Source of the DNA: Chrysomallon squamiferum
Lineage: Eukaryota > Animalia > Mollusca
Direction: 5' to 3'
Length of the DNA: 64,000 nt
NCBI GenBank assembly: GCA_012295275.1
Contig: CM022667.1
Coordinates: forward strand, 11,160,001 to 11,224,000
Below are positions 1 to 64,000 of the stretch, in pieces. The notes beneath the pieces were generated by a model, which saw only the letters and a list, made by a program, of their open reading frames with translations, ran no database searches and was not told the origin of the DNA. The position numbers were made by a program, and so were the translations under genes. Every line of letters begins with the position of its first letter. Within the stretch, counting starts at the first letter, position 1.

Positions 1-382
1 ATCACTTCACCCTAACCTAACTCCAGTGATTTTTCCTATTCCAGACAACACTCATTGCTGCAAATTGGCCTCGGAGACGAGTAACAAATTGATAAGTTAA
101 TGGAAGTGTCCGCCATGCAAGACATTCGTCCGGACGTATCAATTAGAGAGCGTGATTAGCAGTCTTGAAGAGACTGCTGCATCGTCTGCCTGACGTTGAC
201 AGGCGCATCCTCTCTGCTGGCGACACGAGCACCCACTACTGATCCAGTTGTCTGTTGAGGGTTGCACTGCGTTGTTCAGGTCGCTGCGGAAGCGGCGTAA
301 AGCGTCGTGGGTCGTGGGTTCAGTCCTCGCTGAGGCGGCGAAGTGTGAAGGGGCTGCTGCCGTTTAATGATTACAAGTTTTT

Positions 383-518
383 TGTCTGAAACGCCACTGG
401 TTGCAGACATTGTATGAAAAGCCATCGGTTCCAGCCATTGTCTGAAACGTCATTTGTTGCAGACGTTGTCTGAAACACCACTGGTTCTAGCCATTGTCTG
501 AAACGCCACTGGTTTCAG
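383..518. repeat. 28-bp minisatellite, about 4.9 copies (TGTCTGAAACGCCACTGGTTGCAGACAT)
   Basis: Units start at 383, 411, 439, 467 and 495, each beginning TGT(C/A)TGAAA. Confidence 0.9.
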
Positions 519-1823
519 GATCAGTTCTGGCTGACGCGTTTAGGATCGGGTTATTGTTTAATGATTAAAATGGTTGTCTGGCCATTTCTTCACGAGAGCG
601 GTTGAGGATCAGTCCTTTGTTGTGCTTTCGCTTTGTTATTTTTTCCCATTCCAACCAATTCTTAGTGACTATATATTGAAAAGCTGATGTTCTCTACTAA
701 CCAAAGGAAGGTGTAAATTGAAAACAGTTGTTGCTGAGTAATTAATGAATCACTGGAGCGGAGACATCGGTTTTCATCCCTCAGATATTATTAGTATTAT
801 TATTATTTATAAAGATTATTTTAATCACCCATAAACTGTTAACATAACAATGTGATATACAAATATATCTTTATTCGTTCATTTGGAAGAATAGTTACAA
901 CAACAACAACAACAACAACAACAATAATATCTAATAATAATTGTGATGGTAGTCCTCTTGCTCTTAATGTTATTTCCTAAAATGGCAATGTTACGCCAAC
1001 CAAAGCAATGGCTATGATAATAAATAAGGAAATGAACTGAAGTTAAACGATAAAACACATTTCGACAGCAGTTTATTATTAATATATTAATTGTCTGGAA
1101 ACCTCTTTAATGGTTTAATAACGTAAAATTAATGACTTTCTTTGTTAAACTTTTAAAAAACCTTCATACATATTTACAATCAATTTCATAAGGCTAGTGG
1201 TAATATTCACAAAAGCAAAACGTGAATCTGCTTAACAGAAAACTGCAACTTACGCAACACGAAAAAGCAATAAAATATCATTGAGTATGGACGTTATTTT
1301 TCAATAAAAAAAAAGTATCTTAGGCAAAGTTAAAAGACACTTCGGCATCCCCCGCCGTCATGCGACAAAGCTTATTTTTTTGTCTGTGAATTGACGACGT
1401 GAAAATTCTCACATAGGTTAATGCGTTTAATTTTAGCCTATTATTGCGAAGAAGGCAGATGGCACAAGACTTTCGGTAACTCAAGTAACAGAAATGATTA
1501 ACCACATTGACAAAACGCTAAGGCGAGCGCAGATGAAGCGAATTACGTATGCACAGTTAGGGCCGCGTTCTGTGTTACTTTCCACCGCTGAATTAGGAGA
1601 ATGCAGTTCCGGTAAAATTATTTTAGGTTCACGGAACGCATTTGGTAAATGAAGCCTATGGAAGTGAAAGAAAAGACTGCGGAACCTGTGTTGCATATAA
1701 GGAGAGGTTGGGGGGGGGGGTTGGGTGTTAAAATCGTGGTTTTCATCTTGATGTTTTTTGTTTCTGATTTTTCTTCTTCCCTCATTTTATTTTATTTTTC
1801 TCTTTCTATATTATTACAATATT

Positions 1824-1915
<92 letters not shown>

Positions 1916-2470
1916 TCCTTCTAACGTTCTCTTCTGCTTCCTTTTTCTTATTTTAATCTTTATTTTGTTATTTATTTTACTTTATTTTTCTTTTTTATTT
2001 CTTATGTTTTTTTTTTTTTATTTTGTTTCGTTTCATTTTTTGTTTCATATTTTCATTTTACTTTTATCTTTTTTTTCTTTTCTTTTTTCTTTCTTACTTT
2101 TTTTCTCATTCATCAGCCATCTTATCAATACAAAACAAGTTTTAGCCATTAATATTAACTAAACTTAAAAAATTTAAAACTAAAAAAGGTTCCAGTAATA
2201 AAAATGACTCTAATTTTAGAAGACAATTATTTTTAGAAGAAACAAAAAATAAAAATAATCGTGAATCTTAACGGCAAGCAAACCGATTTTTTCGACAAAT
2301 CAATATATTTAATTTTTTTAAAATTTTTATTCCACTAATAGTAATGGATCTTTTCTAAGCATATTCTCATAATTAGAAAATTATATACCTGTAGCATGTT
2401 TGATTAAGCAGTCACCCAGTACAGATTTTGACAGGAAGCAGTCAGTGCGCACGCACATAAAGATTAATAA

Positions 2471-2509
<39 letters not shown>

Positions 2510-2998
2510 AACCAGAACATTTCACAATCTTTTGACCACAACTGTTGTCATACAGCCAGCTCCATTCTAGACAACTTCGTACAAGCTAGACAAGAAAATT
2601 ATGAAACAAAATATAACTGAAATATACTCCTAGGTTTAACAACTTCTGGCAGAAGCGAGTAAGAAAATTGTTCATAAAATGTCGTCTGTATTTCAACAAC
2701 CTTTATTACGGAGATGTGATATAGCTGTCTGGGAGTTGTCTGCCTGCACCTACGTTATAGCAGATCTCATAGAAGTCATGTGTCATTCGGACGACTTACA
2801 GATAGACGGACGTGAAAAATTAGCAGACGAGGATGTGTCATAGGCTAATCTCTTAATTTAATTGGAAGCGGTTCTTAAAGGCAAGATATCGGCCACTCTG
2901 CTGTATTTCTAACATTTGTGATGTTTTGGGGGATATCTGAAATGGTTGTTATTCAAGTAATTAATAAGGTATATATGTGTGAATATCTGTGAATGTAC

Positions 2999-3202
<204 letters not shown>

Positions 3203-3823
3203 TTAGAAAGATAATATAAATAGAAAATGTTATATAAAACCAGCACACACAGACAGACCTATATACACCGAGCACACTCATGTGCACAGTATAATAAGAA
3301 AACATTCTTACCTGCATCTGGTATAGGTAGTATTTACTGCATGGCTATTTCAAATCCATCTTTCATTCTTGACGGCACATTACTGAATACTCCGGTTCTA
3401 ACATTTTTAATCGATTTAAAATAATTAATTTATTATACGTTTTGACAAAATCGTTATTTTAATCCTGGATGTACACAAGGAAAAAACAGTTTAATTAAAA
3501 GGAAACGTATGATAATATTTAATGAAACAATCAATGTTTTTGTTTAAAGGTTTCTTTTTTGTTTCTTCGACATCTTTTTTTTTTTTTTTTAATTATTCCA
3601 GTTTTAAATTTGCTCTTATAGTTAGTTCTATCGGATATTTAATTCAGTAAATACTAAACTTGTTTAATTTTATTGTTTTCTTTGTGCTTTGGTCTTTTTT
3701 TTTTTTTTAATGTTTCGATGGTGTGTTATTGTTTTTGTTTTTCTTTGAGGGGGGAGAGTTTTTCTTTGTTCTTTTCTTAATACTTCGTTTCTTCTTTTCT
3801 TTATGTATGTGTTTGTGTATGTA

Positions 3824-3854
<31 letters not shown>

Positions 3855-4246
3855 GTGTGTATGTATGTATGTATATATATTTTTTCTTTCTTTCTTTTTG
3901 TGTACTTGTGTATGTTGCCGTGTGTTGTAGTTGTCACCTTGAAAAAAACTTTAATCGTTTTCTAATAATGTTCTACAAGATAATTAGTGATAATTTGACA
4001 CGAAAGTCTGAACACATTACGAAATGTACTTGACCTTTCTTGACTATTAATTATCGATGTCCGATAGAGTAACAACAAAGAAACGAGATACGTATGAATA
4101 AGTGCACGAACATTTGCACGTATATGATTTGTATGATGAAAAATCTATATGGCAAGTAACCTAATTTATATGTCCATCTAACGTAACAGGACAGTGCATA
4201 CCATAGCCTTTGATAAAGTCTTCAGCCGTATGGAAAGGAAATATCG

Positions 4247-4342
<96 letters not shown>

Positions 4343-4962
4343 TAGACAGATAGATATATAGAGAGACAGAGAGACAGACAGATTGACAGACAGAGAGACA
4401 TATGTCACAAATTCTCTTCACATATAAATGGTTAACAAGGCGGTTAATACACATGGGATTTTTCACAGTAATCAGAACTGGGCGTATGATGACACCTACC
4501 CACGAAATGAGTCTGACGTCTGGATTACAGCAAATCTTTTGAGAAGAGATACGCTTTTAATTAGAGTGTCATGTTTCGCAGTACTTCGATAGAACCCTGC
4601 AATGAGTCCTTCTGTAGGGCGGGCGCTTTTCATTTGTGAGCGTGTGCGTGCATGCGTGCGTGTGTGTGTTTGTGTGTATGTGTTTGTGTGTGTGTGCGCG
4701 CGCGCGGACGTATGCAGCGCAGTTTATATAAGCCTCCTTCCATAGTTAACAAAATTTAGTTAATGGAAGTGTATACTTTGTATCTATCTATCCGTTTACT
4801 TTAATATGTCTGTATGTCTGTGTATTTATATATCTCTCTATCTGTCTATCTATCTATATATTTATCTGTCTTTCTATATCTATATATATTTAACTGTTCG
4901 TGTGTTTGTCTGTTTGTCTGTTTATCTATCTGTCTCTATGTCTACATATCTATATATCTATA

Positions 4963-5000
<38 letters not shown>

Positions 5001-5712
5001 TTATTTATTTATTTATTTATTTATTTATCTGTTTTTCTGTCTGCCTCTTTCTCTGTCTGTCTCTTTCTCTCTCTGACTGTTTACGCTGAATGTATTTCTA
5101 CGCGTCTATCTGCATCTGCGCTTCTGCTTGAACAGTTTTAATCTAGTTCAACAGCTCTTCACCAGGTTTCAGCCAGTCTGCGGAGTTTGAAGTACAAACA
5201 CACCTCTTTCACGCGAAACCCTTTCATCTGGCTTTCACTGTATGCTCGGTTAGACATACCCAATCTTTAACTGGATAAGTTTTTTTTTTTTTTTTAAATA
5301 TATGTTTAATAAAAAATAAAAAACCACAAAGCGACATCATATATATCTCTATATACACTTATGTCCTGCTTCGTTTGACGACTCTATACGTTCAGCCAGA
5401 CGTGTTTTTGAGAAAAGGGACGATTAATCAGAAACTGTTGAAAATGAAGAGAAAAGGACACAGTCGATATCGTTGTCTGACGCTGAGATCAAAGTATGAA
5501 AATGTTTGTTCGCGGCATGATTTACATCACGGTTTTATACGTAGTCAAAATTAAATCCCTTAATGAAAGATTTTTTTTTTAAATAATTTTAAAATATATA
5601 TTTTTTTTGGTAAAACCGCAAAGAAAACATTGACATTTTCATCACACTATTAAATGAACTTATTGTAGATTTTATGATTGATAGCTCTTTTTGTTTGCTT
5701 GTTATCTTTTTA

Positions 5713-5759
<47 letters not shown>

Positions 5760-5821
5760 ATTTACTTTTACGTGTAATTAAATACACTCCTTTTCTAAAT
5801 TTTATTTTTTTATTTAATATT

Positions 5822-5879
<58 letters not shown>

Positions 5880-5884
5880 GCATT

Positions 5885-5915
<31 letters not shown>

Positions 5916-6962
5916 TTATTATTATTATTGTTATTATTATTAAACGTCTAGTATATTTATGTCCATTTGACTTATTAAGTAATCAACTGGTTGTGTTGTG
6001 ACATAGGAATATTTTGACTTACGTAGTGTTTCGCAGTTATGTATGTACACGAAGATACAAACACATTAAGCACATGACATACCACATACAATCATGTTTT
6101 CCTCACATCATATTTATATAAAATGTTTAAAAATGAAATACTTATTTACAAATCAATAATTGCTATTTTCAAATCAAAGTAAACTTCTGTATCTCTAAAC
6201 TCCATTATCTTTTTTTTTTTTTAATTATTATTTTTGTTTATTTATTATTTTCTCTTAAGAAACAGGCAACTAAACAAAATCCAGTTCATTCCACCGTCTT
6301 TATTCTTCCTACGTAAAATGACTGAGTTGACCTTCTTACCTTAATCCATCGTTAATACTGAATGAACTACAGAAATAATATTATTCGACGTAATTCACCG
6401 AACGCAAGTATTAAGCATGATTCGTAATTACCTGCTTTTCTATCGACGTCACCGAAAAAATAAAAATTAAATAAAAATTAACATCAAAATTAACGATATG
6501 CAATACTTTTTCGACGTTTTTGTTAGTTTTATGTTCTTAAGAACAGATTGTGAACATGTTTTCTCGAATATAATAAATATAAAAAAAATATATAAAAATA
6601 AAGAAAAATATAAAAGTTAGTCGTGGATTTCCGTGATTGATTGACTGTCGGGTTTTAACTAGAGAAACATATTGTTAGAGAAACAGTTTACAGAATCATA
6701 TTGTCATCTGCAACTCAAAGACGAAAATCTAAGGATTATCTCTCTTTATTATAAGGGGATAACAATGTAACAGCAACAGCAACGATGATGATGATGATGA
6801 TGATGATGAAAGTAATGATCATGGAGTTGACGGTGTTGAGGATTATTATTATAATGTTATATTAGTGTTTAGAAAAGTAAGAAAAGTTAAGGACATGCTG
6901 ATAATGAATTGCTTTCAGAAAAAAAGATTTATAGTTAGTTGTGTCAGTACAAGTTTGAAAGT

Positions 6963-7050
<88 letters not shown>

Positions 7051-8016
7051 CAGACAGACTCATAGACAGATACGAACATTAATAAATAAGTGAATGAATG
7101 AATGAATGAATGAATGAATGAATGAATAAATAAATATATAAATGAGCAAACAAACAAACAAACAAATAAACAGAGTAATGAACATGCTTAAAGAAGCGAC
7201 TCACTTACAGACTGACTGAATTAACAAACGTAATGAACAAATTAATAAACAAACAAACAAACAAACAAACAAACAAACGAACAAAAGTATTACAAATAAT
7301 TATCAATCTTTAATCCGTCACCTTCAGTTTGACACTGAACATCTAACCACGGACGATTGTCAGCTGACTGTTACGACAACGACGTCATCGTAGTTGTTGG
7401 ACGACAGCAGCAAGAGACCCGTTAATAAGCACCACGAAGCTTTTTCGCGGGAAAGTGACGCTATCGCCCTGCGAATTATTGTCTTGTTGGCTTCGTCGAT
7501 TAGCGCCCAGTGCCTATCTCCAATAGATCGATGCGTCGACCGTATTGGCACAACGCGAATGTCCGCGACTGTCAATCAAATCTCGAATCCGCAGTAACAG
7601 AACTTCCGCACCGAAGGAAACCCACTCGATGTGACTCTGTCCCCCTTTTTAAGTAGATACACAACTACGTAACTTCTGCAACCATTTTGTTTTTTTCTTT
7701 TTAAATACTCCCTTTTTATTATTAGTTTATTTTTAACCCCCATTTATTTTATTTTTATTCTTTATTAATTTTATTTTTTTTTAAAATTTCTTTTCTCTTT
7801 TCACCAAGACGAAATGTTTTTTTTTTGGACTTGTATCGCGTAATGGATATTAACTGCGCGATAACATACAACGTGGTTTTTTGCTGGTGCTTTTTCCTTT
7901 TTGGTGTGAGTTGAAAGTGCTACTACGAACGAGCAGCGGAAGTATGAAAAAAGATGAAGCGTGTTACGGACTATACCGGTCTAAAGTTGTGTCAGTGATT
8001 ATGTAATTCGTTTGAG

Positions 8017-8071
8017 ATGAATTTCAGGAATACTGTTTTTGTGTTGTTCTTCTCTGAATATATTGTGAAAG
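8017..8071 (+). CDS. Probable exon 1 (signal peptide MNFRNTVFVLFFSEYIVK-G) of the nAChR-like gene
   Basis: ATG, a hydrophobic core, then a perfect G|GTAAGT donor. The 55 coding nt end in phase 1 and join in frame to the phase-1 acceptor at 40359 (G+GT=Gly). No in-frame ATG lies just upstream of exon 2. The link across 32 kb is inferred. Confidence 0.6.
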
Positions 8072-10746
8072 GTAAGTAAAATGTTATAAATCGTTTTGTT
8101 TCCTTTTTCATGACCGAAAGTGATGTTAAAATATTTGTATAGTTTTATTTATTAATATATGCATTAGAAATTTGAATTTATTTTTATAAACCGCTTGTAA
8201 AATATACGTATATATATATGAATATATTAATAGTTATGTATGTGTATTTATTATTTACATTTTGCCTTTACTTAGGTGTGTACTAGATACATAGTTACAT
8301 CCAACCATTAACCTATTCATCCGTCCATATAAACATACATACGAACGTACCTACATACCTATAAACCCACACCTAACGCTTGTTTACATTCAAGTGTACG
8401 AATATCCACACATAAACTTATATATATATATATATATATACATACATGAATGTTAAATCTCTTATAAATAAACATATTATCAAAACTCTACTTTGGACAC
8501 AGTTTTCATCAGAAAAGACCCCAGGCTTCAGAAATATTATAAATCGTTGTCCAGTGAGAGTTTTTACAGAGATGATTCTACTTTTTGTTTTTCATTAATT
8601 ATCTCTGATCATTTCCACAGTTTTGTGTCTGTCTCTCTCTTCATTAACTCAACACTGTCTAATTTATCTTTACAGTGAACTAAAATGAGACTTATCTGTC
8701 TTACGTACAATGGTGATCGTTTCGTTATATTTCAAGTGTCGAAAAGACTTTTTTCAGATTAGGTCGTGGTTTTCCGAAATGTTAAAGCCGAAGGATCAAT
8801 CCTTCAGCTTGCCCCTGTTGATCTTTTCCCCCTATTCCAGCAAATTCAAAAGCAAAGGTATTTGGTTTTGTTTAATTTTAGAAAATATCGTGTAAAATTA
8901 TCTTCGTTGGTAATCTAGTTTGTAGCAAATCGACTGTCTGAATTAGGTTTCGACTCAGATAAATAATCATTATTACGCAGAACCATACAGACTATTTTTA
9001 ATAAGAGTTAGAAACAAAATGTTATTGTCGTGTTGTTAAAAACGTATTTATTTTCTTTCTATAAGAATGAGAATTAATACTTAATAATATGAATGACAAC
9101 TAATATCTTTTCATAGAAAATATATATTGGAAAATTTGTTAAAAGTTTTTATTTTTTTTTTTTTTTTTTTTTTTAAATTTATTACAACTGCTTAATATTC
9201 TAAAAGTACAGAAATGAAATAAAGAGAGAGAGAAAAAAAAAAAATACGAAAATTAAAAGTGCCGCCAGATTTGGAAACGACGCCATTAGCAGACGTGTCA
9301 TGTCTTTACAAAACAATCCACTCGTCTGCTTTTTCTTTCTTTTTCTCCGTTGATTTTAACAAACAGAAAAGATTGCTGGGTGTGCGCGTGGGTTTTATAA
9401 GACGAAAACACGGATATGTGTACGCTCGTGCTAGCCTTACATTAGGAAATATAACGTACCAGCAAAAAACTATTTCTATTACCTTTTGTCGCGCCGCTGA
9501 AATAAAGTTATTTGGGATGAAATTCACAGTCAATGGAACTGAGGTTGAGTGTGCCATTTTCGTTTTTTTTTATTTCAGTGTTTTCTTTAATTTACACAAA
9601 TCTTTGTTGCTGCCTAGAGTTATTGAATTATTTGCAATCACTAATTTCATACTACTACTATTATTGCTGCTGCTACTACTACTACTACTATTACTACTGC
9701 AATCCTTCTGTTACTACTGTTTCTATTGCTACTACAAATCTACTACTACTACTACTACTACTATTTCTGTTATAACTACTTTTACTGCTACAACAACAAC
9801 TACTACTGCTACTGCTACCTCTAGTATTATTACTACTACCTCTAATACTGCTTCTTCAAAAACTAAAACTACTACTACTATTACTACTACTACTACTAAT
9901 AAAAGTGATAATAAAATAATGATAGTGTCTTTTTTTTTTTTTTTTTGATTCAAAATCTTATAATTAATTGCATACACAACTTGAGATGGAACGCGAAATT
10001 ATTTTTCATTTTTTAACAAAAATTTCCAGTTTTCTATGACATTAATTTGACGGAATTGCAAGCTAATTTAATCATCATCATTATTATCATCCTTTATCGG
10101 TCATCATCATTTTTTTAGGTACAAAATCAATTGCAAATATTTTTGTCGCTACTTTTTTTTTTTTTTTTTTTTTTTCTTGTTATATTAAATTTTATTCTTT
10201 ATTATTTATTTATTTGTTTGTTGTTTTGTTTTGTTTTGTTTGTCTTTTCAACTTTATTTGTTTTTTGTTGTTTGGTTGTTGTTGGTGTTTGTTTTTTTTT
10301 TTTTTTTTTTTTCAGAGGGGTGAGGGGGTTCCGTTCTCTTTCTTTCCTCATAATGAATCTTCATCGTTATTTTTTTCTTATTTTTTCTTTTCTTGTTCTT
10401 TTCTTTATAATACCCATTGACTAAACTGAATTGAGGACATCCTACTTTACCATAAAAACTCCATTAGAGGGGGAAAAAAATCGTAAATACTTTCTTTACA
10501 TGAATGTAAAATCGACTCAAATACAAATTATATCTAACGTTATATCATTATATGCATCAATATTTTATGAGTTTTATGACCACAAGTAGTGACGCATCGC
10601 TGTTATCATCTATCATCTTTACTATTACCATACAACATATTACCATGGTTACATTTTTATAGTTTTGGAGATTGTACGCCAGTTATGTTTGAAACTGAAA
10701 AAAGCTTTGTTTACTTTTCTTTTTTATTTATTTTTTATTATTATTA

Positions 10747-10835
<89 letters not shown>

Positions 10836-11198
10836 TTATATTGTTATCATTATCATTATTATTGTTATAACTTTTGTTGTTGTTATGGTTTTGTTTCTTT
10901 TAATGATGTTATCTTTTTTTTTTTATACTACTATAGTTCCTGTTTTCTTTATCATCATCATTATTTATTATTATTATAATTTTTTTCTTCTGCTGCTGTT
11001 ATTGTTAAGTATGTTCTTTAACAGCCGTTTTTGAACTGATTGATCTGTAAACACTGATGTCAAGTTTTCATGTATGAAAACTGAAAAGACATGAATAAAG
11101 AATGACGCAATATCGTAAAATATCTAATCTATGTGATGGTATGAAATTGCGTAGCGAAAAAAACACTCACTTGGTCTGCTGATTCTATGAAAATAAAT

Positions 11199-11343
<145 letters not shown>

Positions 11344-11584
11344 TTATATATCTGTCTGTGTATATATGTCTGTCTAACTGTCTAAGACAGATATATGCAT
11401 ATATGTATGTATGTTATATATATGTGTGTGTGAGTGTGTGTGTGCGTGTGTGTTTAAGTATATATGTGTGTATAGATAGATAAATGCATACATACATACA
11501 TACATATCTATATATCTGTTTCTGTCTGTCTCTCTCTCTCTCTCTGTTTATGTGTATGTGTATTAGAGTCCGTTTATGTGTGAA

Positions 11585-11640
<56 letters not shown>

Positions 11641-12581
11641 TACATACATATAAACACACGTTTATCTCATTCTCTCTCTCTCTCACAAACACACACAAAG
11701 CCATACAAACTCACGCACTCACATTAAAAGGACAAAAAGTTCCCAACATTAAACATATTCACGAAAAAAAAAAAAAAAAAAAAAAAAAGAAGAACAAGAA
11801 GAACAATAAAAAAAAAAAAAAAAGGGTAACGGGGATCTCGATTGAAAATCTCGTCTCTTTATTCCTTCGTCATCAGTCTTAATCGTCGAGCCATTAATTG
11901 TCAGGAAAACAACTGCAAGCCAGCTCCTTTCTCGTTTACGTCTGCCTCCGAGTGGGATGTGCAATTACACTTCTATTGCATTTGCTGCTGAATATACGCT
12001 TTTGTAATAATCCCATCTATTCATGCAGCTCATAACGGAAAAAAAATCGAGCCATATTTATGCCGTGTTAGAAATCGAACAAATTCTGTTGGACGGCTGT
12101 TGAAAAGATGATTAGTTTGTCAATATGCAAGCGTGTGCAGTGTATTACTGGATTAGATCGGGTTTCTTGTTGTTGCACACGCTTCTGAGGTTAATGCTGC
12201 ACGATATGGAATTTATGAAAAGAAGCTGAAAAATGGTTTTATTTCTCTCTTTTTTGTCCGTGAATGTCGTTATGCAATTGGGAGAAATGCAGTTTTGTTG
12301 TTGTTCGTGTGGTTAGCAGTGATACGGTTGTTGTTACTGATGACGTTAATTTGTTTATTTTAGTTTTTTATTTATATTTATTTATTTATTTATTTATTTA
12401 TTTTATATTTATTTTATATTTATTTTTTTAATTTTATATTTATTTATTTAATTGTTGTTGTTATTATTACTTCACTTTTGTATGGTGTTGCTGTTTTAGC
12501 CTTTATATTATTGCTATCGTAATCATCATCATCATTATTATCATCTTTCTTTCTCCCTCTCTCCTTCTCGTTCTCCCTCTC

Positions 12582-12616
<35 letters not shown>

Positions 12617-13111
12617 GTCTGTCTGTCTGTGTGTCTCTCTCTCTCTCTCTCTCTTTCTCCTTTTTTCTCTACCTTGTTTCGGCACTCTTTGTCTTTCTTT
12701 CTTTCATTCTTTCTCTAACTCTAACCAATATTTCCCCTCTTCTTTCTCTTCTGAACATACATACATCTCACGTATTAACCACTTTGATTTTGTTTACAAG
12801 GTCATAACACATATGACGTAATGTGCATGTAGCGTCAAATCAGGAGGAAATAATATTCTAACAAATTAACGTTTCCTCATCATCAGTGAGCGAAAGCGTG
12901 ACATAACATCGCTTAGAGAAACAGAGGCGAACAAAGCAGACATAGAAGTCTCATACAAATGGTAATTTAGACTAGTGATTGTGTGTCATGATAAATCTGC
13001 TTTACAATACAACTGTGTTACCTCTTGGGGTTCGAAAGTTAATAATGACAGGCATGCGTATTGTAGATAGTATTTAGTCTTTTTCTGTGGTTTCTTCTGA
13101 TATATCTTCCA

Positions 13112-13203
<92 letters not shown>

Positions 13204-13385
13204 AACATTATAGCATATGACGTACCTTACATCATTATATGTAATTATCTTTTCTTTATTACTATGCAAAGAGTAGTGATATATAGTTCAATATATAGAT
13301 AGACAGATCGATCGATCGATCGATCGATAGATAGATAGATATGTATGTATTTATCTATCTATATCACATATGCACATATGTTTAT

Positions 13386-13432
<47 letters not shown>

Positions 13433-13787
13433 ACATTACATACATCCATATAATCTTTTTGTCTTTCTGTTTATATATAGACAGACAGACAGACATACAG
13501 AGATACAAGCATATACACGCGTGTTGTATTATACATACAGGTATTTTTTGTTGACTACCAGAAGACTCCGTCAATATCTCATAAAACGCGTTTTAAACGG
13601 GTTTCATAATACAGAGCTTATCAGTTTACGCTAAATTTAATAATGAGAGAAGATTATTACTTTTCTTGTAATTAGTATTTTCAAGGCTGTGTTGTGAAAT
13701 GCAAAAATGTGCTGACACAGAAATGCGGATGATTTTGTTGTTGTTGTTATTGTTGTTTTTCTTCTGCGTCTACTTCTTCGTCAATTT

Positions 13788-13818
<31 letters not shown>

Positions 13819-16224
13819 TTATTATTATTACGTCTACCACCACTAACATAACCGCCTCCACCACCACCATCACCGCTATTACTATTACGACTACAGATAC
13901 TGCTACTACTAATACTATTTTTGTTTCTCTTTTTTTGTAATTTAGTTAATTTTTATTTCATCATCATCATCATTATCATCATTCTGGTTGTCATTTTTAT
14001 CATCATCGTCATCATCATCATCATCATCATCATTATTATTACTGTGTTGTTGTTGTTGTTGCTGCTGCTGTTGTTGTTTTCATGACTATGGCCATTATCA
14101 CACCATCATCAACACATGATAGCGACAATTCACAACATCGTTGTTGTTTTTTTTTTTTCTTTTTTTCTGTAACTCTAATTTTTACACACAATTCAACTGA
14201 CAACGTCTTCAATGACCATCCTTCATCGTCGACGGCACACAAACTATGATCAACGTCCTAATGTGTTAAAATTATTATTCTGCGTCATGCTGCCGAGGTT
14301 TAAATCAGGGTCTCACGTGAAACTCGTGCAATCATTACTCTTTGAAGATTGATGACGCGTCAGAAGTCGAAATCGTGTGGGCCATGACGGACAAAATCGT
14401 GAAAGATTTCCCAGTTGTTGCGTTAAAACGAAAGTCTTCGTGGTCCATTGCACGGCAATCCCATATTCATCACTGTGATAAAAATTTAAAAAAATAAAAT
14501 AAAATAAAATAAATTAAAATAAAATGAAAAAAAAAAAAAAAAAAAAAAAACATATTGAATGAATTCGTGATCCCATTTTCACGCAAAATTTGAAAAAAAA
14601 AAAAAAAGACTCCGTTTTCGATTAAATATTATTCAAAAGTTTTAAGCTTTGGTAGCCATCTCCCTTCTGACTTTGCCAGTAATGACGAAGAATTTTTTTT
14701 TTTTTTTTTATTTTTTTATTTTTTTACGAAATTGTATTCAGTTATTCATTTGTTATAAAACGGAGGAATTCCGATAAGCTTAATTTTAATGTTAAAAAAT
14801 TTGATTTTTTTCTGTTTTTTTTTTTTTTTTTTTTTTTTTTTGAAAAATGAGATAAATTTAGAATTTGCTAAAAAAATAAAATATGAATCCATCCAACAAC
14901 CATTTGTTCCTAAGTCTGGTCTGGGCACAAACAATAGAACGTAAGCTTCTCCCTGAGTGCAGAAAGGTTTTTATTGGGAAAATAATAAAATAACGTAAAA
15001 CTGCTGTCTCTGATAATAACAGTTCTTTGAAGGTCAAACCAGCTGTGGTGACCTTAATGTTCGTATTTACTGGAAAGATTATGCAATCTGTAACTAACTC
15101 TTTAACATGTTAATATTATCTCTGAAAACATCTCCCCTAGTCAGAGCCCATGAATAAGTGCGTGTAGTCATGATTTAAAATAATCCGTGAAGGTCTGACC
15201 TTGAGAGATGTCGCAGTGTGTCTCTGTGTGTGTCTCTTTCTCTCTCTGTCTTTTTCTCTTCAAGCAATTCTTTTAAGATTTATAAATTCTTTAATCGTCT
15301 TTGTTCTATAATTGTTTATCATTATATAGATCATCGTTATCATAATCATCATCATCAACATCAGCAGCAGCAACAACAACATCGTCATCATCATCATAAT
15401 TATGTGCTTTCTCTTTTCGGTTTGTTTGGTTTATTATTATTATTGTCAGTGTCATTTTAATATTTACTCAAATGTAAGTAAATGAATGAATGAATGAGGA
15501 AAATAAATGTATTAATTACGAAAAAGAGAACAATTCGCTAATTTAAATGCCTAAACGAGAACTGTTTAAAGACCTAAGATTTAAACTGTAAAAACAAGAA
15601 AACGATAAACTAAAAAAAAAAAAAAAAAGAAGAAGAAAAAAACCAAAAATCCAGCAAAGAACACACACAAACAACATGATATTAAATAAATTCAAGAAAT
15701 ATTGATCTGATCACAACTAATAAAAATTAAAAAAATTAAAATAAAATTCATAATTTCTTTTCGAACTGTTTTCCTTTCGCTTGGTCAGTTTCGATACATC
15801 TGCGAAAAAAAAAAAGTATCGTCAAGATAATTGTGAAGTCAGCATTTCCTGAAACATCTTTTTGTCTCAGCGACAATAAATAAATACATTTCATATAATC
15901 AAATCCATAAATAACAAAAACTATACCCGAAAGACATTAGATAGCAGTATGACATGAAAAGATGTGAATATATCGCTGTTACGTTATCTGTGCCATACAT
16001 AAACATATCTGAGTTTTATTATTATTATTTTTCTTTTTTGCATCTAACCACGTTAGAGAACATCATTATGAATAATTTACAACAAATATTGTTTGTTTTA
16101 TTTTTGTTTAGGTATTCCTGTAGAAAGATATATAATGACTGTTAAAGTGTGTCTCTTTTTCTCTGTGGTTCTGTATGTGTTTGTATGTATGTATGTCTCT
16201 CTCTGTCTATAATTTATCTATGCT

Positions 16225-16301
<77 letters not shown>

Positions 16302-16568
16302 ATACACACAAAAACACACACACATGCGCACACACACACACTCACACATGTTAGATTTATGTGTGCCTATATGTTGTGTGTGTGTGTATGTATGTATAGA
16401 TAAAAGATAGAGAGAAAAAGAAATAGACTTACAGACAGACAGACAGACATAAAGAGAGACATGCAGCCAGACAGAGATAGGTGGATACAAACAAAAAAGT
16501 GATAGAGAGAGAAAAGAAGCGATGACAAAGGAAGTTACAAATATATTATTCATCTATCTATCTATCTA

Positions 16569-16638
<70 letters not shown>

Positions 16639-16641
16639 CAC

Positions 16642-16673
<32 letters not shown>

Positions 16674-17259
16674 TCATACATTGTATATATCACTTTGTCA
16701 TCGTTTCTCTCTCCCCCTCCCCTCCCTCCCTTCCTTGAAATAAAACTTTAACGACTAATTTCTATTTAATCATCTGTATAATCTGGACATCCCATCAACA
16801 CTAGTAAAACATTTTTTTTTCTTCTCTTCAGACTGTATTTACATGTCTACATAGCACCCTGACTACCTACTTAAAGCGGTAAATTGTAAATATCGTAGGC
16901 CATCGCCGAATTTATTGCACAAGAACCCCAAAACTAACTGTATCCGACATGTGTTAATAGAATTTCTTGTACTTTATCAACTGTGTGATGGCCACTACTT
17001 TCAGAAATTACCTCAGTTAATTAGATTCTCTTCCTCGTTGATTCATTTAGGTTAGAGAAAAAAAAAAAAAAAAAAAAACAAGATGTATAAAAATAACGTG
17101 TGTTAGAGTGATGTGCGTTTTAATTAGTGTGTGAGTTTAGGAGTAGATGTTGTATTTTCTGAAATGTGAGTAATTATTGGTTATGGTTGCTTAATTGATA
17201 TTTATATTATTTTGCATTAAATGTGGGTAAAATATGAAAGAAAAAAATTAGATATGTTT

Positions 17260-17453
<194 letters not shown>

Positions 17454-17591
17454 CTTTCTGAATTAATGAACTAGTTAGATGTATTTCAAGATATATAATT
17501 AATTACTGTTGCCATGAATGTTTTCCTAATTACTAACCACTAGAAAAAGAGGTTATCAGTAATACTATCTATACATATATACGTACATACA

Positions 17592-17624
<33 letters not shown>

Positions 17625-18426
17625 GTGTGTGTATATATATTTGTGTATGTGTGTGCATGTATTTGTGTATGTGTGTGCTTGTATTTGTGTATGTATTTGT
17701 GTATGTATGCATGTATGTTACATATGTATGCCCGCTTCCCATTTTGAAAATTCCACTTGATCTAATCTCCTATCTTTCACCAAACAAACAGCAACTCGTC
17801 ATTTTCGCAGACTCGCAAACTCCAACAACCTTTCCTGTCTAACTCTGAAACTTCTAACTTCAGACTTTTCTCCAGTTAAGAACAATTCGAGATACACAAA
17901 TCCTACACACGCCTCTGTCACAGCCTGAGCAAGAGAACTCGAGTATTTCTTTGTTGGCTTGACTCGTGGGTGCTAAGTGCTGAAGAGATGGGGGTCAGAG
18001 GATAACCTGGACGTAGATCGATCTCGCGCGCATGCTGACCAGTGCTGGACGGTATTAGCCGTCAACTGACCGACCCTCTTTCACAAATACAGGACCGGTC
18101 AGACAAGAGGGAGTGGGGGGTCCGTGGTCAAAATGTTCATTGTTTTTGTAGTTCTTGGTGCTTTTATAGCAATACTATTAATAATAATAATAATAATTAA
18201 AAAAAAAAAAATAAAAAATAAAAAATAATAATAATAAAAAAAAAAAAAATAATAATAATAATAATAAAAGTAATATTAGTAATTATTATGATGATGATGA
18301 TGATAACGAGAACATCTACAACAACAATAAAACAGCTAGGACAACATGCTACCACTACCACCACCACTACTACTGCTACAATTATTATTACTATTGTTGT
18401 TGTTGTTGTTCTTATTGTTGTTGTTG

Positions 18427-18466
<40 letters not shown>

Positions 18467-18958
18467 ATTTGGTTTTTTTAATTATTTTTATGTTATAGTT
18501 GTAGTTGTTGTTGTTGTTGCTGTTGTTGATATCGAACAACTTATTTGTCCTCGATGACCCACTTGGAAACTTCCTTTCACCTAGAAGTCACCAACTGATC
18601 TATCACTAACCATACATCATTATTTTTCTTTTCCACGACAAAGATTACTTCCTGCTATTCGTTAACAGTTGTCATGGAATCCTGACAGCCATTTTCTTCA
18701 TCATTCCAGCCATTGTTACACAAGCAACAAACAAATAATAATAATACCTAGTGTCCTAAAATAATACAACATATCCAGCTTTTCTTAAATGAACGGTTTT
18801 TTTTTTTTTTTTTTTTCAAACGTGAAGTATCTGAAACTAAATAAAGCTAAAACTCTACATCATACTTATTTCTTTAGTTTCCGTATTGATCGGTGCCACG
18901 AAAAAACACGACCCCGATTAACCTCTGCATTATATAGATCAGTACTAGCGTCCTAAGA

Positions 18959-19048
18959 ATAGTCTCGGTCTTTGGGGACGATTTTCATTACCTCGTGAAT
19001 CACGAATTTGTGTTCTGGATTGTCGAGACTGCCACAGAACGAGACTAT
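18959..19048. mobile_element. ~90-bp hairpin, MITE-like element
   Basis: Left end ATAGTCTCGGTCTTTGG versus reverse complement of right end ATAGTCTCGTTCTGTGG (15/17). An internal TCGTGA-A-TCACGA palindrome is also present. Confidence 0.45.
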
Positions 19049-19937
19049 GTCCCTCGACCTATATTTTATGTTTTAGCGGTAAAGTGTCTTGATATTTGTT
19101 TAATTTAATTTTATTGTATTTATATTAGCTTTATGTTTTATTTTGGTGTTTTGTTTCGCTTCATTGCTCTTTATTTATTTATTTATTTATACATTTTGTT
19201 ACAGTGATGGTGGTATTGTAACACTAACGACAGAAGTAAAATCAGCAATTGAAGCAGCAACAGTAGTAGTAGTTATAGTGGTAATGATAGCAGTAGTATC
19301 AGTGATAGTAGTGTTAGTAGTAATAATAGTAATATTTCTTGTTGTTGCTGTTGTAGTACTAACAGCAGTAAAGGTAGAAGTCATAGTAGGAGTAACAGTT
19401 GCAGTTGTAGTAATAGTATGTCTTGTTGCTATGGAGTTGTTTTAGTAGAAGCTGTTATACGGGAAGTATTAGTTTCAGTTGCAACAGCACTCAAAGCAGA
19501 AACAAAATGAAAGAACAGAACTGTAATAAAAACAAGTTTAGAGTTCTAAGTCTGTCCTTTGTTCGATTCTTGTGGATGATCCAATAAGAATATTCACCTC
19601 TCTCGCAGACTTAAAAACTCAGTCAAACAATTCCAGACGTACACATTTACTAATTGAAAAAGGCTGGCGGGGGGAAGGAAAAAAAAAAAGAGCTGGTTTG
19701 TATATCTTATTTTCAAGCCAGTGAAGGCCAACTTAACGACGGCAATTTTACTTCGTTTCGTTCAAATGAAGTCAATTCAGTCGAATTCGTTGTTTAGACT
19801 CGACCATCAAATTTCCGGTTGTCGTTTTAAACACCAAAATTAAAAGAAACAAATTTTGTCCTTAGTGCAGACGTGTACTTAAATCATTCTATTGTCTAGG
19901 TTACGAGATTAGATTGTAATCGAAAAAGAGAAAGAAG

Positions 19938-19979
<42 letters not shown>

Positions 19980-20742
19980 GTAAGAAAAGAAAAAGAAACA
20001 GTCGAGATATTTTGAGCCAGTCAATTAAAATTACTTCAAAGGGGAGCTCTATTGTGTTACAGCATTATATATATAAGATACACACACACTGATCTAAATT
20101 ACTTTTCTCTACTTTTGATTATTTTCGTCATTCATTTCTTTCGTTCATTCTTTTGTTCATTCTTTATTTTTTTCTTTGTTTATTTCTTCTTCTGTTGTTC
20201 TTTTTTCACTTGTATTCCTCTACAATTTTTCTTATTTCGTAATCAGTTTATTATTATTATTATTATTGTTGTTGTTGTTGTTGTTGTCGTTGTTGTGTTG
20301 TTCTTATTATTATTGTTGTTATTATTATTATGAATAATAATAATTATTTCAAATCAACTTGAAAATCGGTGTAATCATTAATTCATTTTGTTTATCTTGT
20401 CTCTTTTACTATTCCTTCTCAGTACCAAACCCAAATCCGCGAAATAACAATAAATAAATAAATAACGTAGAAACAATAGCATTCTAAGCAATGCTATTAA
20501 TTTTAATACGGGCAGCAATGACGGCATTATGACATAAACTACGTAATTATTCTTATTTATTTGAAATAGCGTGAACAGTTCATGATTGATTTGTTTTGAT
20601 TACTTCACAAATCTCTATTTATTGGCAGACTGAAATATGAAAAATCATTCATATTTTTATTTTTATTTTTTAATTTTATTTTGGTATTTCCTTCATTTAA
20701 TCTTTTTTCCCCCGTTCCTTCATTTTTATTTTTTTATTTTTG

Positions 20743-20808
<66 letters not shown>

Positions 20809-20830
20809 TTTTCACCATTTTGTTATATTT

Positions 20831-20917
20831 ACCTTTGTTTGAGACACAACAACCGTTATGTTTTTTGTGCTGGGGTGTCGTTAAACATTCATTCATTCAT
20901 TCATTCATTCATTCATT
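20831..20917 (+). mobile_element. 3' tail remnant of a SINE/LINE (…GTGCTGGGGTGTCGTTAAAC + (ATTC)n)
   Basis: A short unique core ends in an (ATTC)n tail. It resembles, from memory, an abundant gastropod SINE 3' end. Not verified by search. Confidence 0.55.
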
Positions 20918-21346
20918 AGTATTACGTTGTATTTATTTATTTGTTTATTTGTTTATTTTTTAAGCATTTGTTCTTTTTCCACATATTATTGTTATCAATG
21001 AAATAAGCAATGAAAACTATTTATAACTTTTGTTTCTGGTTCTCTTTGGGTTTTTTTTTTTTTTTTTACAGAAACAGGTAATGAGGAAGTATTAAGATTG
21101 ATTACATTATAAGACCAGCTGTGTGTGTGTGTGTGTGTGTTTGTGTGTGTGTGTGAAAATGAAATATATCGTTGTGAAAGTAACGAAGAAAATGCTTGGA
21201 TGGAAATCACGTTAACAGTAATATAAATGTTATGTGTGTAAAGAACTGGCATAATGTAAAGTAATATCATATAAACTGGATACCATAACAAGAAACTGCG
21301 TAAATATAATACACTATCTATCTATCTATATATATATATATACATC

Positions 21347-21429
<83 letters not shown>

Positions 21430-21880
21430 GAACAAATAGAGAAATAAAGGGATTGAGAAAGAGTGAAACGGAAAGAATGAGAAAAGACTTAAATAGAAGG
21501 AAAGAGAAAGAAGAAAGATAATTAGCGTTTACATTTCTTTAGTATATATTACTTTTCTTTCTTAGTTTACTTAAGTTTATACCTGCTTACTTATTTATTG
21601 ATATGCTTATTTACTTCATTGCGTACTTACATAACAACTGATTTACTCAGTTACTTAAATTACAAACAGTATTTAATTAGCATATTCTTAAATTCTTGCT
21701 AATAATTAGCCTTCTTAATTCTGCATCTGCTGTTGATGTATAAAAGTTCGTAAAACTAAAACATTTCAATTCTGCATAAAACAAGCACATATAATTAAAT
21801 AAACAGAATAGAAAAACAAGCAAACAAATAAACAAACAAACAAACAAACAAATAAATAAATAAACAAAAATTTAAAAATC

Positions 21881-21943
21881 GCCCCAAACCAGGATTGAAC
21901 TTAGAACGTTTCGCTCCATATATGTACGCTTTACCGCTGCCCA
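21881..21943 (-). mobile_element. Degenerate tRNA-derived (SINE-head-like) fragment
   Basis: The minus strand reads GGGCAGCGGTAAAGCG…GTTCAATCCTGG, which resembles A and B boxes at tRNA spacing. No intact cloverleaf. Confidence 0.3.
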
Positions 21944-23390
21944 GCAATCCCAGAAAACTCTCCTAAACATCAGCATTTACTTGAAAGTACACACATCAGC
22001 TGATATTTACACTTTTCAACATCTGCCTATTGAAATTCAAACAACGAGAAACGTGAAAATTGGTCTTTAAGATCATTCCACATTGACGACAACGGGAAGT
22101 GACCCAGTGGGGAATTGGTCCCGGTTCTGACCAGCCCTGAGGCAAATGTACTTCTGTAACTTAACTACAGTCGTCTGCGACCTAATTTTAAACTGAAATC
22201 GGTTTAATTCTTGCTGTCGTTTGTTCTAGAAGTACACTTTTACCAATACGTCCCCATACTAGATTTGATCCTGTCACAGTCCAAGCCTGAGGCGAAATAG
22301 CTGAGAGCTTCGTTATTGCTAGTTATGCTGTAGTTTATATTAATTTAAATTTAATTTATTATTTGGTTAACATATAGTAAGTATACGTGCGTATATGTAT
22401 ATAGCTATGTGTGTGCTGCTTGCGTACGTATGTATGTGTGTACGTGTGTGTGTGTGTGTGTGTGTATGTGTGTATGTATTTTAAGATTTTGAATGTTCGG
22501 CCATCACGACAACATTGGGTGTATGTATGTATGTATGTATATATGTATGTATGTATGCATGTATGTATGTACGTACGTATGTACGTAGCTAAGGGTTTCA
22601 GCTTGTTTTGATCAACTATTAAAGACATTCCAAACACAACATTTGATCCCGAAATTCGTCCTACCCTCAGGCAAGCGTTAAAAAACCAAAACGAAAACTA
22701 TCGAGACTGACCTAGTTTAAAAAATAATTTCAGCGTAATTCACACCGCTCTCGTTTTCCGGTCGTAGAAAAGGTTAGAAAAAAATAATAATTCTCCCTTG
22801 TTTTCTGGAGGTAACGTCAGTTATTTTCACATTACTTATTAAATGACTTATTTTCTTACAAAATGACCTATTATTTCGAGCCGAGCAACACGATTACTTG
22901 GCAGTCGTCCAACAAGTGTTTAGGTAACTGAAAGCAATTTAAAAGAAGCAGACGGCTAAATTTGAAGAGATAATGACGAAGGGAATTCGATTCGCAAAGA
23001 TCGGTAGAGAAAAAAAAAAAAAAAAATAAATAAATTTTAATTAAATAATTGTGCTATTTAGTTTACAAAGTAATTTTATTTAGTAAGAGTAGTAGGATCA
23101 ACTACTGTAACGATGACATTGGTAAATAAATAAATAAGTTGCATTGCTTGAGAAATATTAACGTCATTATTTTCTATTAAGTGTAATAGGCTTATGTAAA
23201 TGTCACTTTTCCTTTAAGTTCTCATTATTTAGTTTTTTGTTTTGTCGTAAAGTTGACTGTGGTCACAACAGAAGTGAATTTAAGCTGATATTAACTTAAT
23301 TTCCTGTTGAAACAATAATTTAAAAGCAAAATAAAAATAAAAATATTGCTATTAATTTCTTATTCATTTATTTTAAATTTATTTATATAT

Positions 23391-23425
<35 letters not shown>

Positions 23426-23689
23426 CGTGTTTGTTTATTTTTGTTTGCTGCAGGGTCATTCTTTTTTTTCTTTTTATCTTTTTATACCTTTTTCAAAATT
23501 TGTGTTAGTGGAGACCATTATGCGGTATTTACGGATTGCCTTACATAGTTTCTTTCTTTCTTTCTTTCTTTCTTCTTCTTTTCTTCTTCTTCTTATTATT
23601 ATTATTAAACAGTTAGTTTTTTTATTTCTTTTTATCTACATTTATTGGCTGAAAAACTTGAAAATGGAGATGAAAGAACAAACAAAGAC

Positions 23690-23766
<77 letters not shown>

Positions 23767-24438
23767 AATTCATATGTAATATTATGTTGTTGGAAAGTGT
23801 TACTAATTATGTTATAAACTGTCTGAAAATCGTGTCGTCTGCAAAATGCCGCGGTTTATTGTCACCGCGTAAAGATTTTTCAGTGTATATAGATGTCTGT
23901 GTTTGATTTCATACTGCGTTTCCGAGTGATAAATATAACATAAAAGTACTGCAGTTATACTTGTTGTTTTTATGTCATTATTTTACACTGCTTATTGGGT
24001 ATATTGATATAACTTAGTTTATATGTGTATGTTTTCGTGGGGTTTTTTTTTTTTGTTTTTTTTTTTTTTCGTTCTTTTCGTTTATTTTCTTTGTTTGTTT
24101 TTTTGTTTTTTTAAATTTTGTTTCTGAATAGATGGTTGTGCAACTGTACATATGTGTTCTTTCTTAGTGTATTCTAATTAATGTATGTTAAAGTCTGCTT
24201 TTGTTTTGTTTGGCTTCTTTTTATTGACTTCGTATGTTGTTTTTATCTCTTTTTTTTTCTCTTTTTCTTATTTCTTTTCTTATTATTCTTATTATTATTA
24301 ATCAAAAAAAAAAAAAAACATTAAAAAAAAAGAAGAAAATCCAGATTTAACAAAGATGGTTTTTGAATAAAATCGGTTAACACTTATGTAACGTGTGCCT
24401 ATGTTTGTATGTGTATGTGTGTGTAGCGCGTGTGTGGG

Positions 24439-24501
<63 letters not shown>

Positions 24502-25218
24502 CATAAATGAAACAGTTGATGGATTAACAATCTCTTGGTAGTTTGTGCAGTAAAGATCAAACAATGTATATTCTCTTTGCTGTTGTCGTCATTATAATTA
24601 TTGTGATCATCATCTGCAGCACCAGACAGAAATCACACACATCGTTACTTTGAACACAACGTTTACGAATTTAAACAACTAAAAATAACCAAGCAGACGA
24701 TACATCTGATACGGCAAACCGAAACGCGTTTCATAGTAAATTATCAAACGCTTCCATCACGAGTTTTCGCTAATAAAATAAAGGTATGTGTACACTTCTC
24801 TCATATTACTTGCACTGGGGCCTAGAGGGATAGCAGAATTATTACTTGATACTTTGTTACTTCTGATAATTTCATAACTAAGCGTAGATTACAAGTGCAG
24901 CTGTGTCCGAGTCTCATCTGCTTCTAACTTCGTCTGCCGATTATTTCAGAAGATGTTTAACGTCACGTCTGCTACACTGATGACGTTGCTTCAGTTACAG
25001 AGGAGCGACATTGTTATACATACACACATACATACATACTACTTGCATACACACAGATCCATGTTGTCATTATATTTTACCCTTATTATTATTACTGTTA
25101 GTAGTAGTAGTAGTAGTAGTAGTTTTTGTTATAGTAGTAGTAGTCGCCGTCGTAATATCATCATGTCCATTATTAGTGTGGTTGTTGCTGCTGTTGTTGT
25201 TGTTGCAGTTGTTGTTTC

Positions 25219-25252
<34 letters not shown>

Positions 25253-26354
25253 ATTATTATTATTGCTTTAAATATTTGTTTCAAAAAATGTATTGAAATT
25301 CCCAGACAGAATGATTCATTCGAACAAGAAAACAAATTACCTACATCAACAGAACGTAACATACCAGGGACATTTTCCAAATCAAGTTCGTACGTCTCCC
25401 ATACGTTACAGTAAATAACGTCTCGCGTTAATTTTACGTCGATACTCAACGGATACGTCAGTGCCAGTCGCTTCTTATTAAACCATCCTTTTTTCTTTTT
25501 AACAAACGACTGATATTACGGATGGCACATTTTGTCTGTGTCCTAATCTTTGTAATCAACACAGGCGTAACTGTTTCATCCATTTTACACGCGCCTTCGT
25601 CGGCTCTTGGAGTCCGTGAATCTAATCTCTAAGTTACACAAATACGCAGAGTGTCTTTGTCTGTTCAGAGTTTTGTTTTCTGCGTGATTTACGCCGTTCA
25701 GATGCGCCTGTCGCTGTAAAAAGTCTTCACTTCTTGTTGATATATCGGCGTTCAGATGCGACGTTACAAATCATACGTTTTATAGCAGCAGATAAGAAGA
25801 AAGCCGTGCTTTGCCTTTTGTCTCGGTTTTTGGCCCGATGAACACTGGCGGTCATTATAAGTGGTTGTGTTTGACCAGCTTGCGGGCGATTTTCGGATCC
25901 ATCACCGAGCTAGATTTAAGAAATTGTTTCCTTTTGCCAGCACAGCAGAGAGAACGAAAGCAGAATTAACCACTTTAGTGATCAGAAACGTATAAGTAAC
26001 AAGATTGTGGTGGCTGGAAGAAAACAGAGCTGATATTTAACGGCTAATGTGACCGGTTATTTGTTAACGTTCAGCAGCGCTTAACAAAGAAAAACATTTA
26101 CGTTTTAATAATACGTTGTCAATACGTTAGATCAGTTCAAGAACTGGATGTATTACCAAGTAGATATTTTTACTGTTTCTTTTCTGCTGTCGTTGTTGTT
26201 GTTGTATAATATGAAGCTGATGTAGGTTAAAAAAGCGCTCATGTGTGGATCGATACTTTTCTACGCGCCTACTAAGTTTATTGCTTTGCCGGTGATAACA
26301 ATGATATTATAATCATTTTATCGATAAATAAATAATGAAACTTAATTTAAAAAG

Positions 26355-26464
<110 letters not shown>

Positions 26465-29400
26465 GCCTTGGTATTTCTTTATCCATTTGCTTATTCATCT
26501 TGTTCTGTTTCATCGTTATTGTCGTCTCCGTTTAACCTTTTCATCATCATCTCTTCATCTACTTCTTTATTGACACACACCAGCAGGACATTTCAAGAGA
26601 AGATTCGTCAAACAGAGAGAGAGAGAGAGTGTGTGTATAAGACAAAAATAAAGTGTTTTTATGTGTCACATTTTGTCTCATCATATCCGAAGCGACCTCT
26701 ATTGAGAATTCCCTGCTTAATACACTCTGTGACAACGTGCTTATGTCGTCAACGATGAGGGGATTGTCGTTGTTCACGATGTCAAATTGACAAGTCCCAC
26801 GCCTATTAATTCGATGTCGCGGTATTAACTTCACTATATTAAGTGCTATACCTGTCAGTCAAGCAGTTTCTTATTAACTTTTATGTTAGTTTTATACTGT
26901 CGTCTGTCGTCGTTTGCTGTTGCAGTTGTAGTAGTAGTTGTTATTATTGTAATCACAATACTGTCATTATTATTATTATTATTACTGTTGTTTTTATTGT
27001 TGTCGTCGTTGTGGTGGTCGTTACTGTCGCTATTACTGTTGTTGTTGTCATCATTATTATTATTATTGTTATTATTTGTTTATTTGTTTGTAACGAACCA
27101 GTAATTAAATAAAGCGTAGAAAGGAAGAAAAAAAAAAAAAAAAATATTGAAAAAATATATGTTAGTAAGTAGGAAGTAAATAAAGCAGATAAAAAAAAAA
27201 AAAAAAAAAAAAAACTAGAAAAAGAAGAGGAAAAATAACAATAAGGAAAAGAAGATAAGAGAATGTTTTTCATGTTTCAAACTGTCAAGAAATGGAGATT
27301 TATGAAGTAATGAAAACAAATCAATCATGAATCCCTTCACACTATTTCAGTTTAAATAAAAATAATTACGTGTTTTATGTATTTTACGTCATAGTATGTC
27401 GTCATTGGTGTCAGCATTAAAATTAACGGCGTTGCTAGGATTTTGTTTGTCTCTACGTGAAGCTTTGTAGATTACTGGTGTTGATATTCGGAATAAACTT
27501 ATATTGTAATACGAATACCTGCAGGAGCGGATCAATGAGTTTTCCAGATGGATTTAACAATCATAAACACCAGAGATTTTTCCATCACTAAAAGTGAAAT
27601 AATGTTCTAGTTCTTTGTTATTTATCGGTCCCAGGTTTTTTCTAACTTCTGTTATGCCAGTTTTTTTTTTTTTTTTTTTTCTGTTACCTATTCTGTGTTC
27701 GATGTTCTATCTATCCTATCTGTATTCAGTCATATGTTTAGTCTCTTCTGTGTTATTTGTTCTATGTTCTGTGTAATATAATATTGTGGTCTACTTCTCT
27801 ATTCAGTATTTACTGTTGCATTATGCCTGTGTTTTATGTTCTATGTTTCCTGTTCTGTGTTTTCCATATTTAAATTCTATCTATCTACTCTGATCTTGTT
27901 CTCTGCTCCTTCTGTTGTGTGTTCTCTTTCATATCAGTTGTATGTTCCTTTTATTCTTTATTTTTACAATTATTAATTTTGTGATAGTGTCATTGGAATT
28001 CTATGTTTTTCTGTCTTCTGTTCCATGTTTTTTCCCCTTTTTCCCCGTTTCTAAGTTCACTTAGTGTTTCGCTATTCTCTTTATTTCGACTGTTTTCATT
28101 ATTTATTTTGCTCTTTAATGTTGCCCGGTTTTTTTTCTTTCAGTTTTCAGTTGTTTCTATTTTGTTTTATCTTCTTCTTCTTTCTGACTGTTCTATATTC
28201 TATGTTTTTTTTTTTTCTGTACACATTCATTCCTAATCTCTTTCTATCTCATCTCTTTCTTCCTAGTTCTCTCACTATCGACTGTCGCAGCTCACAAACC
28301 CGTGAATTTTCTTTTTTTTTTTTCTTTTCTTTCCCTAACCGGAACATCTCCTGCATTTAACTGGCGTTGTTATTACATGCAGTAAACCACGAGAAAACGT
28401 CAAAATAAACGACACCAGTGTAAAGATATCCATGCCCTAATCATGCTCCGCGATTGCCAAAACCAATCTGAAGACCATATCCGTCCCTCTGCCAAATTAT
28501 GTCAACCGTTTGCGTTCGCTTCATTGACTTCTACACAAACGGACCGGAATGGTCCACTGCAAGAACAAATGCTCTGCACGGCGAAAACTTTCCGATTCCT
28601 ACGAATTCCTTATTAGCCCGAAAGCCGTGATCGTACGAAAATGAGTTCGCGAACTTTGGGCCAGGCCGTTGAATACATTTTTGGGTCACGATTTGTAATC
28701 TAAGCAAACACTGGTTCCGAGACCTTAATTAGCAAGTCTCAAGTCTTTGCCGGAGTCAAATAATTCATCGCGAATTCTTGGACAATAACCGTATGTTTCG
28801 CGCCTTAGCAAATAATTCCATACGAGAACGATTTCCGCAAGCGAGGAAGACTGTATTCGTGATTTATGTCCGCAGTATTTTCCTACTGTGTACTAAGATA
28901 CCCAGAGAGTGAAAAGACAAAGATAGGAATAGTTTTGACTGGCAGTGTAATCGACAAAACTGTCGACAAAATTTGCCGTAAAATTCTATCATAATGGAAT
29001 CCTCTTCCTCTTAAAACGACTACTTCTACTTCTGATAATGTTATTACTACTGCTAATTATGCTGATTAGGTTACTATTACTATTTCTATTTCTACTACCA
29101 TTACTATTGTAACTACTATAACTATTGCCATTTCTACTATACTACTACTGCATATCTAACTCTATTACTTAAGCATCTGCTACTACTATTATTCTAATAC
29201 ATTATTTTGATGATACTGCTATTACTACTTCTGCTGTCACTACTACAACTACTGCTACCACCACCATCACAACAACCACGACTATTACCACTGGTATTAC
29301 TGTTACTCCTTATATGTTCTACTGGTAACTGCTGCTACTTAAACAACTACTACTGCTTCTACTTCTACAACTTTATCATCACTTCATTACAACAACTACT

Positions 29401-30424
29401 CCTACATCAGTAACCATTATCTTCACCATCATTACTACTGCTATGAAAAACTGATTTCTTTTTTGTTTGTTTCCTTTTTTAATTAAAATTTTATTTATTT
29501 ATTTATTTTTTTGTCTGTTTATTATTTTTTAATTAAATTTTATTATTATTATTATTATTATTATTTATTATTTATTTTTATTTTTATTTCTTTCAAAAGC
29601 GGTGGAACAGTCATGGAATGTCTCATTTCCAGTTATCACTGAATATGAAACCTTTATATTACGAACAGAATTTATATTGAAAATTCTAAATAATCTTATT
29701 CATGCTTGCTCTATGAACAACCCTAGCGGAAAAAAAATAATCATAAAAGAAAAATAAATAAAAAATAAAATATTCTGACATTACGTGTGGTCCAGTTGTC
29801 AAACAGACAACAAACCTTTCTTAATAGAAAATTTATTTTTTCTTCTAGTTTTTTTTTTTACAGTAATTTTAAAGTTAATTCATGCTGTTGATTAAGCAGG
29901 GGGCAATGTTGGCATATCCTGAAAAACTTTATCAAAAAGATTACGACGTTTGGATATAAGAATTATGTAAAATATTACAGAACTCTGACTTTGTCCTGAT
30001 CATTTTTATACAAAATGTTCCAGACGCATTACCATATTTCTTTATTAATTATAGTAAGCTGCTTTAAAAAGAATGGACAAATATCTATGGTATGTATGTA
30101 TGTATGTTTGTATGTTTGTATGGATGGATGGATGGATGGATGGATGAATGAATGAATATGTATGTATGTATGTTTGTATGTATGTATGTGTGGATGGATG
30201 GATGGATGAATGTATGTATGTATGTATATGTGTATCTACGTATGCGTGTGTGTGCATGCATGTAATATGTAATTATGTATGTACGTATGTATGTATGTAT
30301 GTATGTGTAAAACATCTTTTTTTTCACTTTTTACACAAAAACAACAACAAAAAACTACAACTACAACAACAACAGAAAACTCAAATATCAAACTATAGAA
30401 ACAACAAAAACGGAAGCCAAAATA

Positions 30425-30467
<43 letters not shown>

Positions 30468-31239
30468 GTTTTATTATTTATTTTATTTTTCATTCTTTCT
30501 TTCTTCTACTTCATCAACATGTCTTATTATTATTATTTTCAGCTAACGAACACATCCCCTTAATAGTATTGTTTCAGCGTAATATTTAGAGAGCATAGAA
30601 CTGATTCCCGTATGGATTACGTTACCTGGATTTAATTCCAGTACAGCCCAGATTTTAAATCCGAAGGTTTATCCACCGGGCAAAACGAATTTGTGAAAAC
30701 TAATTAACGAAGAAAAGCAGGAAACCGCCATCGTCAAATACGCTGTGTTTGTGTTAAAAGTAATTATTTGTAATTGTTTTTACAAAACCATCGTGTTTTA
30801 GGGACAGCTAGCGAGCATGTCACGTAAATTTCAAACAATCGTAAATATCCGCTTGTTTGATATGAAGTCTGTTTTAATGGTCCGCCAGGGAAATTGGGTG
30901 TATCCGCGAGACTAATAAACCGTCCCATAATTCCCTTGTTTGGTAAGCGCGCGCGCCTCGTGGAATGTTAATTAGAAGAAAGCAAACGTTTTACGATTGC
31001 GAAATCGGAGGCAGGAGTTTTGTTTTATACAATAAGGAAGGTGTTAGAAATACGTTGGTTTAGAACGAAAGATGGAAGAAACAAACGAATGAATGAATGA
31101 GTGAATGAAAGAAGGATGAAACAAAGGAACGAATGAATGAATGAATAAGGATCTTTTGCTTTAACGGGATAAAGAAAGGTAGAGAAACTGGACAATAAAT
31201 AATAAAAACAAAGAGATTAGGATTGAGAGAGAGAGAGAG

Positions 31240-31334
<95 letters not shown>

Positions 31335-31895
31335 ACTTATTATTCAGAAAAAAATTAATTATAAATAATGTTTTTTTCTTGACTTGAAAGGCCTTTTTTT
31401 TTTTTTTTATTTGTTTGCTTTGACCAGACTTTAAACCTAGTCGCTGCGACTCCAGTATCAGCTGACTCAAATTGAACGTCAGTTCATACAACATGACGCA
31501 GACACGTTCAACGTGTTGCTAGGAATTACGTAATAAATCGATGTAATATTATTTGCAGCTGTTATTGAATTGGTCCAGTCTGGTGAAAAGATCATTGTGG
31601 TAATTCAGTCTCTCCCTTTTTTTTTTTTTCTTTTTTTTTTTTTTCCTTTTTTTTTTTAATTTTTATTTTCGCCCCTCACCCCTTATTTTTCTTTTACTTT
31701 AAAAAAAAAAAAAACAAAAAATTGAAAACATAAAATTAAACGAAATGGAATCTATAAAATAATTGAACAAATAACAGAAAAAAAAAATTACTTCGATATT
31801 ATTAGTATTATTATTATTGTTGTTGTTGTTGTTACCAGTAGCAGTAGTAGTTAATTTTATATTGTTAAGACATGTATTTATTTATTTCTTTTTGA

Positions 31896-31935
<40 letters not shown>

Positions 31936-32289
31936 TAACGTTTTTTTTTCGTTCTTTTATAATTAATGTTTTTTAAATTATTTTATTTTTTATTTTTATT
32001 TTATTTTTATTATTATTATTTTATTTTTTTATTATTATTATTGTTATTAATTATAGTATAATTAAAGAAATCTGTTTCCTTTAACGGAGATTAGAAAAAA
32101 AAGAAAAAGAAAAGAAAAAAGGAAGTAACTGCATTCTGACAAGAAATTTATTCCCTCGAGAAAAGACAAATTCTATTTTAATGAATAAGATTGAATATGA
32201 TTATGATTACAGGAAGGCAGTCGATAAATTGCTTTTTATTTATGTGAGTATAGAAAAACCAGCCACAAAAGAAATAAAAAGTGTTAGTC

Positions 32290-32587
32290 TAGTGGTGAAC
32301 GTTATAGTGATAGTGGTGAAGGTGATAGTGATAGTTGTGAACGTGAACGTGATAGTGGTAGTGGTGAAGGTGATTGTGATAGTGATAGTGGTGAAGGTGA
32401 TAGTGATAGTTGTGAACGTGATAGTGGTAGTGGTGAAGGTGATAGTGATAGTGGTGAAGGTGATAGTGGTAGTGGTGAAGGTGATAGTGGTAGTGGTGAA
32501 GGTGATAGTGGTAATGGTGAAGGTGATAGTGGTAGTGATAGTGGTGAAGGTGATAGTGGTAGTGATGGTGGTAATGGCTGTGATAGT
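32290..32587. repeat. ~21-bp minisatellite (GTGGTGAAGGTGATAGTG(A/G)TA)n built from 3-nt and 6-nt subunits
   Basis: Directly visible. It gives VVKVIVI, TTITITF and HHYHYHL repeat ORFs. Confidence 0.9.
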
Positions 32588-32669
32588 CATGCCGATGGTT
32601 GGTTGTATTGATGATGATATTAGTAGTAGTAGCAGTAGTTGTAGTAATAATTGTTGTTCCTCTAGTTAT

Positions 32670-32717
<48 letters not shown>

Positions 32718-32810
32718 CATAATCATAATAATAATAATAATAATAATAATAGCAACAATAGCAGCAACAACAAAAATATTAAGAAGAAGAAGAAGAAAGA
32801 TATTATTATG

Positions 32811-32868
<58 letters not shown>

Positions 32869-33434
32869 AATGCGGAATCGAACTCGCTACCTCACAGCCA
32901 ATAAAAGTACATCGGTTTCCCCCTACAGTTACACTAAGAAAATGTTAGGGATCCAGACATGTCTTTAGATTCCAGCACAGTTCTGTCTTCTAATTCCGTT
33001 TGGCTGCAAGACTTTCTGTAATAACGAGAATGTCCGACTGGTCAGTGTTTTGAATAATAATTAACTGGACAAACACTTTGGACGTCCGTTTGACTGACCT
33101 TGGCGTAAGTCTTGTACTGTTCGTGGAGTTACTTATGCGGATTAGCAACGAATATCTTAGAGAATATTGAAAATAGCTTGGGGGAAAGGTAAAACAATAA
33201 TAACAAATCGGTTTGGTATTACTGAAAGAAACAAGAGTAAAAATAGTAACAGAAGAGTTTGTTAAAACAACAACAATAATAATAACATTAATAATAATAA
33301 TAAAATATATATATAAATATTTCGGTAAGTAAATATATACGTAATTAAGTAAGTACATAAATAAAATAATAATTGCAAAAAATTATCAAACAGAGAATTA
33401 TACTCAAACTAGATGTTCAGTTTTGACTTTATCT

Positions 33435-33472
<38 letters not shown>

Positions 33473-35195
33473 GGAAAGTAAACATTTTCTTCAGCTTTAT
33501 CCCTACTTTGTTTTTCGTTTTATTTTGTTATGTTCCTTTTTAGTCTTTAACTCTTACTTTGTTTCTAAGGGGTGGGGGGTCGTTCTTTTTGTTCATTATT
33601 TTAGTATTCATTTCTTATTATTGTTTTATTCACTTTCAAATTTATTATTTTTTTTTTTTCTTCACTATTCTTACTTTCTGTTATTATTTAACTTGTTTTT
33701 CTTCGTCTTGTACATTTTCCTTTCTGTTTACCTTATCTTCTCTTTTCTTCATATCTTTTTTTTTCTCTCGTTCCCCCTTTTTTTTAATGTTATTTCTTCC
33801 TCTTTCTTTTGTCCTCTTTTTCTTTATTATGATTATGTCTGACAGACAAAAATGCTACAATAATTTTTTTTTTTTTTCATTTAGATATTTGATAATTTTT
33901 ACAATGCAATTGCAGAAATTAACCAGTTATTACCTTCGAGAAATATTACTTTTATCACCGCACTCTCTGAAAATCAACAAAGACATCATCGACTCTTTCT
34001 GTAAGCTGAAACAAATACAACTTTTATCTCCTTCGTGCACGCCCCGAAATATTTCGTCAGCTAATTTTCCGATCCATTGATTCGTATGCCAATAAAAATA
34101 AAGCCTATGAAAAATTATATAATGGCTTTTGTTATAGACTCTGATTATTCATGCATTATTCAACGGTTGTTCAAGTGTCGTACAAGAAGTCGAGATTGTT
34201 ACGTCGCGTGGAAATTAAAAAATCTTTTTTTGCAGAGAAACCGAAGCGGTGTCGGGAAACGGAATAGATCGCTCTCGAGCAGGAATAGAATGACGCTTCT
34301 TTATTGCCCGGATTACGCGACCTTGACCGTAACACCTACAATTCTTTTATGCGAGAGACCTCTGTTACCGAGAGACGAAATTAATTTGCGTTCCCAAAGA
34401 GCAGCGAAATAATCGGAAGGAATGTGGCATTTATAAGTAAAATCGTGATTGGAAAAATGGGGACGCTGATTTCTTGCGAAGTGGCTCGAAGCGCAGATGT
34501 AAATTTAAATCAATGCCAGAGCACTAGGCGTCGGTTTTAAAACAAAATAATTATCTTTGCTGCAGATATGGACGTTAATGAAATTTATGCTTGTGAGTCT
34601 ACCGCGTTCTAACTTAATCAGGTTATGTTGTTATTGTAAGTTGTCGTATGCCCCTTATTCGTTCTTGTTAGCTTTGTTTTGTTTGCCTGTTTCCATTAGA
34701 CGAGGCTATGATTAGGAGAGGCAAGGGGCCTGTTTTAATAGATCGCAGAGTGCATTCTTGTCAATTGTTTCCTGGGTCAAATGAAGCGAAACAAGGCTAT
34801 TTATTAACGGTCGCATTATCTGCCTGGTAACTTCCAAATAAAAATAAAATAAATGTTAGTGTTGCCACCATTACCAATTCAGTTGCTGTTATTATGAAAT
34901 TTACATGTTCCTTTATCATTATATTGTTGTCGCTACTACTACAACAACTGCTGATAATTCTACTACTACTAGACTATTATTACTACTGCTGATGCTAGTA
35001 CTACTACAACTACTACTATTATTACTATTACTTTTGCTACTTCTACTACTTACTAGCATACCTTAATTAGTATTACTATTTCTACTACGTTTATCACTAT
35101 TTTATATATAATACATTTGTATATGTGTTTATAAATATATACATGCATGAATGTATGAAAATATTTGTTTGTATGTGTTTGTGTGTGTGTATGTT

Positions 35196-35229
<34 letters not shown>

Positions 35230-35768
35230 CTATTTTATTTTCGGTATTTCACGATAACTTCAAACAGTAAGAAAGAATATTCTGTTTTGAGTTCTTTTCT
35301 TCCTTATTACGTCTTTGTATTTTATTATAATTTTTTTGTTTTCCTTACCAGCCGTTTTAGTTCTGTAATACATCACATGGTCTTGTTAATAATATAAAAT
35401 AATTTTTCTCCCCATCTTTTCAGCCTATTTTTTTCTCGTCCCATCCTTCTGCAAGTAATAATCGTAACAATAATAAAAAGTGACGTTTGTCTGTGACAAT
35501 AATATGTAAACAGCTCTGATTTAGATGAAGATTAACTGTAGGGTCATCCACGCCTGTTTTAGAAAACCTTAGTACCAGCTCTTTAACTTTATTTCTTAAC
35601 AAGGCGATGAAGAGAAAAAAAAAACAAATTGGTTTTTGCTTCTGTTTGACATGGTGCATTAGTTATCTGACTGTCGCTGTAATTGTGATTTATGAGTTTG
35701 TCTGTCTGTTTATGTGTCCTTGTGTTTGAGCTATAGTGTGCCATATGTTGGTCTCTTCTCTTCTCTTT

Positions 35769-35894
<126 letters not shown>

Positions 35895-38195
35895 CTATTT
35901 GCCTATTGTATTTGTTATGCGGCTTTGAATCTACAAATGTATAAATCTATCTATCAGTCAGTCAGTCATTCTGTTTAGATATCTTTCTATTTGTCTATCC
36001 AGTTTCTAATTTTCCATCCATCCATCCATTCATGCATCCATCTCACTGTCTGAATCTATCTATCTATATATCTGTCTTTATATATATATATATATATCAA
36101 TATCTTTATTCCTCTCCAGTCACCATTTTTCTGTTTTCCCCTCCGTCACTTTCATTCTACATGCACAGATTTTTACGTCTCTCTTTATCTCTTTTTCTCT
36201 CTTCTCTTTCTCTTTCTGTATCTCTTCGTTAATAACAGATCGTTAATTCAAAACAAAAAAAACCATCATCCCGCATCTTCAAGACGATAGCAAAACGATG
36301 TACCTCGGGTTACCCTCACGCACGTACGCACGTACGTACGTACGTAGTACTCACGTGACGACGACGTCATTAATTCGCTAATCGTTACCTCGGGGAGCGA
36401 CCGTTAGGAAGGTCTACGCATCTTCAACGACAATTCGCTTCTTTTTTTTTCTTTTTTTTTTTTCTTTCCAAGGAGACGGACGATAATGAATCGGAACTCT
36501 CAACATGGCCGGCCTCCGCGTGGATCTCTTCCTCTGAAATTAAGTCGACCGCGTGGGTCAATATTTCTCAGATTAAGACAATAAAGTTTTGTATGATTGC
36601 TGTTTTGGAGTGGCGCGGGTCAGCGCCGTGTCAGTGATAACCTATAAACATATTTCAGTGGTTGTGGTCGCTGCTAACGTGCATGTGCGCCGGTGATAGA
36701 GCAGATCTGATAAGACGTGTGTGTTAGGCTTTATGAGTTGTCAATACCGTCGTTGACGATGTCTTGCCCGGGAATCCTCTCGCTGCTTGCTTAGAGGAGA
36801 AAACAAATCTTGTGTTTTTTTTATTATTATTATTCTCTGAGGTGTTTTAGAAAAGAACAAAAAAAAAGAATCAAAAACGAAGGGAAACAATAGAAAAGAG
36901 AAAAATACCCCAAAATAAATGAATGAATAACAAAAAATAAAATAAAATAAAATAAAATAAATAAGTAAGTAAGTAAATGAATAAATACATAAATAAATAA
37001 TTGAATATGTGAATGAATAAATAAATAAATAATTATATAAATAAGTGAATATGTGAATAAATAAATAAATAAGTGAATAGGTAAATAAATAAATAAATAA
37101 ATAAATTAGTTAATTAATTAATAAATAAAATCGATCAGTAACAACATCAACAAAATAATCAAGACCACTAGTAACAGCAACATTCACTAACAGCAATAAC
37201 AACAACAACAACAGCAACAACAACAACAACAATAATAATAAACTTTATACAGTTGTTCCATGAAAAGTAATCAGTTGGCAAATTACTATCAACTTATGTT
37301 ATTTCTGAAGATATTTTGTACACTAGCTGTTTTGAACTGGTGGAAAATAAAAATAGACTGAATAGTGTGTCAGTCTGACTGTGCATGTAAAAATATTTCT
37401 TAGAGCTAAAAAAAATAAGAAGGAAGAAAAAAAGATGAGATTTTGAAAAAGAAGAAGAAAGCCAACTGTCCATTGATAAAATGCTTTTTCAAGTATTTTG
37501 AGTTGAAATTAACAAATACGTTTCTGAAAATTATTTTATTTTAAACACGATCCTCTTACACAACCATTCTTTACAAATTACAAATTTGAAGCAAGCATGG
37601 TTTTCTATTCACAACCGAAACCAATGAAAAAATAAAAAAAGAAAAACAGAAAAAGAAAAATAAAAAAGGAAAGAAACACCTCCAAAATGCCAACACTAGT
37701 GACGTTAATAAACCGTCAATGCTCTTAGCTTCCGGCTGACAGCTTCCGGCTGCGCGAACGAAACTTTTGAAGATCTTTTCGCCTGATGACAGTGAAGACC
37801 CAGAAGTGTTGCTTTTAATTGAGCTCTGCGATCCGTTTCCAGCCAGAATTCTATAATTGTTAATCGTTTTTCCCGAAGTCCCTAGTTGTGAATACAGTGT
37901 TTGTTCGCTTGAGTTAGCCTCGGAGCCCAAAGCGGATCTCAGCTTTCACGAAGCCGACTTGTAAGTTGACACCCGATACTTCGTTATCTTGTTAAGTGTG
38001 TTACTTTCTGTTTTTTACAGATTCACGAATCGTGAAATAAAACAGTTAATGACGAAAGTGTGAATGGACAATGAGAATTAAAAAAAAAAAAAAAAAAAAA
38101 ATTTAAATATATATATATATAATCTGGGATTTTTAGATATATAAAAACAAATTCTATGACAGATATTTGTATTTATGCTATTATTATTATTTCTT

Positions 38196-38226
<31 letters not shown>

Positions 38227-39729
38227 TTATTATTATTATTGTTAGTGTTGTTGTTTCAAACATAATTATAAATATAAATTCATTTAAATGATAAAAATAT
38301 CTGACACCTACAGACAAGAGCTACACTCAAACATATAAACAAACACACAGACCCATACGCATATATCCTTATACATACATAAATACTGACAAAGACGCAT
38401 GCACGCACACAAAAACACTCACACACAGTGGCATATATATATATATATTTATATATATTAAATTAAGCGTGCTAACTAAAGTTAACACCACATTTGCATG
38501 TACGTCAGCTGTCAAATTTTCCCAGCATAAAATTTTTCAAACCGCTCTTTAACGGAAGGTCAGAGAAAATGTAAAATTACTTCTTAAAATCCTCCAATTT
38601 TTTTCTTGCTACGTGGGCCGCAAGTTCTTTCATCCTACCACCACGACGCCGGCAGATCAATAATTGTGTGGATAAACGCTGTGCCAGTTGGTGCTTTACT
38701 AAAAAAAAAAAAATAATATAAAAACATACAATTTTAACTCGTTACAAGTTACGTTTCATTTATGACTTCACTTAATTGCTAAATTACAGCGATTCAGCAA
38801 TTCCAACTGAGATAACGCCATTAACGGTCAGCCAAGGGAGACCACTCTATAATATTTTTGCTCGTGTAATGGAGATACTTCCGGTTCAGGTGCGACGTCC
38901 TTCCAGTTTGCCTAACAAGAGACAGAAAGTTCAGAAGTCGAACATTTTACCGCGGTTTTTCAGTAATAATGAAAATTTATAATTAAGTGAACGTTGTGAA
39001 GGAAAGGATGTCAAAGGCACGATATTTATTGCAGTCGGCTTCCATGTTGTAATGAAATTAATTAAAACAGAATCAAGGGAATTTCACCTTAGCTTTGAAA
39101 ATGGCATGCTTTTCCAAATGTTGTTTGCTGGATGGTTTATTCCGCTACTTCATCAGTGTCATCTTCGTTACAATCATAGAAACGAAAACTGCAGTGGTGA
39201 TACTATGTTTAGGCTAACGTGCGCACGCATACACACGAACACTTAGCGTGAAAAGATACAAACGCATGCAAATATTTTATCATTCTCTCTCTGCCTGCCT
39301 CTCTATTTCTTTTTTTTTTTTTTTTCTTTTCCGCTATATGTTCCTGTCCCACGCAGAGAAACCCACAAAAAAAAAAAAAAAAAAAAAAGAAGGAAGAATA
39401 AAAATAAAAGTAATTTCCAACTCATCATGAAACAATCAAACGATTTCTGTTAAAAGGTGTTTAGTGATGCTTACACCGGGTTTTCCCGAAATGTCACGAA
39501 CTTTTGAAAAGCACTGTCATTAATTTATTGAATGAAGTCATTTCTGGAAGCGTTTAATTCAAATTTGGCCGCATCGTTTGTTTGTATTTTTTTTGTCCTT
39601 GTTTTGTATTAATTTAAATGTCAGCTCTTTCGATGTGTTTTCTATTACGCTGATGTTTTAACAAGATAAATGTTTCAGCCAGGTATGATTACTCGCATCA
39701 CAGAACCATCCAATTGATTAATCTCTCTT

Positions 39730-39852
<123 letters not shown>

Positions 39853-40358
39853 CTCTCTGTTACTCTTTCTCTTTCTCTGTTTTCCCATCAATAGAAATAC
39901 ATTTATATATCATTTCTTTTATAAGTAATTCATACTTACCAAGACAAATGATTGAAAAACAAACAAATACATAAATATTTTTAAAAAAAACATAATTTTG
40001 ACAAAGCAATACATAAATTTAAAACAAATTAATTCACAAAATAGAAATCTATAAACCAATAAACCCTTAAACCGACAAACTCATAAGCCTACAAATCTTT
40101 AAGATACCAAAATGCCTAACAAATTATACATACAAACCAACATATGAAGACACTCACACACAAGAATAGTGAAAACACAAAGTATAAAACGCATAATCAA
40201 ACAAAACCATAAACGCACGAAACCAGCAAACCCACAAAATTCCTAAACACACAAACACACAACCACGGCAAAGACATTTCAATTATAAGCCGCTGCCTGC
40301 AGCAAATGTTGCCTTGTTCTTTTCCAGCTCTTGGTCAAAGTGCTTTCTCTCATTTCAG

Positions 40359-40501
40359 GTTTTGCCGCCAGCGCCAGAGACATGGTAAACCTACGAAGGG
40401 ATCTCTTCTCCAATTATAACAGAGGAATCGTTCCCGTCCATAACCAGAGCGAGTCAGTGCAAGTCCAGATGTCCTTCTTTCTCATCATGATTCATGAGCT
40501 G
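40359..40501 (+). CDS. nAChR-like Cys-loop receptor, exon 2 (FAASARDMVNLRRDLFSNYNRGIVPVHNQSESVQVQMSFFLIMIHEL)
   Basis: Typical LGIC N-terminal helix L..DLF..Y....P. Acceptor TTTCAG (alternative at 40327) and donor GTGAGT at 40502. Confidence 0.9.
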
Positions 40502-40828
40502 GTGAGTTTTGAGGACGGCTGGTTTCATGAAGATAAAATACAAATGAAGGAAGGGAGTCAGGAAGGAAATAGAGAGGAAAAATAGAGCAAGGAGGGATTC
40601 TGGGATATATATATATATATAAATGATGAAGGAATAAATGAGGGATGAATGGACGGAGTGAAGGAAGGATGGATGGAGGGAAGAGAAGATAAGGGAGTTG
40701 ATGGATAAATACATTTTCATAGGCTGAAAAGCACGTTACTCCTTTTATAAACTAGCGAGAAGAAAAAAATAATTAACTGACTGAATAATAAGTGTCTGAT
40801 TCCTTATGTGAATGAGATCGAGAAGATA

Positions 40829-40936
<108 letters not shown>

Positions 40937-41721
40937 GCATAACGGGACGAACAGTTATTCTAATACGGCAACATAATTTCACAATAAATACGTCAATAAT
41001 GTTATGAAATAACCGGATTTAATAATTTACGTCATATATTTTCGTTCATTTGTAATTAATTTTAACGTGCATTTCTTTCACAACTGCATTTTTTAATATT
41101 TTTTTTTTCCCCTGTATAAATCTTTCGCTGCAGTTTTATGTTACTTCGTTTCGCTTCGCTTTATCAAGAACAATTTATAGAAACCAAGACTTTCATTAAA
41201 TGTCGTCTGATGTCGGATTACAGGAAAATCAATGTCGCGGCGGTAATCACTTATATTCGTAAGTTTCAGAAGAGGTTACCAATTGCAATTTATCTCCATG
41301 CTGGAACAGCCGAAATCAAAGTATTGTGGCTTATGAAACGGGATTAATTCACTCGTAGAAGTTGATTAATGCGTCTGTGTTTATGCACGTGCACAGGTCT
41401 AAAGTTCGACAACTCTATTAGCCGTTTAAAGTGTGGGAAATATTCGTGGAAAGAAAGCGAAAAGAAAAGTCGCTTAGGATTTCTGTTATTGAGTCTTTAA
41501 GGAAAGGAAAACTGAAAAAGAAATAATTCTGAAGTTTTATTATTAATTCTTCAGAATATTGGCTAGAAAAAAAAAAAAAAAAAAAAATGAAAACCGTCTT
41601 TAGTGTTAAATCACGTTTCGTCACATTAGGGAAAAAAAGGTGAAGAATGAAATGAAATAATAATTATTGCTTTATTGCCGTTTCTTTTCGTATTTTTTTT
41701 TTTCTGCAAGTTTTGTCTGTT

Positions 41722-41752
<31 letters not shown>

Positions 41753-41753
41753 T

Positions 41754-41892
<139 letters not shown>

Positions 41893-42532
41893 TTATTTTT
41901 ATTTATTTTCTTTTATTTATTCATCCATCCATTTTATTTATTTTATTTAACTTTATTGTTTTAATTTCTTATTATTATGTCTGTCACTGTTTTAGGTATA
42001 TTTATAATGCCATTATTTTTTCATTTCGATTTAACGTAACGAACCTCTTTCGTTTATATTTTCGGTTTCAGCTTTTCGTAATAGCAAAACCTGGCCGAGT
42101 GATAATGCCAGTAGTATATAATAAATCGAAATTATCAAGCACAGCAGCAGGAAATAAAATAAATACATAAATAATAACAGTAAGACAAAAAAGATAGACA
42201 GAAAGTAAATAAAACGAGATCGAAGTTCAAAGATAAAGAATGGAAAATATAAAAAATATATGAAAGGTAATAAAAGATATGAAAAGGAAAAGGGGGATAA
42301 AAAATGAAAATAAGAAACAATGAAAAAAAAAAGTTATGAATATAAATTAGAAAAAAAAAAAAGGCAAAGAGGAATAAAAAGAAGAGGGAGCGATAAAATA
42401 CAAAGAAACAAAAGAATAAGTAAAGCTAAGTAAAAATAAATAAATAAATAAATAGTAAATAAATAAATAAATAATTAAATCAGTAAATAAATAAAAATAA
42501 ATAAATAAATAAATAAACAAATAAATAAATAA

Positions 42533-42563
<31 letters not shown>

Positions 42564-42612
42564 AATACAGCTGTGAAAGAAAAGAATGAAAGAAAGAGAG
42601 AAGAAACTAACA

Positions 42613-42649
<37 letters not shown>

Positions 42650-42651
42650 TT

Positions 42652-42694
<43 letters not shown>

Positions 42695-43467
42695 GCAGCA
42701 ACAACAACAATAATAATAACCATCATCATCATAACCATCATAATCTATAACGATAAAAAAAAAAAAAATAAAAATAAAGACAAAAAAAAATATAAAAAAT
42801 CGCTCTCGGAGTTTAAAATAATCAAAGTATGACGCAGTTGCGTTTATTTGTTTCTGTTTTTCTTTGCACGTGGACAGCTCGCGAAGTCTTTGCGGATTAT
42901 TGCGGATTATTGAGTCGACAACAGATCAAAAATGGCGTGAAAACCGATTCATTGAAAATAAGCCATGCGTTCTGGATTATTACGCGTAAACAAATTAGTT
43001 AGAGGAGAGTTCATATTATCCTCAGGGAATATTAATTTCCCGTCTGTAAAATTTTTCGTTTCTACCACGTTTGGAATCGCACTTTTTAATAATGAGCCAT
43101 ATTCATCGATCAAACATATTTCTTTATTCGTTAATCAGCTTTCGCCTAATTTTTTGCTTTCATTTTTAAACTGTCGTCGCGTTTAACCTGGGTTTTTTTT
43201 ATGATAAATTAATTACCCTTTTTGTCAATTCGTTTGATGGTGTTAATTAATAAATGAAGTTCGTTTTGGGTCCTGTCTCTGGATAGTCAGTGCGAATTAG
43301 GTCTGTGTGGAGTAAACGCAGATTTGGAATGGCACCTGTTTCCCAGATTGAAAGGGTTAATCCCATTCTGGTGACTTGCTGTCAATAGGTGGCAATTGTG
43401 ATGAATCATAACGCGAAAACAATGAATGATTAAATGAATAAATAAATAAATAAATAAATAATAATAA

Positions 43468-43511
<44 letters not shown>

Positions 43512-43516
43512 AATAA

Positions 43517-43548
<32 letters not shown>

Positions 43549-43892
43549 ACTTTAATAATAATAATGTAAACAAACCATACTATCATTAATAATAATAACA
43601 AATGTTCGTACCAATGGCTCTTTAGTGTCTGTGTGCTGTGACAAATGATGTGTCACTGCATAATGAATAACATATATTCGTACCTGTGTGTGTGTGTATG
43701 TGTGAATATGAAAAACACAGTATCTGGTCACAATTAAATATTTTAAAGTATAATTATATATGATAACCCTTTAGATGACTCGTCCAGCTTTCTGGTTTTC
43801 ATTTGTTTTGATAGTGATCAGGATTTTACTTGTGAAACAGTAACTTGAATTTTGTTTGTTTATATTTTGTTCTTTTTTTTCTTTTTCCGTAG

Positions 43893-43937
43893 GATATGAA
43901 AAATCAGGTTCTGAGAGCAAGCGGGTGGTTGAAAATT
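43893..43937 (+). CDS. nAChR-like receptor, exon 3 (DMKNQVLRASGWLKI)
   Basis: 45-nt phase 0/0 exon with pyrimidine tract + AG and a GTGAGT donor. Matches the conserved nAChR D.KNQ.L...W mini-exon. Confidence 0.93.
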
Positions 43938-44799
43938 GTGAGTATAAGATATTCGTTTTTTAATTAAAAGAAAAAATCAAATTCCATTAGAAATATGTTA
44001 ATCTTTACCATTCGCGTATCTCCTTATGTATTCACCAGCAGCTGAACAAATTGTAGAAACAGAATTTCTGATTTTATGTAGACATTTTTATGATCTCTTT
44101 GTTTTTGAGTTTGTAAATCATTCACATCGTATGAAGATAAATGTCGGAATTACTGTTTCTCTTCTTTCGTTCTTTGTCGTTTTTGCGTGTAAGTATGTTT
44201 TTGTGTGTGTGTGTGTGTGTGTAACTGATGTCTGCATCGTTCCTTTATTTGTTTTTAGTTATTTATGTATTCCCTAAACATACATGTATATTTTTCTATG
44301 CATCTATCTCTATCTGTCTGTCTATCTATCTGTCTGTCTGTCTCTTTCTATCTATCTATCTATCTGCCTATTTATATACTCTCAGAGACATATATCGATA
44401 CACAGTCCAACAGACTGACATACTGACAGACAGACAAACAGAGATATTGGTACATAGATATATTTAAAACATAGGTAAATTGTGTATTAACATCTGTGTA
44501 TATGTGTGTATATTCGTGTACATAAAAACACAGCGAGCCCTGAGAGGTGCAAACAATCGTCATCGAACTATTTCTGTTTTCAATTAAACTCTCTTGCTCT
44601 CTCTCTCTCTCTTTCTCTCTCCGTTGCCTCTAGTAAGGAAATTACTTCGACATCTTGGATTCCTGCCCGTGTGCTTGGCCAAATTCGTACAGGTTTATTG
44701 ACAACACTGAGATAAGCCGATGATTGTCATTTGAGGGCATGCCTTGTCCCAAAGGACAGCGACATCTATTTTAATTACTTCGCAAGACGCCCGCTGGAG

Positions 44800-44837
<38 letters not shown>

Positions 44838-46723
44838 CATTTTACGGCCTCGCTGTTACGCATGCTTCGATTCATCTGTGAAATGCCCGTATGAAGAAGA
44901 ATTTATCATCTGAAGAAATTATTCGACGAAATGCTGTGTGCAGCGTAATTGCGAATTAATGTTATTTGCTTTTGCCCAGTGTTTTTGGTCAGGCTGAATA
45001 AACATTGTAAGATGCCGCCAGAGGGAAAATTCTCGTTTGTTCGAGCGTGTGCCTCTACGTCATCGTTTTAGATATTTATGACGTCTTTGCTTACGTCATG
45101 TTTCCATGCCACTGCGTGTGGGTGTGTTTGTTGTTGTTGCGGTTTTGATTGATGCCTTTTTTTAAGCAATTAATATGGAAATTTATTTTTCCTAAATGAG
45201 TTCTGTGAATATTTTATTAGCTAGTATGACAGAGTATTTATTTATTTATTTATTTATTTTTGAATTTATGTTTTATTTAGTGTGTAATTGAATTGTTATT
45301 TATTTATTTATTTATTATGTTTTTATTTATTTAGTGTTTCGAAATAATTAAAGCTTCCATGTCGAGACCTATTCACATTTTAGTATTAAGTTTAATAAAT
45401 TATAATGATTGCCTGACATACATTAAACCCGCTGGTTCCATTCCACGAAATACTTTATTTGTTAAGCAAAATCTTAGAAACGAAACTGACGAAAACATAA
45501 TCGAAAAAGTGAACTAAGCAATGCTGAAACTGATTTAACACATGTGTGTTTTAATCGTTCATCTTTTGTCATTATATTCACTATTATTATTATTATTATT
45601 ATTATTAGCATTAGTAGTAGTAGTAGTAGTTGTTGTACTAGTAGTATTGATCTTCTTGTTTATTGTTTTTGTTACTTTGTTTTTTTTTAATTTAAAATTT
45701 ATTTTTTTAATTTATTTATTTATTAATGTTGTTTTGTTGTTGTTGCTTTGTAACTTCATCATCATCATCATTAATTATTTTATAACTACATTTATTTCCG
45801 TTTTATTCTTTTGTCTAACTATATACATTCCTTTTCATTCATTATTTCGTTTTCTTTCTTCTTCTTCTTCGTTTTCTATTATTTATTTTTTTCGTTTTTT
45901 GTCATTAACCTACTTATTACGTTCTTAATTAAAAGATACGGGTTTCACAGTTAAATATCTGTACTTCAGCATCTGGTGTTTAGAAAGTTAATGACCATCA
46001 AAACTGACACAGAAAATGCGAACAAACATCCGGGCCCCTAAACACGAACACCTAATAAATATGTGGGCTATCTCTACGCGAAAAACCGAACAGATAAAAT
46101 AGGCTATCACCAAAAAGCTATTTATAGTAACCGATTATTTAAATTGTATTACCCTCATTTGTTATTGGAAGCGAAAGGTGACGGTAATACTAATTTTAGA
46201 TTGGTAAAATTGCTAGCTAAATGCCAGGCATTTTACGTGTGTTCTGGTTTTAATCAAATGCTATTAATTTTAGAGTTTAATTATTCGTTGAGTAAATTTG
46301 CTATTTTTGTTGTGGTTTGTTTGTTAATTAATTAATTAATTTGTTTATTGCCGTCTTTCTTTTTCTTTTCTTTTTTTCTTCTTCTTCTTCTTCTTCTTAT
46401 TATTATTACATGAAATAAATAAGAAAAACCCCAAAAACGTATTAAATAATATACGAAACAAAAATACTAAATAAATAAAGCTAAAACAAAGTAACTCCCC
46501 GTTTCAGTTCAGTCGGAGCTTTTATATTCATTGTTATTTTTCCTTATCATAATTACTATAATCATCATCCCTATCATCATCATTATCATCATTATCAACA
46601 TTATTATTATTATTACTATTATTATTATTATTATTATTATATTTTATCAATATTTGTTTTATGAAAATAAAATATATATCTTCATTTGTATATATATATA
46701 TGCATGTGTGTGTGCATGCGTGC

Positions 46724-46770
<47 letters not shown>

Positions 46771-46890
46771 GTCTTTCTTTATTAATTTTATAAAACTAGA
46801 TTCATTTCTCCCAAGGTATTTTTTTTTGCTCAATACAGATTAAGGGATTACTCTTACGATATTACTTATACCGACCACCTCTGTTTTCAG

Positions 46891-47000
46891 GAATGGTGGG
46901 ATCAGTTTCTGAAGTGGAACGCGTCTGACTATGGTGGTATTGACGAGGTGATCGTGTTTCAGAGGGATGTTTGGCTTCCTGATCTCTTTGTGGAAAACAC
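46891..47000 (+). CDS. nAChR-like receptor, exon 4 (EWWDQFLKWNASDYGGIDEVIVFQRDVWLPDLFVEN)
   Basis: 110-nt phase 0/2 exon with the W.D..L.W...YGGI and W.PD motifs. Confidence 0.95.
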
Positions 47001-47447
47001 GTAAAAACATTTATCTCCATCTCCGTCAAAATAAAGAATGGAAATGAACGAATGAACTCTGTTTACTTTTTTAAACTTAGTGGTTATTACAGAAGAATTT
47101 TTTTATTTTTTTTTATTTTTTAATTTTTTATTTTTTTTCTGAAATAATATGGATGGAGTTTCTAATGGATAATGTTTATAATGATGATAAATGTCATTAC
47201 AAAGGGCGCCTACGTTTATATTATCTGCAGCATTAAAATAAGAAACAATGGTTTTTTTGTTTTTGTTTTGCACAAACCACTGATAAACCCAGTTAATACT
47301 GCTTTTATGATTATTAACAGTAGTATTAGTAGAAATACTAGTAATGTCAAACAAAATGAACAAACTATGAAAACACAATTAGACTATTTTCTTGTGTGAC
47401 ACGAAAGAACGCTGTACACTACTTTGTTCTTTTTCTCCCATGCTCAG

Positions 47448-47989
47448 GGCTCAGAGTTACCGAGAACTGGGCAACGACGCCATGTTGATCAGCGTCAAGG
47501 ACGACGGCCTCATCGTCTGGGAGCCGGGGATCGTCGTGGAGACCAGCTGCGCAGTCAACATCATGAAATACCCGTTCGACTCCCAGGTGTGCGACATTCG
47601 CTTTCTCACGTGGATGCACACGAACAGAACGCTGAGCGTGAAACCGGGACACGACTACATCCACCTCGACGCCACGCTGCCGAACGGCGAGTGGGACATC
47701 ACGCAGACGCGGGCCAAGCACTACACGTACCCGTCGACGTACCGGCTGGGCACCCACCACACCGGCGTCAGGTTTTTCGTGCATCTCAGGAGAAAAAGGA
47801 CTTTCTACATTTTGAACACTATCATTCCCGTGGTGATGCTGTCCCTGCTGAACGTTCTGGTGTTCATCCTGCCGGCGGACTGTGGAGAACGCATGGCTCT
47901 GGCCGTCACGGTTTTGCTGTCCTTTACGGTGTATCTTGGCATCATTAGTGACGTGATGCCCAAGACATCGGAGAGTCTTTCCGTTCTAG
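47448..47989 (+). CDS. nAChR-like receptor, exon 5 (Cys-loop, loops B and C, M1, M2)
   Basis: Cys-loop CAVNIMKYPFDSQVC, NGEW, pre-M1 LRRK, M1 FYILNTIIPVVMLSLLNVLVFILP, M2 GERMALAVTVLLSFTVYL, MPKTS. Phases 2/1 fit the neighbouring exons. Confidence 0.97.
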
Positions 47990-48078
47990 GTAATTTATAG
48001 TTTAATTACTGATACTATATCATTTGTCACCATACTGATCTGTAGCAGAATATGCTTTTATAAGCGCACCCACACATC

Positions 48079-48193
<115 letters not shown>

Positions 48194-48462
48194 CATATAT
48201 ATTGCATTATTTTTACAGAGTTTATTATTATGCTATCCAATTTAAATAGTATTACTTTACATAACGCCAATGCTTCAAAACTGCTGAATGATTCACACCA
48301 AGATAAATAAAATTTTGTGACAAAGAACAAAAAAAGATTAATGACAATCAAACAGTTCCAAATATACATCGTTACATTTTGAAATTATTATGTCTACACG
48401 CTGTCACACATGCACCAGTGTTAATTTATACTAATTTATAACAAAACAAAAATGTATTTCAG

Positions 48463-48923
48463 CCGTGTACCTGACCTCACTTCTGTCTATCAGCACTTTG
48501 TCCGTGGGTTGTGCGGGCGTCGTTCTGAACATCCACCACAAGGACCCGGACACGGCGATCCCCAGATTCGTGAAATACTTCCTCGGGGGACCCAAGACGC
48601 GACACCCTCACGTTCGGGACAAAATCTCGGACACAGAGAACATGAACCAAGAGACTATAATCATTCACACGCAGAGGAAGATCAAGGAAGACGCGGTCGA
48701 CTGCAAGTGCAACGAGAACGGGGACACTGAGATGAACAACGTGGCCGTTCACTGCCCTCCTCCGCACGAGTGCTCGAGACTGGTGCGCGAGGTCGAGGAC
48801 GTCAGGTCACTGGACGTCACGTGGCACGTGATAGGCAAGTCGTTGGACGGGGTGCTGTTCTGGGTTTTCTTTATCGTGACGAACACAATTACAGGGATAG
48901 TTCTCTCCCTTTTCATTAGCTGA
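48463..48923 (+). CDS. nAChR-like receptor, last exon (M3, cytoplasmic loop, M4). Full join 8017-8071, 40359-40501, 43893-43937, 46891-47000, 47448-47989, 48463-48923 = 1356 nt, 451 aa
   Basis: M3 ends VVLNIHHK, followed by W..IGKSLD.VLFWVF and M4, then TGA. AATAAA at 48994-48999. Confidence 0.96.
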
Positions 48924-49602
48924 GAGGAAGTGATGCAAATTTAGTGTCATTCTAGTGCCCATAAATATTTGCCTTGTCTTATTCGACAAGATAAATAAAT
49001 GTTAATAACTGAAACAGAGAGCTTGTGATTGATAAGAACCATGTGCCTAAAAAAAAAAAAAAAAAAAAAAAAAAATGAATAAAAGAAAAAAAAAAAGAGA
49101 GAGAGAAACTCCACGACATATGTGTAAGCGATGTTCTGTTTTAGAGCGAAGGCATCAAAATTCCTAAGGAATCTTGAAATTGGACGTCGAATCGCAGTCG
49201 TAAATAAACAGAGGCATAAACCTAATTAAATAAGGAGTTATTATTTGGCCGTTAAAAATGACGTTGAGCAGTGAGTGATTCGATCTAGAAGTTTGCTAAA
49301 ATGCAGACACGTTATTTGAACTTGAATGACGGACGTACGGATTAAAGACTTTTGTTCTACGGAGTTTCTACGGTCCGGATTCTGTAGAGATGCAGGAAGA
49401 CTTACAGTGGGAAGCGAACAGGATATAGAGCATAAAAGTTCTGCTAACAATTACGGATTATTTCCAGTGTTGTTATTATTATATATATATATACTAACTT
49501 AGACATGGTTTCAATTCTGAAATATTTCAAACTGACGAGTCGCTGCTTCATCAGAATTTTTCTTAGTTTTTCCTTTCCATGATTCATTTCTAATATACGT
49601 GA

Positions 49603-49714
<112 letters not shown>

Positions 49715-50191
49715 CATATATTTTCAATTTCTATACATCACGACTATTTTTTTTTATTTTTTTTTATTTGTGGTACATCTTCGCGTCATCATGGTTTCGT
49801 GTATATAAATAAGTCTCATTTTTTTTAAATATATGTAATGTTTTGTTCTTATAATTGTTACCTCAAAGTACTCTTATAGCAATTTATGTTTTATTTTCTA
49901 GTTTATTGTCTTCATTTCTTCTCAGAATGAAATTTATGATTGTTTTATTTAAAAGCCACAACAAGAAACATAATTAGAAGTACATGAACATGATAGAGCA
50001 CATAAAAATGCTTTTAAATACACAGAGAAATCGCAAAAAAGAATTAATTCCCAGTATATAAAAATATATGTAGAAACAAGGATTTGACATCCACGATGCA
50101 CCTAATTCATATTTAGTGATTTTCAAAACGTTTGTTTTTTTTTCTTTTTTTTCTAATTTCTTGTTTCTTATATTTATTTGTTTTCATTTGA

Positions 50192-50246
<55 letters not shown>

Positions 50247-50487
50247 TTATTTATTTTTTTTAAATTTTGTTTTCATATGGTTTATGCATTTATTTATTTA
50301 TTTTTACAAATTATAATTAAGGTCAGCTACTGAGTATAAATAACTGATAAATTAAAAACGAAATGTAAATCGTCTTTTCTTTTAAGTTCTCTCTTTTCCT
50401 GGAGGGCGTATACTTATTATTATGTTTCAAAATTGAGGACTTGGCTAATTTTGTTTTCCTTTTCTTTTTGCTTGGAGAAAAGTGTTG

Positions 50488-50529
<42 letters not shown>

Positions 50530-52321
50530 TTATTATTATTATTATTTTTTTTAAAACGTTTTTTATTTAACAGTGATAATTTACATTTTCATGTAAATAG
50601 ATTATGAAACTTCACATAGAGATCATTTTTATTTAAACATATGATTATTGGCGTGCCTCTTTCTATATCTGTAATTACGATTGTTTCGAGTAGTCTAGAC
50701 AAACTGTATTGGCGTGAGTGTGTCTGTCTGAATGTATGTATGTATGTACGTCTGTCAGTATGAGTATTAATTTATCATAGAAATTAGCAATTTTTTTTTT
50801 TTTTTTTTTTTGGTTTTCCACCTGTGTCAGTATATTTACGCATATTCCGTTTTCCTTTCCTTTCATTTTTTTTTATTTTTTTTTTTAAATTCGCTTTTTT
50901 CTTTTGTTATTTTTTCTTTCTCGCGCTTTTTAAACTGCTTTCTTTTGTCTGCAGTTATAGAATTGGCGCTTGAAAGAGCGATGAAAAAGTCTGTCATCAA
51001 GCGAAATTGTTATCTCCCTTCAGACATCTGTCAAAATGGCAGCCTCGTTGCACCAAAGTCCACCAGCCTGTTGTAAACACAATCGCTGATCAGAACTAGA
51101 AATATTAATCTTTAGGATTAGTGATCGATTCTTGCAGGGGCAAGATTCGTACGACCCGTCTAGTACAACAACATACTTCGATTTAATCTTTTATATTTTG
51201 CCTTGGCGTTATTTAAAAAAAAAAAAAAAAAAAAATCGTTTTTTTCAACTGAAAACCAATTCAAATTTTGTCTGCTCTACATATTATTAAGAACTCGAAC
51301 AAATTATTCCAGGGGCAGAATGTTCATAGGAAGAAATTATGATGCGCAGTGCAGATGTACACGAATTCACTTAATTAAGAAATGAAAATATTGTTGCCGA
51401 TACCACCACGGTACCATCACAACAACCACTACCACATCACAGCGACTACTACCACAGCTACTACTACTATTACTGCGGCTAGAAAATACGAATGCTGATA
51501 ACAATAAACAAAGAAACAAACAAATAAATAAATAAAATGATAAATAATTGTATTAGACTCACCGCAAGGGAAACGTAAAGGAGATGACATCAACAGTCTA
51601 AACCAGTCTTGTAAATCGTCAAGAAATTATTACAATATTTACAAATAAAGCTTCTGGAATTGCCGCTCAAGTGGATACTAAGTGGATACCAAAACCAATT
51701 TATTACACAAAAGCCACTAAGATACAGAAAACATTTCGGAAAACCGCAAAAGGTCAAGGTCGTTTATAGAATTTTTTTAGCCAAAGCGATACGTCATGAC
51801 TTGTTCGGTTTTTCGCGGAGCAGATAAGAAAACCAGACGTCTATTTCCTCTTTACGGTGATTAATCCAAACAGAAACCTAAAAATTCCAGACGCCTTTTC
51901 ACAAAGATGCGGACGTATATTTTGTAGATGTAACTAAAAGAAAAGACATTGCCAGCCTTTTCCTTTTTGTGGAGCGTACGACAAAACTGTCTACGTCGAT
52001 GGTTTATGCCGCCGAAGTCAACACATTTGCAGTTTTTAGTGTTTGTTCGAGTTTTCTTTAAACATTGCTGATGTCGACGACGTCGTTTCCCGTTTCCTCT
52101 GACTAGGATGTAAGTTTTGATAGAAGATGCAGCTTTGGTGTTTGGGTAAATACATTAAATGTGCAGAAATGTCTGTTGATGAAAACATTAAAAAGCAATG
52201 ACCAGCTTGGACAAGCAAAACATTACTCAGACAAATCAGCCGTTTGGTTTGATCCTTAGCAAACTGTGACACAAGATTATATAAAATTGCTTTGATCATA
52301 CACATACATATACACACACAA

Positions 52322-52394
<73 letters not shown>

Positions 52395-53616
52395 AGAGAG
52401 AGAGAGAGAGAGAGAGATTTTAAACACATACAAAATGATCAGCTATAATAATTATTCCATAAAAACTAAATCACCTCTGTTAAACAACAACAGAAGCTTA
52501 TTTCTTGAGATATGTTGTAAAACCATCTAAAATAAAATAATACTGAAGCATGTTCTGAAAAAGAAAAAAAATCTGAAATAAGTACTTTTTTGATAGATTA
52601 AGTTGTCAAACTCTAATATTCACCTCTATATAAATCTATTTCTGAGTATTTAGTTAACAAGCCGATTAAAATAATTTTCTGTATCTGCTTTGGCACTGTT
52701 TGGGGTTTTGTGTGTTACCATTATTGTAAAGGCATTTAATTATTTCTTACGACAGATCCACTTCCTGCTGTTTTCAGTTTTTGTTGCTGTTTTTTGGTTG
52801 TTGTTTTTTTCTTTTCTGTTTTCTTTATGTCTTAAGCATGCATAAATATTAACAAAGAGAGATACACACGAACACATTTAAAAATTATTTTTTAGGCAGA
52901 CATACAAACAGATATAAGTGTTTTTCCATGTAGAGAAGTAGAAATCTTATCACAACCATACATAAATACGCGCAAAAACAGATGGATATAATATAATGAA
53001 GGAAATTCTCTTCAACTACCTTCTGTTTGTCTGTTTACATAGCTTCCTTTCTTTGTCTTTTCTGTAACTTCTAATCATTTCAACCATTCAGAGATATCAT
53101 TTAGTTAGTTATATGGTAGTGTTTTAAAATTGTTTGTTATTAAATTATATCACATTTATTAGCAAAATGTTAACTGTAGATTCTCTATTATACTTACTAA
53201 TATATTTTCATTTTATTTGTTTTGTTCGTTGTTTTGTTGATTAATGTAATATACTATCCACCTATTGTAAATAAAACATGCATTTAATTTCTTAATATTG
53301 TTGTTTTGGCTTTGTTATTTAAACACACACATCCCCACCACCCGACAAAAAACAACAACAAACAAACAAAATACACAACAAAAACAACTAACAACAAAAA
53401 ACACAACAAAAACAACTAACAAAAGTAAAACTGCAACAGCAACAAAAGCAGCTGCAATCACCACGTCCACAAGAACTACAACAACAACAACAACAACAAC
53501 AATAATAATAATAATAAAACGAAAAAACACAATAATAAAAAATAAAATTAAAAATAAACTTGTTTATTTATCTATTTATTATAATAATAATAATAATAAT
53601 AATTATTATTATTATT

Positions 53617-53651
<35 letters not shown>

Positions 53652-53724
53652 GAATATGTTTAAAAATATAATATAACCATATACTAAAATCAAAATAAAC
53701 AATAAAACCAACAATAACAACAAC

Positions 53725-53762
<38 letters not shown>

Positions 53763-53915
53763 GACGATGGAGTATTTATAAGGCACGGTATGCACGTGTA
53801 TTTCGAGCGACATATACAAGAGCAACTATCGCCAAATACTGTGTCAAGTTCATTTCACGTCAGTGACATATCGCCGGAGTTTACAGAGACCCTGAGACTG
53901 AATAATTATAATATC

Positions 53916-53993
53916 ATGGCACACGTTGTTGTTCTTGCTGTTGTTGCATTAGCGTTGGTGTTGTCATGGTGGCGTGTAGAGTGTAACATTCAA
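53916..53993 (+). CDS. ZP-C-domain membrane protein, exon 1 (signal peptide MAHVVVLAVVALALVLSWWRVECNIQ)
   Basis: Hydrophobic signal sequence and a phase-0 GTAAGT donor at 53994. A TATA-like TATTTATAA lies at 53773-53781. Confidence 0.8.
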
Positions 53994-54641
53994 GTAAGTG
54001 TATTTACATTTGTTCATTAACAACTGTTCGTTTGTATCTAACAAATACCAACAGGGAATCGTGAATTATGTACCCAAGAGATGAGTTTTTAACCATCATG
54101 GCAAGATTAGTATGTTTCAATATTTTTTTTTTTTTTTTTTAAACCGTATTGGTAAGAAAAACCGTCCGCTGATGTAAAGATTTAACTGTCCTTGACAATG
54201 TTGGGGTTAGGAAGTGTCGCACATACGTCTGCTTGTACTTTTTATTTTTACTGATGTAGGCAGGTTTCAAATGCTTGAATAAATTAGTTCTGTGTTGTCG
54301 GCGGATGATCCGGTCTTGCATTGCTTTTAGCCGGTCGGTAATATTGTTAGGGATTTTTGCCAGCAGTTACAATGAAAAATTGATAACCTAATTCTGTTCG
54401 TTTGTCTACCAAAGGAATAAAGTGTTCTGTAAGTGAAAGTGTGGATTGCGAATTTATCACGCACTTTTAACTAATGGTTACTGTTTGTACTTTATGCATA
54501 GAACCTTCTTAAGTATTCTAAGGATTTGATTAATTTAAATAATAATAATAATACTTTAAAAAAAAGTTGTAGTAATAGTAGGAGAGGCAAAAACAGTTTA
54601 ATAATAATAATAATTATAATAATAATAATTATGGTGGTGGT

Positions 54642-54709
<68 letters not shown>

Positions 54710-54853
54710 TCTCATAGCCAGTTCGAGTCAATATTATTATTATTTTTTTTTTTTGATCAATTAATAAACTAATTGAATTATTATTATTATTATTTTTTAA
54801 TCGAAGAGACGACGAACGAACTTAATTTAGATATAAATTTTGTGGTATTTCAG

Positions 54854-55588
54854 AACGTATCGCTTCTTGAAGATGTCGACAAAACTTCAAGTAACTCCAA
54901 AGTAAAGGTTACCGTTCAAATAACCGATGTTGACGGGCGAATATTTGGAAAGGACTCGGTGCCATTTGGAACAGACATTAGACTGAAGCTGGCATCGGAT
55001 GACAAGAACAAAATGGTGTCAGTTATCCCATACTGGTGCCAGCTCGTATCTCTGAAATCAAAACGAGGGCTTGTCATTTTGCAAAATGGCTGCGGAGATG
55101 GCGTTATCTTTCCTCCAACCAGTGGATTTATTATTGACAAAGGAGCAGCCATTAGTCCGGTGTTCAGGGCATTCGACTTTTCTGACGACAATCACGTAAA
55201 ATTCCGTTGTAAATACGTAACAAGCTCGTCTGTCGACTTCAACAACTCCTGTAACAACCGATCATCTTCGTATGTTCTCAAAACTGGCAGTTTATTTCCC
55301 AGAGATCAACCATCATCGCCGGCACATGACAAGGGAGATGATTCTGTGTCACCTCAATCTGTGGAGACCAGAGTTATCGGTCTTAGGCTTCCAGAATATT
55401 CGTCGACTCCAAACGACAAAAACTCGTCGTCGACAACAGATGTTGAATACGTGAATTATCCGCTTTATCTGCGCAGACTGATGTTTATATTGGCTTTCTT
55501 TGGACTTTATCTCTTCATTATTGCCGTCTTTATTTCTTTGCAGATCGAGCGGAACAAGCTAGAGAGTCTCAATAAAATCAGTGTATAG
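54854..55588 (+). CDS. ZP-C-domain membrane protein, exon 2 (vitelline-envelope ZP / VERL-like C-terminal module plus TM helix); 270 aa in total
   Basis: Phase-0 TTTCAG acceptor. The motif ILQNGCGDGVIFP..GF…SPVFRAF…V.F.C resembles abalone vitelline-envelope ZP proteins. A Ser/Asp-rich stalk precedes the TM segment LMFILAFFGLYLFIIAVFISL. Confidence 0.85.
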   Translation, partial: NVSLLEDVDKTSSNSKVKVTVQITDVDGRIFGKDSVPFGTDIRLKLASDDKNKMVSVIPYWCQLVSLKSKRGLVILQNGCGDGVIFPPTSGFIIDKGAAISPVFRAFDFSDDNHVKFRCKYVTSSSVDFNNSCNNRSSSYVLKTGSLFPRDQPSSPAHDKGDDSVSPQSVETRVIGLRLPEYSSTPNDKNSSSTTDVEYVNYPLYLRRLMFILAFFGLYLFIIAVFISLQIERNKLESLNKISV

Positions 55589-56061
55589 GAGTTTTCTTCA
55601 TTTCTTTTTGTTAGTAGTGGAGCGTTTCGGTTGTAGTAGAAACAGTGCTAGATGTAGTAATAATAATATAATCGGTAGTAGTAGTAGTAGTACTAGTGGT
55701 AATGATGGAGGTGGCGGTACTAGCAGTAGTAGCGGCAGTAGTGCAGTTGTAGTATTAATAGTAGTAGTAGTAGTAACTGCAAAAAAAGAATAGTAAAAGT
55801 ACTAGTGGTGGTAATAAGTAACAGTAGTAGTAGTAGTAGTAGTAATAGCACTAGTAGTGACAGAAGTATTACTACTTACAGCAGTATTTATTTAAGGGAA
55901 GAAAAAAAAATGAAAATAAAACGAGAAAAAATTAAGTAATATGAAACATTACGGTAGATTTAAGGAAACACTGAGCAAGTAGATAATACTGTAGTTGTTG
56001 TTAAATGAAACGGTCAATTAAAAAAACACCCAAAAAGAACCTTCCGCAAGAAAAATCAAAG

Positions 56062-56119
<58 letters not shown>

Positions 56120-56173
56120 CAGAGAGAGAGAGACAGACAGACACAGAGACAGAGACAGAGAGAAGAAAATTAT

Positions 56174-56817
56174 AACATGATCCTGTTCATCTCGCTGAAT
56201 TAAAAATAAAATAAAATAAAAATAAAAAAATTAGAAGAGGAAAGCATAAATGAGTAATAAAACAAAATTCAACTGACGTAAAAACAGCAACAATCGATTT
56301 AAAGATCTGTGAGTCATACCAAAACTCTTTTCCCAAATGACTGTGAAATGACGCAGCATGTTTTTAAAATACTTTTATTTTACTGTAACTACGTCAGCGC
56401 TGTGACGCATGGCGTCTGTTTTCACATATTTTTCCCGAACTGGCATGTTCCCAACTGGGTCGATTAAAAGCAGTAATCCATGGTAATAAAAATAAATGTA
56501 CCTCGATGCTCTTGGATAAGGCGGTAACTTATATTTATAGAGGCAAGAAGTATTATAAAATTAAATAACAATGGTGATCATACATTCTGTTGTGTCCTGT
56601 TTATACGCCTTTTAAATCCATACTATTCTTAATTTAGTTTTTCTTTAAATATATATATCTACAGTTAACCCATACATTAAAAAGTACGAATGAATGCATG
56701 AATAAATGAATGAAATAATAAATGAACAAAATGATCTTAATAATTAAACTCTTAATCAAGAGTTTTAAATATTAAATGCTGGATTAAATTTTAGCATTTT
56801 TATTTAAGTTTTTGTTT

Positions 56818-56896
<79 letters not shown>

Positions 56897-57292
56897 GAGG
56901 AGGGTGCGAGAGAATCTGCTTGAAAGGGGGAAGGAGAGAGAGAGCGAAAGAGAGAGAAAGAAAGAGTGAGAAAAGCAAGTGAAATAGAAAATGGAAACAT
57001 GATACTGTTCATCTCGTTAAATCAATAATTAAAAGAAAATAAGAGAGAGAGAGACTTTCGCTTTGACTTTTACTGTAACTACATCAGCGCTGTGACTCAT
57101 GACGTCTGTTTTCACATATTTTTCCCACCTGGCATGTCCCCGACTGCGTCGATTAAAAGCAGTAATCCATGGAAATAAAAACAAAAGTTTTTGAAAACAT
57201 TTCTCAAACCCGGACACAACTCGACAACCAATCAAACAAACATCCCGGATTAATGACCTCGGGGAAACGTCCTGTTTCGCCGCTATAAAAAA
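56174..57292 (+). repeat. Duplicated upstream block, copy 1 (modules X1 56174-56482, Y1 ~56483-56821, AG tract, X2 plus promoter)
   Basis: Near-identical sequence recurs at 60342-60650, 62442-62777 and about 63190-63998. Confidence 0.93.
57093..57290 (+). promoter_or_regulatory. Proximal promoter of the toxin-like gene: AP-1 (57093), CRE-like (57100), CCAAT (57228), kB-like (57261), TATAAAA (57284)
   Basis: Motifs are visible and the TATA box is 67 nt before the ATG. All motifs are conserved in the second copy at the window end. Function is inferred. Confidence 0.6.
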
Positions 57293-57350
57293 GAAAACAC
57301 GAAATTCGACAGACAGTACCAAACTTTTCAACCCTCTTCGATTCGCAGTC

Positions 57351-57573
57351 ATGAAGGTTTTTCTTCTCATCGCCGCAGTTGTGTACGTCTGCACTGCTGC
57401 GACTTCAACGACCACCACGGCTCCCGATGTTTCAACGAGCTCCGCCGATCCACAAGTGAATGACGTCAAAGACAAATCGGAACTGTATGACGGAATCGAT
57501 CTGAATACTTTGACGGAACAGGAACTCAAGTTACTTGCTGATGCCGAAGATGAAGTATTTATCGGAGAGTTGG
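57351..57573 (+). CDS. Secreted prepro-protein with CdiA-CT-like toxin domain, exon 1 (signal peptide + acidic propeptide)
   Basis: MKVFLLIAAVVYVCTA signal, then a Thr/Ser- and Asp/Glu-rich segment. Phase-1 donor G|GTAAAT at 57574. Confidence 0.88.
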
Positions 57574-58034
57574 GTAAATTCTGTTAAAGTTTTTTTTCTT
57601 CTTCTTTTCTTTTCTTTTCTTTTCTTTCTTTTTTTTTTCTTTTTTTTTTTTCTTTCTTATTTTGTTCTTGTTCTTTTTGATCCATGAATTTTGTAAATGC
57701 TTAAAGACAACAATTTAAAAATCACTGAAAATCTTGGTACATGGGTAGTTGTAATACTGAATTCTTGCTGTTCTTGCTCTATAAATATCTACGGAAAGAG
57801 ATTACTGAAGTAAAGAATCACGTGAGATGAAAACTGTAAAAAGAACATTCATGGTAGCCATCTTTCTTTCTTTCTTTGCTGTTGTTGTATTTGTTGTTAT
57901 GAAGATTATTGATGATGATGGTAGCTGGTGTTAATGTTATCATAATCATCATCACCATTATCATTATTTAACTATTATTAGTATTATTATTGTTGTTGAC
58001 GTTCTAGTTGTTGTTGTTGTTGCAAGTATTATTA

Positions 58035-58102
<68 letters not shown>

Positions 58103-58219
58103 TCTTTTTATTACTTTATTCTATTCTTCTTCTTCTTTTTCTTCTTCTTCTTCTTCTTCTTATTATTATCATTTTAAAAAATAATAGCAGCACAAACATA
58201 AACAAAAATCATGATGATA

Positions 58220-58291
<72 letters not shown>

Positions 58292-58327
58292 GTTATTATT
58301 ATTGTTATTATTATTTGTTTTTCACAG

Positions 58328-58489
58328 ATATCTGGGGAATTAAAACGGGTCTGAAAGAGAAAGGGCGAAGAGAAAAACGGTGGATTTCTTCCCTCATGTC
58401 ACTGGGCAGAGTCTTGTTCCGCGGAGCTTCAAGAGGAGCTCTTTCGAGAGGTTCAAAAAAACGTCTTACAAGACAGTACTATAAGCAAG
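58328..58489 (+). CDS. Secreted prepro-protein, exon 2 (RREKR site + start of the cationic mature region)
   Basis: TTTTTCACAG acceptor, phase 1/1, encoding IWGIKTGLKEKGRREKR|WISSLMSLGRVLFRGASRGALSRGSKKRLTRQYYKQ. Donor CAAG|GTAAAT. Confidence 0.9.
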
Positions 58490-58544
58490 GTAAATGAAAG
58501 AATGAATAAATGAACTGTTGATGTTATTATTGTTATTATTATTA

Positions 58545-58591
<47 letters not shown>

Positions 58592-59454
58592 GTTATTATT
58601 ATTATTATTATTATTATTGGTGGTGGTGGTGTTAGTAGTATTAGTATTAGTATTAGTATTAGTAGTAGTAGTAGTAGTAGTAGTATAACAGTTACAGTTG
58701 TAGTAGCAGTAATAGCAGCAACAAACGTCGTAGAAGTACCAGGTGCAGCAGTGATGTTTATTCATTCATTTACTCATTTATTTATTTATACACAGTTCTA
58801 AATATAACCTATACTTAATGTAACGGTTGCTAACAGCAAACATCTGAAATCGTTAAATTCACTGACCAACGTCACAAACCTTAAATAGCAATTAAAGTTA
58901 GAAAATGTCTGAGATTATAAAATTCAACAGACAAATATAATGTACGTATGCAAAATATTTTATGTAGAGTTTATTTTCCCTTCCTTAGTGTCTTTTTTTA
59001 TTTTTATAAAATATTTCCTGTAACCAACTTAAACGCTCTGAGGTTTTTGAAACAGTAACATACAGAGACGCTCCTTTCACTATTCTAGGTCTACTAATAT
59101 CATTTTTTACGGTTTCCTGCTTCCGTCAGGGCTAAGCTGTGACGTGCATATGTAACATAAACCTTAGTTAATAAGCTTGTAACTCTTACTAGAGATCTAA
59201 TGATATATCTTCCTACAGAAACAGGATGGGCTCTTTCAAACTGCTATAGCTTCTGATTTCCGTGTTTGTTAGACATAGCTGACACTGAATAAAAAAAAAT
59301 TTATTTTATTTTTTTAATTTTTTTATTTATATAGAAGCAGTAGTGGCAGCTGCAGCAGTAGTGATAGTAGTAGTAGTAGTAGTAGTTGTTGGTTGTGTTA
59401 TTGTTACACTGGAAATGTATATACAAAACAAGCATAATGTACACGCAGATGTCC

Positions 59455-59506
<52 letters not shown>

Positions 59507-59681
59507 AACACAGGTCGCTTAGACATACGCGCACACACACACGAACACACATATACTCAACAATACACACACAAACGAATACAAAAACACAAATTCTGTA
59601 ATTCAGTATCTGTTTAGGACATTAAAGCAGAAGATTACAATTTGAAAACATTGACTAAAAATAATTTCATTTATTATCCAG

Positions 59682-59899
59682 GTGGCTACCGAAGTGCTCT
59701 GCGTGACTTCAGCAGACTGAAGACTCAAGGAACGAAACCGTTCACAGGCAACAATGGTCTCCGTGGATACACCGGGCGTATTGGAAACCACAAAGTTACC
59801 GTTCGTAACAGCAGCAGCAAAGGAATTCCCACCCTGGATATTCGTTCTCCCAGACCAGGAAAACACTCTTTTACAAGAAAATTTAGATACCAGAATTAG
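59682..59899 (+). CDS. Secreted prepro-protein, exon 3 (CdiA-CT-like core). Join 57351-57573, 58328-58489, 59682-59899 = 603 nt, 200 aa
   Basis: TTATCCAG phase-1 acceptor, then GGYRSALRDFSRL…GYTGRIG..KVTVRNSSSKGIPTLDIR…RKFRYQN and TAG. Confidence 0.9.
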
Positions 59900-60074
59900 A
59901 AAGAGACGGACTTTGAGAAATCAGCAGAAATGATTGAAAATATCGGTTAAAAAAACAAAATTTATAATGACCAAATTAGTGTTTGTGATACGAAACGTTC
60001 AGGACCTCGATTATCAACATCCATATCGATTTCTTTTCCCTTTTGTTCTATCTATCTATATTTCTATCTATATT

Positions 60075-60139
<65 letters not shown>

Positions 60140-60275
60140 TATTATTATTATTATTATTATTATTTTAAAATTACTGTTGTGGTAACTATACAAAATAAAT
60201 ACTGAAACTGAAATTTTGTTTGTTTGTTTGTTGATTGGAGAGAGAGAGAAACAGAGAGAGAAATAGAGGAACAGG

Positions 60276-60331
<56 letters not shown>

Positions 60332-60341
60332 GGAAAAAGAA

Positions 60342-60650
60342 AACATGATCCAGTTCATCTCGCTAAATTAAAAATGAAATAAAATAAAAATAAAAAAATT
60401 AGAAGAAGAAAGCTAAAATGAGTAATAAAACAAAATTCAACTGAGGTAAAAACAACAACAATCGATTTAAAGATCTGTGAGTCATACCAAAACTCTTTTC
60501 CCAAACGACTGTGAAATGACGCAGCATGTTTTTAAAATACTTTTATTTTACTGTAACTACGTCAGCGCTGTGACGCATGGCGTCTGTTTTCACATATTTT
60601 TCCCGAACCAGCATGTCCACGACTGCGTCGATTAAAAGCAGTAATCCATG
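60342..60650 (+). repeat. Duplicated module X3 (copy of 56174-56482)
   Basis: Nearly identical over about 310 nt and ends at the transposon target site. Confidence 0.93.
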
Positions 60651-61000
60651 GGTGTCTTCCCATTTGGTAGAATTCCCAGTTCGTATAATTCCCATTTCGT
60701 AGAAAAAGCTGGTTTACCGCAATACCTGATTACCTCTGTATATAATGAACTTGGCCTGTGCATACATCTGGTTTCTTTCTAACATTCAGAGGGGGAGGGG
60801 GGCGCATTGTTCCTAAATCGATTATGTAACATCAACCAAAAGCAGAATAAGCATTCACAACTCATTTGTTGTTGATTTGTTACTTTTTCATTATTTCATC
60901 ATCTTCCTCCTCATTAACATCAACATTATTATTATTATTATTGTTATTCTTCTTATTCTTCTTATTATAATTACTGTTACTATTATTATTATTATTATTA

Positions 61001-61032
<32 letters not shown>

Positions 61033-62433
61033 GGTCATTTCTAATTCATAAACATTTCATTTCCGTTACAAAACAAGCAACCAATAATAAACAATTTTAC
61101 ATCAATTTCATCTATCTATTAAAAAACAAAACGAAAAAAGAATGAAAGAAAAGAAAAATGGCTTGCTTCTGTAAGAGAATACGACAAAAATATTATAAAT
61201 AACTAATTGAGCAATATAATTTTTAACAAAACATATTTTACATATGAGTAATTTACTTATATTCAGTAAATAGAATATTTGAACGTTACATTTATCATTA
61301 ACTTTTCGAATTCAACCGTATCCAGCTTAAACATGTACAAGATATCTGTTACTGATCATATTTACGTTATGCACACATACCTATACAGATTGTGCAAATA
61401 TTATACAATATATGTGACATAGGATATTAATAGTGTGTACACTAAAGATATTATGACCTGCAAATACTTTGGCTATGACTGAAAAAGTTTATAGGAAGGA
61501 CCAAATCATTGGGAATACTTTTAGATAAATACCTTCTTTTTTAATTATTTACATTCACTATATTCGATACATAGATTATTTCGATATTTGTCATATTTGC
61601 ATACTTTATGCGATAAGCAATATCCATACTACAATAATACCTCAGATTAAAGATGTAATTGGTTCCAAAACTTCCAATAGTTAAGTGAGGTAAGCGGGAG
61701 ACTAATTTACATAGAATTAAGGTTAAAAGCAGTGGTTACTTTCTCGCTGATGAGATCTGACATAAAAAAAGAGGTGAAATAAGGAGAAATAAAACGGCAG
61801 TTTAGACATAAATGATTTACTAGATTGTAGATATTAAATAAACAGTAAATCATTTACAAATCAATTTATACAAATACATTAAGAAATAAGTATATGCCGC
61901 TCATTGTGGGTTTTGGTTTCATTTAAGATAATGTATTTTGTTTCTAAAGTTATTATCTTCCGTTTCTTTTATCATCAGCATTTGCCGGTATACTGTTATT
62001 CGTTTTGACATATTGGAAGGGTAAATTACAAACGAGTTTAAGTCTCAATCGAAGCAGAAGACAAAAGAGAATCAGAATATCAGATGCACGTATGACGTGT
62101 CAGCTGATCAACACAACTGAGAGAAGCTCGTGAATGAACGAAAAATTAAAGAACAAGGACTTAAAAACATGCACTGTATACATTTGTATCATTTATTTCG
62201 AGCAATTAACTATTAAATTAAATTTCTATTTATATAATTTGTAAAGAAGAAAGATTGTTAAAGCGGGATATCGTTAAGCGAGATGTTACTGTATTTATAC
62301 AATAATAATCGCTTTCCAAATAATCTGGAGCAGTTCATTAAAATGACTGAGGTAAAACCAAACATGTCAATAAGACCACTGAACCACATTTAGCCTTTCT
62401 ACGAAATGGGATTCTACCATATGGGAGTAAGCC
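60651..62433. mobile_element. Non-autonomous DNA transposon, 1783 bp, 8-bp TSD AATCCATG
   Basis: TSD copies at 60643-60650 and 62434-62441. Imperfect TIRs GGTGTCTTCCCATTTGGTAGAAT / GGCTTACTCCCATATGGTAGAAT with TCCCATTTCGTAGAA subrepeats. The empty site is in the paralogous block at 56475-56482. No transposase ORF. Confidence 0.92.
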
Positions 62434-62441
62434 AATCCATG

Positions 62442-62773
62442 TAGATAAAAACAAATGTCCTCGATGCTCTTGGATAAGGCGGTAACTTATTGTTATAGAG
62501 GCAAGAAGTATTATAAAATTAAATGACACTAGTGATCATACATTCTGTTGTGTCCTGTTTATACGCCTTTTGAATGCATACTATTCTTAATTTAGTTTTT
62601 CTTTAAATATATATCTACAGTTAACCCATACATTAAAAAGAACGAATGAATGCATGAATGAATGAATGAAAAAATAAATGAACAAAATGATCTTAATGAT
62701 TAAACTCTTAATCAAGAGTTTTAAATATTAAATGCTGGATTAAATTTTAGCATTTTTATTTAAGTTTTTGTTT

Positions 62774-62777
<4 letters not shown>
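62442..62777 (+). repeat. Duplicated module Y2 (copy of ~56483-56821)
   Basis: Alignment to block 1 resumes immediately after the right TSD. Confidence 0.92.
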
Positions 62778-62841
<64 letters not shown>

Positions 62842-63189
62842 CTAAGAAGACGTTGCCTTCACGTTAAAGCTTGCACGATATGCGGACTCTCATGGTTCCG
62901 GTGACCTTTTCGAACTCAAAACAGTAAACACTTCTCGTCCAATCGTTCGCTTTCTTTCATCTTACGTACAACGAGGTCGTTTTACACAACCAGGCCACAG
63001 TTAGGTGGCATGTTTTTATGTTTCGTGAAAACCTGTCTCTGACGTCATTGCAGAAACAGAGTGCGTTCTAAGAAATAAGCAAAAATAGTTATTTGATTTG
63101 ATTTTGTTTTTTTAAAGAAAAAGAAAGAAAGAAGGTCGCTGACACAACCGGAACTAAATGTAGCAGATATCCGTACAGATGTTCATCCG

Positions 63190-63490
63190 TGATGCTCCTG
63201 GGTTTTACGGTAGTAGAGACAAAGAAGTATTATAAAATTAAATAACGATAGTGACCACACATTCTGTTGTGTCCTGTTTCCGTACTTTTTAAGTGTATAC
63301 TGCCTACACAATTCTTAATTTAGCTTTCCCACTAAATATTATGTCTACAGTAAACCAGACATCAAAATCAAGGAGTGAATGCAAGAATGAATGAATCAAT
63401 GAATGAATGAAACAATAAATGAACAAATTAAATACTGAATGTTAAATACTGGATTAAATTTTAACATTATTATTTTAGTTTTGTTTTAAT

Positions 63491-63583
<93 letters not shown>

Positions 63584-63998
63584 TATGTGTGTGAATGGGG
63601 CAGGGTGCGAGAGAATCTGCTTGAAAGGGGGAAGGAGAGAGAGAGAGCGAAAGAGAGAGAAAGAAAGAGTGAGAAAAGCAAGTAAAATAGAAAATGGAAA
63701 CATTATTATAATTCATCTCGTTAAATCAATAATTAAAAGAAAATAAGAGAGAGAGAGACTTTTGCTTTGATTTTTACTGTAACTACATCAGCGCTGTGAC
63801 TCATGACGTCTGTTTTCATATATTTTTCCCGAACCGGCATGACCCCGACTGCGTCGATTAAAAGCAGTAATCCATGGAAATAAAAACAAAAGTTCTTTGA
63901 AAACATTTCTCAAACCCGGACACGCCTCGACAACCAATCAAACAAACATCCCGGATTAATGACCTCGGGGAAACGTCCTGTTTCGCCGCTATAAAAAA
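63190..63998 (+). repeat. Diverged module Y3 + AG tract + X4 and a second copy of the toxin-gene promoter (TATAAAA 63990-63996)
   Basis: 63593-63998 closely matches 56892-57292, including AP-1/CRE (63797-63810), CCAAT, GGGGAAACGTCC and TATA. Confidence 0.92.
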
Positions 63999-64000
63999 TG

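Follow-up and report, generated by a model that had tools for sequence, protein, structure and literature searches.

The window (the whole 64,000-nucleotide stretch of DNA analyzed here) contains on its forward strand an animal gene with three coding exons, whose spliced product is 200 amino acids long and is followed by a stop codon. The features of this locus are as follows.

57284..57290, plus strand: TATA-like box, called from the sequence, 61 bases 5' of the start codon
57351..57573, plus strand: coding part of exon 1, with a hydrophobic signal-like start, a Thr/Ser-rich linker, and the conserved acidic core of the propeptide
57574..58327, plus strand: intron 1, phase 1, GT-AG, rich in microsatellites
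58328..58489, plus strand: exon 2, with the end of the propeptide, the furin-type site, a cationic amphipathic N-terminal helix, and the first strands of the mature domain
58366..58380, plus strand: predicted furin-type motif RREKR, after which the mature domain would begin at W93 (58381)
58490..59681, plus strand: intron 2, phase 1, GT-AG, splitting the codon of the invariant Gly129
59682..59899, plus strand: exon 3, with a helix and a strand meander that carry R170, S173, P178-T179-L180-D181, K195, R197, and Y198
63214..63998, plus strand: duplicate of the region 56538-57292 that lies upstream of the gene, ending in the same TATA-like box (806 aligned columns, 84% identity)

The original prediction, made from the sequence before any search, had joined three exons in frame into 200 residues. 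This structure is borne out by the GT-AG junctions and by collinearity with the RefSeq protein P0004 of Gigantopelta aegis, to which exon 1 is 59% identical over 76 amino acids, exon 2 is 43% identical over 56 amino acids, and exon 3 is 77% identical. This match makes a gastropod related to Gigantopelta the likely source of the window. Both introns have the donor GTAAAT and an acceptor AG that follows a pyrimidine-rich tract. Three other splice forms stay in frame within the ranges tested; the chosen form is preferred because its donors are better and because it is collinear with the Gigantopelta protein. The GC content of the exons is 45 to 48%, against 27 to 38% in the 2-kb bins of the window. 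As had also been claimed, an intron splits the domain itself: Gly129, the codon of which is cut by intron 2, is invariant in bacterial and animal relatives. Intron positions may be shared with two of these relatives, as hinted by protein models rather than by DNA: in P0027, a model from Candidula, a donor at the place of intron 1 seems to have been read through, and the homology of P0012 starts at the intron 2 point.

Among the four RNA runs examined, one contig from run X21 (297 nt, depth 3.85) begins to fit the window at 59680, at the acceptor of exon 3. It differs from exon 3 at 9 positions in 102 nt (about 91% alike), and when the last 30 letters of its 195-nt loose end are compared by eye with the end of exon 2, 23 of them agree. 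This contig is a spliced transcript of a paralog or close relative and not of this exact copy. Runs X22 and X23 did not cover either exon, X21 did not cover exon 2 at 80% likeness, run X20 contained two more diverged copies of exon 2, and no RNA contig identical to the window copy was seen in the runs examined. The RNA check of the junctions thus came out in part: the second junction is supported through a near copy, and the first is predicted from collinearity with the ortholog.

The neighboring genes are of animal type and comprise a nicotinic-receptor-like gene and a gene for a VERL_C protein. No further coding copy was found inside the window; the repeated upstream region near its right end suggests that a tandem paralog likely begins just past that end. 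Tandem copies with adjacent locus numbers occur in Haliotis, Bradybaena, and Sinanodonta. The original prediction had argued from the introns against bacterial contamination, and we likewise give an assembly artefact or contamination practically no chance of being the explanation. Apart from the want of a transcript identical to this copy, no point in its support was found, whereas the GT-AG introns are filled with microsatellites, the neighbor genes are animal, and contamination is refuted by the collinear orthologs, which lie on scaffolds from molluscs that reach 95 Mb.

When exon 3 was searched against 1.84 billion representatives, 29 proteins were returned at an E value of ≤0.001, and all 19 to which a taxon could be assigned come from gastropods or bivalves. 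(One of the 29, P0031, is a spurious repeat protein.) The snails represented include vetigastropods, neomphalines, caenogastropods, and heterobranchs, three bivalves also have the family, and a profile search yielded additional gastropods, so that the range takes in land, freshwater, and marine gastropods as well as bivalves. Because the family is this broad across molluscs, the control of symbionts that had been suggested as one use of the protein would be at most a local one. The animal-side searches were too insensitive to reach bacteria and may have missed diverged copies in other eukaryotes. Metagenome scans and a viral scan with animal queries gave no match, neither Pfam nor NCBIfam has a family that covers the toxin-like domain, in its animal or its bacterial form, and searches of the PDB by sequence, with single and profile queries, returned only repeat-protein noise.

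The predicted precursor consists of a signal-like start, an acidic propeptide, a furin-type site, and a cationic domain of 108 amino acids. The hydrophobic start takes up approximately residues 1 to 17 (judged by eye), and residues 18 to 74 have a net charge of −11 and include an acidic block that is conserved in the family alignment. Our recount of the part after RREKR agrees with the composition first reported, that is, 108 amino acids with 25 basic residues (9 K and 16 R), 2 D, and neither E nor C, giving a net charge of about +23. The layout is constant in the family: the signal-like start leads into an acidic linker that varies and then into an acidic block that is conserved, followed by the motif [RK]-x-[KR]-R and a cationic domain, which in most members is about 105 to 113 residues long. 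The motif was found upstream of the domain in 29 of the 32 family proteins scanned. The propeptides are mostly acidic, and the mature animal domains have charges of +5 to +25, those of the tips in bacteria being −5 to +12.

Judged by profile comparison, the mature domain is homologous to a C-terminal tip of bacterial polymorphic toxins, and the likeness to CdiA, MafB, and Rhs tips that the original prediction had proposed is therefore supported. Aligned with hhalign, the animal and bacterial alignments match with a probability of 99.3% (E = 9.3e-21, 83 columns), while the controls Ntox21 and Ntox37 gave at most 0.3%, with no link to either. The profile similarity is significant in both directions and extends over the whole domain. 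An HMM built from animal sequences only scores 21 of the 22 bacterial domains at 35 to 59 bits, compared with 13 bits for the best of 4,400 shuffles, and the bacterial HMM gives exon 3 of the window by itself 30.3 bits. Structure matches in the ESM Atlas with TM values of 0.71 to 0.75 are MafB, CdiA, and PT-VENN clusters. Using P0004 as the query, tblastn found weak matches (E = 8e-4 to 0.5) at the C-terminal ends of a CdiA-type protein with haemagglutinin and PT-VENN, a MafB cassette of Neisseria, and a PT-TG protein of a phage. It also gave two matches in Vibrio phages. One of these seeds found 18 genome loci. A word-indexed search with the animal profile for longer proteins found none among 7,996 candidates of 379 to 2000 amino acids, which we take to be a false negative because tblastn did find long carriers.

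In bacteria, the domain was found in at least four phyla, in toxin-immunity-type loci and on several types of carrier. It is the end of the ORF in all 20 loci with a readable ORF. The carriers in 13 domain-bearing ORFs were RHS (5), LXG with PT-TG (1), MafB (1), and DUF4244 (1), with nothing recognized in 5; haemagglutinin with PT-VENN, and separately PT-TG, were seen as further carriers. In two phylum samples of 401 genomes each, a mixed profile detected the domain in 5 and 4 genomes, respectively, or about 1%, with the center genome included in each count. Downstream of the domain, 23 of 25 ORFs (13 of 15 outside the seed) belong to a single acidic family, a putative immunity gene; the organization is that of the toxin-immunity pairs described for polymorphic toxins in the accessible text of PMC3482391 and PMC4287609. 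Against an HMM of this immunity family, the best score of the animal proteins was below 0 bits.

A bacterial origin of the domain is highly probable in our judgment, and a single ancient capture by molluscs, before gastropods and bivalves split, is its likely course. We infer the direction of transfer from the wide spread of the domain in bacterial toxin loci versus its narrow range in animals. The gene sits in the genome of its host and is interrupted by spliceosomal introns, and transcript evidence comes from the copy that is about 91% alike. The phylogeny answered part of what had been proposed for it: one branch with support of 100/99 splits the animal from the bacterial rows, but the tree (unrooted, 102 columns, long stem) would fit a single origin of the animal family while naming neither the root nor the donor. 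It comprised 32 animal-type and 22 bacterial rows, with the window protein represented by its Gigantopelta relatives, after partial or broken sequences (L018-L021, L025, L030, P0012, P0027, and P0033), the spurious P0031, and near-duplicates had been left out.

The same tree lends something to a history without transfer, in which an old eukaryotic protein was widely lost, the small fold arose by convergence, or the bacterial copies derive from animals, since it is unrooted and its animal rows are not nested within a bacterial group; other eukaryotes are also thinly sampled. Yet the sequence match is too long and too strong for convergence, and toxin-immunity loci in at least four phyla stand against named eukaryotic matches that are all molluscs. 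We consider such a history very improbable. The original prediction of a horizontally acquired interbacterial toxin domain is supported, and none of the adverse outcomes it had named (no similarity to bacterial tips, no spliced transcripts, or a broad distribution in eukaryotes) was encountered: the similarity is strong, a near copy is transcribed and spliced, and the named eukaryotic matches are molluscs only.

The residues R, S, PTL[E/D], and K-x-R-Y, which are likely active-site residues, are kept on both sides of this divide. Given as counts in 32 animal-type and 17 bacterial sequences, respectively, conservation is 32 and 16 for R, 31 and 17 for S, 31 and 17 for P, 30 and 17 for T, 29 and 17 for E, 31 and 16 for K, 31 and 17 for the second R, and 29 and 17 for Y; at the Glu position, the window copy has Asp (D181). 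No histidine column reaches 80% in either group. AlphaFold2 models are confident (pLDDT of 84.9 for P0004 and 92.3 for the domain-only P0029) and predict a fold consisting of a helix, a hairpin, a helix, and a strand meander. In the window numbering, which comes from our own alignment, R170 would lie at a strand end, S173 in a long loop, PTL-E/D at the start of the next strand, and K195, R197, and Y198 on the last strand.

In the structural check that had been proposed, Foldseek with two of the models found nothing at E ≤0.001 for either. VIA-align found nothing at Z ≥8, and 5T87 and the canonical BECR nucleases were absent among the matches listed. The CDD labels originally suggested for the domain, CdiA-CT_5T87E_Ct and CdiA-CT_Ec-like, went unconfirmed: no PDB entry matched by sequence, 5T87 was not listed, and 5T86 aligned over 72 to 76 residues with a Z score of 4.1 to 4.5 (rmsd, 3.6), which lies within the background. 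The CdiA-CT domains 5T86 and 5T87 are small alpha/beta CdiA tips, as here, but do not match the family in sequence; that a 5T87 family exists is confirmed by the accessible text of PMC9111745.

A parallel in layout is offered by the BECR-like superfamily, a set of Ntox47-related predicted nucleases (https://doi.org/10.64898/2026.08.28.747851). As far as the preprint's accessible text describes them, they have the same predicted order of strand, helix, strands, long loop, strand, and last strand, and their conserved residues flank the loop as in our family, a likeness to the published description and not a superposition. Their histidine, which that text calls recurrent and not universal, has no conserved counterpart in the mollusc/bacterial family. 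Ntox47 is among the weak ESM Atlas neighbors at 0.82, as a lead only, and a search for Ntox47 in 350 genomes found one broken copy. Molluscs or animals are not mentioned in the accessible main text of the preprint, whose supplementary tables may already contain the bacterial family; the accessible text of PMC12994826 gives BECR families by name only.

Neither a clearly related solved structure nor a matching solved nuclease emerged. The best structural match was the teneurin ABD (Z = 7.3 to 7.8, the higher value with an rmsd of 2.4 over 84 of 101 residues; domain limits taken from the accessible text of PMC5851990), the next unrelated fold scoring 5.4. The teneurin ABD is not described as an enzyme. 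The match would favor a domain of bacterial origin with a role other than defense, such as a binder or degrader of nucleic acid in mucus, eggs, or digestion, an effector against eukaryotes, or a signaling ligand, like the toxin-derived domains of teneurin. Captured toxin domains have been turned to signaling in animals, according to the accessible text of PMC3482391. We think a role of this kind improbable, however, as tandem expansion, fast divergence of copies, and the prepro-cationic layout would suit effectors driven by conflict better.

The propeptide is predicted to bind the mature domain. A model of the two parts of P0004, made without alignments, scored 0.69, versus 0.01 for the best of three controls, although the propeptide and domain are oppositely charged parts of one chain and the controls were not charge-matched. 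Of 78 solved complexes, 51 attain the mark used for this score, as do 2 of 108 mismatched pairs; among eukaryotes, the corresponding figures are 39 of 65 and 2 of 126. At least 89% of contacts were common to the runs, the partner pLDDT was at least 82, and no similar solved complex that the model could be recalling was found. The confident contacts involve the helix at the N terminus, the hairpin, and the final loop; the conserved polar residues are not among them. Because these residues lie outside the predicted interface, a role as chaperone or charge shield fits at least as well as a block of the active site, and the propeptide may be a chaperone rather than such a block.

From what was observed (how the gene is built, its family, the homology, the context in bacteria, and the conserved residues) and from the predicted fold and propeptide binding, we are just inclined to believe that the protein is a secreted antibacterial enzyme whose precursor is armed by a furin-type cut and which enters microbes and attacks nucleic acid. 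The signal peptide would route the precursor into the secretory pathway, where the acidic propeptide would fold on the cationic domain, keep it soluble and harmless in transit, and take the place of the immunity gene that was lost. Cleavage of the furin type at RREKR would then release the highly charged domain with its amphipathic N-terminal helix. The released domain, a folded protein of 12 kDa that would have to reach the bacterial cytoplasm, would replace the bacterial carrier by binding to microbial envelopes through its charge and crossing them, and the retained R/S/[E/D]/K/R/Y cluster would attack nucleic acid, most likely RNA. An RNase activity and an antimicrobial role, both put forward in the original prediction, are what we too infer from the sequence.

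A domain of bacterial origin could instead kill or bind microbes through its cationic surface and helix, as an antimicrobial peptide does, with the old active site retained for structure only. The charge of about +23, the lack of cysteine, the acidic propeptide, and the furin-type site all favor this explanation, and such a layout is usual for precursors of antimicrobial peptides. The amphipathic helix was present in all 16 animal sequences scored, with hydrophobic moments of 0.53 to 0.80 (0.8 for the window protein), and of six codon differences between the window and the X21 contig, five alter the encoded amino acid, as far as one low-depth contig can tell. Part of the helix signal comes from the fold, though, given that the matching bacterial helices are also amphipathic (0.36 to 0.76). 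The polar residues of the strands, moreover, have been kept in animals to the same degree as in bacteria across a branch of great length, which an attack on membranes alone would not need. We hold this explanation to be unlikely and keep to the secreted enzyme. In its fullest form, that proposal describes an enzyme antibiotic that delivers itself and is used across the phylum: an unnamed nuclease tip, captured before the gastropod/bivalve split, would kill from inside, with the propeptide in place of the immunity protein, the furin cut as the arming step, and the helix in place of the secretion machine. This wider claim is tentative, and we would sooner doubt it than accept it.

Among the cases known to us, animal genes that come from interbacterial weapons and are used in defense act at the cell surface, as wall amidases, lysozymes, or pore formers. 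A captured tip that likely acts inside its target, with its probable active site kept in snails and clams, would, if true, show another way in which an immune effector can arise. It raises the question of how a toxin can work once it has neither the bacterial machine that delivers it nor the immunity protein on which it depends. For a putative toxin-immunity pair of bacteria that has no name yet and is found in about 1% of the genomes of the two phylum samples, these are the first animal relatives, and farmed and pest molluscs provide a small, cysteine-free candidate antibacterial.

No earlier description of a mollusc toxin-tip family was found in the literature within reach, most subscription journals lying outside it, and six accession numbers did not occur in the literature searched. 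The preprint on the Gigantopelta genome (https://doi.org/10.1101/2020.09.23.308304) reports a lack of transfer from prokaryotes, and the word "toxin" does not occur in its accessible text. What is new is the toxin family, which probably works within the target cell and has been rebuilt as an animal prepro-protein; events of this kind are already known.

Compared with the bacterial toxin tips of Rhs, CdiA, MafB, and LXG proteins, the mollusc form has a homologous domain with the same conserved residues but lacks a carrier domain and any immunity-like part, contains introns, and is far more cationic. Bacterial-type toxins also serve snail immunity in biomphalysin and glabralysin, as the accessible parts of PMC3605176, PMC8047071, and PMC7016736 describe; these are large beta-pore-forming proteins, however, and no relationship to the small mollusc domain was found. 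The phage lysozyme of bivalves is another mollusc capture, according to the accessible text of PMC5303276. The closest precedent is the domesticated amidase effectors (dae), which derive from tae toxins of bacterial type VI secretion systems (T6SS): here too, animals captured an interbacterial toxin, which became a secreted, duplicated protein that they use against bacteria, as reported in the accessible text of the preprint (https://doi.org/10.64898/2026.03.13.711553). But whereas dae hits the cell wall from outside, the mollusc domain is an unrelated Rhs/CdiA/MafB/LXG tip that probably has an intracellular target, and, unlike dae, it comes in a new package that consists of an acidic propeptide and a site of the furin type.

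The segments of the window that bear on the surroundings of the gene under study are as follows.

46786-48920: exons that encode a ligand-gated channel resembling the nicotinic acetylcholine receptor (PF02931, PF02932)
53730-55588: gene whose product contains a VERL_C (ZP-type) domain (PF25272, E = 1.5e-25)
56378-56499, 57068-57188, 60546-60651 and 63772-63893: four copies of a repeat of about 120 bases, around the gene
63214-63998: the region upstream of the gene, present a second time and closing with its TATA-like box where the window ends

Judged by eye, an earlier exon of the channel gene may lie near 40289-40582. The product of the VERL_C gene carries a hydrophobic segment at its C-terminal end. 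The second copy of the upstream region suggests that a tandem paralog probably follows directly after the end of the window. The window also holds positions 56475-56883 again at 62434-62839, with 96% identity. The four copies of the shorter repeat are 90 to 93% alike, each preceded, where read, by a GA microsatellite; this repeat may represent a short mobile element, or else a common regulatory block.

Divergence between gene copies could be followed in RNA run X21, which yielded a near copy of exon 3. Across window positions 59717-59746, the residue was changed in five of the six codons that differ, which hints at diversifying selection between copies, the comparison being with a single contig of depth 3.85.

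Two other members of the family depart from the usual layout. P0022, from Candidula, appears to have a pair of furin-type sites with a basic helix after each, and in P0034 a proline-rich repeat region takes the place of the acidic propeptide.

On the bacterial side, the putative immunity proteins encoded downstream of the toxin tips (L004 3289-3690 and relatives) are acidic, of about 125 to 143 aa, and form a single family spanning four phyla. None of five tested scored above an NCBIfam cutoff, neither of two had a Pfam match, and the one compared with the PDB had no match there. At loci L024 and L026, the neighboring genes are unrelated to this family. The replicon of locus L002 (NZ_CP119142.1) is labeled a plasmid, yet it looks like a chromosome because it is 2.17 Mb long and bears a maf island.

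The top structural match of the predicted model of the toxin-like domain (m5856a8ab43b5) was the teneurin ABD (PDB 6fb3_A 2621-2712; rmsd 2.4, 81 to 84 of 101 residues aligned, 11 to 13% identity), with a Z of 7.3 to 7.8, and a value below 8 can also reflect a common arrangement. Teneurins originated from bacterial YD-repeat toxins, and for this reason the ABD might be a distant relic of a toxin tip similar to that of the mollusc domain.
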